64,000 nt of DNA, taken from assembly GCF_009914755.1 (NCBI RefSeq), contig NC_060926.1. The stretch is one strand, 5' to 3'. This document shows, one piece after another, positions 1-64,000 of the stretch. The notes under the pieces are model-generated. The model ran no database searches. It was not told where the DNA came from and saw nothing but the letters and a program-made list of their open reading frames with translations. The stretch is from the human T2T-CHM13v2.0 reference genome, Homo sapiens. Position 1 is the first letter of the stretch; each line of letters begins with the position of its first letter. Position numbers and translations under genes: made by a program.

Positions 1-1519
1 TTTTTCAATATATGAGATTTATCTCGATATTGTATGGTTAATAGTGTTAGTTGCTGTTACTCTGTTCTAAAAAGTGAGGCTAAATTGTAGCAAAATGATA
101 TACCTTTTGTTTTGCAGAAATCTCCCAAAGAAAAGCCATAGTTCAGGTTAAAGCAGTTAAGCCTATGGCATTTCCTTTAGCAAAATCGCAATAAAAGATA
201 AACTAGGTAGTTAAATAATCCTAAGGGTTAGATTACACGAGCAGTCCAACTTGTTTCAAGTAAGCATTGAATACATTCTTATTGAGTAAATAATCTGTTT
301 CCCATTTGTAACTTTCTTCAGACTTACCCTCTATAATGACTCTTCAGTGAACAACTTTTTGCTAGAATGACTCTGGCAAAATGCTAATATTTTGGACAAT
401 GACTTGAAAAATTGTCTAACAACCTTTCCACCAAAAAACATAATATAAAAATGGGCATTTCAACATTGTGATTTCAGGCAATGACACATTTGACAATTTA
501 CTTGACATAACAATTTTTAGTCAGATCCAAATATATGCATCGCATTTGAATTGCCTTCCATGTATGGATGAATCCAAAGCATTTTGCTCTCTGTACATAC
601 CCTAAAGTACTTCTGCCTGCTATTCTCTTCATCTCTAAGCAAGAGATGAAGATGCAGTATCTTCTGGGAGTCTTCTGTCTGTTATGCCTCTATATACTTA
701 ATCTGTATTTTACCCAAAGGTGTTTTTCTGGGATAATTTTACTTTAAGTGCAAAATAATCATGAGCCCCCCAAGTTTGAAATATTAGTGAAAAAAATGTT
801 TCAGAAATAAGGAAAATAAAGGAAGTACAACATTGCCATTTATATATAAGCTGTATTTGTTTACTCCCAAATTGCTGTTTATTACTAATAAAAACAGATT
901 TTTATTCAATTGATATATTTTTCTAGCTGTGAAAATTGTTTGGGTATCTTGTGTTGAGATGAAACATATCATAATTTTTCCATTAAATTTAATGAAAACT
1001 TTTTTTTTTCATTTAAAATCTCTTTACTTAATGGTAGGGTTTTCAGGTACTAATGAAAGTCATTTAAGCAAGGGAGAGGTGTGCTTGAGACACTTAATGA
1101 GTACTAACGAAGCCCTGTGTGGAATATCCTGCAGTTTGAGAAGCCATCACTGTAAATTAGAAGTCTTGGCAATTTTGTTATTGTTTCTTACCTGACTTTT
1201 ATCTAAGTTGAGTTCTTTTGCAATATAGCTGTCAAATTTTCGACTCTCCTTTTCTATCTGCCACTTCTCATGAGCTTTATTTAACAAGAGGAACAAGTTA
1301 GCAACATCACCTGACTTTGCTAACTTAACATTATTTATCACACCAATTCACTAATATTTATGAAATAATTTAGATGGTTGATATTCTTCTATTATTTCTC
1401 CATTTTAAATTATTAACCATAAATCTTTGTTTTCTATAATTGAACACATATTTAATCAGTAACAAGTTTTGCCTTGAAGCTATTTTCAATCTTATATCTT
1501 AACTGCTTATCATAGAAAA

Positions 1520-2520
1520 AAAAGACTAATTAATAAGCCAAGTATTCAACTTAAGTTAGAACAATGGAGCAAACATAAAGGAGTGAAAGAAGGAAACGGT
1601 AAAGAAAAGAGCAGAATTGGTGAATTAGAAAACAAATTATAGAGAACTTCAAAAAGCCAAAAGCTGATTATATTAAAAGATGAATTAAATAGACAGTCTT
1701 TGACAAGAATGATAACGATAAGCCATGTATAATTAATATTAGGAACAAAAGTGGGTAGAACTACAGATACGACAGAGATTTAAACATCATAAGAGAATAG
1801 CATAAACAAATATATGCTGGTAAACTAGTTAGAAAACATGGACACTTTTCTAGCAAATTGGTTTATGAAGATATAGAAAATCTATAGTATAAATATATAA
1901 GTACAAATATGTAAAAAGAAACTGAATCAGTAGTTAAAAGTCTACACAACACAGACATACATACTATGAAATACACACACCATACTATATACACACACAC
2001 ACTATGATATACACACACACATACACTCATCCAGGCCCAGATGGTTTTACAGATGAGTTATAACAATCCTTCAAAAAACTAATAATCATAAAACTGGAAA
2101 AAAAGAAAAAAGTACAAATGATCTTTATGGAAACTTTTCTAAACTTTTCAAAATTTAATGCTCTCTAGGTCACTTTATGATGCTAATATACCTTGATTAA
2201 AAACAATGAAAAGACCTGGGTACAGTGGCTCAGACCTGTCATCCTAGAACTCTGGGAGGCCAAGGCAAGAGGATTTGAGGCCAGCTTGGGCAAAAAAGTG
2301 AGACTTCATCTCTACAAAAAATAAACATTAAAAAAATTGAAAAGAAATATATGAGAAAGAAATGTTGCAGGATAACACACTTCATGAACACGAAGACAAA
2401 TATATAAATTTAATATTGGCAAAAATAAAGCAATATATAAATAAATCATAGACAATTATTTCCCCCAGAAATATAGGAATGGGTTAACAGAAAATCTTTG
2501 ACTATAATTTATCACATTAA
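1520..2520 (+). mobile_element. Old L1M ORF2-region fragment, interrupted by a CA-rich tract and a FLAM
   Basis: A-rich L1 ORF2-like text such as 'ccaggcccagatggttttacagatgagt' and 'actacagatacgacagagatt'. Boundaries approximate. Confidence 0.65.
2213..2330 (+). mobile_element. Alu monomer (FLAM-like), degenerate
   Basis: 'cagtggctcagacctgtcatcctagaactctgggaggcc...gagacttcatctctacaaaaaataaa'. Confidence 0.8.
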
Positions 2521-4194
2521 CTGTACTGTTAAATTTAATTACCAGATTTTGATTGACAGAAGTGTCAGACACAGACACTGCCTAGGTAAATCAAATACAT
2601 CTAGAGAAGGAAGTCATCCTAAATTTGAGAAGTGTATGATTCAGCTTTAACCTTTGAGTTTAAATTTTAAACAATATAGGATTTTAAAAAAAATCTTTAC
2701 AAAAGTGATACCTATTTTTCCTTTGTCTCAAACATACTATTCTTTACATTTCTTTTTGAGCCCTTCTAATAAGATAAATAATGATAGTAATCAGAATAAG
2801 AGCTAATATTTATCTATTGCTTTTGATAAAATTTGATGATAAACCTCTGAAGGAAACTAAGCTACAGTGTTGCATAGCACGACCTTCGCATATTCAGTCA
2901 CAGCTAAAATGGTGTTAGAACAACATCACTTTAAACATAGTGAATTTACAGTTATACTTTCCATCAACTTAATAGTATGAATATACACTACTGTATATAT
3001 CTATATAATCTTCATATTTTCCATAGTATTTCAATGAGTTGGTTCACTTAAGTATTTCTAATGGTTAGACATTATTTCCAAGTTTTGCTATCATAAATAC
3101 TTGGCTATGACGCAGCTATTTTTAAAATTCTTTTGAACAATTTCCTCTTGGGATGTAGAGCCAGGAATAGGATTTCAAAATGTAAACATTTGAATATTTT
3201 AATATTTTGCCATACACTGCCAGATTTCTCTCTAAAAAGACTGCAATGATTTACAACGATCCCTTTTAAACGGACAAAATTCCAGAGCTATAAAAAAAGG
3301 ACTGATGTTTAAATTTGTGGAAGTCTGTAGATAGTTGGCTATATGGCTCTGTAAGAAATTCTAAATGGGTAAAACTTATTTGCATGTTAATGCGATGATA
3401 TGACTTTTTTTCTTAAAAATGATATGAACTGAGGATCAGTTCTGAGCCCTTCTTTAATTTTTTTAATGTTTTATTTCTTTTATTAAGCAGGATTGATAAT
3501 AGATACATTTCATACATAGTTAATGAAAAGATGTCATATATAAATGCAAATGGCTTTTTACCTGTGGTGCGCCATGGATACAGGACAGCTTGTATTTATT
3601 ACTGCATTTTCAACAGCCATATATTTTCTTTTTAATTGCCTTTTGCTAATATCATTTGTCCTAGAAAGACATTTTCATACAAAGTACCTAATGAAGCTCT
3701 GATTAATAAGCATTAAAAATCATTATGAAAACTTTCAAATAGGAAAAAATAGGACAAATAATTCAATAAGCTATACCCATCACTCGATTATGAGGATTTT
3801 GCTGTGTTTGCTGCATCTACCCCCTACTTCTTTGCTGATTTAGTTTAAGGCAAATTCCAAACCTAATATCAATTCTTCCCTGTAAACTTCAGTATGCCTT
3901 TCTAAAGGGGAAAAAAAACCCAAAACTATTTTCCCACAGTGCTACTAGCACAATGAACATTAAAAATAATTATTTGCTATCACCTTATACACAGCTCAGA
4001 ATTACCCTTCCCTAATTTTAAAAAGTCTCTTAGAAATGATTTTTCAGAATAAGGATTCAAAGAAGTTGACATGTTTGGAGGGGTCATACCTCGGAAGTCT
4101 CTTTTCACGTAAAGCACTCTTCTTGTTAGCTTTTTCTCCAGGCTATTGACTTGCTATAGATGTTCTATAAAATGCTCATGCTCTGGATTTGGCG

Positions 4195-4505
<311 letters not shown>

Positions 4506-5949
4506 ATCTGCTTTCTTTCGATGTTATAATTGTTCCTCCTTTCCACCTATTTCCTGTAAATGAAAGTTCTGGGAGTTTGATTAGATTCAGATTCAACTTC
4601 TTGGTCAGAATATTGCTTAGGTGGGTCTACATGCTTTCTATTCATCACATTGGGAGGTACTATGCCAGGTGGCCCCACTAGTTGTAACACAAATTGATCA
4701 GTGATTTCTGGTGGTGACAGCCTGATGCCTCCCACTGAAAAGTTTGCCATCGACCTGTTACCTAATGGTTTTATATATTGATGGTTATTGCTTGAATCAA
4801 TGCTTTCATTTGGGTTGCAAAATGGTCATATTCTAATATTACAATTCCTTTAACATTTATTAGTTGAAATTCCTCTGTAAAGAAAAACTTTCTCCTACGA
4901 TGGAATGAAACTTTCATAAATATTTCAATCCAATGTAAGGGAAAACATAATATGATATTTTTTATTTCTATGGATGTGTCTTCGTTTATCCTCTGATTCA
5001 ACATTTAGCCTTATGATGCTTTTACTGAAGACTTATTTGATCACCTGCACATTAATATTAAAATTTCAAACTGCATGAAAAGAGAATACTTAAAAGAGAA
5101 TCCCATCTCGCCACTTGATACATTGTTTCCCTCCGATTCCATTTGTAGGACTGTTACATTCTTTTGCAAATCTATCATTTTTTCCCTCTTAGAGGCAAGG
5201 TGAAAGGCAATCATCCTTAGCTTATTTCCATAATGCAAATACAAAGGAATATGGAAACCAGATTAATTGATTAGATTAGTTCATCTCTCTCTCTCTTTTT
5301 TTTAATCCTACCAGCTGTCTCTTCACGGAGTGAAATATCCAACATCTTTGCACTGCTGCTCCTAAAGCAGCTCTGCTCACAGATGGTGGCTTGAAGGAAT
5401 CCCATAGTTCATCATTAAATGTGGATGTCAAAATTTCTGAACATGCTGTGAGGAAATTGTTTAATTTTTTCTCTTCTTTGGTGCTAACTCAGTTAAAAAG
5501 AAAAACCAAGAAGAAGTGCTGTAGGTTAGTATCGATGGTATCTTAGAGAAATAAGTGTGAGAAAAATGACAGACCTCTGTTCAGAGAGCTGATTTTATGG
5601 TACCAGCCAGCATCATTATTCATCTCCTGCATCTCTAAAGTCAAACTTTGAAGAAAGTTTTTGGTATCATTATTGTCCTTAAAAACAGGTGAATGTTTGT
5701 GTGTTTGAAACTGTTGCAAGGTTGTCATGGATAAATGATATTTGAGATAAAATAATGTTCTACAAAATCTTTTAGTGCAGGGAAGCAAATTGCCAAAAGT
5801 CAAGTGAATGGCGATTTAAGAAGTTTAATGCTTCCAGATAAACAAAAGGCTTTCAAATAAATTTACATGGATATTAACTGAATTGCTTACTTTTGTGGCA
5901 ACGTTTTGTTCTTTCTAATTCACTGGGCTTTAGACATACTGACCATTTG

Positions 5950-6250
5950 TGTGTCCTCAAATATGTAAGGCATTTCTTTGTCTCACAGCCTTTGTAGATG
6001 TTGTTTCCTCAGCTTGCAATAATTTTCTCCAAAGCATGTTTTTTTGGTCCCGTATTTATTCAGCTCAATGCCACCTCCTTAGAGAAACTTCACTTAGTCT
6101 CTTCTTGTCACTCTTTACTTCCTTATCCTGAATACTTATTGTTCTCCATGGTGCTTAACGTTCTTTACTTGTTTATTGTCGAATGCCTTTTCCAGAATGT
6201 GAGCTTCATGAGAACGTCTGCTGTATCCTCTGGAATATGGTCAGCACCGG
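5950..6250. mobile_element. L2 3'-region fragment
   Basis: L2-type motifs 'cagctcaatgccacctccttagagaaac' and 'gaatgtgagcttcatgaga'. Confidence 0.55.
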
Positions 6251-6265
6251 GGTGAGTTAGAATTG

Positions 6266-6380
6266 ACGAGTTAAGGGGTGCAGCACACCAGCATGGCACA
6301 TGTATACATATGTAACTAAACTGCACATTGTGCACATGTACCCTAAAACTTAAAGTGTAATAATAATTTAAAAAAAAAAA
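6266..6380 (+). mobile_element. Young, heavily 5'-truncated L1PA2/3-like 3' end with A tail
   Basis: 'ggtgcagcacaccagcatggcacatgtatacatatgtaac...gtaccctaaaacttaaagt' plus A tail. TSD AGAATTG at 6259-6265 and 6381-6387. Confidence 0.9.
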
Positions 6381-6387
6381 AGAATTG

Positions 6388-6870
6388 GTTTTTGATTCTG
6401 GGATACAGAAAATACAACCAAGAGAGCCTTTAACTAGATAATCTTCACTGATACTTTAGAAGAATCTCAGTTGTCAGTTGTCACATGGTTAAGGAAAAGT
6501 CTCAAGACTTTTTCTCTATATCCGCACTGCCAGCTTTGGTGTGTTGTTCTTTGTCCTTATGTTTTTGACTCATGGATATAAGATGGCTGCCTCAGTTTCA
6601 GGCATTATGTTTACAAGTGAAGCAGAAAGAGAAGGTAAGGGGTGGTACTAGCAATATTTATCACTTCTATGAGGCAGCAGAGATGTTTCTCTAAACTCCT
6701 CAGCTGACTGGTACTTACCTCTCATTGAATAGAACCGTGTCATATAGCCACCCCTACTGGAAAGGAATTCTGGAAAGTGAATATTGAAAATATCTAAATT
6801 CTAAAGCAGAGGTGAGCCAAGGGGAAGGGGCATGTGAGTGGCCATTGGGATAGCTAGTATCTATCACAGT
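6388..6870. mobile_element. Old MaLR LTR (MLT1-like) fragment
   Basis: 'atggctgcctcagtttcaggcatt' and 'catatagccacccctactggaaaggaattctggaaagtga'. Confidence 0.55.
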
Positions 6871-6952
6871 AGCCAAAAAAAAAAAAAATTGCTGAATTAA
6901 TAAATGAATATTAATCTAACAGCAAGAGTTGTGTTAGCTCAAGAATGCAAGA

Positions 6953-7303
6953 GGCCAGGTGTGGTGGCTCACACCTGTAATCCCAGCACTTTGGGAGGCT
7001 GAGGCAAATGGATCACGTGAGGTCAGGAGTTCTAGACCAGCCTGGCCAACGAGGCTGAGGCAAGTGGATCACGTGAGGTCAGGAGTTCTAGACCAGCCTG
7101 GCCAACATGGCGAAGGCCCGTCTCTACTAAAAAAAAATGCAAAAATTAGCCGGGCTTGGTGGCACGTGCCTGTAATCCCAGCTACTCGGAGGCTGAGGTG
7201 GGGGAATCGCTTGAACTCAGGAGGGGAAGGTTGCAGTGCGCCAAGATCATGCCACTGCACTCCAGACTGGGCAACAGAGCAAGACTCTGTCTCAGAAAAA
7301 CAA
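6953..7303 (+). mobile_element. AluS with an internal 56-bp tandem duplication
   Basis: Alu body with 6995-7050 repeated at 7051-7106. TSD AATGCAAGA at 6944-6952 and 7304-7312. Confidence 0.95.
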
Positions 7304-8911
7304 AATGCAAGAAACGGTGTAAATTTGGGTTTATCAATATTAACTCCTATAAGAAAAATCTTATCTTTGGAGAGTATAAGCACTAGGAATCAAATACAAT
7401 GAAAAATTATAACAAATGAAATAGAATAATATAAAATAAAATTAATATAATAGAATGAAAATGATAGAAGCATGTGGTCATTGTTTGTAAAGGACAAAAC
7501 TTCCTAGGGAGGTCATACAGCCTAGTGATTAAATAACTCAGCAGAAAATTTGGATTCTAGACCATCCATGTAAGTTACTTAATTTCCCTAAGGCTCAGTT
7601 TTTAAAATCCTTATTTTAAGATAATGAAGTATCTACTTCATTTAGGACTATAAAACTAAAATTAGAAAACATATGCAAAATAATATAGTCTACATCCTAG
7701 CACTTTACTGAAAAGAAGTCCAAAATTTATATATAAAACTAAGTGAAAAATTATGGGTATCCAGATTTACTTTTCATGATCCTAACTGTTCTTTAGAAAA
7801 TTATATTCTGTTTGTTGTGATATTTTACCCTTTTAACATTTCAAATAAAGTCTAATCTTCTTTCTATGTTACTTTTATAACTTATTTTCAAAATGGCAAA
7901 AAATAGTTGAGTATATTATTGGGCAATCTTAAGGTTATTCTGCTTAAAAGAACAAATGGGTTAAAAAAAGAGGACAAATGGGTTTAATAGTTTAAATTAT
8001 GAAATTTTCTGAGGCTAATGTAAAACTGTAGTTTGTCATTAGCTTTTTGTGGTCCATTAGTTACAGTGTTTAGAAGTTGAATGCCACCTGGGTAAGGACA
8101 CATTAGATTATTTTCTGTGGGCATGTCTATCTGGATATAGTGCTGACTCTGTTATTCTTTCTTCTAATGTATTCAAGTTGGCATGGAAGTGAAAGACATA
8201 ATTCTCATTACATGTGCTAAGCCAGGCAGCAAGGGAAACAAGCCTGACTAAATGCTTGGATTTCACCCAATGGTGCAGCAAACTAATGTTGTTTCTGAAA
8301 ATGAAAACTGTGTCTGTATTTGTCAGCTGGAAATGTCCAGGGCTTTAGAGAAAGTATGCAATAAATGGAGGACACTGTTCACTAAGTTAACCCCTTTTCA
8401 GTCAAAGGCACTGAAATGAAGTTCTCTGTGAATAATCAAGGTGCTTTTTGTTAATAGCATGGAACATTTTGGTGATTTTATGCTGAAGGGCACTTTGTAT
8501 GACATTTTCATTTTAACTTGGTGCCTTCCTTGGCAGCAGCAGCTAATAAAATTAGATTTTTAAAAAAGTGTCAGAAACTGTTCAAATAACTCTTATAGGT
8601 CAATTATGTTAGCTATAGTTAAAAAATTGGCACCTTCAATAGTTGTAGTTGTCTTTATTAATTACAAACATTGAACTTGATCTTTTTTGTGATTAAAAAA
8701 TTATTTTACTGTATTTGTGTTGGAATTAATCTTAAATATTGGCCTGATTTTGAAATACTCACCTCACAGTTACACATTTTTATTTCCTTCTCTGCTTAAA
8801 AGCTTTCCCATCTTGTTTCTCATTATCTTGCCCTATACTCACTAAGCTTGTAGAATGCATGATTATTTATTGGAATATGTGATAGTTCAATGCCTATAAT
8901 CAATAAGTACC

Positions 8912-9297
8912 TGTATTAGTTCATTCTCAAATCATTATAAAGATACTACCCAAGACTGGGTGATTTGTAAACAAAAGAGGTTTAATTGACTCACAGTTCT
9001 GCATGGCTTAAGAGGCCTCAGGAAACTTACAATCATGATGCAAGGTGAAGAAGAAGCAGGCACCTCTTCACAGAGCAGCAGAAGAGAGAATGGACAAGAG
9101 AGGAACTACCAAACACTTATAAAACCATCAGGTCTTGTGAGAACTCACTTACTATCAAGAGAACAGTATGGAAGAAACCGCCTCCATGATCAAAACACCT
9201 CCTTCCCTTGATATGTTGGGATTACAGGTCCTTCCCTTGACACATGATTACAATTCAAGATGAGACTTGGGTGGGAACACAGAGCCAAACCATATCA
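8912..9297 (-). mobile_element. MaLR solo LTR (MSTA/THE1-like)
   Basis: 'tgtattagt...ccaaaccatatca' with TG...CA ends. Perfect 5-bp TSD GTACC (8907-8911, 9298-9302). Confidence 0.92.
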
Positions 9298-11394
9298 GTA
9301 CCTATTAGAAAAGTAGCAGGTTTATTGAAGACATCCCCATGAAAACTTATCAGCCAAAATTCCTTATATTTTACAAATATGGAACAATGTCACAAATGAA
9401 CTTTGTGTGAGAATAATTAATTGTGCATAAATGGTTAATACTGTCAATAGAATTAAGACTTTATTCAGGAAATTTGCATTTCATATTAATTTGATAAATC
9501 TTTTTTTCTTAATTTACTGAGAGAACACTGAAACTCTCTTTTCTAAATAAATTCTTCCAGAGATGTCATGCACAATTACTAACATAATGAGATTTCTATG
9601 TTCTTTGACATCTTCAAAAAGAGTCCCACATTTTTATTTTTATTTTTATTTTTTTGGACTATCATAAAGTGTTCATGGAATTACCATGACTGGTTGCCTA
9701 TTCATTCTGGAAGCCTCAGAGTAACTGAATGAGTAAATGGTTTAAATGGCCCTAGTGGATAGTAATCTGTGCTTTGGGAATTTGCAAAAGCCAGGATCAA
9801 CATAATTACAGCGTATCTTACTTTCAGTTGGACTCTTTGTTCTGAAGGGTTGTAGGAATTAATATGACTGGTTTTGTGTAGTATCTCCATTGCAGTTAGT
9901 ATTCAGAAGTCTTTTACTAACTCTTCTAAAATTTATATTTTATGGTGGCATTTTGTAAGGACTCAGTTTGGGCATGGATTTAGTCATCCTTAATTTTAAT
10001 CAACAAACACTTACTGAGCAGCTACACTCACCTATGGACTCGGTTGAACCTGGCATGCTGTTATTTCTCTCATCTATGCTTTGTCATAGTGAGTTGGTGA
10101 AAGGTTTATTTGGGAACTTGTGGTAAATTGTGCCTGGAGGGTGCTTTAGTCTCCTCTCCCCCAACTCCAGCTGATATGTGAAAGTCACAGGAGGGAAGAG
10201 GTATAAGTTATTATATATAGTATGAATATGAGTTTTGAGATTGAATAATTTTTCAGATTTGAAGATTTGGGAGTTGCATTTCCAATTCTCACTTACAATT
10301 TTGGGAAATATGCATGGGCATAGAATCTACTACATTTTAAGTACTCAAGAAAAAATGAAGCTTAAAGAATCAGAATGCCAGTATCCTTCACAACACTTTT
10401 CTATTTATAGGCTGGCTGCAGCAGCTCCTGGAAAGCTCTGTCCCACTACATTTCACTTCATGTATCTAATTACCTTAGGGAATCTCTCAAGGCTCTGCCG
10501 CAGGGACCCAATCATCTGCTTTGTGTGTCCTTTGCAGATTCCTTGCTTCATATGCAGTTCTTTTCCCTTCTGCAACCTAGTATTGTCCTCTATGTCCTGA
10601 GAGCACCTTCACATGGACTCAGATTTTAATTTTTCTGGCAACCCTGATCTAGGACAAAGACCTGGGTCTACTCCTTGTCCTCCTGGACCCATATAAGCCA
10701 AAAATAAGCCTACATTGATGGACATAAATTTGAAAATATATTTGTTCATACTTTTTATGACTAAGAAAATGACCAGTTCAAATATTAGTTCACTTGAAAT
10801 AACTGCTCATGGGAGGAGATACTTTGGCTTTACTAATTTTTTTTTTTTTACTCATCATCTTACAGTTTTGAAGAGCTCAAAAAGAAACTTTAATTTAAGA
10901 AAAAACCTTATCTAAGATTTTAATATCTTCTCATCAATTCTGAAAAAATAATCCTTTAGAAAATGGACTACCTGTAGTTTTCCTGTGTGTGCCAAAATCC
11001 ATTAAAATGATATCAGAAGTAAGTGTGAAGAGCCAAGTTTCCAAGGGCTTATTGTTGTGTAGTACGAGCCAAAACACAGCCTTACAAAATGAAACAGATT
11101 TATTTAGTAATAGAATGAACAGAACAATAGGAATCACAGCAAGAGATAAGTGGAGAACAGGTGGCAATGAACTACAATCAGTATGCCAAAAGAAGGTTGG
11201 TGATGTTACTAAATCACAGATATCAATCAATGTGGAAGCCATCATTGCATATCATACTCCTGGACAGGAAAAAACCCTTTTAAGACACTCTTTTTTAAAG
11301 GTTGTTGCTCACCTGCTGCACCCCCTCTGGCCACAAAATATTGATTGCAATTGTCAGCAGGGACTGCTAGGTTCGAGTACATTTTGTTTGTTCG

Positions 11395-12140
<746 letters not shown>

Positions 12141-12973
12141 AAATTGGAGGTAAGTGCGGACTTTGTAATAAAATGGAAGCAACATTTTTAAAGTTGTGCT
12201 GCAGCTTGAACAGAGAGAGAGAGTAAAATGGTTGAGCAAAAGAGTGGAAAATTGAATCTGAGTTGTAAAAAGTCAATGTTTTTTTTAAAGAAAACAAATG
12301 TCTAATACTCAATTGTAAACTTTCTATAGTGTTGATATGCTGTCTCCCTTGCTCTTACCTCTGAATCTCTATTGAAGTCAGTCACTGACAGCTGACATGT
12401 AAATTTGTTGAGAGAATGAGGAAGAAATCCAGGAGATGGGGCCATGTTCCATGTTTGGGTTGACACCAGTGAACAAGACTTATAGGAATCACAGAAAGCA
12501 GAGAAGAGAACAAAATTTCAGAAGAAGTAGGAAGTTAATCAGAGAAAACCCAGAAAAGTCTTGAGACTTTATTACACTCATAGGGAAGGCACTGGAAATT
12601 CCACAAATCATTCACAAAAGTTTCAGTGGTATTTATGTACATCTTTAGATGCAGGGAAGCCCTAGTTGGCATGCGAAGACCACAATGAATGAATCACTAC
12701 TGTGAAATATGACTAAAGCGTTTAAAAAACATTTATAAGTAAATCAGTTATTTAGGAAGAGTGGTTTTCTTTTTTCTTTCTTTCTTTCTTCTTCTTCTTT
12801 TTTTTTTTTAAAATACATGATGACCTCAGTTGTCCCTGAGCATCCATTGGTCTGGGTTTGGTTTGGGAAGAATAAGAAAAAAATGCAAAAAGAACAAAGA
12901 CAATATTTAACTGCCCATGTTCAAAATTAAGATTTTGCAGATTTTAAAAGCAGGCTGTTGTCTTGAGAAAGGA

Positions 12974-13270
12974 TTTTTTTTTTTTTTTATAAGACAGTCT
13001 TGCTCTGTCACCTAGACTGGAGTGCAGTGGCACAATCTTGGCTCACTGTAACCTCTGTCTCCCTGTCTCAAGCGATTCTTTCACCTCAGCCTCCTGAGTA
13101 GCTGGGACTACAGGTATGCAGCACCACTTCAGGCTAATTTTTGTATTTTTTGTAGAGGTGGGGTTTCATCATGTTGCCCAAGCTGGTCTCGAACTCCAGA
13201 CCTCAAGCAATCTGCCCGCCTTGGACTCCCAAAGTGCTGGGGTTGCGGGAGTGAGCCACGATGCTCAGCC
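12974..13270 (-). mobile_element. Alu (J/S)
   Basis: Antisense Alu body. Flanking repeat AGAAAGGATTTT on both sides. Confidence 0.93.
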
Positions 13271-13673
13271 TCAGAAAGGATTTTCTAAATTCCAAATGAA
13301 ATAGCTCTCTGTTCTGAGGCTGGCTTTTCATTTCATAATAGCTTGAAGCACTCCAAAAATACTAATTAGAATTTTTACTTTTGAGATTGCATCTCTGCGA
13401 TGTATTATTTTTAATCCATCCAGGGTCACATTTTTCTATTTCATCCTGTTTTCCTTAGATGTCTGTTGAGTTTTTGTTGAACTATCATATCTTTAAAATG
13501 AGAATTTTTAAAGATTCAGGGAAATAGCTGGTATAGGATCTTTGCAGAAGGTCTGTCTTGAATGGCATGATTGACTATAGACTTCCCTTTAGGGTCCATC
13601 AGTGGAGATTGGTAGGCTATCCTGGAACTCCCACTATTTTTCAAGTAAGGTTTTACTGTGGGTGATATGAGAT

Positions 13674-14059
13674 TGTATTAGTTTGCCAGGGCTGTCATTG
13701 CAAAATGTCACAGACTGGGTGGCTTAAACAACAAAAAATAATTTTCTCATAACTCTAGAGGCAGGAAGTCCATGACCAAGTTTTTGTCAGGGTTGCTTTC
13801 TTCTGAGGCCCCTGTCCTTGGCTTATAGATGGCCATCTTTTTCCTTTGTCTTCACATGTTTTTCCCTGTGTGCCTATCTGCCTCCTAAGCTCTTCTTGTA
13901 AAGAGGCCAACTATATCGGATTAGGTCCCACACAAATGGCTTCATTTTAACTTACCACTTTAGAGACCTCATCTGCAAACACTATAGGAACATTATGAGG
14001 TTTGGGGAGTTAGAAACTTAACATACGAATTTGAGGGAGGACAAAAGCCACCTATAACA
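13674..14059 (-). mobile_element. MLT1A/B-like MaLR solo LTR
   Basis: 'tgtattagtttgccagggctg...cagactgggtggcttaaacaac...ctataaca'. Confidence 0.85.
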
Positions 14060-15994
14060 GTGACCTCTAGGGAATTTTACTTCTTGGAGGAAGTCATTCT
14101 TGTTTTACTTTTCAGGTTCATTGAAGTATTTTGGAGTTCTTGCAGGCTTTCTCTAAGTCTTCAGCCAAACACTCACACTAATAGTCCTTACCAAATAAAT
14201 ATTTCACTGTTTTTTTCATTGAAAGTTCTTGGGGCTCCAGCTGGAGATGAACGCTACAGCCCTCCTGAATGTGCATCTGTTCCAACAGAATGAATGGCAT
14301 TCTCTATTACAGCCTTCTCATATATGTAAGCTGAACTGTTTTAGTTTTGTAAGGCTGACTGTATAAATATAATTCTTTATCTACCAGAAGTTTGTGAAAA
14401 TATCTGAATGTCATATCTGTAGAAGGCATCCTCTCTTGATTTCACAGTGCCATGAATTTATTCTTTTTTGTCTCCCTTCACTGTTATTTCAAAGGGATTT
14501 TGGAAGGGAGAAGAGGAATATGTATGCTTTGTATGGCATTATTGAACCAGAAGTTAACTATAAAATCTTAAAGTACTATATATCTGCATTTCTATATGTG
14601 GTTTATATTTATAAAGAAACATTGTATATGTTGTTTCTGAATCTTTTGAACAATCTTGACACTTAGATGTGACTTGCCTTGTCTTTTCTGAATCCTGGGC
14701 CTTTCATTTATACATTAGAGATGCCGCTGCTACTCCTTATATCACAGCTTTTTAAGATAAAAAGAGACCAAATATGTAATGCAACTATAGCACCTAGAAC
14801 ATAGTAGATGCTCTGAAAATATTCATTTGTTTTTGTCCAGTGCTAAGTCCTATAGCATTTTTAGGTCTCTGGCAACTATGCGCTTAGCATAGTTTACTAT
14901 TACGGTGACTGCAATGCCCACTTACCCGCCCCCCCTTCCTGAAGTGCTTTTGTATATAGCTCCCTATGCCACCAGCTTATTTTTAGGTCACTGGTTTGTA
15001 AAATTCCTCTCATAAGGATTCTCTTACATTAAAAAATTATTAAAATCTTGAGATTAGTTTCTGCATGACACTGTTTAATAGAATGATATGCTTGAAGGAT
15101 TTTTTTTCTCTATAGAGATACATCCCTTTCAGCTGATTAAATGTGTTATCTGTGGCCAATGAATATAGGAAAAAAATTCTCTCTTTTAATGTTGTTTCGT
15201 AGGCTAATGAGATTGATTCTTATAGTATTAATGTGCAGGGATTTTTCAAGATGGAGAATTGTCAACTCATTGTTAGTGCAATAAAGTTCTTACAATGCTC
15301 TTGTGCCATCTTTGTTTCATTGGCCTCTTTTGATACTTTACTCCTTTTGCTTTCTCATGTGTCTCATGGGCTTGGATTACAAGTCTGAATGTACAGTGTG
15401 GGTCTGGTGCATCAGATCTGTTTATGTGTCCCAGTTACTGATCTGCTGCAATATGTGGCTAGTGTTTCCAGACAGATTCGTAATCCTAGGTGAGGGAGAG
15501 ATCTTCAATGTTCAGGGTCACTGCATTTCACAAGAATGGAGAATTAGATGAAAGCTCAAAACACATTATCTGTTAGATTTTAAAACCCTGAGAATTTCCA
15601 GGGAAACATAGTCCTTATGTATCTCATTTATTTACAAACTTTTCTTATCAAAATGTCATGTTAAGCTCAGAGGTGCCCAGGACATCAGTTAAACCTTTTA
15701 AAGCCTCCTCATTTGCTTGTGCAACAGGAAATCATGTTTTGGCAAGTAAAAGAGGCTCTGTCTGCCATCTAAGCCCTCTGTTTCTCAACATTTAGCTGTT
15801 TTTAATCATTCTCCAAATCAAGAGATTTAAGACACAAATTTGTTTTCATATTATTAAAAAAGGACTGATGTTACAGGCATATAAGTAAGAAAGGACATGG
15901 AGGGAGTAGTGGCACTACTATGTTGACTTGGAGATCCTCAGGGGAAAGAAGAAAAAAGTTTTTAAATTATGCTTTTTTTAAATGAAGAGGTTAA

Positions 15995-16360
15995 TTAATT
16001 TATTTTTACTTATGTTCTGGCATACATGTGCAGAACATACAGGTTTGTTACATAGGTATACATGTGCCATGGTGGTTTGCTGCACCCATCAACCCATCAT
16101 CTACATTAGGTATTTCTCCCAATGCGATCCCTCCCATTGCCCCCCAACCCTCAACAGGCCCCAGTGTGTGATGTTTCTTCCCCTCCCTGCGCCCATATGT
16201 TCTCATCGTTCAACTCCCACTTACGAGTGAGAACATGCAGTGTTTGGTTTTCTGCTCCTGTGTTAGTTTGCTGAGAATGATGGTTTCCAGCTTCATTCAT
16301 GTCCCTGCAAAGGACATGAACTCATTCTTTTTTATGGCTGCATAGTATTCCATGGTATAT
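15995..16360 (-). mobile_element. L1PA/PB 3' end fragment
   Basis: 'catacatgtgcagaacatacaggtttgttacatagg...gctgcatagtattccatgg'. Confidence 0.9.
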
Positions 16361-16858
16361 ATTCTCAATTTGTAGGGATGTGTCTCTTACTCCAGAGAAG
16401 GAGTCTCTTATTTAATAATTGTAAACAGTGCAGAAGGAACTTAAAAATCATGGTGAAAATTAAGAATAATATTTTATATTTCAGAGTTGGTTTGCAATAA
16501 TGTGAATGCCCACCCACCCTTTGTGTTCTGTGATGTAAAATAAAAGAATTAATTATGGATTAAAAACTATCCTGTAGTCATTGGGATTGCTTCCAAAACA
16601 ATACTCTCATATCCATTTCATCTTACTGCCAATTTAAGTAAAGAAAATCAGAATTAGAACTTCAGACAACTAATAGCTTTCAAATTTCTACTTTAAGTTT
16701 AGTCCACCCTTGATACCTTTCTTATATATAAATATTAAAAAAATTTTCAAATAGTGTGATAATACACGTGAATGAGTTAAATAAAACAAAAATTGTTTAT
16801 ATGGATTGAATTATGGAATAAACAAATATATATATAAACATTTTCAAATATAAAAATG

Positions 16859-16975
16859 TTAGACTGGTGCAAAGGTAATTGCGGGTTTTGCCATTACTTC
16901 TAATGGCAAAAGTAATAAATAATTAATAAATAAAGTTATAAATAAATAAAGTTTGTAAGTAAACTTTAAACCTAA
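16859..16975. mobile_element. MADE1 (Hsmar1 MITE) with disrupted right arm
   Basis: 'ttagactggtgcaaaggtaattgcgggttttgccattacttctaatggcaaaa', then an AT-rich filler, then terminal 'aacctaa'. Confidence 0.85.
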
Positions 16976-19900
16976 TAAAGTTCTTAATAGTGTTGATAAC
17001 TATTGATCAGATGTTTCTTATAATACCTTGGAGTTTTGTCCTTAACTGAACCAGTTTTTGTGTATAATTGTATTCACAATTCACAAAAATGAGTGTTATT
17101 GGTAAATATTTCCACTTGTCTTGTCTTACAAAACACAGGCTCAGAAACTGCACCAGAAGTACTGATGTGATTTCAGTGAAGTAAGATATTTGATTTTGTT
17201 TCTTATCTTTGGTGAAAACTTACAGATTCCAGATCATATGGAATCCCATGCAAAATTCATTTGTCTGACTTGTGTCTTGTATCCTGGCCTTCCAGTTATA
17301 CATGAGTTTGAATTTGGGCTCTGCTACGTGATACTGAGCATTAAGCAACCTCTCTGAGGCTGTTTCCTGAGGTGTATATATATAAAAGGAGGATAAGAAC
17401 TATACGCCTCTAGAGTGTCTTGAAGATTAAATATCTCCAGTGTATACTGTATGGATGATGGAAAGGTCTCAACAAGTAGTAGCTGTTGTTATTTTTATTG
17501 TTGCTACCACTAACAATAACAATACATTTCTCTATTCAGAATGACTTCAATGGCTATGTTTGTCTTATCATTGAATGTACTTTGTTAGTTGAAAGCCATA
17601 CTATTAATATTTCTTTGAGATGAAGGTATCAGTTTTGCCTTCCTTTAATTGTTGATTGTTCTTACTTTGTAGGTGATTTAAAAGATAGATTATTCTATGA
17701 TGGAATCAGACTAAAGTGTGTCATTATGATGAATAGATTCAAATATAGATTGAAGGGTGACACCATTTTTAAGAATATCATTTTCACTTCTCTGGGTCAT
17801 AACAAAAAGAAATGAGCACCAGTGTTCACTGTCAACGTTGCATGAGTTTCAAGAAATTAAGGCCCTTTCTGCCTCTTATAACCAAAGGATAATTTAAAAG
17901 AAAGGGTTAAAGTGAGAATTTTGCTTTTCATGAAAGTAAAGAAAAAGGAAAATCAAATAAAAAATTGCTGCCAAGGGAGAAAGAGAATTGGAGAACTGTG
18001 ACAAAATCCCTCTGGGGTCCAGATTGTTGGTGCAATGAGAGAGGTTAAAGTGAATGGAACAATGGGAAATCAGTCATGAGCCTGAAGCTAATCATTTGGC
18101 TTCTGAATAAAACGGGGAAAGAACCAATATTTTAGAAAGAGAAGAAAGCCTACAGAGCTGGTGCAGAAGGAAGTTCCTTTATCCAAGAACAAAAAGGCAA
18201 AGAGAATTAATAAACGATTTACTGGAACCTGAGTGGTATCTGAGAAAGATTTACATATTCTAAAGAGGTTTCTTTTTCCAGATAGTTGAAACAATGTTAT
18301 AAAATATTGCCTTTCAGAAAATATTTGATAACATATCTGCAATCTTTTGAACATATTCTTTGATTTCCTTCTTTTCCTTCACAATTATAAACACAGGAGG
18401 TCTCCTGTAAGTCTAAAGAGTGTCTGACTGAGGCTAAAATATGTTATTTTCAGTATACCTAGAGATTGCCGTTTTTCCCCCTCAATTGCATTAATAATAC
18501 TAGAGTTGTGTGTGTGTTTTTATTTTCTCATTTCCCATACTGTACGAAAGGAAATGTAATACAATCTTTAAATGATTGCACAATTATAAAGAAACAGAAC
18601 TATTGTTTGAAAATTTGCACCACCATTAGCTAACTTGAAATGTTCATCTAAATACTGCTAAAAAATCTGGATTTTATGTGTGGAAGGTGTTTTAGAGAGG
18701 TAAAAATATGATGTAAGGAATTATGGGTTGAATGAAAGTGAAGGAATCCCTTTAAGAGGATCCCTAATGATTTGTAAGATAACTTCCTACAAAATGCTTG
18801 AGTGAATTGCTTGCTAGATTTCAAAATCAGCATTGTTTGGCAGCCAATAAAGTGAAGTATTTCCAGTATATTAACATTTAAATGAAATAATTGGGAATGG
18901 ATGGGTGGAGAAGAGATTTACGTATCTTACTAGGAAACTACAGAAAAAGTCAATGCTGACAATATCAGATTTAAAAACTAATTGCTCAAAATGGAGTGCT
19001 CACCTATGTTTGATACTCAAATTTATGTCATCAACTTTAAGGACTATTTTTCTCCTTTTCATGAGACACAACAGTGGGCACACAAGAGCAAGAAGAAAGA
19101 CAAAGGGAAACCCCAGTGAATTCACAGCTGCCTCATTTTGTGCCAGACATAATCATCAAATATTTGGTAAACTCACCGGGGGACAAGAAATGTAAGACTC
19201 TTAGTTGACAAAGTTTCCATTCAACTTACAAAAAAAAAAAGTTTACCAGTGGCTCCAAAAAGGTACAACTCAGTGTAAACAGAAAGAATAGGGTCCTAGG
19301 TTCCTGGATGGAACCAAGAGTCTGGTCCTGATGCTACATTTAACTCACTGTGAAAATTGGAGTATATCATATAATTTAATTGATCCTCAATTTCTCCACT
19401 TGCAAAGTAGGTTGAATGAGTTAATCTTGGTGATCTCTTTGAGTTCTAAAATTCTGTGATTCTGCGTTTCATGTTCAAAATGTTAGAAAGTGATTGTCAT
19501 ATGTATGTTATACATAAGGTGCTACAGCATTTCAGAAGAAGAAATTGCTTCTAACTTTGAATTTCATGGAAATTCATAGGTATGAATTTCACATGTGGAA
19601 ATTAGGGGAAATGCATTTGGATCAGAGGGAACTGCAAAGATATGAAGATATATGATGAAGCCTTTACAAAGAACAAGTGATTAAACTTTTTAAAAGCTTT
19701 TCTAATTTTTCTTTTCCAAAGTAGCCTTTATAAGAAACACATCTCTGTGATTAAAAAGTCTTAAGTAAGTGGGAGTCAAATATTAAGTTACAGAGAGATT
19801 TTATTTCTGATATCCAAAAAATTATAAGCCCATCGAAGAAAATTTGCACAATACAACAATTATAAGAAAATAAAACCATTGCAATTCCAACATGCAGAGA

Positions 19901-19980
19901 TAATTACTGTTAATATTTTGATTTTGGTGTACTTCCTTCTAACTTTCATTTTACACATAAATATACACACATTCATACTA

Positions 19981-20250
<270 letters not shown>

Positions 20251-21029
20251 CTATGCTCCCCAGTCTGTTTTGTCAGGAATTAGTTTTGTTCAAATGGTAC
20301 TTTAAATGGTCACAAGAGGAAGTAGTTGCTAAGGTTGGGTCATGATAGGAATATTTGTTAGGATATGATAAGTAATTTTTTCAGTGGTAGGGGTGGCATT
20401 TGTTCCCTTGGCATTAAATTCTAGGTTCCTGGAGGGCAAGGATGAGTCTTTGGTACCACCAGGGCACAGTATTGGACTTGACATGGAGTAAATGCTCATG
20501 CTTGTTGAACTACACTTTTAGGATGAATAATTCTTTTAGAGGAAGGCCAAATGCAGAAAATTTTTCTTGCTGGGAGCTAGAGAAAACTTCTGTGTATTTG
20601 GAAATTCCTGATCAAAGGCACCATTTTTCTACTTGCTAGTGTTTTCCTGTGTGTGGTAATGTATAATTATCACTAGACGCATGTATGGTGATTTCAGCTG
20701 AGGCATGGATAAAATAGGACAAATTAATAGAAATGTATTTATTTTAATGTGTATTAGTAAAAATAATATAACTAACACATCAGAGTTTTGATCCCAAGAA
20801 TATTACTGTATAGAAAAAGGCCAAATTCAATGTAAAGAAAAAGATTAAGTAAATAATGAGACAAATGTTATTAGGATACATCAAACACTGTAGAAGTTGA
20901 ACCTGAATGACAAAGGTTTGAAAACACAACTTTGTCAGATTTCCTGGAATGGGCAAGGGGTGTCAGTACCTTTTCTACCTTTTTTCTTACTTCCTTTCAT
21001 GTAGAAGCAAGTACTTAATTTCTTTTTAA

Positions 21030-22479
<1,450 letters not shown>

Positions 22480-23758
22480 CTACTTGGAGGACTCAACTAG
22501 TTATTCTCAACATCTTTTCAAGCACCTTTTGCTGTTCCTTTGTTTTTATTTGTTAATCATGATACTGTAATTGTATTTGCCTTCCAATCAAGAATTGTCA
22601 AGTGTTCTATGGGAAAGTTATTCCAGTCACTGAAAAATTTTTTAACAACATATAACAGAGCTATAGCTTATTTGGGCTTTGCATTTAATTGACTGTTAGA
22701 CTGGACATAGGCAGTTCTGCTATTGGTAAAACGAAACAGGTAATCTCTCTAGAGTTGCTTCTAGCTCTAAGAAAACCTCTCCCAAAACAAAAAACAAACT
22801 GTGTTCCTCGATTTCTGATCTCTGTGTTCAAATATGTTATGAGATTTAAAGTTGTGCTGCACTGTACTTTATGGTCAGCCTCACTAAGCTACTTAGCGTT
22901 CTCAGAAGTCACTATGTTCTATGCAACTTCAGTTTGCTTCATTTCCCTCAGTTTGTGAATATTAGACTGAACTCCCATAAAGAGAAAGCATTGGTTTTAC
23001 ACGTGAGATATTAAATAAGCATGCATAATCACCCTGTCCATTCTTTGGTATGAGAGGCTCACTCTTAAACTCTGATATAAATAGTTGTCGGGGTTATAAG
23101 CACCTCCCAATGTCTATACTTACAGCCCTGAATAAAATGTGGATATGTGATTTTTTGTGTTATTCAGTGTGACTTTTTGTGTTCAGAGAAGACTATTCAG
23201 AGTTTACTTTTAGTTTAAAAAATTAGTAATACCTGGTTCTTAGCCTCTTAAGTTTAGCTTCCATATCTTATTATTTTGTTTATAAGTCTAGAAAAGGTTA
23301 CATATATTTAAAGACCCTTTGAATAATATTTAGTTCAATTTAAACATATTTATTTCCAAGTGTTTTTATATATTTGATATACTTTATTTCCTTTAAAAAT
23401 AATTCTTTGACTTAATAAAGTCTTCCAAAGCACTGTTTTTTAAAAACTCTCTAATTAAACTTAAAAATATGGTAAACATATATGTTCAATGCTTCGTATA
23501 AAGCATTGACTGAAAATTATTAATCTAAGTCAATCATTCAGTTATACATTTTAAATTAGAATCATGAGGCTGTCACTCTAATAGGCCATTTTTAAACAAG
23601 CACAGAAAATGGCAAATATGTTTAGACTACTTTCTAACATAAAAATATTATTATTATGGTTTTGATTTTCTTAAATACCTTTCTATACTTTTAAATCTTC
23701 TTGGAGCTGAAAAATGTGAACTCCTTAAGTCAGGTGGTTATCACCCCAGTTAACTGAG

Positions 23759-24094
23759 TGTCTCAGTCAATTTGGGGCTGCAGTAACAAACTATCATAGA
23801 CTAGGTGGCTTAAACAACAGAATTTTATTTCTCACAGTTCTGGAAGTCTGCAAAGGTCAAAATCAAGTTGCTGTCAGATTTAGGTGTTTGGTCAGGGGCC
23901 ACATTCTGGTTCATGTTCTCACATGAAGAAAAGGATGAGGGTGCTCTCTGGGATCTGTTTTATAAGGCACTAATTGTATGGCTCTGGTCTCATGACCTAA
24001 TCACCTCCCTGAAGCCTTACCTTATAATATCATCACATCGGAAGTTAGGATTTCAACATATAATCTTGGGAGACACGAACATTTAGTTCATAGC
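23759..24094 (-). mobile_element. MLT1A-like MaLR LTR
   Basis: 'ggggctgcagtaacaaactatcatagactaggtggcttaaacaacag...catttagttcatagca'. Confidence 0.85.
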
Positions 24095-25292
24095 ATTGAA
24101 TTTATTTATGACTAGATACTTGTGTCTGCTCACTGTCCAGATTCTTGTTGGAGACGCTGAGGGGCACAGTGAACCACATTTGTAGTTTCTGTATCAATAA
24201 TTCCAACAGGTGATCACAGAGCCCACCACCCTGGATTTGAGTTGTTTGAGTTTTATACATTGCTTAATTCTTTGGTGTGTTAGAGAAATCTACAAACTCT
24301 AATCAGGATGATTACTTGTATATATCATTTCAACTCTAAAGACTTTTGAACTTAATGAAATTCTAAGGTATAAAATGTTTTTCCAAGTAAATTTTAAGGT
24401 GTTTGAACCTGATGAAAGCTTAGAATCTCCATTTTCTTTTTAATCTCCTTATAAATATTAAAATGATATCTGATTGACATTGGATATTTCTCAGCTTTCG
24501 TTTCACTTCCGGACCCGACTTAAGAGGTCTACTGCTAGAAAAGAAAGCCCAAGCCTGAGTTTCACAGACCCTTCCCTGACTTAGTTAAATGGCCTTTAGT
24601 AGGTCTGAGTAGTAGCATTGATCAAACATGATTGATACTGGATACTGAGTTCATTATAATCAACTAGGAATCCAAAGACCTTTAATTCTTTTCTGAGTAT
24701 AGTATAACATTCAGACCAGGCTTAGAATAAATCCTGAGAATAAGAGAAAAAGGAAATGGGCTGAAAGAGACTCCGGGCTAAAAAGATCTTTCCTCCGTTT
24801 AAACTGAGGCTCCGCAGAACCACATTGCCTAGTTGAACTATTAGTCCTGCACCAGGGTAATTAGGCACTTGGTTTCCCCATTGCTTCTTCAGAATACATC
24901 AATTAGAAAAAAACAAGGGGCATCAAAATAATACGCAATTATGGATATTTCTCAGGTTCTTCTTGATGCTTAATAAGTGACAAATAAGATTATAAAGCTT
25001 TATTTTGCTCTAACCATAATTGGCTTTTATTATACACTAAGATATTGCTTTGGGGCAATATCTTAATTATTTTTTGATAACAGCATTGAGGTTTTCATTT
25101 ATTTTTACATCCTTACATGTGGTTGGAGGATGGCTAGTATGGGTTGAGATTTTGTCTGAGAATGTGGACTAACCTGAAGGAGACATTCAGTCTTGGTCAT
25201 ATTAGCATATTAGCATCAGGGTCTACACAGCCTGTGGCTGTCTCTCTAATGCAACTAGTTGCTGGTCCATCTGGACATATATGTTTTTCTAG

Positions 25293-25644
<352 letters not shown>

Positions 25645-27114
25645 CTTTCTATTCTTTATTTTGTGTCCTTACATTCCTTCGCTTCTTTTAGGTTGAAAAG
25701 AAATTATTTTCTGAAGTCAGCTTGAAAAATTTGTCTTTTTAAATTTGGGACTAATTTATACCCCACTCCATCTCATCCTTTACCCTTAAGAAACAACATT
25801 CTCTGTATTTTACTTAATAATTTTGATGTCTTTGATTTACATTTTATAGGCACAGGAAAAATAGGACAAGTCTAATTAAAACCTCAACTGCTGCATACGC
25901 ATTTCCAGGTTTCCTCTTAATGTGGATAACATTTTGTTCTAATGAAAGGTAAGGCTTCATTTCAAGGGCACTGTCTGGGCGATGCAGATTCTTGGATTCC
26001 TCTGTGTTTCATTGAAACTCATAATGTGCCTGAATGACTAAAGGGAGCACGGATGTTTTTATATTCCTCAATGGATGTCTGTTGTAATCAAGTTCAAGTA
26101 GCAAACAAAGCTCAATGTGAATGAACACAAGGGTGTCATCTATCAGTGGCATCTCCATATTTGAGTTATTATGCCATTCAAAATAAAGGCAACAGACAGA
26201 CTCTGTTGTAAGTGAACACTGAATCTCTCAGTTTAGTTCGTTCAGATATTGTTGATGTGTCATTAACATGAGAGTGACCTGGAAGAGAGCCAGATTCTCT
26301 GCTCTATCTAAAAATGGATGACTGTACCGCTGAGAATACTGTGAAGCCAATGTAGAAAATCACTTCTTTTGGAAAGGTGCAGTCTTTAGGCTGAAAAATT
26401 CTCAATCTAGACATTAGACTGTAAATGACTGAGGACTTATTTGCAGAGCATTCTTGGCTAAAGGACTAATATTCTTTCCTTGATGTCTTTAAACAAATGT
26501 TATTCGGCTTGCTTTGTTTTTTCTGGACACATTGTTACCGACATTAAAAAGAAGGTAACATAAACTTTTTGCCAATTGTTTTTTCCTAGAGGAGATTCTT
26601 AGTTGTACAAAAATTAACCTATTCAAATAGCTCAACTGAAGGGGGGATGGTATTTACTGAAAAATGCTAAGATCTTATGAATCTGAGAAGAGCAAATGAA
26701 GATTTGGGCTTTTATAACTGAAGTCAAGAACTGAGTTTCCTTGCTCCTTCTTTTTCAGTGTTTTCTCCATTCTTCTTTCTCACAGTTAGTTTCCTGAGTA
26801 TATTCCTCTTGCACAGAAGGCTATACGGCCATCTCAACATTGACGATACATGATCTTTTAGCTTAAATCCTTGTGTCAGATGGACTCAGACTTCCAGTGC
26901 CTCAATTCTAAAATCCTTACAGATAAATCTTATTAATTGTTAGCAATATGCAGCTGAGCTTAGCTCAGGAGCCCCTCCCTGACTACTCTGATGTGTTCAA
27001 GGATTAACAAGTATGGTCATGCAGACTTGAATGAGGTAGTCTCTATTGAAGTAGTTGTGGTTTGAGTAGACATTCATACTTGTGTCTATTACAGTCCCTA
27101 TGCTGTGTCTAAAT

Positions 27115-27368
27115 CCATGGCCTTAAAACTTTTTCCACCACAACCCAGAGGAATAAATACGTTTTTAAATCCCATTCCAGCATTCATCTATGTATAAATT
27201 CTTGAAACAGTACTTTCCCTTATTACATGTGATACACTCTCATATTTCCTTTTTTTATTTATTTCTATCTCAATTCATTCCATTAAATAAAAGCTTGGTG
27301 GTCTTGGCTAACATAATTGATTTCATGACTCACTAATGATTTGCAACTTTAGTTTCAAAAGCACTGGT
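27115..27368. mobile_element. hAT-Charlie (MER1-group) non-autonomous DNA transposon relic
   Basis: 'aaactttttccaccacaacccag...gcaactttagtttcaaaagcactg' resemble Charlie-type termini. Confidence 0.5.
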
Positions 27369-27459
27369 CTTCATATTGTTTTCCTTTGTAGCTCTTATAA
27401 TTACAGTTGGCACTTCTGTTATATTTTTGTAGTTTTCTTTGTAGCAGATATCACAATTA

Positions 27460-27596
27460 TAATAGCCTCCCTTGTTAAACTGTAAACCACATTAAAGCAG
27501 AGACTGTGTCTGTCTTGTTTACTTCTGTATTCCCAGCACCTAACAGAGTTCCTGGCACACAGTAGATGCTCAATTGAGTAAATATTGATGAATGAG
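27460..27596. mobile_element. L2 3' end
   Basis: 'ctgtattcccagcacctaacagagttcctggcacacagtagatgctcaat...gatgaatga'. Confidence 0.8.
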
Positions 27597-30500
27597 TACA
27601 AGAAGACCCAAACAGATGGCACCCTTAATGGCTCACCTGGTTCTTTGCAAGGAGGAGATTCAGATACATATAAAATTCGCTAATTTGGTATAGCCCTGCT
27701 GATAGAGAAAGCAGATGGAAAGGCCCAGCAGGAGGCTCAGTGGAGCAAGCAGGCCAGGCCAGAGAGCTAGGTTCCCACATAGTTACCGACAGCTGAGTGA
27801 AATTCTTTCACCAGGGAAAATTGACTGTTTTAAGGGAAGGATCTGTGTCAGGGCTGAGCTCAGGTCTCTTGATTCTTTATCTAAAATGTATTCCACCACA
27901 CTACAATGACTTTTTGGTTAGATTTCCAAAATTTCATTTTTGGTATTTTAATTTTTCCCTTTTTAGCTCATAATAAAGAAAGATGGAGAAAGAACCACAC
28001 TTTTTTTTTTTTTGACATAAAACACCATGGTACCTGTTTTCCAATGAGATGAAGACATCTGGTTAGGGAGATTAATAGCACACAGAGCTCTCTTCCCTCT
28101 CCTCTTGCTATCCTTATCCTATTTAGTGACTGACTCCCATCCCATCAAGATTCATTTAACTAACTTCTGCAATATATGACTCCTACTTTTCTGTAACAGT
28201 TATTTCAAAAACTACTTTTCATAAGTGGATATTTTAAATGGTGTCACCTACTTTCTTTTCCCATATGCACAGATTTTGAATCTATAGGACAATTTAATCA
28301 TTATTATGGTTTCATCTATAGATTTACTGAATAATCTATAGTTACAAAGCTGAATTTATATAAAAAGCAATTCACAGATTGATAAACTTTCTATATAGCT
28401 TCCTGGTGTCCTCAAAGCAGGGCTGAGAGGACTATTACTTTAACGCTCAATCAGTTTCATCTGTTCTAAATATTAATTTATAAGGTGAGAATACTCCACT
28501 TCTCAAAATTAGCCAACTTAATATTGAATTAAATGGTCAAAGTACAATTCAATTTATTATAACTGGGTATGATATGTAAATTTATCATCCACACATATTC
28601 ATAACTCTTTTGGGAGGGGAGAATTTATATGTCAGGCCAGTGTTTCTCAACCCTTTTTAATAGACTGTGTAAGCTTGCAGGGTACAGTAGACAGACTTCT
28701 ACTTCTACTTCTACAGTAGACTGACTTCAGACAGTAGGGAAGCTTCCTTCTGTTGTAGATGACCATTCCAGCTTTAGTCAAATAAATATGGGAATACCTG
28801 CAGCAGGTATAAATTTTGTCCACAGTACTTGAATTAATGCATTCATAGCTTTTGGGGGGCAATCCTTTGCTCTTCAGTCCAATCCCATTTGATTCCTTAA
28901 AGAGAGTAGCTCTATACATTTTGTACTAAGCTCAGAGTGGGAATTTTTGCTAGGGCTGAAACTCTTGGCCTCTTGTGTTCCATCTTCTCAGAACCTTCTC
29001 AGAAGGTTCACTTTCGTCTAAGGTTCTGCTAATTCTCCTGGCACTCTGGGAGCACGGTTCTGGTTTCTGCTCTATGAGTGACCCATAAACTCTGCCAATT
29101 TATTCTAAGTCCCACTGAGAAAAATTCTTAAAGAGTTACTATTTGTCATTTAGGATATATTTTACATAAAGAGTAAATAAATATACATGTATGTACACAC
29201 ATATGTGTATATATATGTATAATGAATATGTATACACGCATATATATGTTATACTACGCTTTCTCTTCCTATAAATATATACTCTATATGTAGTCTAAAA
29301 ATGCTTTGTTATTGAAGATCTGTTTAGCTAGTAAGTTTCTTTTCATTCATGAAAAAGACAAAATATATGTTTCTAGAGGTTATTTAGTAATTACATAACA
29401 TAAATTGGATATAGAAGTTATATAAAGTTTAATCTCTAATACTGTAAAAATATCTCTTGAGGGTATTGTGGTCTTGTTTTCAAAGAGTTATATTTTAGGG
29501 ATACATACTAATATGTTTACAGAGAAAATAATCTGACATTTGGGACTGGTTCAAAAATGATCTGGGCAAGAGGAGGGAAGTTATAGATGAAACAAACTTG
29601 ATTATGTTGATAATAATCTTAATTTTTCTGTATACATTTGAAATTTTCCTAATTAAAAAATACCCATATGTTTGAAACACATATACTTCTGTCCTCTGAC
29701 CCCACACTCATAGGGAAAATTGGTGGAAATAAAATGCAGATCTCCTGCAGTGTAAACGTGTGACCCTCAAGCCCTAAGTTGTCAAAACTTCCAATTGCTC
29801 AGTGGCACTAAAGTGCATGCATTTATTTCCAGGAGTATTTAGCCCATGTTTCTATTCATTTCCTCATCATTAAATCTCAGTTTCAATAGCACAGGGTGCC
29901 ACAAGCTAAGAATCAGGTGAAACTTCCTATGAAAATAAATGCAGAAATTCCCAATTGTGTCTATCCTAATAAAAGCAAAAGGAACAACTAATTACCTATC
30001 TTATTTTAGAAAATAAAGTCATTGACAAGGTCATAGCCCTGCTATCCAACCTGACTGTGGATTATTCTGAGTACAAAGCAAAGCTAGTTTTTTTTTTTCT
30101 TGCCAGCGAACTCTACAAGGATATACCTATACTGATCTTTCTCAGGTTATTTTGTAATCACACTAAACTTGACTCCATGGCACCTAATTATTCCTTCAGG
30201 AACCCCTCCTTCCCTGCCACTGACCATGTATAGAAATCTGAAAACATTTATAAAATACAGTTGAATATATATTTTTTGGTAATAAAGATTTTATATTTGA
30301 AGACATGTTTACTAAAAGGTATTTCATTTATAAAAATTTAAACTTTCCTTAGTTTATATTTGACATTATTAGAAAATCAGTTCTCCATGTGGAACCTTTC
30401 ATCTAAAATGTCGCAGGAACTGGGAATGGAAAAAAGGAAACTTTACACATTCTTTCACATCTTGAGTTTTTCACATGCTTTTTCTTTGCCTGAAATCTCT

Positions 30501-33500
30501 TCCCCATCTGTCCCTTGCCAGGTGGTAAATTCTTGTCCATCCTTCAGGGGCCAGCTCAGCTCAAGTCACTTCTTGCCTGATGTCTTTCTCAGTCTGTAAA
30601 GGATGCGACAAGGGCCTTTGCACACAGTATATCTCCACTATTGTTCTTACCACATTGTGCTGTAATAGCTGTTTTTGTATTTTTTCCCTATTAGATTACA
30701 AGCTCCTGCCAAGAAGACTTTAGTAACATTTATTAAATTGTTGGGTTGAATTGTGTATTCAAAGAACTGTTGAAATAATGGAGAGATTTCAAATAATAAA
30801 TACATAAAAGCAAGAAAATGTCAGGGTTGAGGAAATGTTAACTGAAAAAATTACCTTTCCCCCAAAGTAATGGCTAAATATAACTTGCTTTTTGAGAAAG
30901 ATTAAATCACCTTGAAAATAATCATTGACAAGAACATTTGTCCTACATTGTCACATCCAGTTGGAAAACTGCATTTAATAGTTTACATTCAATATAAAAC
31001 TTGGACTCCTTCAAAAGATAAGTTGATTTTCCTCTTTACAACAAGATACAAGTTACTTTAGTACTTCATAATAGAATAGAAAAATGATTCAGGTTCACAA
31101 CATGAAAAATACACTAGGAAAGAAAAAGATTTTACAGATAAGCTCCAGGTCTACAGTAAGCCAGAGCCTCACAAGAAGCTATTACTGTGTAAAGAGTAAT
31201 GTGCTCCCTGTATTGAATGCAGCACAGTTGATGCGTTCCAGTGGCATCATAAACAACAAAACCCAAGTTCAAATCATTCACCTGAACTTGTAATTGAATT
31301 TTTCAAGATGTGATTTAGTGTAGTAGATGGAACAAGGATAAAATGTTTCAAATGCAACAGTGATTGAACAAGTTAGAAAAATTAGTAGGGAGTGAATATT
31401 AATACGGGGTAGTGTTCAGACATCTTGAGATAGGAAAGCTCCTCACTCACCTAATTTAACAGTGAAAGAGAAAATAATACCAGGCTGAGTAAGAGGACTA
31501 GTGAGCAAGGAGAATATAGGACAATATTTTACCTTTGGAATGATAAACTTAGTGAAGTCGCTGAAAGCTGTGGTATGGATGTATCTTTTTTAAGAGTGCT
31601 GGATTAAAACTTAGGAAATATAACTATAAATCTCAGCTCATAGGTAGGACTCAACAGGCCTCCAGTTCCAAATTTGGAGACTCTCTTCTTTTTATTAAAG
31701 TGTATTCAAATGTACTACATTACTCAGAATTTGGCTGGCTAAAAGATTTATAAATTTGATGAGTTGCGAACTTCTTTTACCAAAATATGAGCTCCAAATG
31801 CTGTGAGCCTGGCAATTCTGTTTGTGTGAATGGGCTTTGGATTTCCCAACATTAAAGTTTAGTATTTATTGTTGGGTCTGCAGTGTATGATGAGAAATAC
31901 TGACATGAATTTCACTGTTTTGATAATGCCAGCACCAGGGCAGAAACACTTGGTAGGACTGAGATGGCAACTGATTCTACAATATTGAGTGGCTTTCTAG
32001 TGAACCCTCAAGGCTTTGAATGGAAGTGCACTGATGTTTTTCATTGTTTGCTGGATGTAGCCTTTTTCCTGATATTTGGAGGTAACTCTCAATTCTTACC
32101 TCCTTTCCTTGGAGCTTAGAATTAGAGTCTGTTTCCAAATATAGCCAGCAGATGGTGCAATTTACTTTATTTATACTCCATCTCAAATGAAAAAGCATTA
32201 GACTATTCTATATACATACACACACATAATATGTTTCAATCTCATTCATATGTACAAATTTAAGTGTATGTTTCAAAACTTTTTATCTATTCGGAAACAA
32301 CCTATTTAACATAATTTATCTCCTTTTAGAAAAGCAGTGTTCATTTTTTAGAGTTTTGTTAATGATTCAGACTTATATTTTATTAGCTTTATAGACCTAA
32401 AAGGAAGACATGAGAGGAGACTATTAGTCATGACAGGAAATATATAATTTCTTTTTGATCAGTTTTCTTACACAATTCATAATCACATGTCCTGCAAGAC
32501 AAGAGTAAAGCTGGTTCTGATGTGCCCATGTAATTCAGCAATACTTAGCTATAATTTTGAGAGTCCTGTAATAACAAATGTTAAAGTTCTGATTTGGTAA
32601 GTGTATCCAACAGAGCTTTCAAGTTGAAATTTATTTATGGAATCATTTCAGTTATTAGACTATCCATCCTATCTCTTGTCAATAAAGGATTGTTTTCCAT
32701 AGGAGATAACTAATAACTTTATAGAATTTTAAGATGTAATAGAATGTTATTGTCCCCTGGAGGTCACACTTACCAACCAAAGGGTAATAACTTTTATTAG
32801 AAGGCTGAAATAGTCTATAAATATTTCATTAAATCCTTAAAAATGTGCAGGTGTTAATTCTGCACTCTCTTCTTTTGATTTCTGGCTACCACACTGAGAT
32901 GGATAAAATGTTCCTGGGAACCTGGGGAAAATGCGATTGTGCTGAATTTATCACCTGTAATATTTCCTGGTGGGATTATCTGAATACATGTGGATTTTAG
33001 GAAGAATCTTCTCAGAAAATTTCATTATTATTCTAAATGCTAGGCTCAGCATCTAAGTTCTGCCTTTATCATTCTCTCTCCCAACATGTTCCTACCAATT
33101 CTCAGCTCACTTTAGGCAGCAGGTGAAGAAAGGAGAGAAGACACTACATTTTCTGGCCATCTTAGTCGATTCAAAAGCATTTATGGAGCATCTGTCTGTG
33201 CAGGGCACTGGCGTGGTGCTGAGCTGATTGAGTTAAAAAAGACATAGACCTTGTCCTTGAGGCAAAGCAGCTGCCAATTGCTGACTCCAGGGAGAAGTGT
33301 TTTTATTTCTTCAGTATGGGCAAAGTTGCCATGGAGCAGGTTATGTGCGGGTTTGAACAGGTAGGGGATGCCCACATCATTCCTATCATCCTAGTAAACA
33401 GATAAAAATTTCACTTTATCAGACTGCAAAGAAATGCAGTTTAAATTTCTGAGAAATTAGAATTATAGAATACTCTAAAACAAAATATAGTTTTGACTTT

Positions 33501-34039
33501 CAGGTTAGCATTGTAACTAATGACATATTGCAAAATCGAAGTCCCTTCAGGGTTCAATTTAATGAATACAGAATAGAACTTAAGGTAATAAAACAGATTC
33601 TCACACAAAGGGTTGGTTAGATTTTGCATCTGAATGACACTCTGCTGTTACCACCCAGAGCATCTTTTCTCTTCTTGAACCACAAAAAAGACTTGGCTTT
33701 CTGCTTTTACTTCTCTCGAACATCATTCCTATATAATAAGTCACTTGTACAACACTTGCGCATAAGCAATGAGTATGAGGATATTTTGTGTGTGACCCAT
33801 TTACTTGAAGGAATTGTTCTATTCTAGGCTCTTTGGTTGCAAGGAACAGGAACCCACTCAAATGGTTCAAGAAAAAAGTGATTATTTAAAAAAGAGAGAA
33901 ATTCATGAATAGAAAATACAAGAACAATAGTCAGGTTTTATAATGAATGTCAGAATTCTATTTTCTTTCTCTTTTTATTTTGTAAGTTACTTTTAACAAA
34001 TGGTCCCAGGTGAACTTGAGGAGGTCAGGCGGGGCCAGC

Positions 34040-34507
34040 TGTATTAGTCAGGATTCTCTAGAGGTACAGAACTAATAGGATGGATATATATATATATATA
34101 TATGATATTATATATATTTATGAGTTTATTAAGTAGTATTAATTCACATGATCACAAGGTCCCACAATATAGGCCTTATGCAGGCTGAGGAGCAAGGAAG
34201 CCAGTCTGAATCCCAAAGCTGAAGAACTTGGAGTCCAAGGTTCAAGGGCAGGAAGCATCCACTATGGGAGAAAGATGTAGGCTGGGAGGCTAAGCCAGTC
34301 TAGCCTTTTCACGTTTTTCTGCTTTATATTCTGGCTGTGCTGGCAGCTGATTAGATGGTGTCCACCCAGACTGAGGGTGGGTCTGCCTTTCCCTGCCCAC
34401 TGACTCAAATGTGAATCTCCTTTGGCAACACCCTCACAGACACACCCAGGATCAATACTTCGCATCCTTCAGTCCAAACAAGTTGGCACTCAGTATTAAC
34501 CATCACA
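34040..34507 (-). mobile_element. MLT2A (HERV-L) solo LTR
   Basis: 'tgtattagtcaggattctctagagg...cagtattaaccatcaca' with internal (TA)n. 5-bp TSD CCAGC (34035-34039, 34508-34512). Confidence 0.92.
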
Positions 34508-34689
34508 CCAGCCAAAGCTGGATCATATAAGGTCTTGAGGTTATGGTCAGGGATAATCTTGTGGCCATATGTGAACAACATGAGAAGGAGAAGTAAAGCC
34601 CTCAAATGAACTGAGCTGATTGGATTTTCTCTTAAAAAATTGACCTGAGACATTGGTTATTTGTGACTGGCTCTTAAAATACTGGTAAT

Positions 34690-34916
34690 AACATTTAATA
34701 TTTGTCAAGAGCTTACTGTGTGTCAGCTCTTGTCCTAGGCTTTTTTCATGTTTTAATGCATTAATCGTCACAACTGTATGATATGGATCAGTGTGATTCC
34801 ATTTTACAAATAAAGAATGGAGGCATGACTAAAAAGTAAAATAGCTTATACAAGTTGACAAAAGATGTAGTAGAGCTGGTACTGGAACCCAGTCAGTCTG
34901 ACTCCAGAGCCTGTGC
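34690..34916 (-). mobile_element. MIR
   Basis: 'ccattttacaaataaagaatggaggc...gaacccagtcagtctgactccagagcc'. Confidence 0.75.
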
Positions 34917-35576
34917 CTAGCCACTATATGACACTGTCTTCAAAGTGTTAGAGTGGGGAGCTGGTTCTATAGCAAACCAAAGCCACACGCAACTCAAAGT
35001 TATGGAGTAGGAGAGGCAGAATGATGAGTTAGCAGAAGAAGCAAGTATATGGGGAAGAACACCGAGCAGTTGCTCGCAGCAGCACCACCACTGCCTAGAT
35101 TGAACAAAGCCTAGTACATGGCAGGTGCTCACTAAATATGGGTGGAATAGTGAATGAAAATTTTCAGCAGGGGCTGTGGGTGTGACATATCCTCTAAGAA
35201 GCTCAGGTGTGCCAGTCAGGCAGGAGCCTCCAAATAACTTATTTTGATCTGTTTCCTTTACAAATTAACTAAATTATACATACACTGCATGAGTACATTC
35301 TCCTTTTTAAAAACATAAAGCTCTGATCTAGAGAGAATAGAGTTCCTTTGGGCCACTTCCCCATCTTTGTTTCCTCCTTTCCACTCCCCAAAGATCCTTC
35401 CAGGCTTTGTTAATATATTTAGATATGTATATATAGAAAATGTTGGAACTCTAAATTGTTGTTTTGCTTATTTAATAAATATTTGCATCAGTATTATAGT
35501 GTTCATTTTTTCCCTCATTTAATGTATCATAGAGATCCAGCTATATTGTTATGATAGACATTCAGATGGTTTCTAA

Positions 35577-35908
<332 letters not shown>

Positions 35909-37455
35909 GTACAGTCTCATGATTATCTTCCAAAGAGTTTTTAATTTTTTATTACTTCTGAAACTCGTAAGTTATAAAAGAATCAAAGCATTATCTGAGA
36001 TGTCAGCTAGTCCAATGACTGTAAACCAGGGTGGTGGAGTGGTAGTGGGTTTATCTAAATCACTTCTGAAGCACTTTTCCAATAACAGCCTCCCTATCTT
36101 CTGGAAGAATTCTGGTATGGCAACCATGTTACAGTGGCAGTGGGAGTGAGGGGGGACGGGAGGTGAGTGAGCACCTGGGTTGTTTGCTAAACTACTTTAG
36201 CAATTATTGTGATAGGTACCTACCCCCCAGAATGCCCCCAAAACATATAACTAGTTGAAGACAAAACCAGAGTTTGATGCAAAAACTCCTGCCAGTTTTA
36301 GTCTAGTCTTTTCCTAATTATTTTGCTTTGCCCTGACAATTCATCTTCATCTCCATAATCCTTATTAGTTCCAGATAGAAACTTCCTTTAATTTACTTAA
36401 ACTCTGTTCTGGGAGCTCCCCTGCTCTCATCTTCTACACTTAAAAACAAATGAACAAATTAATGAACAGACAGCAACACAAACAAGCTAAAACAAACGGG
36501 CAGAGACGATCAACTATACACTGAAAACTCATTTTCTCATTTCCTGGCCTGGGGTTATTGCTGGGGGTCAGCTTCCCAGCCAGGTGCTGCTTTTCTTAGG
36601 CCCTTTTGCATCCAGGGGCATCCATGCACTCATCAGTTATCAACCACCAATCAAGCAGCTGTCTTCTTTCCCGTGTCTAATCAGACAAGGGTCATCTGTC
36701 ACAGAACTATCCAATCAGCATTAAGGTGCCGAGTACAAAAGGCTGCTCAAAGAGAGAGTTTTTCTGACCAACAACATTCTACTTTATTGAGGATTTGGAT
36801 GTGAGAGAGATATATATATGGAAAGCTGACATTTGGCTGTGGGAGCAGAAGTAAAAAGAGACACGGCGAGACGGACCTGAGGTAGGAGACAAAGTTACGA
36901 ATAAGCAGATGCTATACATGTAGAGGAAGTTGGTCAGTTGGGAGAGTAGCAGAAGCAGGGGCAAAGAGGACTGAGTCATCATGGCATATGTTCTCCCGCC
37001 TCTTGCTGCTGAGGGGGCAGCAAGATAATTCAGGCCTGGAAATGTATCAGAGCATTTCATTTTACCGCTGCATTTCCCCCTCTGTGAGGCTCAGTTGAAC
37101 GCTGAGCAGGGTTTCCGTGCGATTCCGATTTCCTCTGCTTCCATGTGTTTCCTGAGAACAAATCCATCTTTCTTGAGGTAGCCCGAGTGATTTTCTGCCT
37201 ACCAAACTTGCAGTCAGAAGAGCCTGACGCATCTGTCCTTCTTAGTTTTCATTAATTAGGATATTTAGTCTGCATATAATTGAACATGAAAATATGAATT
37301 TATAAAAAACAGGTATTGCCTTAATGACTGATTTGGGGAATATTTTATGATTTAAAATGATGTATGTTTATTCTTTATTTCTTTCAACAAACATTTATTA
37401 AGTATGTACTACTTGCCAAATTGTTTCTTGTTAACAAAACAAAAAAGGCAGTAGG

Positions 37456-37803
<348 letters not shown>

Positions 37804-40723
37804 TCAATGATTCTTCTCATATGCTTAGTTATTATGCCCACATTTGATTTGGGGGATCCGCAAAATGTCTATATTTGCCTCATGTTGGGTCCTCCAGAAG
37901 CTGCACTTACAAATGGCTTTTCTGGATTCTCCTGCTACATATTAACCACGTCCTTCAGCACTTTCAGTGAATAATCCCTTTTATTCCTTTAGCCAGAGCC
38001 ATAGTGATCTGTGACTCTAGCTATTCATCTTGGTCAGAAGGAAAAAAATGGACGGTTCTTGAGGAGAGCTGATATTGTCTTATGTAGCATCTGCCTAAGT
38101 TGAGGTCTCTGCGTAGTCTACGCAATGCAGTAAGGTCTACCGTCGTCTAACAAGAGGGAGGGGGCTGCCTCTGCAAGCCCAGAGTGTTCTGGAGAGTCTG
38201 AGAGTTCAATGTTCTTGAGTGTATCCACCTGGATATCTCTACCCCTAGCCTTGGGGTCCCACTCCTTCCCTGATAATGTAGGAGACTTGTTGGGGCTCTG
38301 AATTCAGGATTATCTCAACTCTTACTTCTCTAACAATTAGGATGAAGGTCTTGTCTCTAGCATGGTCTGTTTTTTGGTCGTAAGAGAGGAAGGTGTCTGT
38401 AAACACTGCCCTGGGAGCCTTCTAACTTTCACATTTTGCCTTACGTGGCTAATTGGCTGAATGGAGCTTGTTATTTTCTCTCTTCGGTGCATCAGTAACA
38501 CTTAGCAACAACCAAACAGATCCCCCAGCCCTTATAATTACTATTTCTATCATACTTCACAATGCCAAAGATATCACAGAAGCCATTGCATCCCTTCAAC
38601 CTGTCATCCATTCCAAGTCACCACAGGTGAAATTCTTGGTAATTGCTGTGCTGCAGCGTGCCAGAGGCCTTCAATACTCATTTCACACTAGAGAGGGTGT
38701 CCTAGTTGCCATCTGGCTGGAAAGTGATCCAACTTCACAATTGCATCTCAGGCACTGCTAGCTCCTCTTTCTATGACCAACTGTTTATTTTGGTGGTCTA
38801 TGGAGTGTATAGGTGGTGAGAAATTAGAGCCAGCTTGGTCTTGAAAAGAAGATGAGAAGTTGGGTGGTAGATAGAATGGAGATAAAGAGTAGGGCTTGAA
38901 ATTAGAACTAATTAGGATTACAGCAGAGAGGAGATAGCCAGCAGAGAAAAGAGGGGGAGAATGCAAGGGCCTGAGTTGGTGAGATGACACGGAATACAAA
39001 ATTGATTGGACTGCTGCTGCTTCTGAGATTAGAGGCACAAAAACAAAAAAATACAACTAAGTTTGTCATAATAATATAAATAATAATAGCTAATATTTAC
39101 TGACTGCTTACTCTGTGCGAGGCACAGTTCCAAATGCATAGGCAGAAATTAGTTTTCATTTAGTAACATCAGAAAATGATTTTTTAAAGTTTTCTACAAG
39201 GTCTTTGACATAATTCAGTACATTAAAATGGCAGAAAATAAGTCAAGTGTTTAAAACATCATTTTGTTGCTATTAAGCCCCGTTTCCTTCTGCACTTTTC
39301 TTAAAAAGAGTTACGATTTTTATATTTCATTTTCTTATAACCAACAATTAGAAAAAGCCACTCTTACAAAGTTCCTATTGTTTCAGTTCTTTCTCTCCAC
39401 CATTAGCCCTTTACTTTTAATATAATGGGCGAGCCTAAAAATAAAAATTGTCTTGTGTATGGCACATAATGGAATGTGAATGAAGAGCTGAAAAAGAAAA
39501 AAACATTTCTTTTTCACAAGGCATCTCGATTTGATGGCCCAGCAGGCAGCAGTTTATTGCAGCAGTTGCTGCAGAGATCTTAAAAAAGGTGAGGTTTGCC
39601 CTGAGCAAAAAGGGCAAAGTCAACAAGAAGCTATATAGTGTCTCAACACCACAAATAAACGTGGAAGGGTGCGAGGGATAATGTAATGGGACATGTGTCG
39701 TTTGAGAGGTCTTTGGAGTATTCTGTTGTGATGGAGACCAAGCAGTATCTTGTCATTTCCTACATCTGTGTAGCTCCTTTTAACTAAAGCCTATGAGAAG
39801 CTCTGAAGAATATATTAATGGAGAGTAATAATCTCATGATTGTTGCAATTGAATTCCTACAAGCATGAAACTTCCTTCACAAATTAAAGCAGAGATGGTG
39901 AGTTAACTGCAGGGCTTTTCTCTCAATTTCACCCAACAATATTATTTAAATGTTATTGATTTTAAGATGATAGAGGCTTATAAGCTTTCACAATATAAGC
40001 TGTTTTTGTTTGTAAACAGCAGTGGTGGCCATTTTTGGCCCAATGAAAAAAGATAAGCCTAGGCAGTAGCACTTGACTTTAGGATCATTGGATTTATTTC
40101 AAGTTACTTTAAATTACTATTTAATAAAATAGAACCAGTGGGTTACTCATTTCCTCATTAATAACACTGATAATTTTCAAAATTAGTTCATATTTTGTAC
40201 TAAAAACTTACCATAACTTAATATAAAGCCAGCGATTTTGAACCATGTCTGAGGAGGTTCTCTTCCTGAATACTTCCTTATAAAGTTGTTTCACCTGCAG
40301 CATTGACGCTACGGATCACAGTAGAGTAAGTTTTCAGTTTATTTCTTTAATCAATAGATGAGATAACTGCTGTAAACAGTTGTGTTAGGGAAATAATTTA
40401 ACATGATTTGAGTTTGTGTTCTCAAATCTATTGATTAACAGAACTAGGGCATGGGCCTTATGCTAAAGAAAACTTGCAAATCTCCTGCTGGACATTTTTC
40501 TTTAAAATGTTAGGCGCACCCACTAAAGGACTAAAGACCATAAAAAAATAGCTAACAAAAAGGTTTATTTCAAAGTATATTGTTCACTTTTAGCCATTCA
40601 TTTAGAGTCTATATTTACTATAAGCATTTAAAATTATCATTATGCTATTTTCTTTTAATTTAATGGTTTGACGTTAGTGTATGTAAGGTAGCTTTTAATG
40701 AGATAAATGACTGGGGGCTGTGA

Positions 40724-41086
<363 letters not shown>

Positions 41087-42290
41087 TTACAATGGCAAAA
41101 ATCTACTTAAAATAGTTTGGGTGATCCCGGGAATATGGCAGCAGTGAAGGCGTTGTTGTGTCTCCAAATGCCTACATAAAAGTAGACAGCTAGATAGCAA
41201 CACTAAAAACCTATTGACAATATTTACCACAAAACCGGGAGACAGGCTATCCCCACAAACCAAAGACAGTATATGAAGACAAACCACTTGACCCAAGACC
41301 TGTACAGTGAGACAGAGCAGAGGAATCAGTGGAGAAGAGGAGAACCAAATAGTCACAGAAGTTCACCATAAAGTGAGCAGACCAATTTGAGAACAGCAAT
41401 GAATACTGAGAGGGTTTTGTTCAATCTGGTATTGGGTGAGTGCAAGGGAATGACAGTGTGTGCTGAAGGATCTGGAATCGTTTAGCTTCTAGATTCACCA
41501 CTGAAACAGACTTGCAAGGATTCTTTTCCAGGACAGTGCCCCACTCTAAGATGAAACAGCTTGGAATAGAGTCAGAGCAAGTCAAGCAAAATAGAGATAA
41601 CTGAGACTAGAAAAGAGAAGTTTGAGAAAAGATTGAGTTAAAACAACAACAATAAAAACTCTGTAGCTTTGAATTTGAATTCGAAGTGTCAGCATGAACT
41701 CATGAATATGGAGAGAAAGACTGAGATGAATTCTAGAAACAATGACCAGCTCAGTAGTAATGTGTATTCCTAATGTCAAATATGTCGTCTTGAAACCAGG
41801 GTTTCTTTGGAGAAATTGTCTGCTTACAACATGAGACTGAACCACAATAGCTGCTTGTATCACAATTGAAAGAGGCCACTAGACATTATATTTCACTAAA
41901 GATCCATACCACCTGTGGTCTTGCTAAAGGCATTGAACCTGAGTCTGATCAAGCCTTTCACTCTAGCTGCCAATTTGCTGGAAATTGGAAACAGAAGACA
42001 GAAGACAGAGTACAGAGGAACATGCTGAACTGTGTCATGAATATGTAATTGGCAAACTTCACTGGGAAAGCAGACAGGTCGAATACAGATCAAATGTAAA
42101 GAAAGAGGGTGGGGAGAACACATAGATGAAAGGGATTTAAATGATAATAAAATTTAATGGACAACAATAAACTATAGTGGCTTGGGATGCACATTTGGGT
42201 GGCAAAACTATAAAGAAATGAGGAAATTATTGCTATAAAAGTCAAGATAGTGATTACTTTTTTGAGATAGAGGAAGGGCACATAGAGGGG

Positions 42291-42649
42291 TGATGCAGTT
42301 TTGCTGTGTCCCCACCCAAATCTCATCTTGAATTGTAGCTCCCATAATTCCCACATGTGGGAAGGACCCAGTGGGTGATAATTGAATCATGGGGGTAGTT
42401 TCCCCCATACTGTTCTCCTGGTAGTGAATAAGTCTCTTGAGATCTGATGGTTTTATAAGAGTTTTCTGCTTTCACTTGGCTCTCATTGTCTCTCGTCTGC
42501 TACCATGTAAGACAAACTTTTCTCCTTCCACCATGATTGTGAGGCCTCTCCAGCCATGTGGAACAGTGAGTCCATTAAACCTATTTTTCTTTATAAATTG
42601 GCCAGTCTCGGGTGTGTTTTTATTAGCAGAGTGAAAACAGACTAATACA
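42291..42649 (+). mobile_element. THE1 (MaLR) solo LTR inserted in an old L1M
   Basis: 'tgatgcagttttgctgtgtccccacccaaatctcatcttgaattg...cagactaataca'. TSD AGGGG (42286-42290, 42650-42654). TATA-like TTTTATAAG at about 42451, ATTAAA at about 42574. Confidence 0.93.
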
Positions 42650-43640
42650 AGGGGCTTCTGAGACAATTGGCAAATTTTTATTTCTTGACTTCGCTGGTGA
42701 TTTCAAGAGTGGTATTTTGTGTGACTCTCTGTATCTGTTGTATTTTAAAATAAAAGGTTAAGAGTTAAGCAAAAAAGGGATTTTTTTATGTACTATATAT
42801 CCAAATATTCCAGGAGTAGGTCATAGAATTGTCTGAATTCCGGGGTTCAAATGATCACACTAGGATGAAGTCTTTTTCTCATAATTGTTTGACTCTCTCC
42901 ATTGACCTTCCCCACATTATCTTCACTTTTAGTCATTCTCTATCTGTTGGGATGGTGGGCCCTGACAGATCCAAGCTTGTGTGATCTTTAAAGCTGGTGG
43001 CCCCAAAGAAGCCATGGCTATAAACAACCGCTTTGAACCTTCTGGACAAGAATGGACAAGTACAAGAAGGAGAATGAAAGTGAGGAAAATTAAAGGTACT
43101 GATAGAAGTGATGAAAGCTCATGTCTTATAAATATAACACAATTGACTCAAAGGTGTAAAAAGATTAGAAATGAAGAATAGAAACTAACCACAACTTGGT
43201 GCCCACAGGACTTAATCAGTTGTCTGTAGGTTCAGTTGTAAAGGGAACAAGCAAAATTCACAGATTTTGTGTAACATGAGATATGATTAATACTATACCT
43301 AACCATTTGTGACAAGAAAATTTATTTTTTGACTTTTGTGTATACTTTATGGGAATTGTGTATAAAAGTAAGAAAATGTCTATTTAATCAAAAATTATTT
43401 GGGAAAATTAATGAGTGATAGGTGTATAAGGAAGGGTCTCCTAAATAGGACATTCTTACCTTTTAAATCTGAGATTAGCTAGATCAACCGTGCCTCCTCT
43501 TAACCCTTGGAGCTTCTAGTTGCAGCAAAATACTAAGTTTGGTAAATTCAGCATTGTTCTATGAACTCTGTAATAAAAAATTTGTTCCTGACAGTATATA
43601 CTTAACAATCAGGATTCTAGTAAATTCAGATGTTGGTCTT

Positions 43641-43920
43641 CGGAGTTCTCCGGGGCCAGCAGCTGCCTGACCAGGGGCCCGGGGCCACGGGCTCAGCCGA
43701 CGACCATAGGCTCCGTGTCCACCCAGCAGTTTGCAAGTGGCTGCGCCAAGGCGGCAGAAGAGGCACCCGAGGAGGCGCCGGAGGATGCGGCCCGGGCGGC
43801 GGACGAGGCTCAGCTGCTGCACGGTGAGGGCATCTGTAAGTGGTTCAACTTGCGCATGGGATTCGGCTTACTGTCCGTGACTGCCCGCGCCGTGGTCGCG
43901 CTCGACCCGCCAGTGGACGT
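43641..43920. promoter_or_regulatory. CpG-island-like segment imported with the retrocopy
   Basis: About 29 CpGs counted by eye in 280 bp, in an otherwise CpG-depleted window. Confidence 0.6.
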
Positions 43921-44330
43921 CTTTGTGCACCAGAGTAAGCTGCCCATGGAAGGCTTCCGGAGCTTGAAGGAGGGTGAGGCAGTGGAGTTCACCTTTAAGA
44001 AGTCAGCCAAGGGTCTGGAATCCATCCGTGTCACCGGACCTGGTGGGGCGTTCCGTATTGGGAGTGAGAGGTAGCCAAAGGGGAAGAACATGCAAGAAGC
44101 GCAGATCAAAAGACAGGTGCTACAACTGTGGAGGTCTAGACCATCATGCCAAGGAATGCAAGATGCCACCCCAGGCCAAGAAGTGCCACTTCTGCCAGAG
44201 CATCAGTCATATGGTAGCTTCATGTCCACTGAAGGCCCAGCAGGGCCCTAGTGCACAGGGAAAGCCAACCTACTTTCGGGAGGAAGAAGAAATCCACAGC
44301 CCTGCCCTGCTCCCGGAGGCGCAGAATTGA
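43706..44330 (+). pseudogene. LIN28A: Disabled LIN28A CDS
   Basis: Start ATG>ATA (43706-43708). In-frame TAG at codon 123 (44072-44074). +1 A frameshift near 44094. In-frame codon losses (KGD>KD, EEEEE>EEEE). Native stop TGA at 44328-44330. Parent sequence recalled from memory. Confidence 0.95.
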
Positions 44331-45132
44331 GCCACAATGGGTGGAGGCTATTCTTTTGCTATCAGGAAGTTTTGAGGAGCAGGCAGAGTGGAGAAAGTGG
44401 GAATAGGGTACATTGGGGCTAGTTGGCACTGCCATGTTTCTCAGGCTGGGGTTCACACCATCACCCTTTCTTCTCTCTGTTGGGGGAAAGGGTGAGTCAA
44501 AGGAACTCCAACCGTGCTCTGTCCAAATACAAGTGAGGGTTCTGGGGGCAACCAGGAGGTGGGAATCACCCTACAATCTGCATGCTTTATCTGAGGCTCC
44601 ATCCCCAGAATTTCCAGCTTTTGAAAGTGGCCTGGATAGGGAAGTTGTTTTCCTTTAAAGAAGGATATGTAATAATTCCCATGCCAGAGTGAAATGATTA
44701 AGTATAAGACCAGATTCATGGAGCCAAGCCACTGCATCCTGTGGAAGGAAATCTATCAGGAGTAAGGCAGTGTTTTTTTCACATCTTGTATCCATATACC
44801 CACTTTTGGGATAGGGTGCTGGCAACTGTCCCAAGCAATGGGTACTGATGATGGCAAAAAGGATGTTTGGGGGAACAGCTGCAGACCTGCTGCTCCTATG
44901 CTTACCCCTGCCCCATTCTAGGCCAATGTGATTTTATTTATTTGCTCCCTTTGATACTGCACCTTGAGTCCCACTTTCTCCAGGATGCCAACTGAACTAG
45001 CTGTGTGCAAATGATGTATCTTGTGCAGTTTAACTTTTTTTTCCTTAATATAAATATTCTGGTTTTGTATTTTTGTATATTTTAGTCTGAGGCCATCATT
45101 TCCTGCACTGTATTCTCAGGTGCATGAGCAAT

Positions 45133-45140
45133 CTCAGGGA
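45133..45140 (+). promoter_or_regulatory. miR-125/lin-4 8mer seed site (CTCAGGGA) in retrocopy 3'UTR
   Basis: Exact seed match at the position expected for the LIN28A site. Confidence 0.75.
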
Positions 45141-45180
45141 TAAGTCGGCAGCAGCTTGAGTTCTGCACAGCAGGAATACT

Positions 45181-46577
<1,397 letters not shown>

Positions 46578-46644
46578 AAAACTATACTTTTTGTTGTTTT
46601 TGCCACTGTGGAGATTTATTATTTGGAGTGCACAGCCTATTGAA

Positions 46645-46652
46645 CTACCTCA
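46645..46652 (+). promoter_or_regulatory. let-7 8mer seed site (CTACCTCA) in retrocopy 3'UTR
   Basis: 'gcacagcctattgaactacctca'. A second CTACCTCA lies at 47231-47238. Confidence 0.75.
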
Positions 46653-47821
46653 TTTCTACCAATGAGAGCTGGCTTTTCTGCCATAGTGTCCTCTTGAAAC
46701 CCCCTCTGCCTTGAAAATGTTTTATGGGAGACTAGGTTTTAACTGGGTTGCCCCATGACTTGATTGCCTCCTACTGGAAGATTGGGAATTAGTCTAAACA
46801 GTAAATGGTGGTACAGAGAGGCTAGGAGAGACTGGGCCAGGTGAAAGGCCCAGAGAAGAAGCCACGATTAGGTGAGGGGTGACTAATCCTAGGGCACAGG
46901 ACATGCTTTACACCCCAGTTCCATTCTTCACCAGATTAGGCTAGGCCTTCCATGCACGACAGGGTATGTGTGCTCATAAAACTGGAGTTGGTAAGGATAA
47001 GTTTTAAGACCAGTACCCTTATACTTAATCCTGTGCTGTCGAGGGATGGATATATGAAGTAAGGTATCCTTAACCTTTCAAAATTCATGGGTTCCAGGTA
47101 GACACATAAGCAAGGGCTTTGTGGTGCCTGGGACCTGCGTCCCGCCCTGCTGCAGTAGTGGTTAATATTGTCACGGTAGCTAAAGGAGAAAAAGGGGATT
47201 TCGTTTATATGCTGTGAGATCACCGCAAACCTACCTCACTGTGTTGAAACAGGACAAATGCAATAGAACGCATTGGGTGGTGTGTGTCTGATCCTGGGTT
47301 CTTGTCTCCCCTAAATGCTGCCCCCCCCCCAGTTATTGTATTTGTCTGGGCTTTATAGGATTTCACTAAATTGGTGATTGCTAGGTGGCCTAGTTTGTAT
47401 AAATATAATGTATTAGTCTTTCTCCGTGTTCTTTGGGGGTTTTGTTTACAAACTTCTTTTTGTATTGAAAGAAAAATAGCTAAAGCATCTTTGACAGAAG
47501 GTTCTATACCAGGCAAAAAGATCTGAAACATTAGTTTGGGGGGGCCCTCTTCTTAAAGTGGGGATCTTGAACTGTCCTTTGTTTTGTATTCCCCTTCCCC
47601 TATTACCTATTAGACCAGATCTTCTGTCCTAAAAACTTGTCTTCTATCCTGCCCTCTTTTCTGTTCATCCCCCAAAAGAAAACTTACACACCCACACACA
47701 TACACATTTAATGCTTGGAAAGTCTCCACAACTCTTAAACGATGTATGCAAAAATCCTGAAGAAGCTAAGAAAACCCTCCATCCCTTGTTCCCAACTTCC
47801 TGAGTCAAGACCATTACCCAT

Positions 47822-48130
47822 CCTTTCCCTTCCCTTTCCCCTTCCCCTTCCCTTCCCTTCATCTTGCTCTGTTGCCCAGGCTGGAGTGCAGTGGCATGCT
47901 CTTGGCTCACTGCAGCCTCCGCCTCTTGGGTTCAGGTGGTTCTCCTGCCTCAGCCTCCTGAGTGGCTGGGATTACACGCGCCCGCCACACCCAGCTAATT
48001 TTTGTATTTTTAGTGGAGATGGGGTTTCGTCCTGTTGTCCAGGCTGGTCTTAAGCTCCTGACCTCAAGTGATCTGCCCGCCTCAGCCTCCCAGGGTGCTG
48101 GGATTGCAGGTGTGAGCCACCGTGCCGGGC
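47822..48130 (-). mobile_element. AluS, antisense member of the LIN28A 3'UTR inverted Alu pair
   Basis: Antisense Alu body with tail converted to a (CCCTT)n-like tract. Multiple + strand A>G differences from consensus. Confidence 0.93.
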
Positions 48131-48178
48131 TGACCATTTCTTGATGTATTCATGCCAAACACTTAAGACACTGCTGTA

Positions 48179-48500
48179 GCCCGGGCATGGTGGCTCACAC
48201 CTGTGGTCCCAGCACTTTCGCAGGCTGAGGTGGGCGGATCATGTGTTCGGGAGTTCGGGACCATCCTGGCCAGCATGGTGAAACCCCATCTCTGCTAAAA
48301 TACAGAAGATTAGCCAGGTGTGGTGGCGCATGCCTGTGGTCTCAGCTGCTCGGGAGGGAGGCTGGGGCAGGGGAATCGCTTGGGCCAGGCGGTGGAGGGT
48401 AGGCGCATGGAGGTTGCAGTGGGCTGAGTTCGCGCCACCGCACTCCAGCTTGGCAACAGAGCGGGACTCCGTCTCAAAAAAAAAAAAAAAAAAAAAAAAA
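48179..48500 (+). mobile_element. AluS, sense member of the LIN28A 3'UTR inverted Alu pair
   Basis: Alu body plus A25 tail. Perfect 14-bp TSD AAGACACTGCTGTA (48165-48178, 48501-48514). Many A>G differences. Confidence 0.95.
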
Positions 48501-48995
48501 AAGACACTGCTGTATTTTGGATGGCTCAAACCTACTTAATTTTTACTCCTAAAGTAGAGAGATGCAACTGGGGGCCTTCCATGTAGAAATTGAGGTCAGC
48601 AGGCCAAGAAAGAAAATATGAATGTATATACAAGTCACTCAGGAACTTTTATACAGAAACTTATGTCAAAGTGGCCACAAGATTGTTTAATAGGAGACAA
48701 ATGAATATAACTCTATATTTACTGCTAGGAACCAAAGCTTTGTGTACAATCTTGAATTTATGGGGAGGGAGGGTAGGAAAGCCTGTAGCTGTCTGTTCTT
48801 TTCCTGATCCCTTTCCCTCATTCCTGAACTGCAGGAGACTGAGCCCCTTTGGGCTTTGGTGACCCCATCACTGGGGTGTGTTTATTTGATGGTTGATTTT
48901 GCTGTACTGGGTATTTCCTTTCCCATTTTCTAGTCATTTTTTTAACACATGCTGACGCTTCCATTTCCTTCTCCTTTCCCTGGGAAAATACAATG

Positions 48996-49005
48996 AATAA
49001 ATAAA
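48996..49005 (+). terminator. Overlapping AATAAA poly(A) signals of the LIN28A mRNA
   Basis: 'gaataaataaagg' about 25 nt upstream of the A-tail remnant. Confidence 0.85.
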
Positions 49006-49139
49006 GGCTTATTGGTACTCATACTGTAAAAAAAAATTCAGATGTTAAAAAACTTCTAATATATTATAAAACAGTCAAAATTTCCCCCAAGGAGTTAGCA
49101 AGGTCAAACATATGAACATATATACAAATATTTTAGTTA

Positions 49140-49425
49140 ATGGAACTGGAGGCCATTATCCTAACTGAAATATCTCAGAAACAGAAAGTCAAATACTTCA
49201 TGTTTCCACTTATAAGTGGGAGCTAAACAATGGGTACATGTGGTCCTACAGAGTGAAATAATAGACACTGGCGATTACAGAAGGTGGGAGGGTAAGAGGA
49301 GGGTCAGGCTCAAAAAAATTACCTGTTGGGTACAACGTTCGCTATTCAGAAGATGGGTATGCTAAAAGCCCAGACTTCACCACGACACAATGAATGTGAA
49401 ACCTGCACTTGTACTCTCTAAAAAA
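49140..49425 (+). mobile_element. L1PB/MA 3' end
   Basis: 'tggaactggaggccattatcc...ataagtgggagctaaacaatggg...aaacctgcacttgtac'. Confidence 0.85.
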
Positions 49426-49949
49426 AAGAAAAAATTCCCAAAACACCAAACACTAGATACATTTAAAACAGACACATGAAAATTATTAAAGTGTTCAGCT
49501 AACAATACAGTAAAAACTGTATTCATTTTAAAAAAACTTCCAACTTTTGTTTTTGATTTAGGGAATACATGTACAAGATTGTTATAAGGGTATATTGCAT
49601 GGCGCTGAGACTTGGGGAACCACTGAACCCGTTATCCAGATAGTGAGCATAGTATCCAGTAGGTAGTTTCTCATCCCTTACCCCACTTCCCTCCTTGCTC
49701 TAGTAGTCTCCAGTATCTATTGTTTCCATCTTTATGTCCATGTGTACCCAATACTTAGCTCCCTCTTGTAAGTGAGAACATGCGGTATTTGGTTTTCTGT
49801 TTCTGTATTAATTTGCTTAGGATAATGGCCTCCAGCTGCATCCACTACCACAAAGGACATGATTGATTTCATTCTTTTTTATTATTGTGTAGTATTCCAT
49901 AGTATGTACATACCATGTTTTCTTTTCTTTTCTTTCTTTTTTTTTTAAA

Positions 49950-50380
49950 CCCAGGGAACACCTGTATTTTTATATTTAGGTTCGATGAATGAACAGCCAT
50001 GCAGAAATGTGATTGGACACAAAGGATCTGGCCTAACAGTGATGGATGGAGTGGGGGAAACCCAGCAAGGCCACTCTGTACAATTCCCCTTCCCCTGGGT
50101 ATGGGGCGGGACCCCTCGGGAATGAGGGTCTTCCAGGGAGAAGGGAGAGAGTGACCTTGCTAGGTTTTATGGCTGGCTTTGGGAGAGAGGAGTTCTGGTT
50201 TCTATGACCTGCCTTGGGGAAAAAGAATTCTGGTTTCTGTGACTCACTTTCGGGGAGAAAAGGGGGCAGGAACCAGGAGGGAAGGACAAAGACCTGGCTT
50301 CTGAGGCCTTCCAGTCTCCTCTGGGTCAGAATAGTCCGCATGCCAAGGTGCCATACTTTGGGGTTTAATGAGCCCCGACA
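49950..50380 (-). mobile_element. ERV1 LTR (MER4/MER31-group-like), truncated just after its poly(A) region
   Basis: Minus strand begins TGTCGGGGCTC...CCCCAAAGTATGGCACCTTGGCATG. Typical 'gtgattggac...acccagcaaggcc' core. Confidence 0.7.
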
Positions 50381-51022
50381 GCAGGTCCTTGCAGATTTCA
50401 CAGGCAACTTGTGATCCAAGTAATTGGCTTTCAGTTCCCCAATTTCAGAGGACTTTAGCAAAACCTGGTTGAAATGGCCAAGTGTTAGAAGAACCTCTTC
50501 AAAGTTGAAATTCATTGAGTTCTTTAGCTGAGGGCGTAAGAATCCCAGATGTAAGGTTAGCAAGAGTTAGGAGTTCTGGAGTCTTCCCTGCATGCCCTGG
50601 CTCTTGAGCATCAGTAGGCCAGAAGCTCACATATCTGATCCTGCTGTGGTTCAACAGGGATGTGTTTTAGAGCAGCATGTTCAGAATGAAACTGGTGTAC
50701 TTAGTCAAGCCTTGAGGGTCTTCTGAAGTCATGCATGGCCCACGCTGCCCTCATGGGAACACAGGTGCTCCAGCACCTGATGTGTTCAGGACTAGGTTGG
50801 GGGAACCTTTAATCCTGAAAACATCCCCCTGCTGTCTAGACCAGCCTGCCCCATGGCACTATTCCATAGTGTGCATGTGCCACATTTTCTTTGTCCAGTC
50901 TACCATTGATAGGCACTAGGCTGATTCCTTGTCTTTGTTATTGTGAATAATGCTGCGATGAACATATAAGTGCATGTATCTTTTTGGTAGAACGATTTAT
51001 TTTCCTTTGGGTAGATACCTAG

Positions 51023-51384
51023 TGTGTTAGTCCATTCTCATGCTGCTATGAAGAAATACCCAAGACTGGGTAATTTATAAAGAAAAGAGTTAATCAACTC
51101 ACAGTTCCGTATGGCTGGGGAGGCCTCAGGAAACTTACAATCATGGCAGAAGGCACCTCTTCACAGGGTGGCAGGAGAGAGAATGAGTGCAAGCAGGGGA
51201 AATGCCAGACACTTATAAAACCATCACATCTCGTGAGACTCACTCACTATCACAAGAACAGTACAGGGGAAACCGTCCCCATGATCTAATTACCTGCACC
51301 TGGTCTGGCTCTTGACATGTGGGGATTATAGGGATTACAATTCAAGGTGAGATTTAGGTAGGGACACAGAGCTAAACCATATAC
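51023..51384 (-). mobile_element. MSTA/B-like MaLR LTR
   Basis: 'tgtgttagtccattctcatgctgctatgaagaaatacccaagactggg...gctaaaccatat'. Confidence 0.9.
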
Positions 51385-52299
51385 CCTGTAATGGGATTGC
51401 TTCATCAAATGGTAGTTCTATTTTTAGCTATTTGAGAAACCTCCAAACTGCTTTCCACAGTGGCTGGACTAATTTACATTCCTACCAACAGCATATAACT
51501 ATTCTCATTTCTTTGCAACCTCACCAACATTTGTTATTTTTTGACTTTTTAATAGCAGCCATTTTGACTGGTGTGAAATGGTATCTCATTGTGGTTTTGA
51601 TTTGCGTCTCTCTGATTAGTGAGGTTGAACACTTTTGCATATGTTTGTTGGCTTCTCATATGTCTTCTTTTGAGAAGTATCTGTTCATGTTCTTTGCCCT
51701 CTTTTTAATAGGGTTGTTTTTTGCTTGTTGATTTAAGTTCCTTAGAGATTCTAGATATGAGACCTTTGTTGGATGCATAGTTTGAGAATATTTTCTCCTA
51801 TTCTGTAGGCTCTCTTTACTCTGTTGATAGTTTCTTTTGCTGTGTAGCAGCTCTTTAATTAGGTCCCATCTTTCAATTTTTGTTTTCTTGCAATTACTTT
51901 TGAGGACTTAGTCATAAATTTTTACCAATGCCAGTGTCCAGAAGGGTATTTTCTACAATTTCTTTTAGGATTTTTATAATTTGAAGTTTTACATTTAAGT
52001 CTTTAATCCATCTTGAGTTAATTTTTATATATGATTATAGGTAGAGGTCTAGCTTCAATCTCTATATATGGTTAGCCAGTTATCCTAGCACCATTTTGAA
52101 TAGGGAGTCCTTTCCCTGCTGCTTATTTTGTTGACTTCGTCAAAGATTAGTTGGTTGTAGGTGTGCAGCTTTATTCCTGGGTTTTCCCTGCTGTTCCATT
52201 GTTCTACGTGTCTGTTTTTATACTAGTATCATGCCGTTTTGGTTACTGTAGCTTTGTAGTATAGTTTGAAGTTGGGTAATGTGATTACTCTGGATTTGT

Positions 52300-52610
52300 T
52301 CTTTTTTTTTTTTTTTTTTTTTTTGGATACAGAGTCTCACTCTATTACCCAGGCTGGAGTACAGTGGTGCCATCTTGGCTCAGTGCAACATTTGCCTCCC
52401 TGGTTGAATCAATTCTTGTGCCTCAGCCTCCCAGTAGTTGGGACTACAGGTGTGCACCACCATGCCCAGCTAAGTTTTTGTATTTTTTAGTAGAGACAGG
52501 GTTTTCCCATGTTGGCCATGCTTGTCTAGAACTCCTGGCCTCAAGTGATCCAACCACTTTGGCCTCACACAGTGTTGGAATTACAGGAGAGAGCCATCAC
52601 GCCTGGCCTG
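52300..52610 (-). mobile_element. Alu (J/S)
   Basis: T tail plus antisense Alu body. Confidence 0.92.
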
Positions 52611-53529
52611 GCTTTGTTGTTTTTTTATTTGCTTCAGATTCAAGCCTCTTTTTGGTTCAATATTAATTTTAGAATGGTTTTTCTAATTCTGTGGGAAATA
52701 ATGTTGGTAGCTTGATAGGAGTAATGTTTAATCTCTAGATTGCTTTGGGTAGTATGGACATTATAATGATATTAATTCTTCCAATCCATCAGCATGGAAT
52801 GTTTTCCCATTTATGTCATCTATGATTTCTTTCAGCACCGTTTTTTAGTTCTCCTCATAAAGATATGTCACCTTCTTGGTTAGATGTATTCCTAGATATT
52901 TTTTTTTTATGGCTATTGTAAATGGGGTTGTATTCTTGATTTGGCCCTCAGCTTGAATATTATTGGTGTACAGAAATGCTAGCGATTTGCATATTGATCT
53001 TATGTCCTGAAACTTTACTGAAGCCATTTTATCAGTTCTAGGAGACTTTTGGCAGAGTCTTTAGGGTTTTCTAGGTACAGGATCGTATCCTCCGTGAATA
53101 GAGATGATTTGACTTCCTCTCCTAGTTCTATGCCTTTTATTTCTTTCTCTTGACAGATTGCTCTTGCTAGGACTTCCTGTACTATGTTGAATAGGAATGG
53201 TGAGAGTAGGCATCCTTGTCTTGTTCCAGTTCTGGGAATGCTTCCAGCTTTTGCCTGTTCAAAAAAAAAAAAAAACAAAAAAACAACGGAACTAATCACA
53301 TAAGCTATGTTTAAGGGCATGACTCTAAGAAGCGTTTAAATCATTAAAAACTTCGTTACAAAACAAAAAAATTATAGCAATAAATGAATTGATTACTCAG
53401 TTACATAGGATCTTGCTACAAAAAAAGTGTTCTTATATAACACTATGGCATGCCAGGCAATGTTCTCAAGTTTTTTCCAAGCAGTATCATATATAGTTTT
53501 TCAAATATAAATATATAGTTTTGACTAAT

Positions 53530-54785
<1,256 letters not shown>

Positions 54786-55328
54786 CCAGGTACTATTATT
54801 ATTCCCACTTTGTAGATGAGGAATCTGAGGAACAAAGAGATTATGCAATTGCTCAAGGACACTCAGGTAGGAAGTGGGATAACTAGAAATTACATCCAGG
54901 CAACCTAACTTCAGATTCTCTTTGTTTTTTAAAAAGTTAAATATTTCAATATTTGTTAAAGATGATGTAAAGCTAACAGACATTAAATAAATATCTATAT
55001 CTATGTCTATATTTCATACCAATCCTGAATCTGTGCTTTTCATAATTTTCTTTGTCTTGATTCCTGACAGGAAAGTACACTTTAATTTGTCCTTGTTAAA
55101 ACTTGCTTTTGATTTGAGTATTGAGACAAAACCATGAGCAGAAGTGGACCAGGAGCAGCAAATCCATTTTGTAAAGATATTTTAATACATAATATATCCT
55201 ATTCTGTTCATGTCAACTGTGACACATTTCAAAGATTAGTTGGTAGAAATTGGTATTTAAAAATACTTATCAAAAGCCTACCATTTTATTTTTATATGTC
55301 TATACTCATATGCACGTGGAATAGCCAG

Positions 55329-55371
55329 TGAAATAAAACCTTCATTGGCAGTTAATGAAGGTTTTATTTCA
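55329..55371. repeat. Perfect 18-bp inverted repeat with 7-nt loop
   Basis: TGAAATAAAACCTTCATT-ggcagtt-AATGAAGGTTTTATTTCA. Confidence 0.95.
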
Positions 55372-56019
55372 TGTGCATGGTATTTAAGCAGGATCATAAT
55401 ACAAACATACTAACTTGAATGATGTATGAGTTAGGACTCTCTTGGTTGCATGTTGCAAAAACCCCAATCGGTATAAAGTAAATAGATACTTCTTGTCGGG
55501 AGGAGATTCTAAGATACAGTCAGAGGAATGAGTGATCAGAGAAGGACTATTATACAACAAATTTTTGAGAAAATATGTTTTAAAATGTTAGAACTTTTCA
55601 TCACTTTTCTCTGTACCACTCAGTTTACCTGCATCAGTATTTTTCTCTCAGCAAACTGGATTCCTTTCACTGTTCTCTCTGGTAGGGCTACTGATGGCTT
55701 CCAAACTTAACATATTAAAGCTTCAGGTACTATAAAGAGTCAAGGTGAATCTCTTGGAAAGTAACTCATTGACCCAGTTGGGTCAGCTGCCAACTCCTGG
55801 GTCAATTAATGCTGGCATAGTAGTTCTTATAGAAACCACAAGATAGAATGTGAGTCCCTGTTGAAGGTAAAGGACAGTTTCTAGAAGAAAGTTTTGGAAT
55901 GATATTTTCAGAAGAATGGGATGGTGACAGAAAATAAAAAAATAGCTTTCTATTTTAGAAATGAAAGATAAATACCAATATAAGGAAAATATTAATAAAA
56001 ATGACTGACATTAAATATA

Positions 56020-56363
56020 ATTTTATCTGCTTTATTAATGTGTAATTACAAAAAGTAAAAGTAAGCATTTTAAGTGTAGTTTGATGAATTTTTATGAACT
56101 TATATACTTAAGTTTCAATCACTACAGTCATGATGTAGACTATTTCAGCATCCCCAAAAGTTCTCTAGTGCCTCTTTGCAGTCAATCTCTTTTATTTACT
56201 TCCTAGTTCCTGACAACCACTGATCTGCTTTCTATTACTAAAGCTTTGTTTTTTTCTAGGATTTCATAGAAATGAAGTCATACAGTATGTAGTCTTTTTT
56301 GACTGGCTTTATTCACTTAGTATAATCCTTTGAGTTTCATCCACATTGTTGTACTGCATTAGC

Positions 56364-56418
<55 letters not shown>

Positions 56419-57915
56419 TTTTTTTTTTGAGACAGAGTCTTACTCTGTTGCCTAAGCTGGAGTGCAGTGGCACAATCTTGGCTCACTATAGCCTCTGCCT
56501 CCTGGGCTCAAGCCATCCTCCTACGTCAGCATCCCAAGAAGCTGGGACTACAGGTATCACACCCCACTAATTTTTGTATTTTTTGTAGAGACAGGGTTTC
56601 ACCATATTGCACAGGCTGGTCTTGAACTCCCAGACTCAAGCTATTGACTCACCTTGGTCTCCCAAAATGTTGAGATTACAGGCGTGAGCCACCATGCCCA
56701 GCCCCTTTCCTTTTTATTGTTGAAAATATTCTATTATATGGATATAATACATTATTTGTTCATTCATCAATTGATGGATTTCCAGTTGTTTCCTGCTAGA
56801 GTGTAATTGATATTTGTGTATTGATCTTGTAATACACATCTTATTAGTTATGAGTTTTTTTTGTAGATTTCTTCCTACATAGATAATCATGCCATCTGCA
56901 AATAAAGCTGGTGTAGTTCTTCCTTTTCAATCTGTATGTCTTTTATTTCTTTTAGTTCTCTTATTGCCTAGGCTAGTTCCTTTAGTACAGTGCTGAATAT
57001 AAATGGTGACAGTGGACATTCTTATTTCCAGTCTCAAGAGGAAAGTATACAGCTTTCTACTATTAAGAATAATGTCAATCAGTTTTTTTTTAAATACACT
57101 CTATCAGGTTGACAAAATTCCCTTCTTTTCCTAATTTGCTGAGAGTTTTTTTTTATCAGTGGATATTGAATTTTGTTAAATGCATTTTCTGCATCTATCA
57201 AGATGATTTTATGGTTTTTCTTCTTTACTCACTAATTATGATGAATTACATTTATTGATTAAAAAAGTTAAACCATATCTGGGATAAACATCACTTGGTC
57301 ATAGCATATTATTCTATTTATATATTGTTGTATCCATTTTGTTAATATTTTATTAAGGATTTTGTGTCTATTTTCATGAGAGATATTGGTCTATAGTTTT
57401 TTTTTGTCCAATGTGCTAAGATTCTGATTGTTATTGCACTGGATCTGTAGTCAATTTGGAGAGAACTGACATCTTGGTCTAGTTTTGCTAACAAGCTATT
57501 GGTTTCTTCTCAAAATGAATTAGGAAGTATTCTCTTTTTTATTTTTAAATGAGTTAGTGTGGAATTAGTATTACTTATCCCTTAATTGTTTTGTAGAAAG
57601 GAGTTCTATTTGAGGAAAGGGTTTTAACTACAAATTCAATTACTTTAACTGATATAAGGCTATTCAGGTTATACATCTCTTCTCTAGTGGCTCTGGTAGT
57701 TTGTATCTTTCAGTGATTTTGTTGTTATTGAAGCTAAGTTGTTGAATTCATTAGTGTAAGTTGTTTATAATATTACTTTATTATTTTAACGTTTGTAGAA
57801 TCTCCAGTAATATTCCCTTTTTCATTTCTGATATTGAAAATTTGTGTCTTTTCTTTTTTCTTGATTAGTCTAACTAGAGGTTTATCCATTTTATTATAAT
57901 TAAATAATCAACTTT
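56020..57915 (-). mobile_element. L1M fragments with nested AluJ (about 56365-56703, (TTTC)n tail)
   Basis: L1M 3'UTR/ORF2 antisense text and an antisense Alu body. Confidence 0.82.
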
Positions 57916-58840
57916 TAATTATAACTTTAATACAATTAAAAAGGTTTAGACTTTTGTAATTAAAATTGCAATAGAAATATAGACATCTGTGGATTAAAAA
58001 GTTTATAGAATGATGGTTCTGAACTAGAGCAATACATTTGTAATTTATTATTTTTTCTCCTGTTTTTATAGATCAAAGGTAACACTGCTTTCTTCAAAGT
58101 TATTTTTTTTTTTACCATTTGCTAACATATTTATAAAATATAGAAATAAGCTTCTATATTGTCATTCTATATACCTGACAAGGTTAACTTTTTACGATTT
58201 TCACACTTTTACCGTAGCAATCATAGTGAAACATTTCCTCTTCTTGTACAAAATGTGACATTCTCCATCTTCAAATTTCAAACCAAGATTGATGTACTCC
58301 CATGAAAAATCTGTGCTCCAAATAATTCAACATACTCTTCAAACCTCTGACAAAATCTTTGACCCATTTTATTTTTTCAAAGTCAGTTTCATAGTGATGT
58401 GTTAATATGTGCATCTGTGTGGGTGTGTGTGTGTGTCCATCCATGTTCATTAACAGGCATACATGCATATGTGTAAAACTGAAGAAACAAGGTTTTTCCC
58501 CATGAGATAGCCTCATCCTGGAGAATATAAGGGATTCTTATAAGAGCTTTTACAAGTAGTAATATCAAGGGAGTATTTTAATCTCTTGGTTAAGAACAGA
58601 CAGATATTTAGAGACTATCACTTTCAGTGAGGCCCTTGGCAGGCCAAGGGGACATATGCTGAAGAGGGGTAGAGGAGAGCGAAAGGGATAAATACAATTC
58701 TGTATAATAATGCAAATCAATAACCCCATGGTGAGAAGGAGCTTTCAAATGAAGAAAACTCCTTTTGCTCCTTGTTATAGGATTAGGCCATACTGTCTTT
58801 AAAAATTAATATTTTCCTTTGAAAGATGTGTTTCTATGTG

Positions 58841-58842
<2 letters not shown>

Positions 58843-58886
<44 letters not shown>
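58843..58886. repeat. (GT)n microsatellite
   Basis: About 22 GT units. Confidence 0.95.
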
Positions 58887-58889
<3 letters not shown>

Positions 58890-60832
58890 CATGCATGTGT
58901 ATTTGAAACATTCACTGGGAGGGAACTGCATATAAAACTAAACCCGGAGAGCCCATACTGATCCTGGATTGTTCTGGGGGATTTGGGTTGTCAAAGATCA
59001 CCACAAAGTATCCTGTTAGAGGCTCAGGGCTTTTTTTTTTTTAAACTGAACTCACTGGCAAAAATGAACTTCTTGAGGGAAAAGCATGGATGATAGAATG
59101 GTATCACCTCTGGTGAGTGTTAGTTAGAAGTTTCTTGAACACTAGAGAGAGTTGAAGGAAGGATAAATTCTTGACAGTAGCACAGACTGTACAACAAGGC
59201 ATCAAGATGGAGAACTAGGGACATCATGAATATACAACATTTGCTTACTTTTTCCTGGTACTACGGGAGAAGTCATGTTTAGCATTCACTATACATGGTT
59301 TCAATATTACCTTGAATTGTCTTTAATTAACCAACTTCAGGAAATTTGAGATCATTCATTCATTTGTATGTAGTGAATTTGTGTGTAGAGAACAAATAGA
59401 GGTGCTCAAATGGAATTTTGGTCTGTCCCCAATTCAGCCAGGGGTAGGGTCCCTGTAGATAGGGTAGCAGCTGTCAAGGATGTGTGTTCAGGAAATCCAG
59501 GCAGCAGGAGAGTGAGCAGTGGTTCATGGCATAGTTGTAGTCACAGAAGGGCACGTGACTGAGGGACGAAATTCAGCGTGGGCAACTCACGAGGACTCTA
59601 AGAACCTCATCTTCTCTAGTCCTTCTCTTTTCATGGGTAGACCTGTTCATTTCCCCACCCGCCCACCCACACACCTCTCACATACATTTATACTGAACTG
59701 TGTACTTGACTGTATATCCCTTCTGTTGGATTATAAAATACTTAAAGACAGAGCCTGTATCTTTTATTTAATATGCACTATTTAATCTGAAATTTAATAT
59801 TTAATATTAATATTTTATACAGTTCTATATATTCTGATGTATCTTAATAAATACTTGTTTAGTGAGTAATTTTTTAAAATTATATTTAAGGAATTGTTTA
59901 GGTCATTTCTCTTCAGGGTTCCTTCCTCTCTCTCCCTCCCTTCTTTCATTCTTCCTTTCCTTCTTTCCTCCCTCCCTCCCTTACCACCCCCTTTCTTTTC
60001 TTTCTAACTTTTTTGTTTATAAGAGTTTAATGTTGGTTCAGGTCATAATTTATACAATTTACTTTGTATTTCTTTTCTGATTTCTATGTCCTAGTAAAGG
60101 ATAGCATTTTAAAAGTCTTTTTCCAGAGGTTGTAGTTATGTTATTTTCAAGTCCATCCCTTGATTCAAGTAAGTAGGATTGCCTTTAAATAGGCTATTAT
60201 TTGATATCTGCCAAAGGCATTGAAGAGTCTTAAAATTATGGCCCAGTAAACTCTCTTGCTTGATATTATACCAATGTTAATCCACAGAAAGTCAAAGGTT
60301 TTTCACTTGCAAATTTGATTTTAAATGAATTTTTATTGAACCCACCCCACCCGCAATTTCTTGGCTTATGAATCCTCTTATGAACCTGCCTGTCTTAGCA
60401 AAAAAATAAGAACAGTGCTCTAGAACTGCAGCAGTTTATTCTATATTTTTTCAATTATATTTTTGCCCTGTGTGTTAGGGATCATGAACTATAGTATTCA
60501 TTACTTGTATGATTTGATACTTTTATGAAATAAAATCTTTTAAAGATAAAATTTGCAGAATATTTTAAAATGTCAGTATAATAATATTCTTACTATATTC
60601 TCTTGTAACAATGTATATGGTTGGTGTGGGCACAGAAAGAAGAGTGGGAAAAATTCTTATGTCAGTGCTGGGTCAGTAACAGTGGAGGATAATAGGAAGG
60701 CAATGGGACAGTATCAGGTTCAGACCTTTGCAAGTTAACTGAAATCTTGATCACTGTTAAAGGGAATTTCCATCTTGGAGACTAGTGTCCAGAACATGCA
60801 TGTTGGGGAGATAATACTTGGGTCATGGCCAT

Positions 60833-60836
60833 GTGT

Positions 60837-60872
<36 letters not shown>
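60833..60872. repeat. (TG)n microsatellite, one interruption
   Basis: Visible TG run. Confidence 0.93.
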
Positions 60873-60874
<2 letters not shown>

Positions 60875-61479
60875 TTTCAATATACAGGTGCAGAAAAAAT
60901 CCTGAGAGAGATGGAAATGGTTGTTCTACAGGCTGTAAACGATGGGAAGTCCAGTGACCTTACTTGGAGAGGAATGAGAGAGGGGGAGGAATGGAAAGGG
61001 AATTTCTCTACTAGAATATGTGTCTCACTCTGATAATTACATATTCAAAAATGTCCATTATTGGAATATCTGTCCATCATATGCATGCATTCACATCAAT
61101 ATTATCCATTCATCCATCCACCCATCTATCCCTCCATCCATCCATTCATTCACTTATCCATTTTCTGTTCATTCACTGATCCAAATGCTGGGAAATTGCA
61201 TGATACCTTTTTACTGTTAATCTCCAGAATGATCTGTCATTCCAGGCTGATTACATTCTGCTTTTCCCTTCTTAAGGTTTTGTGTTTTTTCATTTTAACA
61301 TTGAAAAATATGTATCTTTAAGCTTATAAAATAAATACATGTTTAAAACCAAGGAAATGCAAAATAGTTTAAAGAATATTGAGAAGAAACTAGGGGAAAG
61401 AATTACTACAAATCCACTACACAAATAAAAACACTGCTAACATTTTCATTTAGTGTTTCTCTTTTTAAATGAGTTAGAA

Positions 61480-62019
61480 AGTTGCAATCAAATCAAAACC
61501 ACAATGAGATATCATCCCACCCTTGTTAGAATGGCTGTTATAAAAAATAGCAAATGCTTATGAGGATGTAGAGAAAAAAAAGAACTACCATAAGATCCAG
61601 CAATCCCACTTCTGAGTATATATACAAAGGAAAGGAAATCAGTATTTCAAAGGGATACCTGTACCCTGTGTTTATTGTAGCACTATTTACAATAAGCAAG
61701 ATATGGAATCAACTTAAATGTCCATCAACAGATAAATGGATAAAGAAAATGTGGTATATACACACAATGGAATGCTATTCAGCCATAAGAAAGAATCAGA
61801 TCTGATCCTTTGCAGCAATGTGGATGAGTCTAAGGGACATTATGTTAAGTGAAGTAAGTCAGGCACAGAAAGACAGAAGCCACATGTTTTCACTCACATG
61901 TAGGAGCTAAAACATTCCTGATCTCATAGAGGTAGAGAATAGAATGATAGACACCAGAGCCTGGGAAGGGTATGTGGGTGGGGTGCAGAAGTATGAAAAA
62001 GAGGGGTTGGTAGGGGTAA
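61480..62019 (+). mobile_element. L1MA/MB ORF2 end and 3'UTR fragment, 3'-truncated
   Basis: 'aaatcaaaaccacaatgagat...ccagcaatcccacttctgag...gagaatagaatgatag'. Confidence 0.85.
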
Positions 62020-62735
62020 AAAGCTGCATTTCTATAAAAAGCAATTCATAAGCTGATAAACTTTCTGTGCGTTCTTGAGATCCCATGTGACAACATATAG
62101 CTGATTTAAGCAGAAAAAAAAAAAAGTTTACTACTGGGCTGCTCTTTTAGCAACCCCACAGCTCCCATCAGGCACAGGTACTGCAAAGTGTACCAGTGAA
62201 CTTCTGTCAGTACTTCTGACAGCTCGATGTGTCTGCTCTCACCTTAGCAGATAGAACATGTCCTGTGAGATGTCTACCTTTTCACATTGCATTTGAATAG
62301 CATATTCGCAAGGGTGATTCTGATATCATAGCCAAATCATCCTTGTACCCTGACTGCAGGAGAAACTGGGAAAATAAGTTCCTGGCATAGACTCAAAATG
62401 TGTCAAATTCTTCAGATAGAAGCACTTTAAAAAGTACTAGTGAGCCCAAAGCATGAAAAATGTCCACCAAAATTTTCCCTTGACTGTCCTATGTCTATTG
62501 TCCCTCTTTCTCTCTCTCTTTTTTTAAGACTTGTAACCAATATCAACAATAGCAAAAACTAAGTGTTCTAATCTGAGTTAGTGCAACAAACTCCCAAACA
62601 AATCTGATACACCCTTTCTCCAAAAGGAAGACAGTATAAAATTCATTGGTTTTCACGTCCAGTTCCATGTCCAGCATCTTTAGCTTGTGACCATTTCTCC
62701 CCTACCTTCATCGTGATCCTGTGTTGATTTTCTAT

Positions 62736-63030
62736 TTTTATTTTTATTTTTCGAGGGGGAGTCTTGCTCTATAACCCAGGCTGGAGCATAGTGGCATGAC
62801 CTTGGCTCACTGCAACCTCTACCTTACAGGATGAAGCAATTCTCCTGTCTCAGCCTCTCGAGTAGCTGGGATTTCAGGTGCATGCCATCACCCCTGATGA
62901 TTTTTGTATTTTTAGTTGGGACAGGGTTTTACCATGTTGGCCAGGCTAGTCTTGAATCCTGACCTCAATGATCTATGTGCCTCGGCCTCCCAGAGTGCTG
63001 GGATTACAGGCATGAGCCAGGGCACCTGGC
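62736..63030 (-). mobile_element. AluS
   Basis: Antisense Alu. 18-bp TSD CCTGTGTTGATTTTCTAT (62718-62735, 63031-63048). Confidence 0.95.
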
Positions 63031-63789
63031 CCTGTGTTGATTTTCTATAACATATGGACTAAATTGTAAAGTAAAAACCAACAATATGCTTCACATAAAA
63101 GAGCAGAAAAAAGTGAATAGAAGAAAATTAAAAAAATTATAGCTATAAACATTAAAATAAATAGAAATTTTGGATGTATACTGTAGTCCTCATTTCTGCA
63201 GAAAGATTATGTGGCAATGGTTATTTTGGTCTCCCTCTTCCTATCGCATCTGATTTTTAAATTAATGGTCAATAGCACCAATACCTCTTTTTTTCCAATA
63301 TTATTAAAGTATGGAACTAAGCCTTTTTCACATTCAGAATGTAACTAATCTGAATCAGTTTTGAGACTTTGTATCCTGGTGATGTATGCAGACTTCTCCT
63401 GCATTTGAATATTCTATGACATAAATATTTCAGAAGATTTAGAAATGTCTACTCCCTTTAATTGCAGTCCTAGTGTGTGACTATCTTCTACACTTAAAAA
63501 ATAACTTTTATTTTTATTGCAGCATCATGTGCATTCTTTGAAGATAGTGTTGTAACCGTTAAGAATTCAAATTTAAGTTAAAATTAAACCTGTTCTGGTG
63601 TTATGAACTTAAAAAAACCTCAACTGAGGATGATAATCAGAAAGCAGATTATATGGATGTCTTAGAACACTTGGGACTATTTTAATTTATTCATCTGGGT
63701 GATAATAGGTACATTTTCTTGAAATTAGATTATGAAACGCATGGCAGTTTTAGGCATTTTTAAATGTAGAAAGCATGCATCTTATTATG

Positions 63790-64000
63790 CAGTAGTCCCC
63801 TCTTATCCACGGTTTTGCTTCCCACAGTTTCAGTTACGGTATACTACAATAAGATATTTTGGGAGAAAGAGACAGAGAGATCACATTCACATAACCTTTA
63901 TTATACTATATTGTTATAATTGTTTTATTTGAATATTAGTGTTGTTAATCTCTTACAGTGTCTGATTTATAAATTAAACTTCAAGTATGTGTATATATAC
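63790..64000 (+). mobile_element. MER44 (Tigger7-derived MITE), runs off window end
   Basis: 'cagtagtcccctcttatccacggttttgct...gagagatcacattcacataac'. Confidence 0.8.

What the first reader, a model, noticed from the sequence alone, without database searches (positions are those of the whole stretch)
47822..48500. Fossilised A-to-I hyperediting: the inverted Alu pair was retrotransposed from an ADAR-edited LIN28A mRNA
Seen, by eye against AluS consensus: both oppositely oriented Alus have G where consensus has A on the + (mRNA) strand. Antisense Alu: 47935, 47939, 47964, 48015, 48029, 48054, 48093, 48094, 48106 (e.g. GAGTAGCT>GAGTGGCT, CAAAGTG>CAGGGTG, ATTACAG>ATTGCAG). Sense Alu: 48205, 48206, 48249, 48258, 48273, 48294, 48305, 48308, 48338, 48348, 48365, 48372, 48383, 48384, 48422, 48464 (e.g. 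TGTAATCC>TGTGGTCC, TGAACC>TGGGCC, CTACT>CTGCT). That is about 25 A>G changes against about one T>C (48439) in the Alu bodies, including AA>GG doublets and several UAG contexts. Other Alus in the window show no such excess. Known: the LIN28A 3'UTR inverted Alus form an ADAR substrate, and RT reads inosine as G. Inference: one hyperedited mRNA molecule was written into the germline by L1, giving a single-molecule record of ancestral ADAR activity and an RNA edit made heritable. A few sites (e.g. 48372) may be shared with the parent gene. I cannot tell whether this has been reported before.
Basis: partly seen in the sequence, partly recalled or inferred. Interest (0 to 1): 0.92.

Follow-up and report, generated by a model that had tools for sequence, protein, structure and literature searches.

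The report
Edited mRNA fossilised in LIN28A pseudogene
A dead copy of the LIN28A gene carries a burst of A-to-G changes confined to a pair of inverted Alu repeats, including positions listed as edited in human LIN28A RNA today, which likely means an RNA-edited message was reverse-transcribed into the germline and so likely preserves a record of ancient RNA editing.

Summary
Confirmed and extended. Parent LIN28A (chr1) has A at 24 of the 25 listed positions. At Alu positions where the parent agrees with a 61-Alu panel, the retrocopy has A>G 24/90 against T>C 1/95 (p=9e-8), in both oppositely oriented Alus, always on the mRNA strand. The non-Alu part of the last exon shows no significant asymmetry (28/723 vs 22/835). 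All 8 LIN28A editing sites listed in a published table are G in the copy (p=7e-5). A second, independent LIN28A retrocopy on chr11 shows the same (13/91 vs 1/95), as do four DHFR retrocopies pooled (38/337 vs 4/315). Controls are flat: two single-Alu TDGF1 copies, 11 genomic inverted Alu pairs, and the parent's own Alus. Against: no 3'-G preference, one PAICS copy is negative, three of four DHFR copies are not significant alone, and no other primate could be checked. Best reading (0.9): ADAR-edited mRNA was reverse-transcribed by L1, fixing inosines as G. Ten searches of an open-access library found no report. New variant of a known kind.

The parts
43622..43634 (+). 5' target-site duplication (13 nt) of the LIN28AP1 retrocopy
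   Evidence: same 13-mer at 43622 and 49034
43635..49027 (+). LIN28AP1: intronless, near full-length retrocopy of LIN28A mRNA including the whole 3'UTR (longer than the annotated 43633-44527)
   Evidence: matches four parent exons in order, 92-94% outside the Alus
43706..44330 (+). broken LIN28A coding sequence: first codon reads ATA, in-frame TAG at 44072-44074, frameshift after it
   Evidence: sequence, three-frame translation
45180..46584 (.). later L1 insertion in two oppositely oriented pieces; absent from the parent (ends approximate)
   Evidence: gap in the parent alignment and L1-like matches in other loci
47822..48130 (-). antisense Alu inherited from the LIN28A 3'UTR (tail 47822-47861 decayed to CCCTT repeats); 8 of 34 conserved A read G on the + strand: 47935, 47939, 47964, 48015, 48054, 48093, 48094, 48106
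48131..48178 (+). unique spacer, loop of the predicted hairpin; 1 A>G in 14 A
48179..48500 (+). sense Alu inherited from the LIN28A 3'UTR, flanked by a 14-nt duplication (48165, 48501); 16 of 57 conserved A read G: 48205, 48206, 48249, 48258, 48273, 48294, 48305, 48308, 48338, 48348, 48365, 48383, 48384, 48391, 48422, 48464; plus catalogued site 48356
49028..49036 (+). poly(A) remnant, downstream of AATAAA at 48996 and 49000
49034..49046 (+). 3' target-site duplication (overlaps the A-run)

Best explanation
The LIN28AP1 retrocopy has G in place of about a quarter of the parent's conserved adenosines inside an inverted Alu pair, on the mRNA strand only, most likely because ADAR had edited that hairpin in one LIN28A mRNA before L1 reverse transcriptase likely copied it into the germline, reading inosine as G. 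Shown: both Alus were in the parent 3'UTR before the copy; the copy has L1 hallmarks (no introns, poly(A), 13-nt target-site duplication); the A>G excess, its strand, its confinement to the Alu pair, its overlap with listed editing sites, and its recurrence in other retrocopies. Predicted: the hairpin. Inferred: that ADAR made the changes in RNA; that all were fixed in one insertion event; that this happened in a germline or early-embryo cell; and an age of roughly 20-35 My.
For: A>G 24/90 vs T>C 1/95 at polarised sites. Same + strand in two oppositely oriented Alus. No significant asymmetry in 2,848 non-Alu columns. 8 of 8 LIN28A editing sites in PMC7942016 Table S9 are parent A / copy G (p=7.5e-5; best other offset of 1,994 scores 3). 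Independent chr11 copy (own 15-nt duplication, poly(A) 7 nt earlier): 13/91 vs 1/95 on a branch of only 7/1014 background changes. 7 Gs are shared by the two copies (3.5 expected, p=0.024), while they share 0 of 1014 states against parent and outgroup outside the Alus, so these are parallel changes. DHFR copies pooled 38/337 vs 4/315 (p=7e-8), with G at 13/27 catalogued vs 73/482 other A (p=1e-4). Flat controls: TDGF1 single-Alu copies 0/80 vs 0/126; 0 of 11 genomic inverted pairs below p=0.1; parent Alus 2 A>G, 1 T>C against the panel. 5' A/U preferred (p=2e-4). LIN28 3'UTR IRAlus are an established reagent (PMC4378195 passages), and hESC lack paraspeckles so such RNA reaches the cytoplasm (PMC7012776 passage).
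Against: No 3'-G enrichment, and 5 of 24 sites have a 5' G, against the motif in PMC4365171. The chr11 copy has G at only 3 of the 8 listed sites (p=0.15). The PAICS chr6 copy is negative (3/74 vs 2/60), though much of its antisense Alu is deleted. Three of four DHFR copies are not significant alone at conserved sites (3/85 vs 0/83, 5/84 vs 0/78, 12/84 vs 4/79), and 4 of the 7 raw A>G differences of the chr18 copy are G in most or all older copies, so some may be parent G>A. The LIN28A coordinate offset was fitted, not lifted over: two all-A offsets exist in 10 kb. The 8 sites come from short-read data, so mis-mapped pseudogene reads are not excluded. No orthologous copies from other primates were seen.
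Confidence: 0.9

Rival explanations
1. The Gs are ancestral: the LIN28A Alus once carried them, and the parent later went back to A by mutation or gene conversion from other Alus.
For: 7 Gs are shared by the two retrocopies. Two positions (47915, 48372) are G in parent and both copies. Several unpolarised A/G differences are plain parent CpG decay.
Against: 17 of the 24 Gs are private to the older copy and 6 of 13 to the younger. The parent keeps private non-consensus bases in both Alus that it shares with the chr11 copy, which a conversion would have erased. Its branch since the chr11 copy is 8/1014, far too short for 7 exact reversions. The pattern recurs at DHFR.
Confidence: 0.03
2. The changes arose in DNA after insertion, by a strand-biased process: transcription-coupled asymmetry, ADAR acting on DNA:RNA hybrids, or repeated write-back from edited transcripts of the pseudogene itself.
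For: Mechanisms of this kind are proposed in print (PMC10209271 passages). The chr3 DHFR copy has a mild A>G lean outside its Alus too (41/807 vs 19/650, p=0.046). Timing could not be tested across species.
Against: The parent's own Alus, transcribed and edited for longer, show no excess (2 A>G, 1 T>C). 11 genomic inverted pairs are flat. The young chr11 copy has 14% A>G on a 0.7% branch. The bias follows the parent mRNA strand at both LIN28A copies.
Confidence: 0.05
3. GC-biased gene conversion, L1 reverse-transcriptase error on a hairpin, or APOBEC3 editing produced the cluster.
For: The changes raise G+C, and a hairpin might stall a reverse transcriptase (inference).
Against: Biased conversion is strand-symmetric, but T>C is 1/95 and T>G 0/95. 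APOBEC gives G>A on the sense strand (PMC2873906 passages); G>A is 1/105 here. Polymerase error would not be expected to pick out the 8 listed editing sites.
Confidence: 0.02

Closest known systems
ADAR A-to-I hyper-editing of 3'UTR inverted Alus (LIN28, NICN1, DHFR; PMC4378195, PMC7942016, PMC4365171)
   Same: A>G clusters on the transcribed strand in both arms of an inverted Alu pair; the same sites as listed for LIN28A and DHFR RNA.
   Different: Here the Gs are fixed in genomic DNA of a retrocopy, not transient in RNA; the 3'-G preference is not seen.
APOBEC DNA editing of retrotransposons (PMC2873906; PMC4866542)
   Same: A deaminase leaves a one-time, strand-biased, clustered mutation burst in a reverse-transcribed element that becomes fixed in the genome.
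   Different: That is C-to-U on cDNA, read as G>A; this is A>G, needs a duplex, and sits in a host mRNA retrocopy. PMC4866542 has no occurrence of 'ADAR' or 'pseudogene'.
Retroprocessing of edited RNA in plant mitochondria and kinetoplastids; A-to-G hypermutated avian retroviral proviruses (recalled, no call)
   Same: Edited RNA is reverse-transcribed and its edits become DNA-encoded.
   Different: Those are organellar C-to-U or U-indel edits replacing the gene, or viral genomes; here nuclear ADAR edits in a host 3'UTR are copied to a new locus by L1.
A-to-G DNA substitutions at RNA-edited sites, 'mutational replacement' (PMC10209271)
   Same: Correspondence between editing sites and genomic G.
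   Different: That concerns the edited gene itself, by a debated mechanism; here the parent stays A and the G appears only in retrocopies, by ordinary L1 retrotransposition.
Processed pseudogenes from genes with 3'UTR Alus (PMC5199112)
   Same: LIN28A and DHFR are listed with mixed-orientation 3'UTR Alus and processed pseudogenes.
   Different: The main text has no occurrence of 'editing' or 'ADAR'.

Membership tests
L1-generated processed pseudogene | introns absent, parent exons joined | tested here: met
   four parent exon matches abut in the window
L1-generated processed pseudogene | poly(A) remnant at the parent's 3' end and a target-site duplication | tested here: met
   A-run 49028-49036; 13-nt repeat at 43622 and 49034
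ADAR A-to-I footprint | A>G far above T>C on the transcribed strand | tested here: met
   24/90 vs 1/95, p=8.6e-8
ADAR A-to-I footprint | confined to a long RNA duplex | tested here: met
   predicted hairpin, 27 of 30 changed A paired with U (87 of all 91 are, so pairing does not discriminate within the duplex); A>G 40/123 inside vs 28/723 outside
ADAR A-to-I footprint | G depleted 5' of the edited A | tested here: inconclusive
   window 5/26 with 5' G (p=0.43); chr11 copy 0/26 (p=0.017); 5' A/U vs C/G 18/38 vs 6/52, p=2e-4; motif as stated in PMC4365171
ADAR A-to-I footprint | G enriched 3' of the edited A (a weak preference, not an obligatory feature) | tested here: inconclusive
   no enrichment seen: 9/35 with 3' G vs 15/55 others, p=1.0; 24 sites give little power
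ADAR A-to-I footprint | coincides with sites edited in the parent RNA | tested here: met
   8 of 8 listed sites, p=7.5e-5, offset fitted; a full catalogue was not available
Hyper-edited molecule (PMC4365171: A>G at least 5% of length and over 60% of mismatches) | density and share of A>G | tested here: inconclusive
   polarised 24/395 = 6.1% and 24 of 38 changes = 63%; unpolarised 40/555 = 7.2% but 40 of 95 = 42%; the rule was made for reads, not for old copies
ADAR A-to-I footprint | depends on ADAR activity | not testable with these tools
   needs a retrotransposition assay with and without ADAR1
Single-event (one molecule) origin | all Gs shared by every species holding the insertion | not testable with these tools
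   the genome tool holds no relatives of this assembly
APOBEC DNA editing | G>A cluster on the sense strand | tested here: not met
   G>A 1/105

The most novel reading that the evidence does not exclude
Retrocopies of mRNAs with inverted Alus are, genome-wide, an unread archive of single ADAR-edited molecules from ancestral germline or early-embryo cells: editing is a routine heritable mutagen of retrocopies, the same adenosines have been preferred for tens of millions of years, and dated copies let ancient editing levels be measured.
Probability: 0.6. Interest if true: 0.88.

Novelty: new variant of a known kind. Interest (0 to 1): 0.76.

Why it matters
It is a direct, checkable case of RNA editing becoming heritable DNA in the human lineage by an ordinary route, without the debated write-back mechanisms. 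It would show that heavily edited IRAlu mRNAs are substrates for L1 in cells that feed the germline, despite nuclear retention and ADAR1's restriction of L1. Dated retrocopies would give editing levels and site preferences from extinct ancestors, which no RNA sample can. Practical side: such copies look older than they are inside the Alus, and they carry G exactly at editing sites, so their reads can mimic editing of the parent (most relevant for the 99.3% identical DHFR copy on chr18).

Tried and rejected
A genome-wide scan of retrocopies was not possible (the genome can only be searched and cut in stretches); I tested three other genes chosen by hand from PMC5199112 Table S1. PHAX: the Pfam search found only two parent exons, no copy. 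PAICS: of 6 copies fetched, only chr6 matched the fetched part of the parent 3'UTR as far as the Alus, and it is negative. TDGF1: 2 of 7 copies aligned through the parent's single Alu. DHFR: 4 of 5 copies hold the pair; the fifth ends before it. NANOG, a planned second single-Alu control, was not tested. A crude CpG filter also removes true CA>CG edits, so I used panel polarisation instead. Of 10 other LIN28A 3'UTR copies fetched, 9 lack the Alu pair and served only as panel or outgroup. Chen et al. 2008 (EMBO J) is not held, so LIN28 editing in ES cells rests on citing papers and recall. Considered and rejected: APOBEC (wrong direction), GC-biased conversion (asymmetric), parent reversion (branch pattern), one copy derived from the other (distinct duplications and poly(A) sites; 0 of 1014 shared states).

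Full report
What the region is. Window 43635-49027 is an intronless copy of LIN28A mRNA: it matches four parent exons on G000:C1 in order, ends in an A-run, and is flanked by a 13-nt duplication at 43622 and 49034. The reading frame is broken, and an L1 fragment absent from the parent sits at about 45180-46584. The two Alus at 47822-48130 (antisense) and 48179-48500 (sense) are present in the parent at the same sites with the same flanking duplications, and absent from an older copy on chr20, so they were inherited from the mRNA. The parent segment folds into one long hairpin (-449.7 kcal/mol, 681 nt).

The observation. Raw counts in the Alus are A>G 40/123 and T>C 13/129 (p=1.2e-5), against 28/723 and 22/835 in the rest of the last exon (p=0.19). 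Raw counts include the parent's own CpG decay, so I polarised with 61 Alus from the window and the fetched loci and kept the 396 positions where at least 80% of the panel and the parent agree. There the copy has A>G 24/90, T>C 1/95, C>T 4/105 and G>A 1/105 (p=8.6e-8); 8/34 in the antisense Alu and 16/57 in the sense Alu. About 1.8 would be expected from the other transitions. No panel Alu exceeds 5/57, and the 12 window Alus have 0-3. A 150-bp profile puts the excess inside the pair. One of the 24 (48391) borders an insertion, so its alignment is uncertain.

A second copy. Of 10 other LIN28A 3'UTR copies fetched, one (G000:C11, L013) holds both Alus. It has its own 15-nt duplication and a poly(A) start 7 nt earlier, so it is a separate insertion. 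It shows A>G 13/91 vs T>C 1/95 (p=5e-4), and 2/314 vs 4/387 outside the Alus. With the chr20 copy as outgroup over 1,014 non-Alu columns, 36 changes are private to the window copy, 7 to chr11, 8 to the parent, 12 are shared by parent and chr11, 4 by parent and window, and 0 by the two copies. So the window copy is older (roughly 20-35 My at a recalled 1-2e-9 per site per year), chr11 is young, and the 7 Gs the copies share inside the Alus (3.5 expected, p=0.024) are best read as parallel changes at favoured sites.

Overlap with measured editing. PMC7942016 Table S9 lists 9 rows, 8 distinct LIN28A 3'UTR editing sites in hg19 (JAR and JEG-3 cells). Their spacing fits all-A positions at two offsets in the 10-kb parent locus. 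One places all 8 inside the Alu pair, at window 48015, 48093, 48094, 48273, 48338, 48356, 48384 and 48464, and all 8 are G in the window copy (p=7.5e-5 given 40 of 123; 7 of 7 at conserved sites, p=4.6e-5). Over 1,994 offsets the next best score is 3. The recalled hg19 end of LIN28A also agrees with this offset; no liftover was available. The chr11 copy has G at 3 of 8 (p=0.15). Mis-mapped pseudogene reads could in principle have made these calls; 17% divergence in the Alus makes that unlikely, but it was not tested.

Sequence context. Changed A have A or T on the 5' side in 18 of 38 cases against 6 of 52 for C or G (p=2e-4). 5' G alone is not significantly depleted in the window copy (5/26) but is in chr11 (0/26, p=0.017), and 3' G is not enriched in either. 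PMC4365171 gives 5' G depletion and 3' G enrichment as the ADAR motif, so the motif is only partly met.

Generality and controls. The DHFR 3'UTR has an inverted pair kept by four retrocopies. At panel-conserved sites: chr3 18/84 vs 0/75 (p=4e-6), chr2 12/84 vs 4/79, chr6 5/84 vs 0/78, chr18 3/85 vs 0/83; pooled 38/337 vs 4/315 (p=7e-8). The 99.3% identical chr18 copy differs from its parent at 8 Alu positions, 7 of them A>G, though 4 of these are G in most or all older copies and may be parent changes. Seven catalogued DHFR sites (offset confirmed exactly by the paper's primers) are each G in at least one copy (7 of 7, p=0.002; pooled 13/27 vs 73/482). Negative or flat: two TDGF1 copies with a single Alu (0/80 vs 0/126; raw 3/59 vs 3/80 and 8/59 vs 7/80); 11 genomic inverted Alu pairs under 1.5 kb apart, some sharing an Alu, lowest p=0.12; the parent's own Alus (2 A>G and 1 T>C among 16 departures from the panel); and one PAICS copy (3/74 vs 2/60), which counts against universality. 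These genes were hand-picked, not a random sample.

Mechanism. Shown: strand, direction, confinement, recurrence and site overlap. Inferred: ADAR deaminated about a quarter of the hairpin's adenosines in one mRNA; the RNA reached L1 machinery in a cell feeding the germline; reverse transcription read inosine as G (stated for RT in PMC5224506); second-strand synthesis fixed the G:C pairs. A review notes that hESC lack paraspeckles, so normally retained RNAs such as LIN28A reach the cytoplasm (PMC7012776). Rivals and their weights are in Rival explanations; together about 0.1.

Literature. Ten full-text searches of Creative Commons PMC papers and bioRxiv showed no title or abstract start describing A-to-I edits fixed in processed pseudogenes. 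I saw keyword passages only of PMC5199112, PMC4378195, PMC7012776, PMC10209271, PMC3820591, PMC7942016, PMC2873906, PMC4866542, PMC5224506, PMC13034634, PMC6307200, PMC5974252, PMC9148063 and PMC4365171, plus supplementary rows of PMC5199112 (Table S1) and PMC7942016 (Tables S2, S3, S9, S13, S14; four of its files were not searched). A 2017 retrocopy review (PMC5470649) has no occurrence of 'editing', 'edited', 'ADAR' or 'inosine'. Most subscription papers and bioRxiv supplements were not searchable, so a prior report remains possible. The closest printed analogue is APOBEC editing fixed in retrotransposons; retroprocessing of edited organellar RNA is recalled.

Verdict. Observation confirmed, interpretation supported (0.9). 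New variant of a known kind; interest 0.76, because the logic is expected once stated but the footprint is strong, recurrent, not found in the searches, and opens a direct genome-wide and cross-species test.

Noticed in passing
L013 (G000:C11:47111683-47113503, - strand): A second, 5'-truncated LIN28A retrocopy with both Alus and its own A>G excess; the T-tail of its antisense Alu has become a run of G, unexplained.
   Followed up: partly
L024 (G000:C3, about 96756500-96759950, - strand): The chr3 DHFR retrocopy (by position probably DHFR2, recalled as an expressed retrogene) has 18/84 A>G vs 0/75 T>C in its Alu pair: fixed edits may alter miRNA sites, including the miR-125a-3p site, which is G here.
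   Followed up: partly
L023 (G000:C18:26358500-26366500): The 99.3% identical DHFR copy (by position DHFRP1, recalled as polymorphic in humans) has G at 2 of 7 catalogued DHFR editing sites, including chr5:79923430; a possible source of mis-mapped 'edited' reads.
   Followed up: partly
window 45180-46584: L1 insertion inside the retrocopy, in two oppositely oriented pieces, resembling a twin-priming inversion; its subfamily would give a minimum age for the retrocopy.
   Followed up: no
window 47822-47861 and 48350-48406: The antisense Alu's T-tail has turned into CCCTT repeats; the sense Alu has a 4-nt and a 14-nt insertion relative to parent and chr11 copy.
   Followed up: no
window 43635-49027: The annotated pseudogene span (43633-44527) covers under a fifth of the real insertion; searches with 3'UTR pieces gave 17 and 19 matches genome-wide, while PMC5199112 Table S1 counts 2 LIN28A pseudogenes.
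   Followed up: partly
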